A stretch of DNA of 64,000 nt from Octopus vulgaris (lineage: Eukaryota). The DNA is taken from positions 67,456,001 to 67,520,000 of the forward strand of contig OX597820.1 of assembly GCA_951406725.2 (NCBI GenBank). Direction: 5' to 3'. This document shows, piece after piece, positions 1 through 64,000 of this stretch. Both the position numbers and the translations under genes were made by a program. Under the pieces are notes generated by a model that was not told where the DNA came from, did no database searches, and worked only from the letters and a program-made list of their open reading frames with translations. The first letter of the stretch is position 1; every line of letters begins with the position of its first letter.

Positions 1-391
1 ATACTCTCTTCATTACCATTTAATGTATATTTTCCATGCTGACATGGGTTGGATAGTTTGACAGGAGCTGGTGACCCAGAGGACTTAGCCAAGTTCTAAG
101 GTTTACTTTGGCATAGTTTCTATGACTGGTTGACCTTCCTCATGCCAACCACCTTACAGAGTGTACTGGGTGCTTTTTATGTGGCACGAACACCAGGGAA
201 GTGGAAATAGGTCAATTAGACTTATATAACTCATGGACAAAGAGATATATTGACTGCCTTTATGAAAGTCTGTTGCAAAATTTAAACTGAAAGGGTGAAT
301 GGCTGAGTGGATTAGAAGGTCTTAACCCTTTAATGGATTATCCCGAGTTTATTCGTGCATTGCAAATGTATCTTTTTAGAACCAGATGAGT

Positions 392-752
392 ATCATCATC
401 ATCATTTAGCGTCCGTTTTCCATGCTAGCATGGGTTGGACGGTTCAACTGGGGTCTGTGAAGCCGGAAGGCTGCATCAGGCCCAGTCAGATCTGGCAGTG
501 TTTCTACGGCTGGATGCCCTTCCTAACGCCAACCACTCCGTGAGTGTAGTGGGTGCTTTTTACGTGCCACCCGCACAGGTGCCAGACGGAGCTGGCAAAC
601 GGCCACGAACGGATGGTGCTTTTACGTGCCACCGGCATGGGAGCCAGGCGAGGCTGGCAACGGACACGAACGGATGGTGCTTTTACGTGCCACCGGCACG
701 GGGGCCAGGCGAGGCTGGCAACGGACGCGAGCGGATGGTGCTTTTACGTGCC
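392..752 (-). mobile_element. SINE family C (ATG-repeat tail) with internal ~60-bp tandem triplication
   Basis: Minus strand carries GGTTGGCGTTAGGAAGGGCATCCAGCCGTAGAAA (resembles the Meta-SINE central domain, from recall) and ends in (ATG)n; unit GGTGCTTTTACGTGCCACC...GGCTGGCAACGG...GGAT repeated about 3 times. Other copies at ~10-190, 3682-3860, 4336-4690, 6770-6960, 8414-8568, 21552-21880. Confidence 0.8.
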
Positions 753-1311
753 AAAATTAACTTTTAATTTTAGCACTCAAATGAATTTATTTGTTTTGTG
801 TCATTTCATTTTTGAGCAATCACGAATTTACTCGCATTGTTGTACACTTGGCAGCACATATTCTGGTGCAATTTCAAAGAGTTTATGCTTCTGAGTTTTG
901 AACTTTTACTTCAGTGCATACTCAGATTCAGGAGGAAGTTGATGTCATTTTAGAACCGTCTCGTTTTGATTCTCTTTTATTTATTCAAATAAGAGAATTA
1001 TTTATGCACGAAACCAGGGAGACCATCATCGATCCCACATGCCCAAGTTGGTTACTTTCCCATGGAAATACCACCAATTGATAAGAAAAAGAACCCTACA
1101 AGATAGTGTGCAAAATGCGCAGAGAAGAGAGACGCTAAAGGAAAGAATATACATGTGTGATGTCTGCAAGATAACTGTGTAACTCCTTGTTTTAAAAATT
1201 ATCTTTCTAAATAAACTGTCTATCTCATTTTTTAAAAAGTTTCCTTTGATTTGGAAGCAATACATCTTATAAAATGTCCGAGTTAGCTCGTTTAAATCCA
1301 AATGAGTAAAT

Positions 1312-1490
1312 CTCTCTCTATATAAATGGCAAAATGTCTGTGTGTGTGTGTATCCTTTATACAAATCCACAATTTTTCAGTTCGAGGGCTCGCACTTTCT
1401 ATGGTCATTCAAAACCGTCCAAGGGTAGTCGTGCACATCTTTACATTTCCCCAGTCACCCAGCAAAGCCATTAAAAAAAATCAATAGAAG
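1312..1490 (+). mobile_element. Helitron/DINE-1-like non-autonomous element 5' end
   Basis: Starts TCTCTCTATATAAA, followed by TGTCTGTGTG microsatellite, an architecture typical of HINE/DINE-1-like elements. Confidence 0.4.
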
Positions 1491-1499
1491 TGGTATTTA

Positions 1500-2037
1500 A
1501 AGTGATGGCAACTTTATGCCTCCATTCATCTTCCCACACAGCCTCAGACTCAGCATGAAGGCCTAGATCAAGTGTCTGGTGGGGTGGCTGCTGGAAGACT
1601 ATGTCTAGCAAGACTCTGCACCATGCCACATAAGCAGGAGAACCCAGTCTTGGTTGTCAGACAATTTCTGCGACCACATCACCCCTAACAGCTGGCCACC
1701 TAACTCCCCAGATTGCAACACCCTTGATTACTATGTGTGGAGCACAGTTGAGTGAGAGGCCAACAAAACTCCTTGTAACACCAAAGATGAACTGAAGGCA
1801 AGGATTATGGCAGCATTTACCAACTTAAACACAGAGACTATCCAGAAGTATTGCAGGAGACTCCAAAGTCATCTTGAGATCATAGTTAAAGCCAATGGTG
1901 ATTTCATTAAATAAATTTACTCTTTAGTATTTCAAGATATTTTAATGCAATTTTGGTAAATATATCTCTTAAGATTAGATTGCAGAGTTATTTTCATTTT
2001 TGCATATTTTAGACAACAATTTATTCACTGCACCCTG
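1500..2037 (+). mobile_element. maT (DD37D) Tc1/mariner transposon relic, 3' part
   Basis: Frame from ~1600: QDSAPCHISRRTQSWLSDNFCDHITPNSWPPNSPDCNTLDYYVWSTVE*...KANGDFIK*. 37 residues between the last two catalytic Asp, internal stops, end CACCCTG|TA. Confidence 0.85.
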
Positions 2038-2286
2038 TATGTATATGCATATATATATACACACAGACATTATGTATAAAAATATTTTTCAATGTGCTTT
2101 ACCTTTTTTTTTTAAGACAGTAGGGTTTGATTTGATATTTGGTTACTAATGAGCCACCTACGAAAGCATGTTTCATTGTTTAGTACAGGAACTCGCAGTA
2201 CATAGAAGAGATAGGTGTATTATTTATGGTGATTAATCAAATATTTCAGATAAAAAGGCACAAACAATTAATACAAATAAAAATTA

Positions 2287-2292
2287 TTTAAT
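2287..2292 (-). terminator. Candidate polyadenylation signal (ATTAAA) of MRPL15
   Basis: TTTAAT on + = ATTAAA on -, about 75 nt downstream of the stop, followed by T-rich sequence on the transcribed strand. Confidence 0.4.
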
Positions 2293-2364
2293 GCTAAAAT
2301 ATAAACAAGAATTCTCAGTCTTTCAAAACACATCATCCAATAATGATACTAATTACATTAATGG

Positions 2365-2823
2365 TTAAGATTGGTAAAAATTTTCATATTCTGGATCTGT
2401 AGCTTTATATATTACTTTGTCGTTTAGGTTAACAATCCAGCCGGGTTGTAAATTGAAGAAAACTTGACGAGGATCTTTGCTTTGTAACATTAAATTTTTG
2501 GTATCTTCATCAACTTCTGGTATTGTGTAACCATATTTCTGAGCAAGTTCTATGCGTGCTTCTTGTACAAGATCAGGATCAGCAAGATAGCCACGGTTTT
2601 TTGGATTGGTATAGTATTCCACGCAATCTTGTGTTGGTAAATGACATCGTGGAATGGGTTTCCCTGACTGGAAAAATTTCTTGATATCAGCCAAGGCTAA
2701 CAGTGACATAGGATCATAATAACGAGTTGTAATTCTGCCACCATTTCTCTCAATTGCAGCGATAGTCAGCTCACTAGCCCACTGGACTTCTATGTTGATA
2801 CAGCTCTTGAAACCATCAGCTCC
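2365..2823 (-). CDS. MRPL15: MRPL15 coding exon 4 (terminal)
   Basis: Acceptor ctcattgacag|GGA; 459 nt; GADGFKSCINIEVQWASELTIAAIERNGGRITTRYYDP...YYTNPKNRGYLADP...KDPRQVFFNLQPGWIVNL...FYQS-stop. Spliced CDS totals 882 nt = 293 aa + stop. Confidence 0.97.
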   Translation of the reverse strand, partial: GADGFKSCINIEVQWASELTIAAIERNGGRITTRYYDPMSLLALADIKKFFQSGKPIPRCHLPTQDCVEYYTNPKNRGYLADPDLVQEARIELAQKYGYTIPEVDEDTKNLMLQSKDPRQVFFNLQPGWIVNLNDKVIYKATDPEYENFYQS

Positions 2824-3924
2824 CTGTCAATGAGATAAGAAAAGGGGGGAAAAATAAAGATATTTGCATATTCATCATCGTAATTTTAATTTCCACTTTT
2901 CCATGCTTGCATGGGTCAGACGGAGTTTATTGAAGTAGGTTTCGTAAAGCCAGATGCCCTTTCTGTTACCAAGCAAGGTAATATTTCCCTGTGGCCAGAC
3001 ATGATTTTACAGAATATTGGAATGATATTAATCTACAACAATCATCTGATATCAAGACAAGAAGACAAACATACACATGCAACAGGCTTCTTACAGTTTC
3101 CATTCTACTAAATCCACTCAGAAGACACCACCCAAGGTGCTATGTACTGAGACTGAACCTGGAACCATGTGGTTGGGAAGCAAGCTACTTACCACACAAC
3201 CACATCTGCATCTAATATTGTGAAAAATTTAAGCAATGAATGTAGATTAATAGCGAGTTGAGAGTGAGCTTAGCCTAATCTCTGTAGGATGTGCAACGTT
3301 AATTACAAGAAATTCTAGAGTTGACAATGTTATGGCTTTTAAAATATTGACCTCTGTAAACAGGCCTAAGCAATATGTGGTCTTGAGACTCCTCAAGGAG
3401 GATAGTAACTTCCATAAGGGCTTCTTTATGTCAAACTGTTCAACCCATGTCATAAACACACATGCATGTGCGCACGCACGCACACACAAAATAAGCTTCT
3501 GCACATTTTCCTTCTATCGTATTCCCTACAGTAGGAGACACTGGCCCACGGTGCTGTGCAGTAGCAAACTTGTTAGCCCCTAGGCTATGGCCGCATCTCA
3601 TATAGTTACGAAAACCAACTACACGTTACATGTTAGGTGAAACAGTGATCAAAGATGATATTGGAAGACGACTATAAAAGCATCATCATTTAACGTCTGT
3701 TGTCCATGCTAGCATGGGTTGGATGGTTTGACCAGGGCTGGTAAGCTGAGGGGCTGCACCAGACTCCAGGGCATGGTTTTCCACAGCTGGATGCCTTTTC
3801 TAACGCCAACCACTCTGAGAGTGAAATGGGTGCCAATTTATGTGACACTGGTATCTGCCATGACTGTGATTTTGCTTGGCTTGATGGGTCTTCTTCTCAA
3901 GCACGACATAATGCCAAATGTCAT

Positions 3925-4305
3925 TGCCTCCATGAGGCCCAACACTCGAAAGAAACTCAGTCACTTTGCCTTCATGGGCCCAATGCTCGAAAGGAACTCA
4001 CCACTTTGCCTCCATGGGACTCAATTATTTTTTTCCATGAGGCCCAATGCTTGAAAGGAACTCAGCTACTTTGCCTCCATGAGGCTCACACTCAAAACGA
4101 ACTCAGTCGTTTTGTTCCATGAGGCTCAATTCTCAAAAGGGACTCAGCCACTTTGCCTCCATGAGGCCCAATGCTCAAAAGGGACTCAGCCACTTTGCTT
4201 CCATGAGGCTCAACACTCAAAAGGGACTCAGCCACTTTGCCTCTATGGGGCCCAATGCTCGAAAGGAACTCAATCCCTTTGCTTCTGTGAGGCCCAATAC
4301 TTGAA
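3925..4305. repeat. 42-bp minisatellite (~9 degenerate units) in MRPL15 intron 3
   Basis: Unit CTCCATGAGGCCCAATGCTCAAAAGGGACTCAGCCACTTTGC; gives a 14-aa periodicity (LCLHEAQCSKGTQP) in spurious ORFs. Confidence 0.9.
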
Positions 4306-4335
4306 ACGAATATCAGATCAGAGAATGTAAGATTC

Positions 4336-4690
4336 ATCATCATCATCGTTTAGCGTCCGTTTTCCATGCTAGCATGGGTTGGACGGTTCTACTGGGGTCT
4401 GTGAAGCCAGAAGGCTTCATCAGGCCCAGTCAAATCTGGCAGTGTTTCTACGGCTGGATGCCCTTCCTAACGCCAACCACTCCGTGAGTGTAGTGGGTGC
4501 TTTTTACGTGCCACCCGCACAGGTGCCAGACAGAGCTGGCAAACGGCCACGAACGGATGGTGCTTTTTATGTGCCACCAGCACGAGGGCCAGGCAAGGCT
4601 GGCAACGGACACGAAACGGGGTGGTGCTGGCAACGGTCGTGAAACGGAAGGTTCTCTTACATGCCACCGGCACTGGTAACACATCTGCAA
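4336..4690 (-). mobile_element. SINE family C copy
   Basis: Near-identical to 392-640 including the (CAT)n end. Confidence 0.85.
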
Positions 4691-5623
4691 TTTCCATTGA
4701 TCGATTTCCATTGCAGCAGTGAAATGATTATAGTCGCATAATGCTCCATTTTAGATTCATTCGTACCATGGTTGTAGAGAAAAACAGGTACTGTTATGTT
4801 TATAATGACGAAGGTGGTGAGCTGGCAGAATCTTTAGTATGCCAGACATTTGTTCTGGTTTTACATTCTGAGTTCAAATGCTACCTTTCATCCCTTCAGG
4901 GTGAGTACTGGGGTTGATGCCATTGACTGTTGCCCGCCCCCAACAATTGTGGGTCTTGTGCCAAAAATTTGAAAGAACTATTATTATAGTGATAAATTCT
5001 TTGATTATTTTTATGCATTTGATTGAAACCAAAGAAGGGAATGGTTTGGATTCTGACAATATAAATCCCAGTCCTGCTACAGAAATGGCACATTAATTTA
5101 CTTGATCAAATGAATGAACCAAGATAGATGAACTCCCAGATTATCTAACGTTAAAGAAAAATGAAAGAAAAAAAAAAATCATTCAAAAGCTTAAATCTGT
5201 AAAACCATTTCATACAACAAATGACTGGGATACTTTTCACATATTCCTTTTATCTAATTGATGTAATAGCCAAATAGCCAAATATGTTCTTCCATAAATA
5301 CCTGCTTTAAATTGTAAGTTCTGATACTAAATACAGTTTTTTAAAAATATTAAGGGTAGGAAAGCTAACCAGATTTTTGTTAGAATGTTAAAAATATGGT
5401 TAGAGAGCGAAAAACATTATAATCAATATCCTAAAAACATGATTACAATGTTAAAATGTTTTGCTTAGAAGACTAAAAATATTATGTTTAAAATGTTAAA
5501 CATATTACAACTAGAATATTAAAAATGTTACAGTTAAAATACTAAAAATATAGTTTGAATACTAAAAATATTAAATTGATGAGTTAATTCTCAGCATTTT
5601 ATCAGAAAATCTGTGGTCATGAT

Positions 5624-5882
5624 CAGGGCTGGGGAGCCAAAGCAAAAAACTTTGACTCTGACTCCTACTATTGGCACCTCTGACTCCAACTCCTCTTTAT
5701 ATAATTAAACGATTCTGGTCTACATATCCTATAAAGCATATGCATACACTCGTACTTTGAGTAGGCCTATATGTTATAAGTGGTTTATATTAAAGAATAA
5801 GGATATTGTAAGTCGGTGTTCGTATAGTTTTACTGATTCCGACTCTAGCTACCCCTTAATTGTTTTCAACTCCACAGGCCTG
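5624..5882. mobile_element. hAT-type MITE with 8-bp TSD
   Basis: TIRs CAGGGCTGGGGAG ... CTCCACAGGCCTG; internal GACTCC repeats; flanks GTCATGAT / GTCGTGAT. Confidence 0.8.
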
Positions 5883-7074
5883 GTCGTGATACTACTCAGG
5901 TTGAGCTGACTGAACCTAAACAACAACAATTCCTACAACTTGTAAACAAAAACCAAGGAGGAAGTCATGCAAACAAGGTCATTCATGAAAAGCATGTCTA
6001 GTTATGGGGAAATACTACCTTATTTGGAAACAGGTGAGAGTTGGTGACAGGAAGGGCATTTGGCCATGGGAAAATCTGCCTCATCAAATTCCATCTGACC
6101 CATGCAAGCATGGGAAAAGTGGCCATTAAATGGTGACAATGATGAAACTTCAATATGTTTCCTCTATTTTACTTGCAAGAAATGGCAACCAAATAACTTA
6201 CTCAGAAACCACATGCACAGTTGACTTTAAACAAAGAGAAGGACACATTGGATAGAGTAGTTCTAGATACGCTGTTTGAAAAATAAAACAGGATGGTCAT
6301 AACTAGAATGCCTTTGCTTAGTCAGGGTAGGATAATATTTTTGTGGTATTTAGTTATGGTCTTTTTATATGGAGTTCAAATCCTGATGAGATCAACTTTG
6401 CGATTCATTTCTTTGAGGAATAAATAAACTAAAGTAAGAGTTAAATATTCATCAATAACCTCCACGCGGACATTACTGTTTCAAATCCTAGGGCTCATAG
6501 AGCCGGTTACCCAATCTGACTGAAATCACAACATTTGACCTGAACAGGGCGCCAGCCTGTTACAGAGTTACTAATTTTGCAGCTGAGTGGACTGGAGCAA
6601 TGTAAAATCAAGCATCTTGCTGAAGAAAACAATGCAGTACCCAGTCTGGGTGACCATGCATGCAACACGTCTTCACTGAAGTATAGTATCGGGAGTTGAT
6701 TTAATATTTCTGTACAGTGTCCCAGATGTAAATGGAAACATAAAAGACAAAGAACAACTTGTTAACTACATCATTATCATCATTTAACGTCCATTTTCCA
6801 TGCTGGCATGGGTTGGATGGTTTGACATGGAGCTGGCTAGACTCCAATTATCTGTTGCGGCATGGTTTTTACAGCTGGATGCCCTTCCTAATGCCAACCA
6901 CTTTACAGAATGTGCTGGGTGCTTTTTATGTCACCAGCACAAGTGCATTTTATGTGGCACCGGCAATTGTAAAGGACAGGCCTGTATGTATGGATGACAG
7001 CGATTTTACTTAGCATGGCATGTCTTCTCAAGTACAGCAAATATGTTAAAACAATAACAACTAAAAGTACTTAC

Positions 7075-7237
7075 ATCTTCTGTCAGCCAGATTCCATGGT
7101 CTTGCACAGGGTTGAAATTGAAGAGCCTTGTATTTGTGATACTAACAATATCAATGGGTGAATTTTTATCAATCCGACCAAGATCTACCATTCTTTGTAA
7201 TGACAACATGTTTAAAGGACTGTAGCTTTTTCGCAAA
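7075..7237 (-). CDS. MRPL15: MRPL15 coding exon 3
   Basis: Acceptor ttttcgtgcag|T, donor GAT|GTAAGT; 163 nt; (H)LRKSYSPLNMLSLQRMVDLGRIDKNSPIDIVSITNTRLFNFNPVQDHGIWLTED; phases join exons 2 and 4 in frame. Confidence 0.96.
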
Positions 7238-7580
7238 CTGCACGAAAAAGAAAAAAAAAGCAAAAGTACATTAATCAAAAGTAGTTATAAAACAGCATCA
7301 AGACAATGAGATTATGTTTAGTTAATTAATATAAAGGTGCATATGTGGCCACAAGGTTAAGAAGTTTGCTTGGTAACCTTGTGGTTGAGAGTTTGTTTCC
7401 ATTGTGTAGTACTGGGGGTTGGTGTCTTCTACTACTATAGCCAGGGTGACTCTAAAGGGAAGGTTTAAGCTAAAAGACACTTGCACACTGTGAAGCAAGC
7501 TTCTTAACTACACTTCCAAGCATCTGCTCACAAAAGTACCTGACCTCATAAACACCCATGAAGCTTTTGAAAATATTCAA

Positions 7581-8388
7581 CCCTTTAGCATTCAGATCCT
7601 TCTGTCAAATATAATAATTATTCATTTACATTTTCAAAAATAAATTCAGCATTATCTTGTTGCTTCAAGATTTCAAATGATGTGATTGTTTATTTTTAGA
7701 ATGACATTGTAGGGTAGGTGTGAGAAGACAGACCAGGTCGGTTTGAGTATCTTTTATCTTTTACTTGTTTCAGTCATTAAACTGCAGCCATGCTGGGGCA
7801 CCGCTTTGAATTTTTAGTCGAATAAACCGACCCCAGTACTTATTCTATCAGTCCCTTTAGCCAAATCACTGAGTTACAGGAACGTAAACACACCAACACC
7901 AGTTGTCAAGCAGTGATTTGGGGGACACAACACAAGCACAGTCACAAAGACACACACACACACACACACATATATGTAGATATTTCAGGTCATTAAGAAT
8001 TTAAATTGAAAGTTTGTTTTACTTTATCTCAACAAAAAACAAAACAGTTAATCAAATTAATCATATGCACCTAAATTATCAACACAATTTTGCCATTTTA
8101 TCAGCTTATTTATGCCAGTAGCAAAGAATTCTGGAGAGCAAATGGTGATGAAATCACAAAAGAGTGCTTTTGTATCTTCTTCAGATTTGAAGTTTTTTCG
8201 TTGGATGAAATGATGAGTGAACTACGCCTATATAGTAGAAGACTCTTGCTGAAGGTGCCATGCAGTGGGACCGAACCAGGAACCATGTAGTTGGGAAGCA
8301 AACTTCTTACCACACAGCCACTCCTGTGTCTATGTATGAAACAAAAAAAATATTTGGACTGGAAATGGCTGGTTTAAAAGCTAAAGGG
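7581..8388. mobile_element. piggyBac-like MITE with nested SINE A (7752-8328, -) and mariner fragment
   Basis: TIRs CCCTTTAGC ... GCTAAAGGG with degenerate TTAA flanks (TCAA / TTAC). Confidence 0.55.
7980..8225 (-). pseudogene. mariner transposase C-terminal relic
   Basis: Minus frame KNFKSEEDTKALFCDFITICSPEFFATGINKLIKWQNCVDNLGAYD*, matching the mariner C-terminal pattern FF.xGI.KL..RWQKCV...G.YF. Confidence 0.75.
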
Positions 8389-8413
8389 TTACAGTAAATT
8401 TCTTTTAGATTTC

Positions 8414-8568
8414 TACACTCTCGGAGTGGTTGGTGTTAGGAAGGGCATCCAGCTGTAGAAACTCTGCCAGATCAGATTGGAGTCTGGTGCAGCCATCTGG
8501 TTTGCCAGCCCTCAGTCAAATCGTCCAACTAATGCTAGCATGGAAAGTGGACGTTAAACGATGATGAT
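8414..8568 (+). mobile_element. SINE family C, 5'-truncated copy
   Basis: GGTTGGTGTTAGGAAGGGCATCCAGCTGTAGAAA ... GGACGTTAAACGATGATGAT tail. Confidence 0.8.
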
Positions 8569-8706
8569 TTCTATTTAGAGGTAATTTTTAGTGATAATTT
8601 TTTTTGTTAGATAACTTGATTTAATGTTGTAAAGGAGTTTACAACAAAATTTGGTAGTATAGTTGTGAAACATGACATAGTACTATAATTATAAAATATG
8701 ACTTAC

Positions 8707-8861
8707 TGCCAGCCTTTATAAAATGGTTCTTTTGGAATCATTAAATAAAATGGAGTATTTCCTCCTTCAAAACCAAGTCTAGGAAGATTTCCATGTTTTC
8801 TTTGACCTGTGTCACTTCGTCCTGAATTTCCACCACGGCAGTTTCCTCGTTTCACAAGCTC
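8707..8861 (-). CDS. MRPL15: MRPL15 coding exon 2
   Basis: Acceptor ttttaacag|GAG, donor CA|GTAAGT; 155 nt; ELVKRGNCRGGNSGRSDTGQRKHGNLPRLGFEGGNTPFYLMIPKEPFYKGW(H), containing the uL15 signature PRLGFEGGxTPF. Confidence 0.96.
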
Positions 8862-10832
8862 CTGTTAAAACAAATATAAAGGCAAATATTTAAAAAAAAA
8901 AAAAAAAAAAAAACCCCCACAAAAAGGCCATCGAAAGAAATACAGGTTGAATACTTAACATTTTTGGGGAATTAATTACCTTAAAATAATAGGTATATAT
9001 GTAAAAACATAGTTTATATTCATATAGAAGAAAAAAGAAAAGAAAACGGAGATCGGGAAGTTAATAATAACCAATTATTAACTTCCCATCATTTATATGA
9101 TGATGATGATGATATACTTCGTGCAAGAAGAGGCGTGACAGTCACTTTGGAGTTTCTGTCTGCTTGCCTTCACAGGACAGTCTAACAAATGGAAGCAAAT
9201 CCAAAACTTCAACACCACAGTCATCTCCCTTCTTGAAAGTTTTCTAAATATATTCTCTACAAAAAGTTTTAATCTTTCAGTTAAATTTTAAATTGTTTTT
9301 ATTATAACAGAACATAAAAACAAACATTAAATATATGTGTGAGAAAATTACATTTTTTACTTCAAACACACCCCTTGTGCTAAATAAGCTGAAAGTAGAA
9401 CAGTAAATAATTTCTAGAAATTGAAAGGGCACTGAAATTTTGTGTCTAAGGCCAGCTGGTGACGTTGATCTCCTGGGGCTAAAAGCATCAGTAACACCCC
9501 ACCCCCAGTGGCTAGCCACATTCAGATGGCTAGTACACTTTACGTCGATAATTTAAGCATTATAGAGTTAAACAGGTAACTACTGAAGGTGGCGATCCAG
9601 TATAGTCTTCGCTGTTATATCATAAACAAACTAAAGAACTACTGAACAGTTTTAAAATGGAGAGCTTAATATTTCATATGAAGCATTTAATAACAGACCA
9701 TCGTAAGTGCCACAACTTAAAAACCGAGAAAAACGCAAAGTTTTGTGACTTTCAGAATATCTCAGCAAGGAATGAAGTTAGAAAGCTGGTTTTGGTCTTA
9801 AAATGACCATGAAGACCTCCTCTAATCATTCCACCTATGTAAAATTATTTATTTATGTATACATCTGAAAGATGAAACAATGACTGCATCTTACTCATTT
9901 TGTAGAATATACCGGTACCACAAAACGGTGTATTGCATGGCATATTTTTAGTCATAATATCTAGGAACGGTATTGCTTGTGCTTTAATATACCAAGGTAA
10001 GTATCTTTAAGACAAGATAGTAAGATAATAGTCCATTATCATTAAGATGGTAACAAAGAATGCTAGAAAATGAGCCATAACACCTTGAAGAACAATACAG
10101 GGATCACACCAAAGTTATTGATTGGGTGTGTGTGCTTACGATGGTGTGTGTTACTAAACTCTCTGGTCTGAGTTTGGGCGAGCAAGCATCGTGTCAATAG
10201 CGTCGAGGTACAATTTTTTCAGCCAGATTTTCGACCTTAATGTAAGCCTCACCGGTTCTCTCTCCCAACTTTTTTCAGATTCTAGATGTCGAGACAAAGA
10301 AAATGATATACAAACCTTGAATATGGCTGGGGCGGCGCTTATGACACTCTGTTACTAAACGCCTAATATGATGTAAGCAAATCATTTAGACAGCAAGCTG
10401 GTGGAATCGTTAGCATGTCAAACAAAATGCCTAGATACATTTCATCCAGCTTTATAAGTTTACTTCTGAGGCCACTTTTACCGTTCATCCCTTTAGGGTC
10501 GACAAAATAAGGTATCAGTCAAGTACTGGGGAGGGTGTCTGAGTTGTGATAACTGACCTGTCTCTTCCCTTCAAAATAGTTGGCCTTGAACCCTGCAATG
10601 ATCAGCATCCTGTTCTGGAGGAATGTTGTGATCTTGGTCAATTATAAACTGAGTAACCAGCCTTATGAGACTCAAGGGTTAGAAGAAAAAAAGGACATTA
10701 TTATCGAACTACAGTATAGAGTATAACTGGACACTCTTAAATAATAATTATTGAAGGCCAAAAACCATAAAGTAGTCCTTATGTGTAATATCAGCTATTA
10801 AAACATGAAAAAATACACAATTTTAAACAATA

Positions 10833-11210
10833 GGCATAGGAGTGGCCGTGTGGTAAGTAGCTTGCTTATGAACCACATGATCCCGGGTTTAGTCCCACTG
10901 CGTGGCACCTCAGGCAAGTGTCTTCTACTATAGCCTCAGGCCGACCAAAGCCTTGTGAGTGGATTTGGTAGACGAAAACTGAGAAGTCCGTCGTATATGT
11001 ATATATGTATGTGTGTATATGTCTGTCCCCCCAACATCGCTTGACAACCGATGCTGGTGTATTTACGTCCCTGTAACTTAGCGGTTCGGCAAAAGAGACT
11101 GATCGAATAAGCACTAGGATTACAAAGAATAAGTCCTGGGGTCGATTTGCTCAACTAAAAAAGGCGGTGCTCCAGCATGGCCGCAGTCAAATGACTGCAG
11201 TAAAAGAGTA
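10833..11210 (+). mobile_element. SINE family A (tRNA-derived, internal TA/TG microsatellite)
   Basis: A box TGGCCGTGTGG, B-box-like GGTTTAGTCCC, CCTCAGGCAAGTGTCTT core, internal (TA/TG)n, tail GTAAAAGAGT. At least 12 copies in the window. Confidence 0.88.
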
Positions 11211-12002
11211 ATATAGCATTATCATGAGAGGGTATGATTGTGAGGGAGTTTTGGTTGCAATTTCTAATAGGTTAAGTAATCACATTGTTGGTGTGTGAGA
11301 AGTAAGTTCACTTCTTAATGTGTGATTTGCAAGAGAATTAGCTTCTATTTTTAGCAATTCCACCAGGAGTTGAGGTCCTAAGTAATATTTTATCCTATCT
11401 TAAATCCGTTTTTTTAGCGTTTCCGATGTAATTTCTCTTCAGTTTAAACAGTAGGTTTATAATAAAAGAAGCATTCCAGCCATGACTATTATGTCTTTTT
11501 AGGGGTGCCAAGAGTTACATTATATACCGTATCCCTTCACTTTTTCAAGACGATAGGGTATAATTTGAGATTTAGTTGTTAATATTAGCAGGACAAGCGA
11601 CCAAGCTGACGAATGCAGAAACCGGAGTTTATTTACTGCGAATTCCAAATTAACTCCCCTCGAATATGAGGAAGAACCTTAACAAATGATTATTTACTAA
11701 ATGTATTTAGAATGAAAAGCAAAGTCGACCTCCACCACGTTTGAACTCAGAACGTAAAGAGCCGGAAGAAATGCTGCTAAGCATTTTGTCCGGCGTGGCA
11801 ACAATTCATCCAGCTTGCAGGTCTTATTGCTCTTACTAAATAAATTACGAAATTATCAAAAAGAAAAACATTACTATACACATGTTGGATGACCAAATCC
11901 AAACTATTAGAAAATTGAATGAGTTTATATTGTGTATTCATTTATACTTCAACAAGTGCCCTATATTCCTTCATTCTTTTGACATTACGGTTGTAATTTA
12001 TT

Positions 12003-12416
12003 CCTTTTGATACAAATCTATCTGAAATTGCCCCATGGCTTTATAATACAAATTTGTTGGCATTCTTTCGATATAACTCGACAAAATCAAAACATTTCAC
12101 TCCGGGTATTTCCGTGAAAGCAAATGACTGTTCGATTCTGTTTTCTACTTGGAAATTTGCGGATTTTACATACACACATGAAACGGGTAAGAACAAATAT
12201 GCAAGGCTTTTTGGCGATGTCAATGTTTTTATTTTGTCGAGTTACATCGAAAGAATGCCGTCTTGTTTTTAAATTGTCTGAATTAAGAGATTCCATCAAC
12301 ATTTTGACCCAAACATCAGCTTAATAACAATAGTTCTTTATACAAAGTTTTTCATTATTTTCAAAATTAATTTAAACAAAGGCAATGTTTTCAACAGAAA
12401 TATGGTAACAAAAGGG
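12003..12416. mobile_element. piggyBac-like MITE (degenerate)
   Basis: CCTTTTGATAC ... GGTAACAAAAGGG|TTAG terminal inverted repeats. Confidence 0.4.
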
Positions 12417-12582
12417 TTAGAGAATTGCTGAAATTAATAATTATCCATAAAGGTTAAAGAAAATGCTGTCCAAAAATAACCTGTAGAGGACGTAAACACA
12501 AGACTACTTGTCATTTGAATTAGATAGAAGCAATCCAGATTCTTTAAATGTGTCTATGAAAGAAATAACGACATAAAAATAC

Positions 12583-12687
12583 CTTTCGTTTTGGTGCTTT
12601 TTGTGGTAGCGGTGATAAATTAGAAAGACTAACTCGCGGTAAATTGCGAAGCATTCGCAGCGCACGAGTTGTGTTACCGGCCGCCAT
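12583..12687 (-). CDS. MRPL15: Mitochondrial ribosomal protein L15 (uL15m), coding exon 1
   Basis: Reverse complement reads ATG GCG GCC GGT... = MAAGNTTRALRMLRNLPRVSLSNLSPLPQKAPKRK, then donor AAG|GTATTT; 105 nt, phase 0. LRNLPRVSLSNL matches the MRPL15 N-terminal motif. Confidence 0.93.
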
Positions 12688-12690
12688 CTT
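12680..12690 (-). promoter_or_regulatory. YY1-type motif (AAGATGGCGGC) overlapping the MRPL15 start codon
   Basis: + strand GCCGCCATCTT, the canonical YY1 site often found over the ATG of housekeeping genes with short 5' UTRs. Confidence 0.65.
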
Positions 12691-12710
12691 TAAATGGAAA
12701 CCGCATTGAT

Positions 12711-12725
12711 AGAGTTATTTCCCTT
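12711..12725. promoter_or_regulatory. Recurrent 15-mer AGAGTTATTTCCCTT immediately upstream of the MRPL15 ATG
   Basis: Exact copies also at 14057-14071 and 20247-20261; function inferred only. Confidence 0.4.
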
Positions 12726-14846
12726 GAATCATTCCAAGGTCACCAGAGTACAAGAGAGGAGAGTCCAAGTTTCTGAAAATATATTTAAATGGCCAAATCA
12801 GTTGTTAACGTTTTTCATCGTAAAATAATATTAGGCATTATAAACCACAATTTGAAATATAAACGTTTGTAACAGACAGGGGTGTATTACATAAATGTTG
12901 ATAAGGTCGAAAATATATATATATTCTACAAGTGACAAATAAAAATAATGAGTGAAATAGAAGCAGTGCGTGTGTTATTATTGGCATAATGACCTTCCCA
13001 AGGTACAACAAAATATGTTTCAACACTCGAATTCATATTAAAAAAAATCTTGCAAATCAAATACAAAAACAAAACACGATAAAAAAAGACTTCATTGCAA
13101 AAACGAAAACATTTTTTAGACTGATTTGTAGCATTACTTTTCCGTTACTGGAAAATTGTTTATAACAAATTTTGGATCTGGGTTTGCACCCCCTTAAGCA
13201 AATTTCCTTCCAGCACTTTGGCACTCGAACTACAACAGGCATATAACTACATAGACACACAAAGTATACGACGGTGGGGATTCACTTGTAAGATCAACTG
13301 GATTACCTGCTCCTTAATTAACTTGTAAGCAGTTATTCATAACGTAATTTTCGGGCAGTCAGCGTGACAGTGTATGTGATAAGACCCAACCTTTTGAATC
13401 TCAGGTACAATCTACCCGATAGGCCTCTATGCAGTTTTCCGTCAACACTCTTTCACTCACTGGGTACGAGGAAAGTTTAGAAAATGATATTTGCCTTATG
13501 TACCTCGCCGTGAGATCGAACCCCAGACCACATAGTTAGGAAGCGAACTTCTTAAACGTTTGACTGTACTGCATCTACAGTTACATTGGTTTCAAATTTG
13601 GCACAAGGCAGGCAATTTCGGGGGAAGGAGTCGGTCAATTATATTGACCTCCAGCATGCAACTAGTACTTAATTCATAGACCGCGAAAGGATAAAAAGGG
13701 AAGTCAACATCAGTAAGATTTGAACTCAGAACATAAAGACGGACGAAATGCCGCTAAGCACTTTCGCCCGGCGTGTTAACTATTCTGCCAGCCTGCCGCC
13801 TTAGCATCGTCAGCTACATTAAGTAGATCTAAGCATTGTAAAAGTTTGTTCCTTAAAAAAAGAATCAGAAATTTAACGAAAATATTGTGAGATAATAAAA
13901 AAAAGAATAGAATTAGGAGTTTTATGTGTGTGTGTGTGTGTTTGTGTGTATTTGTGTGTGCTCATATATTCGGAAGGACTTTGGGTAAGAGACAATTTAA
14001 AGAAGAGCCAAATTATCTCAACAAACGAATTTCAAGGGAATAAGAAAAGAAATAGCAGAGTTATTTCCCTTTATTCACTACAACAGCATCAGAAGTTTAT
14101 GAAATTATATCAGCTCTTTAGGTATATATCTTCGCTGTGGTGATACTATTTGTTTTTATTTGTGTGTGCATGAATATGAGTATAGTGTCCAACACATTTT
14201 TTTATAAAAAGTAAATACGACTGGAGTTTTCTGAAGGTCGAACGAATGTATACGAAAGGACAATCTTTATTCGAGAGATTAAATTTCTTCATAGGATAAA
14301 ACTTGAAGAGGAGTTTTATTTGATAGATTGTTCTTTGGATATTTGTGATAAATATAGAGTTATTTCCATCGGATGTTTTTACATTTTACATATATTTACA
14401 TAAAAAACAACAACTTTATATTGTGATAAGGAATTAAGATGATTTACAATTTCTTTTTGATTTAAAAACTAAAGCCTTTAAAGTTATCACTAGACTTCAT
14501 AATATTCAGCCCTGATCACTTGTTGGTTCTCTATAATCCTCTGCAAAGAATATCTGTCGTCTAGCTTAATGCCAGCCCCTTGTACATGAGGGCATGAAGT
14601 AGAGTTTTCTCTATTGTAAACATTCGGAATAGATCTCCGGATTGATGGTATCACTTTCCTTCCTTCTTCTATTCTGGAGGACTTGTTAAGTGTAATCGGG
14701 GCTGCTAATTCTCCTCTCATTAAGCTACAACAAATTTAAAAAACTAGCAATGTACTACCGAATTACACCCGTGCAGGACATCAGTTTCTGGGGTAACCAA
14801 TCAAAACGATATTATTTTTCGGGAAATGTAAATCTATTAGAAGATT

Positions 14847-14893
14847 AGGTGCACTGACGATGATGGCCAAGGAAAGCGGTGACCGCTGCACCT
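14847..14893 (+). ncRNA. Degenerate type I hammerhead ribozyme motif
   Basis: AGGTGCA-CTGACGA-(tgatggccaag)-GAAA-GCGG tga CCGC-TGCACCT: perfect 7-bp stem I and 4-bp stem III, but the cleavage nucleotides are missing and stem II is poor. Confidence 0.5.
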
Positions 14894-15189
14894 TCAGCTT
14901 TCGATTTATTAATAATGAAATATACTCCCTTTTATGAAAACTGAACATGCTTATATTCTGATAAAATAATTTCAAATAAAAATCTACTTAAATTCTTTAT
15001 CCTCAACAGCGAGACTTACACATAAATATTTTTAATTCCACGCATACATATCAGACGGTCGGTATGTGTGTGCATGTTTGTGAATGTATGTATGCGCGCG
15101 TATGTATGTATGTATGTATGTATGTATGTATGTATGTATGTATGTATGTATGTATGTATGTATGTATGTATGTATGTATGTATGTATGG

Positions 15190-15422
15190 AATTGTTCAAT
15201 TTTATTTCAAGATTTCTTGACAATAGAGAAAGAGCTGGTTTCTGGCCTAGATCCAAAGCTTCTTCATTGGAATTTCAACATCAATAACAGGGTGTGTATG
15301 TATGTATGTATGTATGTATGTATGTATGTATGTATGTATGTATGTATGAATGTATGTATGTATGTATGTATGTATGTATGTATGTATGTATGTATGTATG
15401 TATGTATGTATGTATGTATGTA

Positions 15423-15455
<33 letters not shown>

Positions 15456-15895
15456 ATGTATGTATGTATGTATGTATGTATGTATGTATGTATGTATGTA
15501 TGTATGTATAAGTGCAGATTTGTATGTTTTGTTTTATGTATGTATTCTCATGCATATACTTGCATGTCTAGACACGCTCATATATATTTAAATGATAAAA
15601 TTCTGGAAAGTTTTCCAGATTTTTACGGTTCCAGTGATGGATTGGATCTGTAGTCTTCGAATCAGCTTTTTCCTTTCTAGTTTTGAGAAGCCTAATTTCC
15701 CAAGATTGATATTTCGGAAGTGTGTTACATATCCCAGTGCCCCAATAATTAAAGGTATAAACCTGAACTTGTAATCTGGATAGAATAACTGCAGATTTCT
15801 CAATAGTTCAGCGTAGGTGTTCTCTTTTTCACTGATCTTCAGCTTTATGTTAACATCCGCTGGGCATTTAATCTCCATAACTGTACACAGTTTGT
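15190..15895 (-). mobile_element. R4/Dong-like non-LTR retrotransposon 3' fragment (restriction-like endonuclease C-terminus plus 3' UTR) in (TATG)n
   Basis: 15588-15895 encodes KLCTVMEIKCPADVNIKLKISEKENTYAELLRNLQLFYPDYKFRFIPLIIGALGYV...TFQNFII*; the CPxDxN..K..EK..Y..L and IPxIIGALG motifs are typical of R4-clade RLE. Flanked and interrupted by (TACA)n. Confidence 0.8.
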
Positions 15896-16243
15896 GTATG
15901 TATGTGTGTGTGTACGTGTGTGTATATGTATGTATGTGGTGTATGTGTGTGTACGTATGAATGTGTGTACGTATGTACGTATGTATGTGTGTACGTGTGT
16001 GTATATGTATGTACGTATGTATGTATGTATGTATGTATGTATGCATGTATGTATGTATGTATGTATGTATGTATGTATGTATGTATGTATGCATGTATGT
16101 ATGTATGTGTGTACGTGTGTGTGTATGTATATATGTGTGTACGTGTGTGTATGTATGTATGTATGTATGTATGTATGTATGTATGTATGGATGGATGGAT
16201 GGATGAGTGCCTACACACATGCACGCCTGTATGTATGTATGTA

Positions 16244-16288
<45 letters not shown>

Positions 16289-16648
16289 TACAAAAATCGA
16301 AGCAGCTATTTACAAAAGCACCGAAACAAAATACATCTCTACCAAAAAATAAAAAAATAAAAATAAACCTTATTGAAAAAGATTTATAAAAATAACTGCG
16401 GAGATCGCGCCGTTATGTATTTGTTTAATAAATCATAAATATATTAAAAGCTGATTTTTTGTTTGGTTCTGCACAACGTTCAACTCTTCTGTAACCATAT
16501 TTTTCCCGATATAACCTGACTTTGTTTCGACTAATTTTGGAAATAACGAAGAATTTTGAAAAACAACTGTCATTATTATTAAGCTGGTGTTTAGAACGTA
16601 AATAAGTACAAGATCAGAAATTTGCTCTCAGTATTTCACTAGTATTCT

Positions 16649-16880
16649 TATTTCTTTATTGCCCACAAGGGGCTAAACTTAGAGGGGACAAACAAGGACA
16701 GACAAACGGATTAAGTCGATTACATCGGCCCCAGTGCGTAACTGGTACTTATTTAATCGACCCTGAAAGGATGAAAGGCAAAGTCGACCTCGACGGAATT
16801 TGAATTCAGAACGTAACGGCAGACGAAATACTGCTAAGCATTTTGCCCGGCGTGCTAACGATTCTGCCAGCTCGCCGCCT
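16649..16880 (-). mobile_element. SINE family B monomer with 14-bp TSD
   Basis: Head AGGCGGCGAGCTGGCAGAATCGTTAGC (A box), GTTCTGAATTCAAATTCC (B box), tail TAAAGAAATA; TSD TTCACTAGTATTCT at 16635-16648 and 16881-16894. Confidence 0.9.
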
Positions 16881-17419
16881 TTCACTAGTATTCTGTTTCA
16901 TCGACGTCTGAGGGGATGAAAGGAAAAGTTTAACCCCGGCGGGATTTGTATCCAAACTGTATATTGAATATGGAATATTGAAGGGATGTTTTATCTTAGA
17001 TTACTTTAAAACAGGTCGGAGGGTTGCGTCAGAGAATCATGAGCGGTCTCTGACGGATTGTTATCAAAAGAGAGTTAAGCGATCATCTTTATGGCTGGAA
17101 GCAATTCCTTCTGTTGACATAATGAAGATAGATAGATAAATAAATAAATAAGCTTATCCATTATGCTGATCGTTGGTATGGACTTACGGCGGATAGAGAA
17201 TATCAAAATATCATTTTAAAAATTCATGTTAGAGTTATGTCCCCTAATTCAATCGATGTCGTTACTTGGTGATCTCCCCCCTATCTTTATCGACGGCCTG
17301 GGTTACCTGATATGGCTACAAAGTAACAGATTACTTTTCATACTTTTTACTTCTGTACGCTGCTATGTTTTGAATCTGGGTTACTTGTTATTAAAGAAAA
17401 CAAAAAAAAACAAACAAAC

Positions 17420-17485
<66 letters not shown>

Positions 17486-17544
17486 AACAAACTAACAAAA
17501 ACAAAAACAAAAAATACAAGGTCAGAATCCAGTTGTATAAAATA

Positions 17545-18270
17545 TTCCTTTCTATTCTAGACACAAGGCCCGAAATTTTTTGGGAGGGGGCTAGTCCCTT
17601 AGAACGTAAAGGCAGACGAAATACCTATTTCTTTACTACCTACAAGGGGCTAAAAACAGAGAGGACAAACAAGGACAGACAAACGGATTAAGTCGATTAT
17701 ATCGACCCCAGTGCGTAACTGGTACTTAATTTATCGACCCCCCAAAAAGATGAAAGGCAAAGTCGACCTCGGCGGAATTTGAACTCAGAACGTAACGGCA
17801 GACGAAATACCGCTAAGCATTTCTCCCAGCGTGCTAACGTTTCTGCCAGCTCGCCGCCTTTGCGCTGTAACGATTCTTTTCTACTAGAGGCAAAAGGCCC
17901 TAAACTTTTGAGGAGGGGGCCAGTCGATTAGATCGACCCCAGTACGCAACTGGTACTTAATCTATCGACCCCGAAAGGATGAAAGGCAAAGTGGACCTCG
18001 GCGGAAATTGAACTCAGAACGTAAAGACAGATGAAATACTTATTTCTTTACTACCCGCAAGGGGATAAACACAGAGAAGACAAACAAGGACAGACAAACG
18101 GATTAAGTCGATTATATCGACCCCAGTGCGTAACTGGTATTTAATTTATCGACCCCGAAAGGAAAGGTAAAGTCGACCTCGGCGGAATTTGATCTCAGAA
18201 CGTAGCGGCAGACGAAATACCGCTAAGCATTTCGCCCGGCGTGCTAACGTTTCTGCCAGCTCGCCGCCTT
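17545..18270 (-). mobile_element. Composite tandem SINE B cluster with two alternative tails
   Basis: Two headed units, each followed by a repeat with the alternative tail ...CCCCTCC..AAATTTCGGGCCTTGTG; flanked by CAGTTGTATAA on both sides. Confidence 0.8.
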
Positions 18271-18654
18271 CAGTTGTATAAGATTTTGAATTATCAAGTA
18301 AGTAAGTAGGAGCTGACTTACATTTACTCATAAACAAAAAAGACGGACGGACTGACAGACACAGATATTTGCACAGAATCCATGTATGTGTGTGTAGTGT
18401 GCGAGTGTGTGTATATATATGTGAAAGATGATGATGACGACGACGACGACGATGACAAGGACGGCAATGACAACAGTACTAATAAGCTTATCGTATTCAG
18501 TTCTCAAGAAAAAAGATAAAGATAAAAAGAGGACAGAAAGCCGTCATAAGTTAAGTAAAGAAAGACAGCAATGAACGCCAAAAGTGCAAACACAGTACAA
18601 AGAATAAAACATAAAATGACAGAAAACGAACAGTAAAAGAATCATAAAGAGGAA

Positions 18655-19230
18655 AGCGTGCATAGGCATGTCCGGAGTAATCTTGGCAAACTTTGAGAAG
18701 CTGCCGCGCCCTGACAGCTAATCACCAGGGCAGGTAGTTTATTCCATGCTTAGGCGATTGTGAACTTGAAAAAATATTTCCGAAAGTCATGGGTGCTGTA
18801 CTGCATCAAGACAACCCACTATATGAATGAAAGAAACAGACAACTCTACGCTCTGTCTTCTAATAAACGATGTCTCGGCTAAACTCTCTCTCTACGATAC
18901 CGTTTGGCATCTGCTGATTCTCAAAAGTTTAGGCTGTATTTTAATTTAATTTATTAGTTTGTTCTGGAGGAATTGATGGCATCCATAGTCTTTTGCAAGC
19001 CCTCCGGGCTGGTGTGGTCGATACTGTTATGGTTTCGCTTAAACTGTTGCACGTAGATGAGTATAGGAAAGGTATAGGTAAAAAGAAAATTCCAGAGGGA
19101 TGATGTTCTGTGGGAGAATGAGTGATCTTTGAGAAGAGAAGAGATGAGTGATAAGAGAATTCCTGACTGAAATGTGACAGGAGATCAGCTGGCTCCATGA
19201 AGCAGAGACTATTGTAATGTGATATGAAAA
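18655..19230 (-). mobile_element. Decayed CR1/L2-like LINE 3' ends
   Basis: Minus frames QYSTHDFRKYFFKFTIA*AWNKLPALVISC (FF..RV...WN.LP motif) and FISHYNSLCFMEPADLL. Confidence 0.55.
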
Positions 19231-19260
19231 TCAGAGAGAGAGAGAGAGAGAGAGAAAGAG

Positions 19261-19310
<50 letters not shown>

Positions 19311-19426
19311 GTGAGGAGAGATATGAAACGCTGTGTTTGTGGGTCAGAGGATGGAGCGTATCTGTGAATGATTTGATATAAATCATGTAAATCAATTGGC
19401 TGGTCTTTCTCTGGCTGCAGTTTAGG

Positions 19427-19529
<103 letters not shown>

Positions 19530-19577
19530 TGTGAGTGTGTGTGTATGTGAGTGTGTGTGTGTGTGTGTGTGTGAGAG

Positions 19578-19610
<33 letters not shown>

Positions 19611-19809
19611 CTGAGTGTATCTAGCAGCACCAGGTATGTTCAATATAATTTATCTATGGATGGCAGGTTTTATATAGATATTTAATATATTTTGCCTGTT
19701 GTCTATTGTATGTATGCATGTACGCATATATAAAACTTATGTCGCAAACATACAAACATGTGAATACTACTGCTTCTCTGCAGATCGAAAAATAAAAGTG
19801 ATGAATAAC

Positions 19810-20125
19810 CTTTGTCAGTTTTCGACTCATATTTGGGTTTCAACACAGTAAAGCTTTAAAAATCAGCAGAGAAAGATTGAGTATTTACTCTTAGAAGACG
19901 GAGAAAAAGTTATCAGCTGGCGTCTACGGAGCTCGAACCCGTACCCCTCGGATATCCGCTGAGTGCTCTAACGATTAAGCTTAACAGTCCCCGAAAGTAA
20001 TTATCGCCAATTTTCATGCTAAAATTATTCCTTCTCCTAAGGTTAAATACCCAATCTTTCTGCTATTTTTACAGCTACACCACGTTCGAAATTTACTTTC
20101 TGCAAAATACCAAAGACATTCGACG
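19810..20125 (-). mobile_element. Fold-back element with central tRNA-like sequence
   Basis: Inverted arms GCAGAGAAAGATTGAGTATTTACTCTTAGAAGA (from 19866) and TCTCCTAAGGTTAAATACCCAATCTTTCTGC (to 20063) around a minus-strand tRNA-like segment (19919-19991) with B box GGTTCGAGCTCC. Confidence 0.6.
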
Positions 20126-20146
20126 CTTTCAAAGTTTGTTTATGAT

Positions 20147-20196
<50 letters not shown>

Positions 20197-20736
20197 AGAG
20201 TGTTCTATCGTCTGCATAGAGATTCGTATATGGCTAAAAAAAAGATAGAGTTATTTCCCTTTATTCGCTTTGAAAAAAAACATTTCATATGAAACCTTTA
20301 CGAGGGAGCATTGTGTGAACGCCTCTGATCAGAGGTCTACTCGGCCAGTGCTTTTCTAGGGTTAAACAATAACAACAACAACAACAACAGGAGGAGGAGG
20401 AGGAGGAGGAGCAGGAACAGCTACTGCAATTTATTCCTTGTTTCTGAAAATAAACTTGTTCGTTTGATAGAGTGTTCCCTGTATATAGATTTCTTTAGCT
20501 ATAGTTTCCCTTCGTCAACGTGTTCTGTAGGTATATTATGCTCTCTCTATTCAATATTTTCTAGATAAAATCTACATAAAAATATAGTGTTCTTTAGATT
20601 TAGTCTTCCTAATATATAATGTTTTATAGAGAGTGTTCCTTGGATATAAATATAATGTAAACATTTATAGCATTCTTTAGAAATATTTGTTCACAAGATA
20701 CCACGTTCTCTATGCCCACTGTTTTTTTAACGCACG

Positions 20737-20803
<67 letters not shown>

Positions 20804-20951
20804 TTATATATGGTTTACTGTTCCATTAAAGTAAGATGAAGAAAAAAGTACTTCATCCAGTGTGAGATAGATGATGTTCAATTTAATGAAAATTTAATGT
20901 AGTCTGTATAAATATGTACCTCGTATCTTAATACTGTGTACATTATATATA

Positions 20952-21245
20952 GGAGCACTCCGTCGGTTACCAGTTAAGAGTACCAGTTGATACGATCAAC
21001 GGAACAGCTTGCTCGTGAAATTAACATGCAAGTGGCTGAGCACTCCACAGACCCATGTACTCATAACGTAGTTCTCGGGGAGATTCAGCGTGACACAGAG
21101 CGTGACAGGGCTGGCCCTTTGAAATACAGGTACTATTCATTTTTGCTAGCTGGGTGGACTGGAGCAACCTGAAATATATTGTTTTGCAGAAGGACACAAC
21201 GGGAATTGAACTCACGACATAACCACTAAGCCAAAACACCTTCAC
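20952..21245 (-). mobile_element. CORE-like tRNA SINE (family D variant)
   Basis: tRNA-like head, TTGTGTCCTT..GCAA core, tail shared with 42691-42880 and 43365-43500. Confidence 0.75.
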
Positions 21246-21253
21246 ACATCATC

Positions 21254-21319
<66 letters not shown>

Positions 21320-21552
21320 TATTTCTTTACTACCCACAAGGGGCTAAACACAAAGGTGACAAACAAGGACAGACAAACGGATTAAGTCGATTACATCGAC
21401 CTCAGTGCGTAACTGGTACTTAATTTATCGACCCTGAAAGGATGAAAGGCAAAGTCGACCTCGGCGGAATTTGAACTCAGAACATAACTGCAGACGAAAT
21501 ACGGCTACGTATTTCGCCCGGCGTGCTAACGTTTCAGCCAGCTCACCGCCTT
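21320..21552 (-). mobile_element. SINE B inserted in the (CAT)n tail of a SINE C copy
   Basis: Full monomer flanked by (CAT)n on both sides; SINE C continues 21552-21880. Confidence 0.85.
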
Positions 21553-22220
21553 CATCATCATCATCATCATCACCATCATCATCATCATCTAACGTCCACT
21601 TTCCATGGTAGCATGGGCTGGACGATTTGACTAAGGCTGCGACCCATATAGCTGCACCAGGCTCCAATCTGATCTGGTAGAGTTTCTACAGCTGGATGCT
21701 ATTCCTAATGCCAAACACTCCGAGAGTGTAGTGGGTGCTTTTATGTGCCACCGGTACGAGGGCCAGTCAGGCAGTACTGGCAACGGCCACGTTCAAGTGG
21801 TGTTTTTTACGTGTCACCTGCACAGGAGCCAGTCCAGCGGCACTGGCAACGACCTCGCTCGAATGTCTTTCACGTTCCACCGGTTTTGTAAATCATTCAG
21901 TTGTGCATGTTAACCAGTGTTAGCTGTGTATGGATTGTAGTGGCTAAGCTAAGCTAAGCTAAGCTGTGCCCAGAGCGAGCTCTGGTCGCCGTAGCGCTCA
22001 CTGCTGGGCTGTTGGCAGTGAGCCCAATGGTGCCCAGAGTTTAGCCCATGACACTCCCTGGACCCTAAGGAAGGCATGTGTAAAATTTGAATGAAATCGG
22101 TTGTGTAGTTCTGAAGTTTTAGGGATTCACGCTGACAGACAGACAGACTCACATTCTCAGTTTTACATATATAGATATATATGTATATATATATATGCAC
22201 ATATATACATGCATGTAAAT

Positions 22221-22257
<37 letters not shown>

Positions 22258-22331
22258 CATATACGTATACAAGTATACATCTGCGTGTACAGATATGTAT
22301 ATGAATGCAAATATAAAAGGTAATATAAGGC

Positions 22332-23940
22332 ACTAGCAGATTAACCGGCGTTGCCCGAGTTACATACAATTGAGGAATTAGACTTTTCTGTTATATTTTC
22401 TGTAATGAACTGGAATACGTATGTTTCGAATTTCATCAAAATTGCAGATGAGGGTTATTTCCCTCTTTACAGACCCAAACAAAATTGTAATTGTGCTGAT
22501 TTTTATGCGCATATTCCAAAAGTCCAGTCTTATAGCACCTGTTAAAAGGATTTTGCTACTGAAAAATGGAGATTATGGAGCTCTAAAATGTGAGAGTTAA
22601 CGCCCCTATTGGGGGTGCGCATCTTAATGTCAACCAGAGAAGTTGAATTATTGAGACTCTTTTTTACTTGGGTCTTAAATCTATTGTTTGAATTTCTTTG
22701 AAATAGGAAATATATGTTCACTGGGTTTGTAAAAGAGAGCAAAGCTACAGGAAACCAAAAGACGAATGATCACGAAAAGCAGTCAGCTACAATACCCTAG
22801 ACGTTACCACTCCCAATGTAGTATTTCTCATCATCCAGGTGACAGACACAGCCGTAAGATGCATTACGAATCTATAAGAATTGGAAGGGCGTGACCCAAC
22901 TGAAATAAACATTAACAACTGTGTGACGTGAAGGCTAAGGAGAAATAAAAGTCGGAGTTTGCAAATGACCATTATACTGATACGTAACTGGACAGAATAA
23001 ATATACAATCTATAAATGTCTCTGAATAACCAGTCACTCATCTGGGAAGGCTTTAAAATTAATGTTACCATGTGGGGACTATGTGTGACCCAGTGATAAT
23101 AAAAAGACTGAAAGGAGATCTGCAATCAAATAACTTTACTCAACACTTTGCAACTGAATCATTTACTTGACAATTTATGTAGCACATTGCAGAAATCACA
23201 ATTTAAGTGTATGTCAAAGCAAACTCTTACACTGTTTCACCATTGAACTACAAATAATGCTCATCTTCTATGCTCGGATGACCCCACAGCTTCCAAGAGT
23301 ATAACAATTCGTCTTTGCTTAGATAAAATGTCAAAATTGTGGGTGTTAAGTCCCCATGAAGGGGTCTTTCTAACTTGTAAGAAGATGAATTTTTATAAAT
23401 ATTACTTTATTTGTATCTAATATCTATGGTTAAAATTTCATCAACAGCAAAAATATATGAATTGTCATGGGGGTTGTGGCCCTTATGCATAGAGTATAAT
23501 TTCCAAATTTCGTAAAGATCCATTCAGTACTTTTGACTAAATTTGGGAGTTAAGGCCCCCATTAGGGTGTCTTAGAATCCTTATGTGAAGTGGAAACTTT
23601 GAGAATACTTCTTGATGTGTGTTAATTACCCATGGTTGAAATTTTATCAACATCGAAAATTTATGTATTTTCATGGGGGGTTCTGCCCCTTTTAAGCCAT
23701 CCGAAATTGAAACCAAACATATTGCATTATACCCGCCCTTATGCATTGAATCTAAGTTACAAATATCATAAGGATCCATTCAGAAAATTTGGTCCATGAA
23801 ATTGTATGAAACACACAGCATTACCCTTCTCCCTGGGCTTCGATTTTGTGTTCCAAATTTCATTATGATCGGTGCAGCAGTTTTCGAATGTATAAGTAAT
23901 ACACGAATACATAAAGACATTGTCTTTGATATAATAAATA
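22332..23940 (-). mobile_element. Helitron-like non-autonomous element with internal ~180-bp tandem repeats
   Basis: Minus-strand 3' end CTCGGGCAACGCCGGTTAATCTGCTAG|T (GC-rich segment plus CTAG); repeats at 23380-23800 (AAAATTTCATCAAC..CATGGGGGTT..GCCCCTT..GATCCATTCAG). Separate HINE-like 5' ends at 22030-22175 and 25650-25785. Confidence 0.6.
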
Positions 23941-24074
23941 TGAATGTACACATATACATATATGTATTGTATAAATATATATATATATATATATACGTGT
24001 GTGTGTGTGTGTTGTGTTGTGTGTGTGTGTGTGTGCGCGTGTATTATATATATATATACATACAAAGATAAATT

Positions 24075-24317
24075 GATAGATACAACTGAGTGGGCAAACA
24101 AAAATATGAGACACAGCGTAGTGCTTTTTTATGTTGATAAGCCTGGTACTTATTCTATTAGTTTCTTCTTGTGAAACCAGTAAGTTATGGGGATGTAAAT
24201 AAACGAACAGCAGTTGTGAAGCAGTGATGAGGGTGAAACACAGAAACAAAGTCATACACATACACTTAAATATATACATACATATATATACGATTGATTT
24301 CTTTAAGCTTCTGTCTA

Positions 24318-24385
<68 letters not shown>

Positions 24386-24786
24386 TTATGTATGTATGTA
24401 CACATACACACACACACAGACAAATTGTGTGGGCAAACAAAAGTATGAGATACTGCCTAGTGGGTTTTTTTATTTTTATAAGCCTGGTACTTATTCTATC
24501 AGTCTCTTGTGAAACCAGTAAGTTATGGGGATGTAAATAAACGAATACCAGTTGTGAGGCAGTGGTGAGGGAGAAACACAAAACACACACACACAGACTT
24601 ACATATATATATACATATATTTACGATTGATTTCTTTCAATTTCTGTCTACAAAATCCACTGACAAGGCTTTGGTTGGTCTGAGGCTATAGCAGAAGACA
24701 CATGCCAAGTTACCACACAGTGGGACTGAACTGAGGACCATGTGTTTTGGAACGAAGTTTGTTACCACACAGCTACACCTGCACCT
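24075..24786 (-). mobile_element. SINE A with internally duplicated 3' half
   Basis: Block GTGGGCAAACAAAA..TATGAGA..AAGCCTGGTACTTATTCTAT..GAAACCAGTAAGTTATGGGGATGTAAATAAACGAA occurs at ~24090 and ~24430. Confidence 0.8.
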
Positions 24787-24790
24787 GTGT

Positions 24791-24839
<49 letters not shown>

Positions 24840-24980
24840 TATATATGTATGCATGTATTTATGTGAATATATATGTGTATATATTACATGTACATCTATA
24901 TATATATATACATCTACACATATACATGTATACATATACATCTATATGTATAGAAATAATATATGTATAGAAATAATACA

Positions 24981-25217
24981 AGGCGGCGTGCTGGCAGACT
25001 CGTTAGCGCGCCGGGCGAAATGCTTAGCGGTATTTCGTCTGTCGTTACGTTCTGAGTTCAAATTCCGCCGAGGTCGACTTTACCTTTCATCCTTTCGGGG
25101 TCGATAAATAAAGTACCAGTTTCGCACTGGGGGGGGGGGTCGATGTAATCGACTTAATCCGGTTGTCTGTCCTTGTTTGTCCCCTCTATGTTTAGCCCCT
25201 TGTGGGCAATAAAGAAA
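24981..25217 (+). mobile_element. SINE B monomer
   Basis: Family consensus match; TSD-like ATATGTATAGAAATAA on both sides. Confidence 0.88.
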
Positions 25218-26314
25218 TATATATGTATAGAAATAAATGTACACATATACAGCTATACACACATACACACACACACATACATAGGTGCAGGTGTGGCTGT
25301 GTGGTAACAAACTTCGTTCCAAAACACATGGTCCTGGGTTAAAAATTAAATTTAAAATAATAAGGTTGAGAAATTGAATATTAATTTGATTAATATGAAT
25401 TGAAAACCAGTGGTGTAGCATACAAGACCATAGCGGATCTTCTTCTATCAAAATGGATGTCCACTGTTAATGGTTCATCCCTCTTATATAATAGTTTGAC
25501 TTTAATAGTTTCAGTATTAAAGTGAAAGTATCTGACATTACAATAGAGAGATGTTTTTGTTTCACTTTTAACACGTAATACTCAAATAGTAGAAAAGATA
25601 TGATATTGTTGTGGGCTCGCCCTAGGTAAGAAGTTAGAAGTTTTTTTGCCCATGACACTACATGGACCCTAAGTAAGGCATGTGTAAAATTTAAATGAAA
25701 TTAGTTGTGTAGTTCTCAAGTTTTAGGGATTCACACAGACAGACAGACAGACAGACACACATTCTCAGTTTTATATATATAGAGAGAGATTCGGTGGTAC
25801 AAACACGAGAGATATAACTCTTATGCAATGCATAAAAAAGATAATATATACTTTTATTTTTCAAAAAGCTAAATTACTAAATTTCATTCACGGTTTCAAT
25901 AGAATTTATGGCGTTCATGCAGGTCAAAAATAGCTTGAACAGAAGCCTAGGTCCTTGACTTTTAACTTGACAGAAAAATCACATTTCTGACAGCAAATAG
26001 ACACCTCGTTCAAGGGAGAGAACTCCTCATTATATTGTCTGAAACTTGCTACAGCAGTTTTGTCACACTGACGGCTATAAGAGCCATCACGGGAATATTT
26101 TCACGGTTGTTCAGTTGCTAGGAATTATCCCTCAAACTAAACACAATCATCTTAAAAAAGGAAGCGTATGTTAAATAATTTGCCCAAGATCTATTATATT
26201 TGTTAAAGGAAAATATTTAGTTGAATTTTCACGACAATTTTTTTCGTTATAGTATGTTATACATACATACATACGTACATACATACATACGTACTCATAC
26301 GGGTATTCTATTTC

Positions 26315-26402
<88 letters not shown>

Positions 26403-26403
26403 G

Positions 26404-26437
<34 letters not shown>

Positions 26438-26533
26438 TGTATGTATGTATGTATGTATGCATCAGCATAGCCGCAGCTCTGAGCTGAAACTTGAGGAAAA
26501 ATATGTATGTATGTATGTATGTATGTATGTCTG

Positions 26534-26572
<39 letters not shown>

Positions 26573-26573
26573 G

Positions 26574-26740
<167 letters not shown>

Positions 26741-26892
26741 ATATCTATCTATCTATCTATACATACATACATATGGCAAACGAGACCGACAGGATAAGTA
26801 CTAGGCTTACAAAGAATAAGTTCGAGGTCAATTTGTTTGACTAAAGGCGGTGCTCCCGCATGGCCGCAGTCATACAACTGAAACAAATAAAA

Positions 26893-26951
<59 letters not shown>

Positions 26952-27241
26952 CATATATATATATATACCTATATATATATACGCATATACATAATACATA
27001 CAAACACACACACACACACATACATATAAGTTCATATGTTCGTTCCATCAAATTTATCTATGTATCTATGTGACTACCGATCTATTTATTCATATATACG
27101 TAATATGTACATACATACATTCATATATATACATATATAGGCTTACAATATATATATGCACACAGTCACACATACATACACGTATATTAGCTTTAGGTAT
27201 TTTTACATTGCTTAGCACATTGGATGGTACATACATACATG

Positions 27242-27312
<71 letters not shown>

Positions 27313-27382
27313 TGGATAATAAAACGAATGGTTTACACCTGGTAGCTTACTAGTAAAGCACGGTCACTTTCACAGTGATCGT

Positions 27383-28093
<711 letters not shown>

Positions 28094-29104
28094 CATACAT
28101 ACATAAACACACAGGTAGGCATGTTAGAGGTCTGTTGGATCCATTTTCATAACTGAGAAACCCCTTCGTATTGAAACCCGGGTCAAACCTATCTAGGCCG
28201 TATAATGGTTTCAAATTTTTGTACAACGACTGCCATTTCAGGTGGAGAGGGCGAGTCGATTGCGTCGATCCTCGTACTTGGCTACTGCTTCATTTTATCG
28301 CTCTCGTTAGGACGTAAGGCAAAGTTGATTTCGGCGGAATTTGAACTCAGATCGTAAATTCAGAAAAACTACCACTAAGCACTTCGTCCGGCGTGCTACC
28401 GACTCTGCCAGACATATATTAAAAAAGAAAAAAGAACAATAAAAACACTAATGTCCATCTTCTCTAATGTTCATCCCCCCAGCAGGCTACCCAGAGAGGA
28501 AGCCTTTGCGTAGTCACTCAGCATGCTATAAATAATATTCAAATCTCCTTCAAGTCATACTACCATCTTAAGAATGGAAGAACATATTGCATAATGTGAT
28601 CCTTAAAACAGTACGCTTGAAAACAATGCAGGATTATTATAACAAGAACTTCATATGATCATAAGTCTTCTAGAACAAGATTTTCCTGAGTCTATGCAAT
28701 AACAATGACGACGACGACAACTTATTCCAAATACACGCTATTCCCTCTTTTTGTCTTTATACTGTTGCTACATTGGTTTTTGTCAAGCAAATTGCGTACC
28801 TCCAGCGTATAGGCATACCCTACGATCTCACAATGTCTTTCATCGTCGCCCTTACTTTGTCTTGCCCACCCAAATCACTAGAATCAGCTCGGGACTGTTT
28901 GCTCAATTGTTTATTTTTTCCTATAAACGCACCTTTTGGAATTCAACCATGGCTGGCTGTTATGGTATTTAGGCCCAGGTTGAGCGGATCTTCGACCAAA
29001 TTCATTGCTGCAGTGATAATCCAGTGTTATTTTCAGGCATAGTATATCTAAAACTACATTATTTTATATATTCTTCTGTTATTTTAGGGATGGCATATAG
29101 TGTA

Positions 29105-29452
29105 GTGAAGCACATAGCCTAGTCGTTAAGCTGTTCGACTCACATTCAGGATGTCGTGAGAGTTTCAATTCCTCACGACCGTTGTGTCCTTGAGCAAGGC
29201 ATTTTATTTCACGTTGTTCTGCTCTAACTCAAATGAAAATAAAGTATCATCCAAGTACTTGAGCCGCTCTCTCGGGATCCTCTCTTCCAGCGGCTGTCAC
29301 ATGATGGACGTGCCGCTGGGTGAAATGATGGGAGAGGTGAGAGAGTTCTGCACACTACTACATAGGAACCTAAATTAGCGAAAACATGGTACACCTGACC
29401 AAGTCGTACGCGTTCACGAGTGAGGGATGGCTTTTAAAAATGTCCCCACTTA
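29105..29452 (+). mobile_element. CORE-like tRNA SINE (family E); inverted partner at 31110-31410
   Basis: TTGTGTCCTTGAGCAAGGCATTTTATTTCAC core; tail ...CCAAGTCGTACGCGTTCACGAGTG..GGATGGC..TTAAAAATGT is reverse-complemented at 31110-31300. Confidence 0.8.
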
Positions 29453-29472
29453 GAATACATATATATGCACGC

Positions 29473-29557
<85 letters not shown>

Positions 29558-29595
29558 CATATATATACACACACACACATATATATATAAAAATA

Positions 29596-29796
29596 ATACA
29601 AAAATAAATATAAGAGAGTGGTCACTATATGGCTCACTCTAGCACTAGTAAATCCAAAAGGTTTCAACCACAAAAATACATGTTTCCCATGAAAGTCAGT
29701 ACGGGGAAACATGTATTTTTGTGGTTGAAACCTTTTGGATTTACTAGTGCTAGAGTGAGCCATATAGTGACCACTCTCTTATATTTATTTTTGTAT
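29596..29796. repeat. Perfect 93-bp inverted repeat with 15-nt spacer
   Basis: 29596-29688 is the exact reverse complement of 29704-29796 (read by eye). Confidence 0.92.
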
Positions 29797-30154
29797 AAAA
29801 TATTATAATATATTATAAAATATTATAATAATCCAGGTTTCTCGGGGCACTGGGCCACTTGGTGTTGAATAGATATACTATTAAATTAGTATCTAATTCT
29901 CTCAGACTTATTAATTAATTATATATATATATATATATACTATTTATTTCGTATTTTATTTAGTTCTAGGTAAATGTTTTATCGTATCTTTAATTCTTTT
30001 CTATATGGTATGATTTAAGTATATCATTATCGAATTGCTACATGGTGGTTCTTCTCTAATTTATATACATGTATTATATATTGTGAAATTTGATTTAGTA
30101 TTACTAAATTGAATTTTTCCCTGTAAGTTTGGAATCATATTCCCTAATATTATA

Positions 30155-30314
30155 GGCGTAGGATTGGCTAGGTGGTAAGTAGCTTGCTTACGAACTACAT
30201 GGTTCCGGGTTCAGTCCCACTGCGTGGCACCTTGGGCAAGTGTCTTCTACTATATCCTCGGGCCGACCAAAGCCTTGTGAGTGGATTTGGTAGACGGAAA
30301 CTGAAAGAAGGCCG

Positions 30315-30382
<68 letters not shown>

Positions 30383-30580
30383 GTGTGTGTGTCTGTGTTT
30401 GTCGCCCCAACATCGCTTGAAAACCGATGCTGGTGTGTTAAGGTCCCCGTAACTTAACGGTACGGCGAAAGAACCGATAGAATAAGTACTGGGGTTACAA
30501 AGAATAAGCCCTTGGGTCGATTTGCTCGACTAAAGGCGGTGCTCCAGCATGGCCACAGTCAAATGACTGAAATAAGTAAA

Positions 30581-30583
<3 letters not shown>
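30155..30583 (+). mobile_element. SINE family A full copy
   Basis: Family consensus with internal (TA)n. Confidence 0.88.
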
Positions 30584-30625
<42 letters not shown>

Positions 30626-30631
30626 TACATT

Positions 30632-31110
30632 GAGGTATATCTGTTGTGCATCCAGAATTCGCATCTCTAAGCAGTTTGCTGTATTGTGCTGCGACACCTT
30701 GCATTTTTAGAGATTTCAACAGTGGATTCATCTCGACGCTATCTGAGGCGTTTTCGTAATCAACAAATGCGATCCACAGAGAGGAAGCTTGCACTCGTTC
30801 GCTCGTTTTATGAGCTGTGTTAAATTGGGTATGTGAGCTTCTGCGAAAAGGATAGAACATTGATTGTCTATCACGCAAAGGGTCATGGAGGGGTCCATGC
30901 TGGGAATGTCATTACAAGAATACATTTGAAATGAGATAATTTGAAAACGGAGTGGAATGAACGATGGGATTGCAGAGTACCAAATGCACAAGTTCCGCTG
31001 GGCTGGACAAGTCACAAGGTTCACAGACTACAGGTGGGGCCTTGCAGTTGCTTAATGACATCCAAGAGATCAGAAAAGTTCACTTGGATGGGAAGACGAT
31101 TTAGTTAAGC
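30632..31110. mobile_element. RTE-clade LINE fragment with internal inversion
   Basis: Minus 30632-30860: LWIAFVDYENASDSVEMNPLLKSLKMQGV (RT domain). Plus 30861-31110: QRVMEGSMLGMSLQEYI*NE...KFRWAGQVTRFTDYRW (RTE C-terminus). Confidence 0.82.
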
Positions 31111-31642
31111 AATGGGAACATTTTTAAATGCCATCCCCCACTCGTGAACGCGTACGACTTGGTAACAGGTACCATGTTTTCGCTAATTATTTTAGGTGCC
31201 TATGTAGTCGTGTGCAGAACTCTCTCACCTCTCCCTTTATCTCACCCAGCAACACACTCAGGATGTGACAGCCGCTGGAAGAGAAAGCGGCTCAAGCAAT
31301 TGGATGGTACTTAAATGCGAAATAAAGTGCCTTGCTCAAGAACACAACGCGGTGTCCGATCGTAAGGAGTTGAAGCTCTCAGACATTCTGAATTTATGTT
31401 GAACAAGATGGAAAAGAATGCAGTAATCAAGACTGAATTAGAAGCGCATTGTGACCAGCGGTGCATAACAGCATCTTATGAGCTGCATACATACATATCT
31501 GTGAAACGCATAAATGCACATCACAGATACTGTGATATGAATATATAAATGTATATTTGTGTGTGTGTGTGATTGTGTGATTGTGTGTGTGTATGTGTGT
31601 GACTATGTGTGTGTGTGTACTTTATGATAAAAGCTGCAAAAT

Positions 31643-31859
31643 ATTCATAGAACTGTTGCTCAGACTTTCACGTTCCCGCTCATCGGACAGTTTCTATTAA
31701 TTTAAATGTCCACCCATTACTAAATATTTGCCGTTACGTTTTTTTTTTAAAATTAATAAATCTGATTAAAGGTTTATTCGTTTATAATCTAAAACTCAGT
31801 ATTAATCAAAACTACCCGACGAACGAGAATGTGAAACTCTGAGTAACAGTTCTGTGAAT
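31643..31859. mobile_element. Short fold-back element with paired outward HHR motifs
   Basis: (-) 31651-31692 AACTGT-CCGATGA-GCGggaaCGT-GAAA-GTCTGAGC-A-ACAGTT; (+) 31810-31851 AACTAC-CCGACGA-ACGagaaTGT-GAAA-CTCTGAGT-A-ACAGTT. Confidence 0.75.
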
Positions 31860-32356
31860 GCCCTCTTGTCGACAGCAAGGACATCATCTTACATCCACCG
31901 GGTCCTCTCTGGCCAGAAAGTCAAGAAGCGAATTTGCCGCAAGAGGTTAGTGCTCTTCCATTGGGGTCGGTGGTTCTTGCATCATGACAATGCACCAGGC
32001 CACCATTCCATTCGGGCGACCAACTACTTAACAAAGACGAGCATCAAAACTGTTTCTCACTCTCCCTACAGTCCAGGCCTTACCCCCTGTGACTTTTGAT
32101 TGTTTCCCAAGTTGGAAAAGAACCTCAGTAGCAGTCATTTTGAAGACACTGAAAAAAATACAAGATGCTGTGATAAGGGTCTTTGAGCCCTTCCCTTTGG
32201 AGGATCTCCATGGGGCCCTCTTAAGCGGCTGAAACGCTACAAGTGCATTGAAGTGAGAGGATAAAATTTTGAAGGAGATTAGAATTGTGTACTTCTTTGA
32301 AATTAATAAATGTCTTACCTGAAAAAGTTTCAAAAATTCTGGAATGCATCTTGTAT
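31860..32356 (+). pseudogene. mariner (DD34D-type) transposase relic
   Basis: WFLHHDNAPGH...SHSPYSPGLTPCDF*LFPKLEKNL: HHDNA and YSPDLAPxD motifs with stops; ends near a TIR-like ...CTTG|TA. Confidence 0.85.
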
Positions 32357-32969
32357 ATAAAATTGTTTTTTTTTTTTTAAAGTAAAATGTGATTCTCTCT
32401 TTTTTTAGTGCAAATCTCACCTTGTGAAAACTGAAAACATACACTAATATTTAAAAAAAAAAATTTTATACGAAAACATTTTTATGTGAAAACAATTTTG
32501 TATCTATATTTTCATATATATATATATGTATGTATATATGCAATAGAAGTATTTGCTCCCTGAGTTAAAAAATAAATTTGTTTTATTCACACACACACAC
32601 GCGCACACACAATACACACACACACACAAACACACATATATGAATATATACACATCTTTGTATATGTAGATATATGTAGATATAGCTACATATAATAAAT
32701 ATACATACGTACACACACGGATATATATATATACACACACAATACATATATATACATTTATATACATAATATATATATATATTACATATATATATATATT
32801 TTATATTATATATATTATATATACATATATATTATATATATATATAATATATATATATAATATATAATATATATATAATATATATATATATTTATATATA
32901 TTATATATATAATATATATATTATATATATACATATATCTATATCTCTATATCTGTATATATATACGCT

Positions 32970-33047
<78 letters not shown>

Positions 33048-33052
33048 TACAC

Positions 33053-33086
<34 letters not shown>

Positions 33087-33705
33087 CACACACATGACTC
33101 ACTCATCTTAGGGGCGTCCGCACAGTTTTTATCCAGTAAATTATACTGACCAGTCATAAATCAACTCAGCAATGTAGTAGCATACATTTAGCTAAAATTT
33201 AAACTTACACTTTCATTCTTCGTTCCTTGTTCTATACAATGAAGTACTCCCCATAAGTTTGGGGTCAAATTAAATGACTACACATAGAGATCCTTACTTT
33301 TTTTTTTCCATAAAAAACAAAACAAAACAATATTGGCCTAGTGCCAATGTAAGAAATCTATATTCATATTTTTTATAGTTGTTCTGTAAGAAAAATATAT
33401 ATTTCTATTTAAAATACCTTAAAAATACCAGCGCAGAAATATCTTCACATTGATCTCTCTTCATGCTTCGATAGACTATGAACAAAAGAAAATACTTTCC
33501 AGAAATATTTCCAAAGAAAATTCTATCACGAGATTTAGACAATGAATGCATTTGAAGATGTCACGAACAACATATAATAGTCTGCAACAAACCATTAACA
33601 AAGTAGAACAAGCGACATTATTATGGAAGGGAACAAGGGAGTATGTGTCTGTGTGTGTGTATGTGTGTGTGTGTGCGTGTTTGTGTGTGTGCGTGTGTGT
33701 ATGCA

Positions 33706-33737
<32 letters not shown>

Positions 33738-33799
33738 GAGAGAATAAAAAAAATAAAAAAATACAAAATCGATGTAAAAACAACTGCGGCAACACAACA

Positions 33800-33801
33800 G
33801 A

Positions 33802-33858
<57 letters not shown>

Positions 33859-34140
33859 GTATTGATAATGGTATATTGGTAGTCGCGTTGGTGGCGGTGG
33901 AGGTGGTGGTGGTGGTGGTTGTGGCAGTGGCAGTGGCGGCGGTGATAAGGATGCGCGAGATGATGATAATGAGGACGATAACGATGGTGATGATGATGAT
34001 GATGATGATGATGATTCTGGTGATAATGATGATGAGGATGAGGGTAGTGACGATGCTGCTCCTGCTGCTGCTGCTGATAATATTGATGATATTGATGATG
34101 GTGATGATGATGATCATGACGACGACAACGACGACGACGC

Positions 34141-34196
<56 letters not shown>

Positions 34197-34350
34197 GTCG
34201 TAGTGGTGGTAGTAATGATGATGATAATGACGACGATAATGACAATGGTGATGACGTGGTCAATGACAATGATGATGATGACGATGACGACGACGGCGAT
34301 GATAACGATGATGATAGTGGTGAGGATGATGATGATGATGATGATGATTG
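33800..34350. repeat. (GAT/GGT/GAC)n compound trinucleotide microsatellite
   Basis: Direct reading. Confidence 0.95.
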
Positions 34351-34480
34351 TAATGTTACACAATGTGTTTTAACAAGTTGCCATTGCTGTCAGGATTGCT
34401 ATCAACCATCAGACTGTCCGTTTATCCATCCATCCATCCATCCGTGCACCCATCCAAACCCAAACACACACACACACACG

Positions 34481-34545
<65 letters not shown>

Positions 34546-34610
34546 ATACAAACAAACATACATACACATATATATGCACATGCATAGATATAGATATATA
34601 TACATACAAC

Positions 34611-34700
<90 letters not shown>

Positions 34701-34928
34701 TGTCTGTCCGTCCGCCCGTCCTCCCGTCTTTCTATCTATGAATAAACCAACAAGCAGTACCTCTGCGCGTTAGCAACGGTTAATTTAATTAGCAACGGTT
34801 TATTCTCTCTCGAATCACATCTTTTCTTTGTTTCATGTTACATTGATATAATACCCAGGTATCACCGGATACTTGAGGTAAATCCCACCTCCCACACGGT
34901 AGATAAATAAAGTGGTAGTGCACATTTC

Positions 34929-35249
34929 GTGAAGGTGAATGGCTCAGTGGTTAGAGCGTCGAGCTTACGATCGTGAGGTTGTGAGTTCGAATCCCGGACC
35001 GGGTTGCATGTTGCGTTCTTGAGCAAGACACTTTATTTCACGTTGCTCCAGTTCACTCAGCTGTAGAAGTGAGTTGCGACGTCACAGGTGCCAAGCTGTA
35101 TCGGCCTTAGCCTTTCCCTTGGATAACATTGGGGGCGTGGAGAAGGGAGGCCGGTATGCATGGGCGACTGCTGGTCTTCCATAAGCAACCTTGCCCGGAC
35201 TTGTGCCTAGGTGCAATCCCATTGTCAGTCATGACCGAAGGGGGGTCTC
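34929..35249 (+). mobile_element. CORE-like tRNA SINE family D
   Basis: A box TGGCTCAGTGG, B box GTTCGAATCC, core TTCTTGAGCAAGACACTTTATTTCAC..CAGCTGTAGAA; TSD GTAGTGCACATTTC / GCAGTGCACGTTTC. Second copy at 53002-53337. Confidence 0.88.
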
Positions 35250-35451
35250 AGCAGTGCACGTTTCAGTCACAGCTTCCTTTGGTTTGTTCCTTGTGGCCAT
35301 GAAGAAAGCCCCCCCCTCGTTATCCTACATTCGTGAAACCAAGGTTTGTTAGCGTTTATTTTGCGCTTTCACGGACAAGTTCTCCGAGCAAGGCGACATA
35401 TTCCTAAGTAACACTGTTCTATCAAAACTTCTCTGACTAAAGTCTGCCAAT

Positions 35452-35861
35452 CTCTTTACTCTTTTACTCTTTTACTTGTTTCAGTCATTTGACTGCGGCC
35501 ATGCTGGAGCACCGCCTTTAATCGAGCAACTCGACCCCGGGACTTATTCTTTGTAAGCCCAGTACTTATTTCATCGGTCTCTTTTGCCGAACCGCTAAGT
35601 GACGGGGAAATAAACACACCAGCATCGGTTGTCATGCAATGCTAGGGGGACAAACACAGACACACAAACATACACGCACACATATATATACATATATACG
35701 ACGGGCTTCTTTCAGTTTCCGTCTACCAAATCCACTCACAAGGCTTTGGTCGGCCCGAGGCTATAGTAGAAGACACTTGCCCAAGGTGCCATGCAGTGGG
35801 ACTGAATCCGGAATCGTGTGGTTGGTAAGCAAGCTACTTACCGCACAGCCACTCCTGCGCC
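35452..35861 (-). mobile_element. SINE family A full copy
   Basis: Family consensus, (CTCTTTTA)n tail on +. Confidence 0.9.
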
Positions 35862-36517
35862 TATATTCAGAATTTCTCTGAATTTCTAATTTTTTTTTAC
35901 CGAACTACTTCGATTTGGGAAACTTACATTCGGTTATGAGTATGTGTGCTGTCACTGCTGCTGCTGCTGCTGCTGCTGCTGTTGTTGTTGTTGTTATCAC
36001 TCGCAATGAGTTACTAAATCTACTCTCATCACCAGTTTTCATTGAATGCTCCTCTTTCGAGACATGTATGGGTGCCTGCAATTAATATTTTTAAAACATA
36101 GAAAGTCTGAGGTTTCCAAGATGCAGAGATAAGTTATTTTTTCTTTCTCAATGTCGCAATGGGACTGAGGTATGGATACATTTTACCTTATCGACCAATG
36201 GTTCTCAATCAGGGTCCACATGACCCTTGAGGGGGTCCATATCAGATTTTGTGGTTAAAATTTATTTTCAATAAATTTCTTATACTTCTACGGTACACAA
36301 AATATTTTAACAATTTTTTCATACAGTTCCTAATAATAGGCGTAGTCGTGGCGGTGTGGTAAGAATCTTTCTTCTCATCCATATGGTTCTGGGCAAGTAC
36401 CTTCTACTATAGCCTCAGACCGATCAAATCCTTGTAAGTGGATTAGGTAGACAGAAACTGATACATACATACATACATACATACATACATACATACATAC
36501 ATACATACATACATACA

Positions 36518-36550
<33 letters not shown>

Positions 36551-36830
36551 GTATATGTGTGTGTGTCTTTGTGTCTGTGTTTGTCACCATCACCACTTGA
36601 CAACTGATGTTGGTGTGTTTACGTCCCTGTAACTTAATGGTTCGGTAAAAGAAACCGATAAAATAAGTACTAGGCTTAAGAAATAAGTCCTGGGTTCGAT
36701 TTGCTCGACTAAAACTCTTCGGGGGCGGTGCTCCAGCATAGCCGCAGTCAAATGACTGAAACAAATAAAAGAATAAAAAAAAAAAGAATATTTAATGATA
36801 AAAAATATACAGTTTTATATTTAAGAGATG

Positions 36831-37428
<598 letters not shown>

Positions 37429-37537
37429 AATATAGATAAAAATATAATAGGATTTTTTTACACATCAGATGGCTAAGAGGGTCCTCGCAAGTCAAACAGG
37501 GATAAAAGAAAAATGGTTGAGAACCAATGATATAGAC

Positions 37538-37802
37538 CAGTGCTTCTCAAACTATCTGATGTGGTGTACCGGTAGTTGTTTTTCCAATGTGCCAGGGACA
37601 TGTAATATTTCTTAGTAATATTAATTTATACAGGAAACAATATGTTTAATGAATACAATAAAAGTTGACAATTTTTTTAATCTTATATTTATTTTGTAAA
37701 CAAATAATACAATATTACATAAGCATTTTATAACATTTCTTTCTTTTCTGGAATCTCACCGCGTACCGGCAGCTCCGCGGACCACCTCCTTGAGTAGTAA
37801 TG
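37538..37802. mobile_element. Second hAT/Charlie-like MITE sharing the target site with the first
   Basis: CAGTGCTTCTCAA ... TTGAGTAGTAATG; flanks ATATAGAC / ATATAGAT. Confidence 0.7.
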
Positions 37803-38221
37803 ATATAGATTTTCTTCGCTAGATCATTTATTTGAGGTAACCTCAGCGAAAAAAGAGGCCGGAAACGCTTTACCTATTTTTTAGTTCGAGTTTTCTTTTC
37901 ATTCTGTTGCCTGGCGAAACGAATTTTGTGTTGTTACTGCAATTGTTATAAATTTACAAGTTATTTAAATTGCTTAAAATTATGTTATTTTCTGTCAGAA
38001 AACCATTATTTGTTTCATGTGAAATACCTTTTGTTGACAAACTGGATTTTTACTCTCTTCCATGTGTAAAAATGTGCTTGTTGTTTTTTTTTGGGAGGGG
38101 GGGATTGTTTTTAACACCCACCCTTCTAATTGTTTATGAGTGACATAAAAAGTAAATAATTTGTCTTTTTGTTTTTACCCGAACAGGGAAGGATTAATGT
38201 CTACAAATAAATAAGTCACCC

Positions 38222-38291
38222 TATAATAATAATGATAGTGATAATAATAATAATAATAATGATAGTGATAATAATAATAATAATAGTGATG

Positions 38292-38352
<61 letters not shown>

Positions 38353-38465
38353 TAGTGATAATAATAATAATAATGATAGTGATAATAATAATAATAATAG
38401 TGATAATAATAATTATAATTATAATAATGATAATAATAATAGTGATAATAATAATAATAATAGTG

Positions 38466-38535
<70 letters not shown>

Positions 38536-38564
38536 TAGTGATAATAATAATAATAATAATAGGG

Positions 38565-38622
<58 letters not shown>

Positions 38623-38646
38623 GTGATAATAATAATAATAATAGTG

Positions 38647-38704
<58 letters not shown>

Positions 38705-38736
38705 TAATAGTGATAATAATAATAATAATAATAGTG

Positions 38737-38799
<63 letters not shown>

Positions 38800-38870
38800 T
38801 GATAATAATAATAATAATAGTGATAATAATAATAATAATAATAATAGTGATAATAATAATAATAATAGTG

Positions 38871-38934
<64 letters not shown>

Positions 38935-38984
38935 TAATAATAATAATAATGATAATAGTGATAATAATAATAATAATAATAGTG

Positions 38985-39050
<66 letters not shown>

Positions 39051-39125
39051 GTGATAATAATAATAATAATAGTGATAATAATAATAATAATAATAATAGT
39101 GATAATAATAATAATAATAATAGTG

Positions 39126-39164
<39 letters not shown>

Positions 39165-39195
39165 GTAATAATAATAATAACAGTGATAATAATCA
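38222..39195. repeat. ~1-kb (AAT)n array punctuated by AGTG
   Basis: Direct reading; recurrent ATAGTGATA interruptions. Confidence 0.95.
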
Positions 39196-39829
39196 TCCTT
39201 TCTTCTATAGGCACAAGCAGCAACAACAGTAATATTCTTGTTTGAAAGACCGGATACATCTCTCTCTCTCTCTCTTTTTCTTTCTCTCCCTCAATCTCTT
39301 TTTAAAAATATTATTTTGTTTGCTAAAACAATGCAAAAAAAATATAAAAAAATAAAGAGAAATTTTCACTAAAAAAAAAAAATGCACGAAAAGAATGAAA
39401 TTTATGAAATTCTTTCCTTCTTATTGCCACAAGCATAAAATGGAAATTGTAATAGTGAATGTCATCAAAAGGGAACATTTTCTTCAGATTTTTCAAAGTT
39501 GAGGAAATATAATTCTTGCTACCAGGAATAAAAATTTTTGAAAAGGATTGTCTTCTATACAGAAAGAGATATTTTCCAGGCAAAATTTAGTTTTAATGTG
39601 ATGCTAAAGCATCTATTTTAAACAATGTTTAAAGATACTGCTACTCTAAACTATTAAATGGAAATGAAATACAGTTATAGAAACGGACGATTTCAAGAAA
39701 CTACTTTAACTGTTTTAACCAGAAGAAATATTGTGAAACTTCAATAGGTTTCCCTACTAAATTCTTTTCTTGTTTTCATGTAAGTTTTTTTAATTTTTTT
39801 TTTTTTAGAAATTATTTAGTCTGAATAGA

Positions 39830-40630
39830 AGTAGCAGTGCTTATAGCTTTTGAAGGCCTTCCTAGATTGGTGAATTTCAAGTACTTGATATTCTGTTTTC
39901 TCTTCTGTGGATTTATGCCTGTAGGGAAATCGTGGGCAGCGAGGAAGCTGTAGATTATTGCAGGTTTCAAGAGTAAAAGATCAGCTTTGAGCTGTTTTTT
40001 TATTATTTTACTCTTGAAAACTGTATGGCTGAGAGATTGAAGTCCGATATGCAACAAGGCTGAAACATTTAGGGAAGAGACAAAGGAGAACTGAGACATT
40101 GAGTGCTGAAAGATTGTGGGCTTGCCACACTAGGGCTGAAAGGGAGTCGGACTGAGAGTTGAGAAGGTATCGATAATAAAATGACAAGTGAGAGTTACGT
40201 AGTTATTCTGGAAGAACAGGAGTTATTAAAGTTAGTAAGAAATTCTAGGGAGAGCTGAACAGTAGAAGGTCTTCAGAGAAGACGCCCCACCTCCACCACT
40301 CCATGCAAGTGTTTTGTTCCTTAATTTCTTACGCTCTGAGGGAGCCAGGCCGCCATGACTCCTGGGTACTCCACTGCTGCCACATTCTGCTCTACTTTCT
40401 TCATTGTAATATTCCTGGATGGTTAAGGGCCGCAGAACCAAGACATCTTGGGTATTGTAACCAGTCCATTCGAAAACCCCTTTACACGGTAGGGTAAAGT
40501 ACCCGTTTTGGAATTCACTTCCATTCCTCCTTGATCAGGGTTAGATGCAACACTTCTTAGTTGCTTGAAGAGACAACGAAGGATAGAATGCAACGGTGTG
40601 CTAAAGACTCAGAATGGTCGCGGATAAAAG
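39830..40630 (-). mobile_element. Decayed CR1/Crack/Jockey-like LINE ORF2 C-terminus
   Basis: Minus frames SHLSFYYRYLLNSQSDSLSALV and SFLAAHDFPTGINPQKRKQNIKYL resemble the LSLFYRY and NSLP..VFP...NLQ.FK..IN motifs; frameshifted. Confidence 0.5.
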
Positions 40631-40984
40631 TTTGCCAGTTAATTAGATGCTATTTCGTCTCTATGCATTTATGATAGTTAGTGCAGAGTCAACTGAGCGT
40701 TCGGACGAAAGGGCCTGGTGTTATTATTCTGGCTCTCTATGTTCACATTTCAAATCCAGCCGCAGTCAACTTTGCTTTGAGGCTTTTGGGATCAATAAGC
40801 AAACTAGACGTCTAGAACATTAGAGCAATAATTGTTACAGCTCTTTGCGTTCTGAGTTCAAATTCTACTGTGGCATATTTGGGTGGTAGACTTAATCTGT
40901 CACCCAGTTTAACATCAACGTCTGGTCCTTGGGTTTCTTTAGCGGCGCCTACTCTCCAGCAAGCATTATACGCAAGCGCGCACG

Positions 40985-41061
<77 letters not shown>

Positions 41062-41520
41062 ATAATCCGTCTCATATACATAGTGCATTGCATATGTTTC
41101 GTTTAATCGCCCATTTGGTGTACGTCCAAGGATAACGTCCGAGGCAAGTTCCCTACACAACGCTGAGTATTGAAGAACATCGAAGGTCCTAGATCAGGCA
41201 TGAAAACTCACTCCAAAGTGATCGAGAATGGTGGATACCGATATTTTGTCATTATTGTGGCTTATTAATACCATGTAATCGGATGACCTAGAAATGAAAT
41301 GAATTGCTGGTCTGTGACTTATAAGCAAAAATAGTTGTCCCGCCTAAACACATACATTATCTATAAGCAACAGATAATGTCTACATTACTAGAGCTGCTT
41401 TTAATTCGTAATTTAATATGTATATTAGCATGAAACTGACGGTAGCCTTAATCTACAAATAAAGTCTTTATCCATCAATATGGTGTTGAACACTCATTCT
41501 CATTCTTCGATATTTAAATA

Positions 41521-41941
41521 TTGTAATGATATTATCAGTCCGAATATGCTTTAAGCACGTTTGAAACGGCGAACAAGCTACTTACTGCGTTTTGTCACAG
41601 GAAATATATCCCGTTTGTTGACAAATGGTGTCTACCCATCACCGTCTATTGAGACCGTGAGACGCAAGCATTTCGGAGTAGTTATCTCCTCTTTGGTCAC
41701 GGACACCAGGCAGGTGGCGCTGTGAACTGATTGAAGGGACATTCTCTTACGCTTTTCCAGTTGCCATACGGCGACTGGCAGCGCTGTGCGGCGGCTCATC
41801 GGAAGTAAAGTACAGAGGGGGAGCACTAAGCAGGGATACGTAAAATTGTAATGTTATCACCAGTCCGAATATTGTTGAGGCACGGATGAACTGGTGTAGA
41901 AGTTACTCATTGTGTTTTGTCATGGAAAATATATCCCGTTT
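41521..41941 (+). mobile_element. Small LTR-like (TRIM-like) relic
   Basis: ~96-bp imperfect direct repeats 41521-41616 and 41846-41941; ...GACA-aa-TGGTGTC (PBS-like) after the first; AGAGGGGGAG (PPT-like) at 41814-41823. Confidence 0.5.
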
Positions 41942-42202
41942 ATATATATTTATGTGTATCTTTGTGTCTATGTTTGTCCTCCCACCATCACTTGACAACC
42001 GATGTTGGTGTGTTTGCGTCTCCGTAACTTAGCGTTTCGGCAAAAGTGACCGGTAGAATAAGTACTAGGCTTAAAAAGAATATGTTCTGGGGTTGGTTTC
42101 TTCGACTAAAAAAAAACTCTTTAAGGTGGTGTTCCATCGTGGCCGCAGTCAAATGACAGAAAGAAAAGATCCATCCATCCATCCATCCATCCATCCATCC
42201 AT

Positions 42203-42590
42203 ACAGTTGTCTTCTGGACGCCAATGTGGTTAGAAAAATACGAGAGAAACAGGACTTCTATGGACTATTGTCAAGGAGTTTTCAAATCCAGTACCCAAGA
42301 TAGACTTTCAGTTTGAAACCTATTATTACTGGAGCAACAGGATACAAACAAAATCGTCTAACGCTAAGTATGGTTGAACTTGGGATCTTGGGGGTGGAGG
42401 TAGGGAAGAACGCAAATCCATAATTCATACACTACAAATGAGAACGATACCTGGAACTATAAAAACTATGCAAGACCTTCTTAAGATTTTAAAGAATGAT
42501 GGTTAAAGCAAGATGCTTTCATTCACGATCTTTTTACAAAGTAGGTGGCCGGTCAAAATTTACTCCAAATTAAAAAGAGAAAAACATATA
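42203..42590 (+). mobile_element. Second decayed R4/Dong-like RLE 3' fragment
   Basis: SCLLDANVVRKIREKQDFYGLLSRSFQIQYPR*TFSLKPIITGATGY, colinear with the 15.6-15.9 kb peptide; flanked by (CATC)n and (TACA)n. Confidence 0.65.
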
Positions 42591-42690
42591 CATACATGCA
42601 TGCATGCATACATACATACATACATACATACATACATACATACATACATACATACATACATACACGCATACATACATATATACATACATA

Positions 42691-43082
42691 AGGAAGGAAG
42701 GAAGCACTCCGTCGGTTACGACGACGAGGGTTCCGGTTGATCCGAATCAACGGAACAGCCTGCTCGTGAAATTAACGTGTAAGTGGCTGAGAACTCCACA
42801 GACACGTGTACCCTTAACGTAGTTCTCGGGGATATTCAGCGTGACACAGAGAGTGACAAGGCCGGCCCTTTGAAAATACAGGTACAAGAGAAACAGGAAG
42901 TAAGAGTGAGAGAAAGTTGTGGTTAAAGAGTACAGCAGGGATCACCACCATCCCCTGCCGGAGCCTCGTGGAGCTTTAGGTGTTTTCGCTCAATAAACAC
43001 TCACAACGCCCGGTCTGGGAATCGAAACCGCGATCCTCCGACCGCGAGTCCGCTGCCCTAACCACTGGGCCATTGCGCCTCC
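42691..43082 (-). mobile_element. tRNA-derived SINE (distinct head and body, shared tail)
   Basis: Head GGAGGCGCAATGGCCCAGTGGTTAGGGCAGCGGACTCGCGG..TTCGATTCCC; tail shared with 43365-43500 and 20952-21125; (CTTC)n end. Confidence 0.85.
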
Positions 43083-43224
43083 ATATACATACATACATAC
43101 ATACATACAAGCAAACATACATATAAGAGGGAATTTTTTTTGTTTGTGTGTTAAAGTTACCATTGGTTTCATAATCTTAGCAATTTTTCAAACATACATC
43201 TATAGATAGATAGATAGAATGTTA

Positions 43225-43500
43225 AAGGTGCGTGGCTTAGTGGTTAGGGCATTCAGCTCACGATCGTCAGGCCGTGAGTTCAATTCCCGGCGACGTGTTG
43301 TGTCCTTGAGCAAGACACTTTATTTTCCGTTGTTCCAGTTCATTCAGCTGGCAAAGTATTGCTTGTATTTCAAAGGGCCAGCTTTGTCACACTCTGTGTC
43401 ACGCTGAATCTGTCTGAGAACTACGTTAAGGGTACACGTGTCTGTGGAGTGCTCAGCCACTTGCACGTTAATTTCACGAGCAAGCTGTTCCGTTGATCGT
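43225..43500 (+). mobile_element. CORE-like tRNA SINE
   Basis: TGGCTTAGTGG A box, GTTCAATTCC B box, GTGTCCTTGAGCAAGACACTT core. Confidence 0.85.
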
Positions 43501-43512
43501 GTATATATATAT

Positions 43513-44190
43513 AAACATAAATAATTTTAGGGTAATAAGAATTATAGAAATTATTATTACCAGTGGCTTAGAACAAAAAATTAGTCAATAGACTATATAC
43601 TATTCACATAAAAATATCGTGTACAATAAAACACATCAAGAGGCTTCCAAATAGGAAAGCCTTGTGCTAGAAAGAGCAGTAGAAAACTCAAACCACTAAT
43701 TAGGAATAAATTCTCGAAAGGAATGAAAATTAAAAACATTTACCATCTAATTTAGTTCCTAGACCATGGTTTCTGACTAATTTCAGTAAAAAAATATTTA
43801 CTGAGGCCAGTCTTCATCAGTAGGTAGCCTTTAGATTTTAAATATACACGCAACGAGATGCGCATGTTAACTCGTTGCCTGTATATTCTAACCTTTCAAA
43901 TCCACTGCGCAGATGCAGTTTATTTCCGGCGACAGAGAGGATGCCGGTAAAACTTCGAACAAATTTATCAAAAAATATTTAAACATAATAAATAATATTA
44001 GGGTAATAAGAATTATAGAAATTATTATTACCAGTGGCCTAGCACAAAAAAATTAGTCAATATATATATTATTCACATAAAAATATCGTGTACATTAAAA
44101 CACATTAAGCGGCTTCCAAATAGGCTTTCATATTTGGAAGCCTCTTAAAGTGTTTAGAAAAGTTAGAATATACAGGCAACGAGTTTACAT
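43513..44190 (-). mobile_element. Penelope/retrozyme-like partial tandem around the HHR
   Basis: ~143-bp direct repeats 43513-43655 and 43981-44124 (period ~468 bp), plus a short inverted copy 44162-44186 of 43864-43892. Confidence 0.6.
43758..43824 (-). ncRNA. Type I hammerhead ribozyme with intact catalytic core
   Basis: CCTA-CTGATGA-A-GACTGGccTCAGTAAAtatttTTTACTGAaaTTAGTC-A-GAAA-CCATGG-TC-TAGG: stem I CCTA/TAGG, long stem II, palindromic stem III ACCATGGT, GUC site. Confidence 0.8.
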
Positions 44191-44611
44191 TTATATTTTT
44201 TATTTTATAAAATATTATATATTTTAAAGTTTATATTTTTTCTATTTTCTTTAACATGAAACCAATGGTAACTTTAACACACACATAAAGAAATTCTATC
44301 CACCAATGCAGTGTTGAGCACTTATTTTCATCGTTCAACACACACACACACACACACAGAGGTGTGTGTGTGTATACGCGTTTGTGTACAAGCATACATA
44401 CACACACATATGTATTTCAAGACAACGAAATAATATTAGTGAGATCTGTTGTTGGTCACAGCGAAAATCTGGAGCATGAGACCACACCATGGTGCCTGCC
44501 TACAGACAGGTGGCACGAACAAATTTATGCAAACCTAGGTAGTAGACATACAAACGTGCCAATTTTACCTATTTCTCTGTAGACAGAAAAAAAAAGCAAA
44601 ACTAAATAACA

Positions 44612-44656
44612 ACCTTAATCTATTTTCGATCCTTATTGGAGTCTCATCAGAAGAGT
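44612..44656 (-). ncRNA. Degenerate hammerhead motif
   Basis: ACTCTT-CTGATGA-GAcTCC aataa GGATC-GAAA-ATAGATT-AAGGT. Confidence 0.55.
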
Positions 44657-44785
44657 CTACATCCCGTGATCAATCCCACAAAAACAGATTATCATTCTGT
44701 TTATATACATGTGAAATCTAGTAACTACAGTGAACTGGATCTACTAATTTGCATATCATTAGTGTTTAACTCTTCATTTGATATC

Positions 44786-45204
44786 TATTTTTTTTATTAC
44801 CCACAAGGGGCTAAACATAGAGGGGACAAACAAGGACAGACAAAAGTATTAAGTCGATTACATCGACCCCAGTGCGTAACTGGTACTTATTTAATCGACT
44901 CCGAAAGGATGAAAGGCAAAGTCGACCTCGGCGGAATTTGATCTCAGAACGTAGCGGCAGACGAAATACCTATTTCTTTATTACCCACAAGGGGCTAAAC
45001 ACAGAGGGGACAAACAAGGACAGACAAAGGTATTAAGTCGATTACATCGACCCCAGTGCGTAACTGGTACTTATTTAATCGACCCCCGAAAGGATGAAAG
45101 GCAAAGTCGACCTCGGCGGAATTTGATCTCAGAACGTAGCGGCGGACGAAATACCGCTAAGCATTTCGCCCGACGTGCTAACGTTTCTGCCAGCTCGCCG
45201 TCTT
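44786..45204 (-). mobile_element. SINE B dimer with a single 15-bp TSD pair
   Basis: One head plus two ~180-bp bodies; TCTTCATTTGATATC at 44771-44785 and 45206-45220. Confidence 0.9.
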
Positions 45205-46109
45205 GTCTTCATTTGATATCACCAGCCTAGTGTTTCAGGCATAGGCATGAACCGCTAAAACAGAGACGGTGAGAGGCGAAATGCGAACCGCCGGCTACTT
45301 CGAGTTATAGCTTGAAACACCGCCATCACGTCGGCTGGGCTGTGACGTTCAAATACCATAGCAATAAGGAATACTTTCCTTTTTTTCCACTTTAGTGATT
45401 TTTGCATACCTTTTTAACCTCAAAATAAATGGATATGCCAGTGTCATCAATACCACTACTACTATGACTGTTGTTACTATTACTGATATCACCATCGTCA
45501 TCGTCGTCGCCATCATCATTATATTTATATAATCACTGAAGCAAACCATTGCAACATTTTAATTTGCTAATCAGTCATGAAATCAAGTACACAATCATCT
45601 TGTTATGTAAAAACTTAATCAACCAAGTGACCGTACAAATAAGCAATAATGCCATCCCTCTTAGGCCTTAATTTTTCTGTATCATATGAGATTAGTTTCT
45701 AGATGAAGTGAATATAGAAAGAAAGAAAAAAAAAAGGCGATGAAGGAAAAAGGAAAAAAAAATTAACAAATTATTACAATCATATATGTAGGTATGCCTG
45801 TATTGCTAAAAGCATATAAATTCCTATTTGAATGTAAATTCATGTGAATATATATGGTACATACATACATATATACATAAATACATACATACATACATAC
45901 ATACATACACGCACACAAATATATACATACACATACGTATATAAATATATGTGTGTGTGTGTATGTAGATATACATGTCTACCTGCATCCATACATATAT
46001 GTGTGCGTACATATAAATATATATGCATGTAAAATGTATATAGCTATATGCAAACATATACATATGTATTTGTGTGCGTATATATGCAGAAACATACATA
46101 CATACATAC

Positions 46110-46187
<78 letters not shown>

Positions 46188-46228
46188 GTCTATCTATACA
46201 CACACACAATATATGTGTATGTATATAG

Positions 46229-46400
<172 letters not shown>

Positions 46401-47304
46401 CACACGCACACACATCTGTATATATCTTAATACATAAACGTAATCTAGTCCTACAATTGCATACATATCCATTCTATTTAAATATCGGGATTTATTCCTG
46501 CGGACTTTGGGGGTTATGGAAGAAAACTCTTCTATAGTGGCAGACCCTTAGTTTTGCAATTTATCCGATTCCGACAACAATTATTTCTCGTTATGAGGGC
46601 AAAAAGAAAATTAGTAAGGAACGTCGATCTAACAATCCTAAAAGGAAAGGAATTAAGGTATAAAAATACTTAGGTTTCATTTGATTTTTTTTTTTAATAA
46701 ACACGTAATAGAAGTTGAGAAGAAATAGTGGTCATTTCTTGGGTGGTGGTATCGCTGCTAGTAATGGTAGTGGTGTTAGCGGTTGGGGGTGGTGAGGGAA
46801 GACAGTGATGGGTGTTAGTGATGGCGGTGGGTGGGTGTGGTTGTGATGGTAGGCATCTCCATTTCTTTCCACTTCTGTTAAAAACCGCCTGAATGTTTGA
46901 CGTATTTTCAATTGTGTTCGAATGTCCGGTCGTTGCCCCAAGATTCTTGTGGAACTAACAAGATTACTTTTGACCACCCCCATCACCCAAAAATAGATTT
47001 TTATATTAATAGCTTCACGCAGTTGCCCCTGGTAGGGAAGTCATTTAACATCTGTAGAAAACTTCTTCTGCACGCATGACTCATCCATGAGGAGTTTGTT
47101 TCATGGTTAAATTATAGTGCAATTATTGCCCTGGTGTAATTTCAAGTATAATAGAATTTTTATTAATAATTTACTTATATATATATATATATCTTAAAAG
47201 AAATTATTTATATATATATGTATTTATGTATTTATGTGTGTATATATTATATACATACACACACATACTATATCTATATGTGTGTGTGTGTTTTCATGTT
47301 TGGA

Positions 47305-47337
<33 letters not shown>

Positions 47338-47748
47338 GGCGTAGGAGTGGCTGTGTGGTAAGTAGCTTGCTTACCAACCACATGGTTCCGGGTTCAGTCC
47401 CACTGAGTGGCACCTTGGGCAAGTGTCTTCTACTATAGCCTCGGCCCGACCAAAGCCTTGTGAGTGGATTTGGTTGACGGAAACTGAAAGAAGCCCGTCG
47501 TATATATGTATATATATATGTGTGTGTGTGTGTGCGTGTGTGTATGTTTGTGTGTCTGTGTTTGTCCCCCAACATCACTTGACAACCGATGCTGGTGTGT
47601 TTACGTTCCCGTAACTTAGCGGTTCGGCAAAATAGACCGATAGAATAAGTACTAGGCTTACAAATAATAAGTCCTGGGATCGATTTGCTCGACTAAAGGC
47701 GGTGCTCCAGCATGGTCACAGTGAAATGACTGAAACAAGTAAAAGAGT
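47338..47748 (+). mobile_element. SINE family A full copy
   Basis: Family consensus. Confidence 0.9.
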
Positions 47749-49759
47749 ATATGTACACACACACACACACACACACACACGTATGTATGTATTTTAATGC
47801 TGCACCTCTTTCTAGAACTTTTTCTCAGGAATAGATAAAATTAAAGCACCATTAATAATATATATTGATTAGTTTTGATTTGATATATCATAAATATATA
47901 GAGGGGCGAAGGAATTTGTGATGTTCATGGTAGTCAGAAAAGCATTAGAGACGTAAACGAAATTATCTGCTTTTGGTTCAGACTATTGGAAACTTAACTG
48001 ATATTACGTTTTAATTTCTTTTTTATTTTATATTTTTTTTGTTTTCAGCCGAGTCAGGGATCAGAACAGAATGATGGATAATACTAATGAAAATCTTGCA
48101 AGGACCATGGGAAGAGAAGAAGATCTATCGTATTATCTTCAGACTGTGACCCTGGTTCGAACGCTTACAATAAAATCAACCCGCGCATCCAAGAGTGACA
48201 AATTAGGTCTACCAACCAAAATGGTTAACTGACAGTTAAATCATCGTAGCATCAGGCTAAATTTGAAAGGATGTCTGTGACAGCATAATCTATAGAACAC
48301 ATCCTTTTGGTATTCATCTACTCGTCTCTAGGATGAAAACTACGTTAAACTCTTGCAGGATTTGAACTTACAGCATAGAATAACATTCACGTGATATATT
48401 AGATTCTTCTTCTTCTTCTTCTTCTAATTTCTTCTTCTTCTTCTTCTATTAAGTAATCAATGGCCTTGAACTGTCCTTACTCAAATAAAGATGCCAACTC
48501 ATTTTGGTGTTCAAATGTTTTTATTTTATTTTACCCGAAACACCAAGAACAAATACAAGGGCGGGATTTACTCTCAGAGTAAATAGCGCCAACTGTTTAT
48601 GAATACCAACTTCAAATAACACTACTTACTCCATTAACAATCAAAGTTCACCAGTTATTTCTTATACTAGTCATCAAAATCAGAGAAAGAAATTGTAAAA
48701 TACATACTTGCCAGCTAGTCAGGCATTTTACAATATTTTGCTATCGTGACCCATTTTAGCAAATCAGTAATTACCTTGATCTTTTTTCTTTTTTTTTTTG
48801 GAGTGTACCACTTAGCATTGTATATTTATTTTCGGAATTATTAATGAATTTTTCTTTACTATAAATGTTGCAATAATTTATTATATAACATACTCGTGAA
48901 TGTATTCTTTCGTTTTTTTTTTGAACCCTAAGATCACAAGGCAGGATACCTGTTTCCCTGATGTGTAAGTGATCGAGATCCCAACGTTCCCTGGCACTGG
49001 ACATTCGTCTGTTGCAGGGTTGAAGGCCAGTAATTTTGAGGAGAACAGACAAATCGATTATATCGATCACAGTAACTTGACTGGTATTTTATTTCTTGGA
49101 CGCGAAAAGGGATGAAAGGAAAGGCAAAGTTGACCTCGGCGGGATTTGAACTCAGAACGTAAAAAGCCGGAAGAAATATAGCTAATCATTTCATCCGACG
49201 TGCAAATAATTTTGCCAGCTCGTCACCTTTAAGAGCATGGTACATTTTACTAGAATTTTCGGAAGTAAATGTTTGTCTTCATGAGCTTTTTAGAATTATA
49301 TATTGATCACACTCTGGTATGGATTAGTTTTTGCTAAGCACAGACCAACACCAATTAAATCAGATTCCGAATTTTATAGTATCTCCATAAACAGTTTGAA
49401 TTGTATGGGTATCATCGAACTCTGGCAGAAAGCTTGGCCAGGATTTGAACATTTTACTACGAACTAATGTATTATCCGTCAGTTTTAAAGCACTGCAACT
49501 AATGATGTTCTGCTGTTCCTACGGAATACCTCTTTACTGTTATGCTGACACATTGATAAGATATCAACCCTCCAATATGTTGTGTTCTATCAGCTCCGTA
49601 ATCCTAGATATCCTACATGTAATTAAAGTCTTTAGAGATGCTCTATTTTTATTGGATTCATCACCATCTCATAGATAAGAGGTTGCCTCATGTATAACAA
49701 TAAATAGCGTTACGCTGGTTTGATTATTTGAATCACTTTTATTAATATTTCGTTATATA

Positions 49760-50390
49760 AAGGCGACGAACTGGTAGAATCGTTAACACGCCGAGTAAAA
49801 TGCTTAGCTGCATTTCGTCCGTCTTTATGTTCTAAGTTCAAATTCCGCCGAGGTCCACTTTGCCCGTCATTCTTTCGGGGTCGATAAAATAAATACCAGT
49901 TAAATAGGCGCAGGAGTGGCTGTGTGGTAAGTAGCTTGCTTACCAACCACATGGTTCCGGGTTCAGTCCCACTGCGTGGCATCTTGGGCAAGTGTCTTCT
50001 GCTATAGCCTCGGGCCGACCAATGCCTTGTGAGTGGATTTGGTAGACGGAAACTGAAAGAAGCCTGTCGTATATATGTATATATATATGTATGTGTATGT
50101 GTGTGTATGTGTTTGTGTGTCTGTGTTTGTCCCCCTAGCATTGCTTGACAACCGATGCTGGTGTGTTTATGTCTCCGTCACTTAGCGGTTCGGCAAAAGA
50201 GACCGATAGAATAAGTACTAGGCTTACAAAGAATAAGTCCCGGGGTCGATTTGCTCGACTAAAGGCGGTGCTCCAGCATGGCCGCAGTCAAATGACTGAA
50301 ACAAGTAAAAGAAAAGAAAAAGAAAGAAAATACTGGGTCAATGTAATCGAATCTCCCCTCACCCGGAATTTCTGGTCTTCGACCAAAATT
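49760..50390 (+). mobile_element. SINE B interrupted by a full SINE A (49906-50330)
   Basis: SINE B sequence breaks at ...ACCAGTTAAATA and resumes ...AAATACTGGGTCAATGTAATCGA after SINE A. Confidence 0.8.
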
Positions 50391-50802
50391 TAAAATCAGT
50401 ATTTCATTATATAAAGAAGTAACTATTATGTGCTTTCTAACACGTAGGTTTTAACTTACATAATTTTAAACTGTATAAATGAATAACCTTAAGAACATGT
50501 CAAGTGTGTCTATCAGTCTGAGGTCAAAATTGCACACTATAATTAGAATGGTTCAGCATAATAACTCGCTATGTCACAGACATGAAGCTGACATTTCTAT
50601 CGACAATTCTTTTTGTTAATTTATACGCAATTTCACATGCCAGTTCCAGATTTTAAAGATTTATTCAATTCATGTTAATTGCATGTAGATGCACTAACAT
50701 TTACTGAATCGCCTGTAGAATTGACAACGTTTTGTATCCAGTTACTATTTCTGCCTTGTATTTATGGCTGAGATACTTCGGATTCCATATTCTTTGGTAC
50801 AA

Positions 50803-51228
50803 ACCACATGGTTCCAGGTTTAGTTCCACTGAGTGGCATCTTGGGCAAGTGTCTTCAACTATGGCTTCGGGCTGCCTTGTGAGTGGATTTGGCAGACGGA
50901 AACTGAAAGAAGCCCGTCATATATATATACTCCTTTACTTGTTTCATTTATGCGGCTGCGGTATACATACATACATACATACATACATACATACATACAT
51001 ACATACGTGTGTGTGTGTCTATGTTTGTCCTCCCACCATCGCTTGACAACCGGTGTTGGTGTGTTTACGTCCGCGTAACTTAGCGGTTCGGCAAAAGAGA
51101 ACAGTAGAATAAGTACTAGGCTTACAAAGAATAAGTCCTGGGGTCAATTTCTTTGACTAAAAAACCTTTTAAGGTGGTGCTCCAGCGTGGCCGCAATCAA
51201 ATCACTGAAACAAGAAAAAGAATGAAAA
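50803..51228 (+). mobile_element. SINE family A copy (5'-truncated, rearranged)
   Basis: Family consensus with a small inverted tail fragment at ~50930-50960. Confidence 0.8.
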
Positions 51229-51889
51229 AAATCCATCATTTTTTTAATATACGATTATTATAAGTAGTTATAACTCACCGAAGTCGTGGGGGCCATGTTG
51301 ATTCATAATGCTTTTATAGGATTACAACAGAATTACTGAGATTAATACTATCCCCACTACTGCCAATGCGAAATAAAAATTCTTTGAAGAAATTTGATTA
51401 ATTGAAGGCATTTAATATTACTCTGGTTCATTTGGTATTTCATTTCAGGTATTTGGTTATATTTCATTAAATAAGTTTATTTTTTGGAAGCAGATAACTA
51501 ATGGTTGAATTTATTTATCATTTGTAACTTCGATGGAGAAGGAAAATAATTACAATTATTTACGAATCTATGGTTAGCATTTGTTGACGGCTTCAAATCC
51601 ACGTTTGAATTCAGATCAGTACACGTAACCTCGTTTATCACTGATTCATTCTTCACTGATCCAATGTAACACGGTTTGCTCACTTGTTAATCGTATTACG
51701 CTTTTCACACACTGACCTGTGATGACACAGTCTAGCGATCTGTTGAAGGTTCTGCTTGTATCGCAAAAACATACCCAAACATCCACCCCACCAATGCTCA
51801 GCTACCCAGAATGTATTGACTACCGTTTATGTTTACATGACCGTGCTGCATGTTTGTATTTTTTATACGGATTTACATAATTGTACCCA

Positions 51890-52640
51890 TCAACGCGAGA
51901 CCAGTGAACAGAAAAATACGAAGGCATCTGATCCAAACAGACGATGGAGACGAGTGTACTCTTTAGAGGAAAAGGTAGAAATGATCAAGAAAATACGTGA
52001 CGATGTATCGCGAGTTTGATGTCAATGAATCTACCATTCATTCCATTTTAGGGCGACGAGCGTTGTGAGTTCAAATTCCGCCAAGGTCGACTTTGCCTTT
52101 CATCCTTTCGGGGTCGATAAATTAAGTACCAGTTACGCACTGGGGTCGATGTAATCGACTTAATACCTGTCTGTCCTTGTTTGTCCCCTCTATGTTTAGC
52201 CCCTTGTGGGTAATAAAGAAATAGGTATTTCATCTGTCGCTACGTTCTGAGTTCAAATTCCGCCAAGGTCGACTTTGCCTTTCATCCTTTCGGGGTCGAT
52301 TAAATAAGTACTAGTTACGCACTGGGGTCGATGTAATCGACTTAATCCATCTGTATGTCCTTGTTTGTCTCCTCTGTGTTTAGCCCCTTGTGGGTAATAA
52401 GGAAATAAGGTATTTCGTCTGCCGCTACGTTCTGAGTTCAAATTCCACCGAGGTCGACTATGCCTTTCATCCTTTCGGGGTCGATAAATTAAGTATCAGT
52501 TACGCACTGGGGTCGATGTAATCGACTTAATCCCTTTGTCTGTACTTGTTTGTCCCCCTCTATGTTTAGTCCTTTGTTGGCAATAAAGAAATAAGAATCT
52601 ACCATTCATTCTATTTACTAACAACATGGAAATGATTCCT
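51890..52640 (+). pseudogene. pogo/Tigger (CENP-B-type HTH) transposase N-terminal relic, interrupted by a SINE B trimer
   Basis: RRWRRVYSLEEKVEMIKK...(frameshift)REFDVNESTIHSI, matching the R..LTLEEK..II...IAR.FGVNESTI..I pattern. Confidence 0.65.
52050..52594 (+). mobile_element. SINE B trimer with TSD
   Basis: Three ~183-bp bodies after one shortened head; GAATCTACCATTCATTC at 52027-52043 and 52595-52611. Confidence 0.9.
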
Positions 52641-53001
52641 TTAACCCATTCATTTATCACTGTGTTGTTCTGGAACCAAACTCCTGTGATAAATGGCGAT
52701 AGATGTATTTTACGTTACAGTTGCATGCTTCCCAATAGATTTCATAATTAGTAAAATCAGCGGGAGTTCAATACCCTCCTTAGTATGAAATGAATTTCTT
52801 ATATTAAGTGATTCTGATCAGCCGGAAGCAGCATGTCTTTTTTATTTATATATATCGGAAATAACACTGAACTATATATCCACCTTCTTAAAGACGGTAG
52901 GGTGTTACTTGGTGGAGATTTGCCTGCTATTTCTAACCGGTCGAGCGCTATGTAGAAGTTCTGTTCTTAACCCGTCTATTCCTGTGTTTATGCAGCTTGT
53001 A

Positions 53002-53337
53002 GTGAAGGCGCATGGCTCAGTGGTTAGAGCGTCGAGCTTACGATCGTGAGGTCGTGAGTTCGATTCCCGGACCGGGCTGCGTGTTGTGTTATTGAGCAAG
53101 ACACTTTATTTCACGTTGCTCCAGTTCACTCAGCTGTAGAAATGAGTTGCGACATCACTGGTGCTAAGCTGTATCGGCCTTTGCCTTTCCCTTGGATAAC
53201 ATCAGTAGTGTGGAGGGGGTGGCTGGTATGTATAGGTGACTGCTGGCTTTTCATAAAACCCTTGCCCGGACTTGTGCCTCGGAGGGTAACTTTCTAGGTG
53301 CAATCCCATGGTCATTCATGACCGAAGGGGGTCTCCT
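53002..53337 (+). mobile_element. CORE-like tRNA SINE family D
   Basis: Near-identical to 34929-35249; TSD ATGCAGCTTGTA / ATGCAGTTTGTA. Confidence 0.88.
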
Positions 53338-53590
53338 CATGCAGTTTGTATTTATTTTTGTAATTCTAGTGAGTGATAAAATATTGAACTCAGAATTAAG
53401 ATTAAAGAGTGGAACAAAATCTTCTTCATCGAACCCCGAAAGGATGAAAAGCAAAGTCGACCGTGGCGAAATTTGAACTCAGAACGCTAACTTGGGAGAA
53501 ATGCTGTGAAGCGTTTTTCCCCGACGCACTAACCATTTTATCTGCTCAGCATCCTAAGTTTAAAGAATATTACATTAAATGGAAGTACTC

Positions 53591-53646
<56 letters not shown>

Positions 53647-53776
53647 TCATGAAGTCTGAACTTGTTTCAGTCTTTGGATTGCGGCCACGCCGCGGCATCT
53701 CAATCATGAGGTGTTAGTTTATGATACCAACTTCAGTACTTTATCTGATACTCATTTCATCAACAGCTGTTCAGAA

Positions 53777-53824
<48 letters not shown>

Positions 53825-53917
53825 GTCTACCTATTTATCTATCTATCTATCTGTCTATCTACCCATCCGTCTATCTATCTGTCTACCCATCCGTCTATCT
53901 ATCTATCTACCCATCCG

Positions 53918-53996
<79 letters not shown>

Positions 53997-54095
53997 GCCT
54001 GTCTGTCCGTTCGTCCGTCTGTCTTCATCTAAAAAAACGTGTTATAAAAAAAAACTGGCACTCATATATGAGTTAATAGAATGGGCATATTATTA

Positions 54096-54318
54096 CAATA
54101 ATTCCTCTCCATATCGCGGTTCACTTATCGCGGTTTATTATTTAAGCTTATGTCGATTCCTCCGTGTTGTTTTGCATTTATAATAAAATAAATATATACA
54201 AATTATAAAAATAATAAAAAAAAATATACAGGACAGTACTGTTTCTACTTCGCGGATTTTCACCTATCGTGGCGGGGGGTTCTGGAACGTAACATCCGCG
54301 GTAGTCGAGGGATTACTG
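54096..54318. mobile_element. Tigger/pogo-like MITE
   Basis: TA|CAATAATTCCTC ... GAGGGATTACTG|TA with internal TATCGCGG repeats. Confidence 0.75.
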
Positions 54319-55056
54319 TATTAATAAAATACAATATTATATTTTCACATCAGCTAACCACATTCAGCAGTTGAAGTAACCCCGGCAATCAGGCCTGAGT
54401 CTGAAACAGAGACAACTAGTTAACATTGACATTACTAGTTGTCCGCTATCCTGACAACTAGGATATCTGTAAATTATTTAAAAAAGGTTTCGTAATATCA
54501 ATACCCGACTTGGGCGTAAGACTTGAAATTTCTGGCGGAAGGAAATAAAATTACGTTATTGTACAGTATTCATGTCAGAGCCTAGTTACGTATGTGAAGT
54601 GAGTCGACTTCAACCGAAAATCGAAATCAGTACGCAGGGATTTGGAAGCTTAGTAATTTACCTTTACCTCTGTAGCAATTGTCACAGAGTATTTTAATAC
54701 TATTCAAAGCAGGATATCTAAACCAAAAATACAATTATGACTGATTTGTTGGCAATTAGTTGTACTCACAAATATTCCACGGAATTAAACCAAAATCTAA
54801 TTTGATTGACGTTATCTGAATGATAATAAGAACGAAAACATTGGCAACAGTAATAGCAATAGTGGTAGTAACCATCGTAATAATAATGCTGTTTTACTGG
54901 TTAACATAATTAGAATAATAGATTAATAGCTATCTAGTTAATCGACGGTTTGGAAGGAAGAGCTAGTGACAAAGGATTTTGTTTTACGAGTTGGTGAATA
55001 GATATTGACAAAGCATTTACTAGTTATACCAATAAGAAATTAAAACAATAGGAGAG

Positions 55057-55096
<40 letters not shown>

Positions 55097-57308
55097 TGAT
55101 AGACAGATAGTTGGGTACAGATATATATGTATATAGTTAGATAGATATAGAAGGGGAGGCGGGGTGAGAAATCAAAATTGCAAATAAAGTAATGTGTATA
55201 CCTTTAAGCTTCGCTGGTGTTTGCAAATCTTTATTAATGTCGGTTGGGTGAACAGGATACGCCAGCAGCCGATACAAGTTTGTCAAAGCTGACTGATAAC
55301 TAGAAGAAGCATTACACAAACGATGTTTCTAACACATGACTGCAGATTGAGAAGAAGCTAATCAGTGGGTTCGTTTTCTCCCAGTTTTTGCGTTCAGGGA
55401 ACGTCTCTTGTGAAAGAAAGTAGAAATTATGCGATTCCCGTAGACTGGAAGGCATAGGGTCTTGTCTCGATGTCTGAAAATAAAGAAAGCGTGTGAGAAA
55501 AAGAAAGAAAGATAATATATAAAGAGAGAGAGAGATAAGGGAAGAAAAAGGAATGAACATGGATGGGTAAGGAGATAGGAAATGGGGAACTTGTTTGGTG
55601 AATTCTTTCCCGAGTGGCTGGTGAATATATCGTGAAAGTGCAAGCCTAAAGGACACGTTTTTGTGATTTCGATTCTTTATCTGGCTTTTCTATAGAAAGT
55701 AATTATGGAAGATGTCGGCCAAGAGGAAGAAATGAAAACCAGCATTATGTATTGGAATGGAACTAGCAATAAATAAGATGTATCTAGAAGAGAAGACCCA
55801 TTTCAGATATAGATTTCATTCAATGAGTTCTTGGTGCTGAATAAATATGAAGAAAAAATCGTTTAATATTAAAAATATTTTTTAAATGCTATTAATATTT
55901 CCGAAGAAAATTTTTATGAATAAATTTACAACTTTGACAGAATTATCATCGATATTAGTCATTTTGAAAATTTTGATAAAAATGATTTTACAGATACTAA
56001 GATAATTTATATAAAAAGTAAGAAAAACAAACAAACAAATAAAAAGTAGAAGAATGGATATACAAAATGGATTTGGGCAATATGAATTTGATAATAAAAG
56101 AAATGCAATTTGTTTTAATATTTAAAGTGTATGACAAGATTTTCTTCTTTTCTTGACAATGGATTAGGAAGGGGACTATTTTTGTGGAATCCAGCTTACA
56201 AGATTTTGCATGTTCCTTCCCGCTCCCTCTTAGCTTTGCCCATTGGCTTCTTCATACGAACAAGTTAGCCTCATTGTCACTGCAATGTTGTTTTCCTAAT
56301 TGCTAACACCATTAAGCTTACAATGCTCTCTTCTCTTCGATCCACCTTCCTACCTTAAAGCAACCCAAACTGCTTTTTCTTGAGCTCGGTTCTTGCTTAA
56401 TTTCAGCGGACCGGCGATGAAACCCCGATTACTGAGTTGCTAATTAATAAAAACGAATTTATATCTCAGTCATGATAGAATGATGATGTTGGCTGGCGGA
56501 CATATTGAATGATTCCATTAAATCAGTATATAGATCATCTTGCCAACAGTATAGTTGTCATTGGCTTTACTCATTCCAATTATCTCCAACGTGAGACATC
56601 AACGAAGGTTATTTTCCTCGCAGAAGTGAAAAGGATACATATGGAACTGTTGAGAAATTTTGGAAAAAATTAAAGGAAACAAAGAATTATTTACAAGCAG
56701 CAAATATGAAACTTATACCTTGTATAAGGTTATAAACTAATTAGAAAAAATAGGTGAAGAAGATGAACGTCAACATCACATCATTCATTGCCAAAGGTCA
56801 TCGATATAATTTATTAGTAACAAGACATATTTTCTCGTTCCTTTTAAAAGGCGTGCAAACATATCTTAGTAAACTCGAGCTGAAGATATCCTGTACATTT
56901 TCCTTCGGCAAAGTTTTATAAGGATGTCACTGACTCAACGTTACTGAACTTAAATGATATATTAAATTTGCAGTTAAATATCTGGCTTGCTTTAGGTTTA
57001 TTTTAATCTATTTTTTTTTTGTTTCTTTTCATAAATGAAATCAAGATCGATGAAATTAAGGCGGATGATCTTTGCATTAATTATTTAGCGCTGGAAATTT
57101 GCTCGTTTTAGTTATGGCAATAACAATTTTTTTACTTAGCCATAAAATAATATACATACAGTTAGAAGTAATAGAAATACAGAAAGTGTGACGATTTTTA
57201 TGCCATTCTGAAAAATTTGAATAGTGTAAATGAATTAGCTTTAAATGAACTGAAACCAGACACGAACTCAAGACAACAGAAAGTTGTCTATTATTATACA
57301 ATGCAGCG

Positions 57309-57540
57309 AAGGCGGCGAGCTAGTAGAATCGTTAGCACACGGGGCAAAATTCTTAGCGGCATTTCACTTGTCGCTACGCTCTGAGTTCAAATTCCGCCGA
57401 GGTCGACTTTGCTTTTCATCCTTTCGGAGTCGATAAATTAAGTACCAGTTACGCACTGGGATCGATATAATCGACTTAATCCCTTTGTCTGTCCTTGTTT
57501 GTCCCCTCTATGTTTAACCTCTTGTGGGCAATAAAGAAAT
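57309..57540 (+). mobile_element. SINE B monomer
   Basis: Family consensus. Confidence 0.88.
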
Positions 57541-57786
57541 AAAATATGATAGCTACTACTTGAACGGGAATAGAAAATAGTTCGTGGATTTATCTTGTCA
57601 AGGAGCATTTCTTCTCGTACTCGCTTAGTAATAAATACTAGCAAACTGGAGAAACAATCACAGAACTGATTTGTTTCTTGCAAGATACTGCGCGAACCAC
57701 AACTATTGATAACAAATCAACGAACTTTATACATCCTCTCAAATATATATAATATGAAATCTCGTTTAACTTTAATCCTTAGTTAA

Positions 57787-58321
57787 GAGGGTGAGTTAAA
57801 AAGTAATGCCATTTTGTTTAGGACAGGTATAATTAGCAACACGGGACATGTATCATACATCAAAATGAAGCTGGTCCTCTGTGGATCACATCCCTACTTC
57901 TCAACATAGTCGACGTTTCTCTCAACAGCAATGTTCCACCTTCGGATGAGAGCATGTATCCCTGCCCCGTAAAATTCTGTTGACTATTCTTTGAGCCACT
58001 TCTTCACTATAGTTTTCACTTCCTCGTCACCAGATTTAGCGCCTTCAGACTATCATCTCTTCGGCTCCATGAAAGAGGGTTTGAGAGGCAAACATTATTC
58101 CAGTGACGAGGAAGTGAAACTGTAGTGAAGAAGTGGCTCAAAGAACAGTCAATAGAATTTTACGGGGCAGAGATTCATGCTCTCATTCGAAGGTGGAACA
58201 TTGCTATTGAGAGAAACGGTGACTATGTTGAGAAGTAGGGTTGTGATCCACAGAGGACCAGCTTCATTTTGATGTATGGTACATGTTCCTGTGTTGGTAA
58301 TTATACCTGTCCCAAACAAAA
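57787..58321. mobile_element. mariner-derived fold-back element (two 3' ends back to back)
   Basis: From 58027: SPDLAPSDYHLFGSMKEGLRGKHYSSDEEVK/VVKKWLKEQSIEFYGAEIHALIRRWNIAIERNGDYVEK*; 57811-58030 is the reverse complement of 58102-58321. Confidence 0.9.
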
Positions 58322-58509
58322 CGAACCAGCATTTGAAATTCTATTCTTTTTTCTATTATCTTAACACAGTTTACTGTTACATCATGATCAGGTCCGTAAG
58401 GGTGGCACATATGGTAACGTGCTGCTGTAATTAATTTCGCTGGTTAATGACTTAGTCCATGGAAATTTACCCAAGTGTTGGTTTATGGGAAATATTTGCT
58501 ATGTTCTTT

Positions 58510-58908
58510 TCTTTTCTTTTCTATTCACAAGGCCCGAAATTTTGGGGGAGGGGGGCAGTCGATTAGATCGACCTCAGTACGTAACTGGTACTTAATTTAT
58601 CGACCCCGAAAGGATGAAAGGGAAAATCGACTTCGGCAGAATTTGAACACAGAACGTAGCGGCAGACGAAATACCTATTTCTTTACTATCCACAAGGGGC
58701 TAAACACAGAGGGGACAAACAAGGACAGACAAAGAGATGAAGTCGATTACATCGATCCCAGTGCGTAACTGGTACTTAATTTATCGACTCCGAAAGGATG
58801 AAAGGCAAAGTCGACCTCGGCGGAATTTGAACTCAGAACGTAACGGCAGACGAAATACGGCTACGCATTTCGCCCGGCGTGTTAACATTTCTGCCAGCTC
58901 GCCGCCTT
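58510..58908 (-). mobile_element. SINE B dimer with alternative tail
   Basis: Same composite structure as 17876-18270. Confidence 0.85.
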
Positions 58909-59504
58909 ACTTGCCGAAAGATAATGTAGATAACCGACATTCTAAATTATCGTTTACATAATGTAGTAAAATATCTAATATTTTGTTATTTTACCTTTAC
59001 CTTTGTCAGTCATTTGACTACGGTCATGCTGGAGCACCACCTTAAGTTTAATCGAACAAATCTTATTATTTAAGCCTAGTGCTTATTCTATTAGGAATCT
59101 TTTGCTGAACCGCTAAGTTACGGAGACGTAAACACGCTAACACCAGTTGTCAAGTGGTGATGGGGGGGTGGGGTGGGGTGGCGGGACAAACATAGACACG
59201 AAGACGCACACATAAATATATGCATATATATACGACGGGCTTCTTTCAGTTTGCGTCTACCAAATCCACTCATGAGACTTTGGTTGGTCCGAGGCTATGG
59301 TAGAAGACACTTGCCCAAGGTACCTCGCACTGGTACCTTGGGCAATCTTGTGTTGCAAGATTCCTGATATGAAATCGTGTGTTGAAACAGATATTGTTAT
59401 ATTTCGGGACGGTCATTTTAATTTATTTATTTACCAAGTAAACACACGCACTATACGTTTGTTCTTCACTCGTTTATTACTGTTCTGATCTTTTAAATTC
59501 TAAC

Positions 59505-59564
59505 TCCATTGTCCATTGTTTGGAAATCTTTCGTCACACATCTGTGACCTATTCAGTGACACTT
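59505..59564 (-). ncRNA. Degenerate hammerhead motif
   Basis: AAGTGTCA-CTGAATA-G-GTCACA gatg TGTGAC-GAAA: perfect 6-bp stem II, G8 mutated, stems I and III poor. Confidence 0.45.
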
Positions 59565-60811
59565 TTCGTTTTCGCGTGTGCACTTGCTCCACTTACTCCA
59601 TTCTGCAACAATGTAAAAATATAAAATAGTTTCATCTCTTTAGAACTATGAAGAATAATATGTGAACAAGGGAATCAACTTATATTGATGATATTTTAAT
59701 GTTAATCAATATATAGGACTGTATTTAGGTGCTTTCTTAAGTATCTAGATGCATCTATTTGTTGCAAAAATCGTTTTGAAAAGGATTTTTAGTGGGCATT
59801 GTATACCTTTGTGTGTCACTGTCATCTACAAGAAAGATATTAGTCTGGCAAAATTATGCTTTAAAAATATTCTTGTCGTTGAGAAGGTAAATGTTACGGT
59901 TGTTATAATTACAGAGCGTATAACAGTTTTGTGTGCTTGTAATGGAAATATTTTCCCCGTATATATCGCATCCTATGGAAACAGCGAAGATTCTGCTGTA
60001 ATAGTGACCCACTTTAATGCTAATTTTTTTTGAAGATTGTATGGTATTTATGGTCTATAGGATAAGGGTAAAGGATAAAGCATCTTCCTCGAGTCCTGTG
60101 GACTCATAAGGGCCAGGTTGCCGGTTTCCGTGGCGTATATATGTATTTACCTACTGGACGAGACGCCGGTCTGTCGCAAGGTTATTCATTTTTGCCAGCT
60201 GAGTGAACTGGTGCAACGTGAAAGGAAGTGTTTCGTTTAAGAAAACAACGTGTCGCCTGGTCCAGGAATTGAAACCACAATCTTACGATAATGAATCCAA
60301 CATCCTAACCACTAAGCTACACGCCTCTACATGGCCTATAGGCAAATACCTAAGTTAGGAAAATCCTGGCAATATTAGAATGAACATCAAGGCGGCGAGC
60401 TAGCAGAGTCGTTAGCACGCTGGGCAAAATGCTTAGCGGCATATCGTCCATCTTTACGTTCTGAGTTTAAATTCCGTCTGGTTCCATTTTGCCTTTCATC
60501 CTTTCAGGGTCGATAAAATAAGTATCTATTGAGCACCGAGGTCGATGTAATCGACTTACCCGCCACACCTTAATTGCTGGCATGGTGCAAAAAAAATTGA
60601 AACCGATATTAGAATGAACATCTAAACTATAGAGAAAATTGTACCACATAATCTTTCGTTTTCTTTTATTTTGCATTTATAAATAATGGATTTGTTCTTT
60701 ATATAATATACGTCACATTTGGATCGACCGTTATTCAATGGTTCAATGTAACAAGGACTAATACGCTAAAACATATCTTGTTAAAGAATCGGCAGGTTAT
60801 GCACTCACTAA

Positions 60812-61228
60812 TACTCTTTTACTTGCTTCAGTCATTTGGCTGTGGCCAAGCTGGAGCACTAACTTTAGTCGAGCAAATCGACCGCAGGACTTATTCTTTG
60901 TAAGCCTCGTACTTATTCTATCGGTCTATTTGCCGAACCGCTAAATTAAGGGGACATAAACACACCAGCATCAGTTGTCAAGCGATGGTGGGGGAAAACA
61001 CAGACACGCAAACATACACACACACATACATATATATATGTGTGTGTATGTGCATACATATATACGATGGGCTTCTTTCAAAATCCGTCTACCAAATTCA
61101 CTCACAAGGCTTTGGTCGGCCCGACTCTATAGTAGAAGACACTTGCCCAAGGTACCACGAAGTGGGACTGAACCTGGAACTATGTGGTTGGTAAGCAAGC
61201 TACTTACCACACAGCCACTCCTACGCCT
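60812..61228 (-). mobile_element. SINE family A full copy
   Basis: Family consensus. Further copies: SINE A 58995-59340 (-), CORE-like SINE 60065-60328 (-), SINE B 60389-60600 (+). Confidence 0.88.
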
Positions 61229-61720
61229 ATAAATAATATTAAGTATTTTTTCTAACATTAAGGATTTTTTCAAAGATTGTTGGAGGATGGTTGGAATAGA
61301 ACGTCGAGTACTATGCATTGTCGTTAATTATACAGGCAGTATTTAGCAATACCCAAATCTCAAGTTTTATTTAGGGAATTGAAAATGCTTAGGTATGTAT
61401 CAACTGTAATCATTAAGTGTGATGTTAAAGAGAGTGGGACAAATTGAGGTGAAATAATTGTGCCGTATTGTTGTTATGTGATGCGAGTGTGATTTATGTG
61501 GTGGACGGACAGCATGGAGTCCAAGTCTTGGATGTATCTGAAAGGTAATGCCAACATCATTTGAGCAATGGTGATGGAATATTTTCCATATTATGCAGAT
61601 GATGTAGCGCCCACGGAGGCGTGAGAGAGAATAAAACTTGAGCTTTCTAGTTGACCCCAATAGTCAAGGCCTGATATGCCATCTTTTTTGTAATTGACCT
61701 TTGATATAAAGGTGTGTGTA

Positions 61721-61756
<36 letters not shown>

Positions 61757-61795
61757 ATCTATAGAATACAATTATGTTTATATATATATATATAT

Positions 61796-62012
61796 AAATA
61801 TCATAATAATTATATACATAACTATAACAAGGAATTGGTTATAAGCCTCCCCACGCACTAGACGCCAAAATAGACGCCAAAAGACGATAATACCTCCTTT
61901 AAAACTTTGAGCTTTTAAGTTGGTATTAGCATCTTTTGGTGTCTATTTTCTAGCGTGTGTGTAGGCTTATAGTCAACCCCTTGTTATAATTATGTATGTA
62001 ATTATAATATTT
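61796..62012. repeat. ~215-bp imperfect fold-back
   Basis: ATAATTATATACATAACTATAACAAGG..TATAAGCCT..AAAATAGACGCCAAAAGA..TAATACC mirrored by GGTATTA..TCTTTTGGTGTCTATTTT..AGGCTTATA..CCTTGTTATAATTATGTATGTAATTAT. Confidence 0.85.
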
Positions 62013-62155
62013 GTAAAATTTACCTATAAGGTTTTTATTTCCGCGCTGACCCCTCGGTAAAATCATTAATGATTTTTACCCTTTATTATAATATTCATAT
62101 ATATATATATGTTTGCATGTATGTATATATATATATGTATGAATGCATATATGTA

Positions 62156-62193
<38 letters not shown>

Positions 62194-62360
62194 GCACGCG
62201 CGCATATATATATATATGAATATATATATATATGTGTGTGTGTGCGTGTGTGGTGTGTATGCATATATTTCTGTTGGCTTACAATACAAACAATTTAACA
62301 TTAAACTCTACACAATGCTTTTTGTAGAGTACATATGATACTTTTACAAGAAGAGGTATA

Positions 62361-62406
62361 ACAGTGATTTCGAAGTTTCGGCCTGCTAACCTTCATCGGA
62401 CACTGT
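62361..62406 (-). ncRNA. Degenerate hammerhead motif (CCGAUGA variant)
   Basis: ACAGTGT-CCGATGA-A-GGTT agca GGCC-GAAAC-TTCGAA-ATC-ACTGT; palindromic stem III. Confidence 0.6.
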
Positions 62407-62410
62407 GTCT

Positions 62411-62443
<33 letters not shown>

Positions 62444-63129
62444 GCATGCATGTGTGTGCTTATGTGTTTGTATATATACTAAACGAAAAAAAAAAAAAGA
62501 ACTGATTAGCATAACAAACACATAGAAACATACATACATAAGGCATATCTCGTTTATGCGTACATTTGTGCGCACAATACAATGCTGGCCTATTCTCAGT
62601 ATCACTATTGACAATAAAACGAGACAATGTGGAACAGTACAAAACAGGCAAAGAAAAAAAAAACTACAAAAGGCAACAAAAAAATAATAATAATAAAATT
62701 ACAAATACAAAAACATAACAGGCAAGCGGGTAAAGAGATGCCCATGGCCCTTTCTAGCTAAGGCTCTCTCACGTGGCGATACTTGACACTGCATCTTGCC
62801 AAACTCCAATAGTGTCACGCCTCCATATATTTTCGCCGGAACCAAATGTGAAGAGAATGTCGGAACTTCCTTAATTCTCTCAATTGAGCACCATCACTCC
62901 TGACAACTCGAAGACTATAGGGCATGTTATCAATTTAATTTTTTTTTTTTTTGCAAAAACTTGTACTACTGAATTCGAACGATTGCTGTGAGCAAAGGAC
63001 TCAGCGTTTTGTTTCTTTTTTGTTTTTGTTCTTGTTAGTTTTTTTTTAAAGAGAATAAAGCATCGTAGAACATGGAATAATAACAATAATAGTAATAAAA
63101 AATAATGTTTTCTGTTTTTCCTTAACAAT

Positions 63130-64000
63130 AATGATGATGATGATGATGATGGTGATGGTGATAGTGATGATGATGATGATGATGGTGGTGATGGTGGTGA
63201 TGATGAAGATGATGATGAAGGTGGTGATGATGATGGTGATGATGATGATGATGATGGTGGTGACGATGGTGATGATGATGATGGTGGTGGTGGTGATGAT
63301 GATGATGGTGATGATGATGGTGGTGATGATGAAGATGGCGATGGTGGTGGTGATGATGGTGATGATTTTGGTGGTGGTGTTGATGATGAGGATGATGATG
63401 ATGGTGACAGTAGTGGTGATGATGGTGATAGCGATGATGATGGTGATGATGGTGGTGGTGGTGATGATGATGGTGGTGATGATGATGGTGGTGATGATGA
63501 AGATGGCGATGGTGGTGGTGATGATGATGGTGATGATTTTGGTGGTGGTGTTGGTGATGAGGATGATGATGATGGTGACGGTAGTGGTGATGATGGTGAT
63601 AGCGATGATGATGGTGATGATGATGATGATGATGATGATGGTGGTGATGGTGGTGGTGGTGATGAGGATGATGATGATGGTGACGATGATGGTGATGAGG
63701 ATGATGATCATAATGATGGTGGTGGTGATGATGATGGTGGTGGTGATGGTGGCGGTGATGATGGTAATAGTGGTGATGATGATGATGATGATGATGATGA
63801 TGACGACGGTGGTGGTGATGATTATAATGGAATGATAGTCTTGATGATGTGGTGATGATGATGCTGATGGTGCTGGTGATAATGATAGCAATGGTAGAAG
63901 TAGCAACTGCTTCTTCTGATACTGATGATGACGATGATGATGATGAGGATGATGATGATGGTTATAGTGGTAGTGTTGGTGGTTATGGTGATGATGATGA
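63130..64000. repeat. (GAT/GGT)n compound microsatellite with an internal ~170-bp duplication
   Basis: Marker strings GAAGATGGCGATGG, GATTTTGG and GATAGCGATG recur about 170 bp apart (63331/63499, 63427/63598). Confidence 0.92.

What the first reader, a model, noticed from the sequence alone, without database searches (positions are those of the whole stretch)
43513..44298. Intact-core hammerhead inside a ~468-bp partial tandem (retrozyme-like)
Seen: the best-preserved HHR (43758-43824, -; all core nucleotides, GUC site, 4-bp stem I, ACCAUGGU stem III; only an A-A pair at the base of stem II is non-canonical). It lies between ~143-bp direct repeats (43513-43655, 43981-44124), followed by local inversions. 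The block is further bracketed by an inverted pair (43130-43172 / 44256-44297) carrying GAAACCAATGGTA, another HHR 3' half. Established: non-LTR retrozymes are 150-400+ nt tandem units with minimal HHRs that yield circular RNAs. Inference: a ~1.3-unit insertion of a circular-RNA retroelement.
Basis: partly seen in the sequence, partly recalled or inferred. Interest (0 to 1): 0.75.

Follow-up and report, generated by a model that had tools for sequence, protein, structure and literature searches.

The report
Penelope-spread hammerhead retrozyme, nested insertion
This is one decayed copy of a widely scattered 469-base non-coding repeat with a predicted self-cutting RNA motif, a known kind of genomic parasite, whose copies end at two fixed points in TA repeats, so a borrowed Penelope-type retrotransposon enzyme likely pasted them in, probably from a small RNA circle.

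Summary
A type I hammerhead lies at 43758-43824 (-) inside a 1.3-unit partial tandem of a 469-nt non-coding unit. It is one copy of a dispersed, aged family (over 1,000 first-look candidates; median 4.6% from the majority). Stems I and II covary across subfamilies, and the A-A closing pair is the family norm (65 of 71), not decay. Copies are not randomly permuted: 5' ends vary, 3' ends fall at two sites about 90 nt apart and run into (TA)n. Back-to-back arms pair one site with the other in 30 of 31 loci, as 2 of 2 two-armed autonomous Penelope-like elements (PLEs) examined here do. Repeats within a locus share subfamily letters (258 of 271), so one template or source was read more than once. 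No arm reaches two units. One locus fuses the repeat directly to a PLE fragment. The bracketing inverted pair is a second, older U3-A8 hammerhead family into which this copy is nested. Verdict: a variant non-LTR retrozyme mobilised by PLE machinery; cleavage and circularity untested. The scan noted this footprint before in sister families (359-533 nt) on other DNA, not this family.

The parts
43507..44124 (-). Main arm of the element: 618 nt, unit positions u321 to u469, then u1 to u469 (1.3 units of a 469-nt unit; u1 = 43975). 3' end of class B.
   Evidence: 1.9% from the family majority at scored sites
43758..43824 (-). Type I minimal-style hammerhead: 4-bp stem I, long two-part stem II closed by A-A, palindromic stem III; predicted cut after C17 (43762 = u214)
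   Evidence: covariation
43507..43655 (-). Downstream copy of the terminal redundancy (u321-u469); holds priming site A (u352-390) and ends at priming site B
43975..44124 (-). Upstream copy of the terminal redundancy (second round of copying, 5'-truncated at u321, inside a hairpin)
43502..43512 (.). (TA)n target remnant at the 3' end
   Evidence: sequence; 84 of 104 A/B ends run into (TA)4+
44122..44190 (+). Rearranged inverted partner arm: u314-347 joined to u76-112
43135..43191 (-). Short arm of an older second family: U3-A8 hammerhead (core UUGAAAA at 43191-43185, stem II internally deleted, 3' half at 43170-43158)
44233..44340 (+). Long arm of the same second family: 3' side of stem II, hammerhead 3' half, fixed 3' end on a microsatellite; its 5' core is missing here
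43223..43500 (+). Unrelated multi-copy SINE-like repeat lying between the arms of the second family; cut short at 43500, where the element's TA end begins
   Evidence: other window copies continue past this point; the SINE label is my inference from tRNA-like boxes, not from a call

Best explanation
A protein-free, hammerhead-bearing retroelement (non-LTR retrozyme) with a 469-nt unit, likely copied into (TA)n targets by the reverse transcriptase and GIY-YIG endonuclease of a Penelope-like element. Shown by sequence: unit, copy anatomy, two fixed 3' ends, A+B arm pairing, read-through of the unit, one template lineage per locus. Inferred: the PLE protein nicks both strands of a TA repeat and primes cDNA at two internal RNA sites (A, u352-390; B, u455-469), one per strand; the two cDNAs stop at variable points and join back-to-back, often through a few shared bases. 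Inferred with less certainty (about 0.55): the template is a unit-length circle made by dimeric, probably weak, hammerhead cleavage and host ligation, so an arm can run more than once round; the window's direct repeats are 1.3 rounds of one B-primed arm. This copy then decayed; it landed inside an older insertion of a second hammerhead family.
For: Multi-copy and dispersed: 1,269-3,028 first-look candidates per query, 40 scored each; 206 exact matches to the core pattern, control 0. 3' ends: 104 of 120 distinct places end in class A (42) or B (62), windows covering 15% of the unit and set; with the hammerhead-only query, 26 of 29 places. 84 of 104 such ends run into (TA)4+, against 1 of 16 other ends. 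45 back-to-back arm pairs, 0 convergent; of 31 with both ends classed, 30 are A+B, 1 B+B, 0 A+A (P 1.5e-8 against 0.5). Autonomous PLEs are present: 148 GIY-YIG matches, 16 in 781-aa open frames, with RT and GIY-YIG domains (RVT_1 just under its cut-off); 2 of 2 two-armed PLE loci examined also have one long and one short end on (TA)n, 30-40 nt apart. L162: a B arm faces a short arm ending at u346-354 fused within a few bases to a PLE endonuclease fragment, its hammerhead-bearing 3' end and (TA)n. Same template per locus: subfamily-diagnostic letters agree in 91 of 95 tandem and 167 of 176 inverted site pairs, 35 and 67 disagreements expected for random templates; no recurring upstream/downstream differences (138 differences, 128 distinct). 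For a circle: 37 arms reach one unit or more; 29 of 36 arms that reach the cut site run through it, 81 of 91 by hand count; the stop rate is 1.4 per kb at 300-400 nt and 12.8 per kb at 400-469 nt of arm length, alike for A arms (13.3) and B arms (12.4) that lie 90 nt apart on the unit; circular fold z -6.0. Hammerhead fold under selection: 35 cells with double changes, 0 of 500 shuffles as high, in 23 rows. PAc primes at two internal sites, cuts AT-rich DNA and extends both strands (PMC11167929).
Against: No autonomous PLE with DNA homology to the unit in 40 GIY-YIG loci (36 places), so the partner is unnamed. 0 of 37 arms of one unit or more reach two units (longest 794 nt); the 2 arms spanning two hammerheads each have a damaged one, so no present source of monomers was found. 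L033's two hammerheads differ at 3 linked diagnostic sites, two of them a compensated pair: there the template was not one circle read twice. The A-B offset (about 90 nt) is longer than the 30-40-nt PLE tail. A-A closes stem II in 65 of 71 copies where G10.1-C11.1 is reported as highly conserved (PMC4209133). The stop-rate bins rest on 3 and 11 events and were chosen after the fact. L162 could be a later PLE insertion into the TA at an A end; PLE fragments lie near 3 of 120 places of this family and 2 of 47 loci of the second family, so nearness alone is not enriched. PAc inserts without hammerhead cleavage.
Confidence: 0.78

Rival explanations
1. Same PLE machinery, but the template is a linear, largely uncleaved read-through RNA from tandem copies (or successive template jumps between sister RNAs); the hammerhead is weak or needs protein, and no circle is required.
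For: A-A closing pair in 65 of 71 copies; no arm of two units in 37; L033 holds two different hammerhead versions in one arm; PAc uses unprocessed RNA; 8 of 9 Xenopus retrozyme dimers did not cleave in vitro (bioRxiv 10.64898/2026.07.22.740005).
Against: No long array among the 40 scored candidates of a 798-nt two-hammerhead query; no recurring polarised differences between rounds; the stop rate follows arm length rather than unit position (B arms stop in u1-70 at 6 per 483 nt, A arms of 300-400 nt, which cross it, at 2 per 944 nt, small numbers); compensatory changes keep stems I-III and the core.
Confidence: 0.35
2. The unit is merely the pseudo-LTR of a still unfound autonomous PLE, and the copies are short 5'-truncated PLE insertions.
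For: All insertion features are those of PLEs (PMC8557442); the hammerhead has the PLE minimal architecture (PMC4209133); pLTR origin of retrozymes is proposed.
Against: Arms that run upstream past u1 continue into u469 of the same unit, not into an ORF; no ORF over 48 aa inside the unit; no homology to 36 PLE places. A pLTR may be the distant origin, but the moving unit was non-coding.
Confidence: 0.08
3. A local DNA duplication or a composite element bounded by the inverted pair (MITE-like), with a chance hammerhead.
For: The inverted pair does bracket the block.
Against: The inverted pair is a separate family whose own loci show the same short-arm/long-arm form; none of the other fetched family copies is bracketed that way (one distant partial match in 29 other loci); descriptor chance 0 of 200; covariation.
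Confidence: 0.02

Closest known systems
Metazoan non-LTR retrozymes (Cervera & de la Pena 2020, PMC7229834, passages seen; Li, Clavereau & Pollet 2026, bioRxiv 10.64898/2026.07.22.740005, parts 1-3 of 5 read, supplements closed)
   Same: Non-coding low-GC unit (32%) of a few hundred bases, type I hammerhead, partial tandems, strong predicted self-pairing, co-occurrence with PLEs.
   Different: Dispersed copies under two units instead of arrays; unit slightly above the 150-450 bp range of the 2020 paper; minimal-style hammerhead with A-A closing stem II; expression and cleavage untested; two fixed priming sites and A+B arms are not in the passages and parts seen.
EN+ Penelope-like elements: pLTR partial tandems, inverted 5'-truncated partner, tail at one end, (TA)n bias (Craig et al. 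2021, PMC8557442, passages seen); PAc internal priming (Frangieh et al. 2024, PMC11167929, parts 1-2 of 4 read)
   Same: 5' truncation, back-to-back inverted arm, extension at only one end, TA targets, two internal priming sites downstream of the hammerhead.
   Different: No ORF; offset between the sites about 90 nt rather than 30-40; no sequence homology to the PLEs sampled.
Minimal hammerheads of PLEs (Cervera & de la Pena 2014, PMC4209133, parts 1-2 of 4 read)
   Same: Short helix I, long helix II, small palindromic helix III suited to dimers; the U3-A8 variant they report matches the second family and the PLEs here.
   Different: Position 10.1-11.1 is A-A (or G10.1-C11.1 with an extra A on both sides) in the main subfamilies; G-C, G-U and A-U in diverged ones.

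Membership tests
Non-LTR retrozyme | Type I hammerhead in the unit | tested here: met
   no Rfam hit
Non-LTR retrozyme | Short, low-GC, non-coding unit | tested here: met
   469 nt, GC 32%; longest ORF inside 48 aa
Non-LTR retrozyme | Head-to-tail repetition of the unit | tested here: met
   37 arms of one unit or more, in register
Non-LTR retrozyme | [quoted passage not shown] | tested here: not met
   window copy has one; 2 arms span two, each with one damaged; none reaches two units. Only the best 40 candidates per search were scored, so arrays elsewhere are not excluded
Non-LTR retrozyme | Highly self-paired circular fold | tested here: met
   -118 kcal/mol, z -6.0 against 60 shuffles; a prediction
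Non-LTR retrozyme | Self-cleavage | not testable with these tools
   indirect only: six arms start at u214-215, five of them with C17 itself
Non-LTR retrozyme | Expressed as linear and circular monomer RNA | not testable with these tools
   only assembled contigs were available
Non-LTR retrozyme | No true LTRs with fixed ends | tested here: met
   5' ends spread over the whole unit, so the direct repeats vary in length
Autonomous EN+ PLE | ORF with RT and GIY-YIG | tested here: not met
Autonomous EN+ PLE | Unit homologous to a pLTR | tested here: inconclusive
   no homology in 36 PLE places; 6,136 candidates existed, 150 scored
PLE-mobilised element | 5' truncation, inverted partner arm, extension at one end only, TA target | tested here: met
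   autonomous comparison
PLE minimal hammerhead | Short helix I, long helix II, palindromic helix III | tested here: met
   intermolecular stem III duplex -11.2 kcal/mol
PLE minimal hammerhead | G10.1-C11.1 directly before G12 | tested here: not met
   A-A in 65 of 71 copies at 84% identity or more; 20 of 23 rows unpaired

The most novel reading that the evidence does not exclude
The copies are a fossil record of a PLE reverse transcriptase running round one ligated RNA circle from two sites at once: it meets its own priming complex after about one turn (the length-dependent jump in stops), pauses at the folded or ligated hammerhead junction (starts at C17), and can switch between PLE RNA and retrozyme RNA in one insertion (L162); the family spread with a detuned A-A hammerhead that keeps circles closed.
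Probability: 0.3. Interest if true: 0.72.

Novelty: new variant of a known kind. Interest (0 to 1): 0.48.

Why it matters
The class is known, and PLE mobilisation and circular templates have been proposed (PMC4209133, PMC7229834, bioRxiv 2026) on co-occurrence and pLTR similarity. This family adds direct genomic footprints and names two RNA priming sites, a predicted roadblock and a natural closing-pair variant that can be tested in the published PAc-type in vitro system. That would bear on two open questions: what moves animal retrozymes, and how PLE tandem/inverted insertions form. The single locus in the window is an old, probably inactive copy.

Tried and rejected
Rfam scan: no hammerhead family at E<=1. 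Family search with a recalled Pfam accession failed as not in the library. Parent PLE: no DNA homology in 36 places. I first judged the inverted pair not to be a hammerhead half because I looked only for a CUGA core (note 1); one search corrected that. I first placed the cut site at u211 (crossing counts); one search corrected it to u214. de-duplicated loci wrongly; counts come (120 places from 180 loci). Snap-back origin of the inverted arm rejected: A arms are not contained in B arms (L008, L044), and 27 of 30 A+B loci copy 30 nt or more of the same unit stretch twice, so it is not L1-type twin priming either. Pile-up of 5' ends at the cut site: 4 of 37 at u214-216, 0.49 expected, but weakly repeated (hand count: 2 of 91 at u214-215, 6 more in u206-212, 1 in u195-205, 1 internal deletion); two of the six loci share one junction; five include C17, which fits a stall at stem III as well as cleavage; not counted as proof. 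Expression: no RNA holder listed on record; contigs of 4 guessed-RNA runs carry family sequence but cannot show level, strand or circularity. L171 fusion to a decayed PLE is ambiguous (fold-back or insertion into a PLE) and not counted. Literature: 4 searches; an octopus repeat annotation holds no 'ribozyme' or 'retrozyme' in its main text (PMC13282606, passages); no paper on an A-A closing pair was listed; supplements were not seen.

Full report
Observation. The minus strand holds a complete type I hammerhead at 43758-43824: stem I CCUA/UAGG, core CUGAUGA, a two-part stem II, GAAA, the palindrome ACCAUGGU as stem III, and C17 at 43762. A descriptor finds it once in 64 kb and in none of 200 local shuffles. 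Rfam has no match and the monomer is not the lowest-energy fold, as expected from established knowledge for motifs with a minimal helix III. The direct repeats (43507-43655 / 43975-44124, 90%), the two small inversions and the outer inverted pair are all present.

Family. The own genome (2.8 Gb, 227 contigs) holds many dispersed copies: 1,269-3,028 first-look candidates per query, of which 40 were scored each time. I mapped 180 fetched loci, 120 distinct places, on a 469-nt unit (u1 = 43975, u469 = 43507). Median distance from the majority is 4.6% over 100 loci, 1.9% for the window copy, so the family is aged. The window copy is one arm of 618 nt, u321 to u469 and again u1 to u469; its direct repeats are simply 1.3 rounds. 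Earlier notes of the scan call this genome a cephalopod; I did not test that.

Ribozyme. An exact core pattern has 206 matches, control 0. In 23 rows from several subfamilies, stem I shows A-U/G-C and U-A/C-G swaps and stem II does likewise: 89% of cells paired, 35 double changes, none of 500 shuffles as high, though the count of covarying pairs (7) is not above shuffles and relatedness inflates such tests. The pattern fixed the core and stem III, so their invariance says nothing. The pair closing stem II is A-A in 65 of 71 close copies and G-C, G-U or A-U in diverged subfamilies. G10.1-C11.1 is reported as highly conserved in PLE minimal hammerheads, which cleave weakly and as dimers (PMC4209133). 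Inference: a folded, selected, probably weak ribozyme.

Insertion footprint. 5' ends spread over the unit. 3' ends fall in two classes, A (u352-390, 42 places) and B (u455-u15, 62 places); 16 end elsewhere. The classes were drawn, and some queries favour them, but the hammerhead-only query gives 26 of 29. 84 of 104 A/B ends run into (TA)4+, 1 of 16 others. 45 loci have two arms joined at their 5' ends, none the other way, 25 with overlapping bases at the joint. Of 31 with both ends classed, 30 are A+B; 14 have an unclassed end. This is the PLE signature: partial tandems, an inverted 5'-truncated partner, a tail at only one end, microsatellite targets (PMC8557442), and two internal priming sites with both strands extended in vitro (PMC11167929). 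The genome has PLEs with open 781-aa RT plus GIY-YIG frames, and both two-armed PLE loci I examined have a long and a short end on (TA)n. None of 36 PLE places shares DNA with the unit. In L162 a B arm faces a short arm ending near site A and fused to a PLE 3' fragment that ends in (TA)n: a chimeric insertion or a later landing on the same target.

Template. At 40 subfamily-diagnostic sites, repeated stretches within a locus agree in 91 of 95 tandem and 167 of 176 inverted comparisons (35 and 67 disagreements expected at random), and rare letters are shared about 50 times more often within than between loci. So both arms and both rounds come from one RNA or one source locus. Most arms cross the cut site (29 of 36; 81 of 91 intact by hand count), so templates were continuous there: ligated circles or uncleaved tandems. 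For a circle: no recurring differences between rounds, no long array among scored candidates, strong circular fold, and a stop rate that jumps from 1.4 to 12.8 per kb as arms near one unit, alike for A and B arms, and stays near 9 per kb beyond (few events, bins chosen afterwards). Against: no arm of two units in 37, no locus with two intact hammerheads, and L033 with two different hammerhead versions in one arm. Six arms start at u214-215, an excess in one sample and weak in another; five include C17, so a stall at stem III explains them as well as cleavage. I put the circle at about 0.55.

Bracketing pair. It belongs to a second family (1,236 candidates) whose hammerhead has a U3-A8 core (252 exact matches, control 0). 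Its own loci show back-to-back arms, a short one ending 19-44 nt after G12 and a long one about 80 nt after. The window's left piece ends at +36 to +39 and the right at about +83, and the left piece scores higher with the right (32) than with any of 19 other copies (22-28). Inference: an old two-armed insertion, later split by a SINE-like repeat and then by this element, which cuts the SINE-like repeat short at 43500.

Verdict. A variant member of the animal non-LTR retrozymes, working like a non-autonomous PLE. It fails the two-complete-hammerheads criterion and the G10.1-C11.1 feature; cleavage and expression are untested. The scan's notes describe the same two-armed footprint in sister families of 359-533 nt; a look-up by sequence and by place found no note on this family. 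Those notes prompted the A+B and same-template tests and are not counted as support.

Noticed in passing
G000-wide; window 43135-43191 and 44233-44340; L241-L270: A second, older high-copy family with a U3-A8 hammerhead (UUGAAAA core, GUA site), fixed 3' ends on microsatellites and two-armed loci; unit length and parent not determined.
   Followed up: partly
L141-L144 (e.g. L141:1745-4087 +): Young PLE family with 781-aa open RT + GIY-YIG frames (16 of 148 matches), an upstream open frame, a 4.8-kb unit and a U3-A8 minimal hammerhead near its 3' end.
   Followed up: partly
L162/L271:1659-2801 and L171/L272:1694-3194: Family pieces fused directly to PLE sequence of other PLE families; the L162 PLE carries its own U3-A8 hammerhead at 2608.
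   Followed up: partly
L033 / L276: Two hammerheads in one arm differ by three subfamily letters in stem II, two of them a compensated pair: a mixed template or a template switch at the ribozyme.
   Followed up: partly
L214 and L274: Two unlinked loci share the same back-to-back junction (u282 with u214), 92% identical, with different flanks.
   Followed up: partly
window 44650-44600 (-): A second loose hammerhead-like match (CUGAUGA, short stem II, 3-bp stem I); fails the stricter descriptor.
   Followed up: no
window 29620-29772: A long near-perfect hairpin (palindromic repeat, sub-threshold MIR2863 match); probably a MITE-like or two-armed repeat.
   Followed up: no
L114, L118, L119, L132: Other long-stem-II minimal hammerheads near PLE loci, from further families.
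   Followed up: no
window 52061-52595 and 44789-45155: 185-bp tandem repeats of a SINE-like sequence (2.9 and 2 copies).
   Followed up: no
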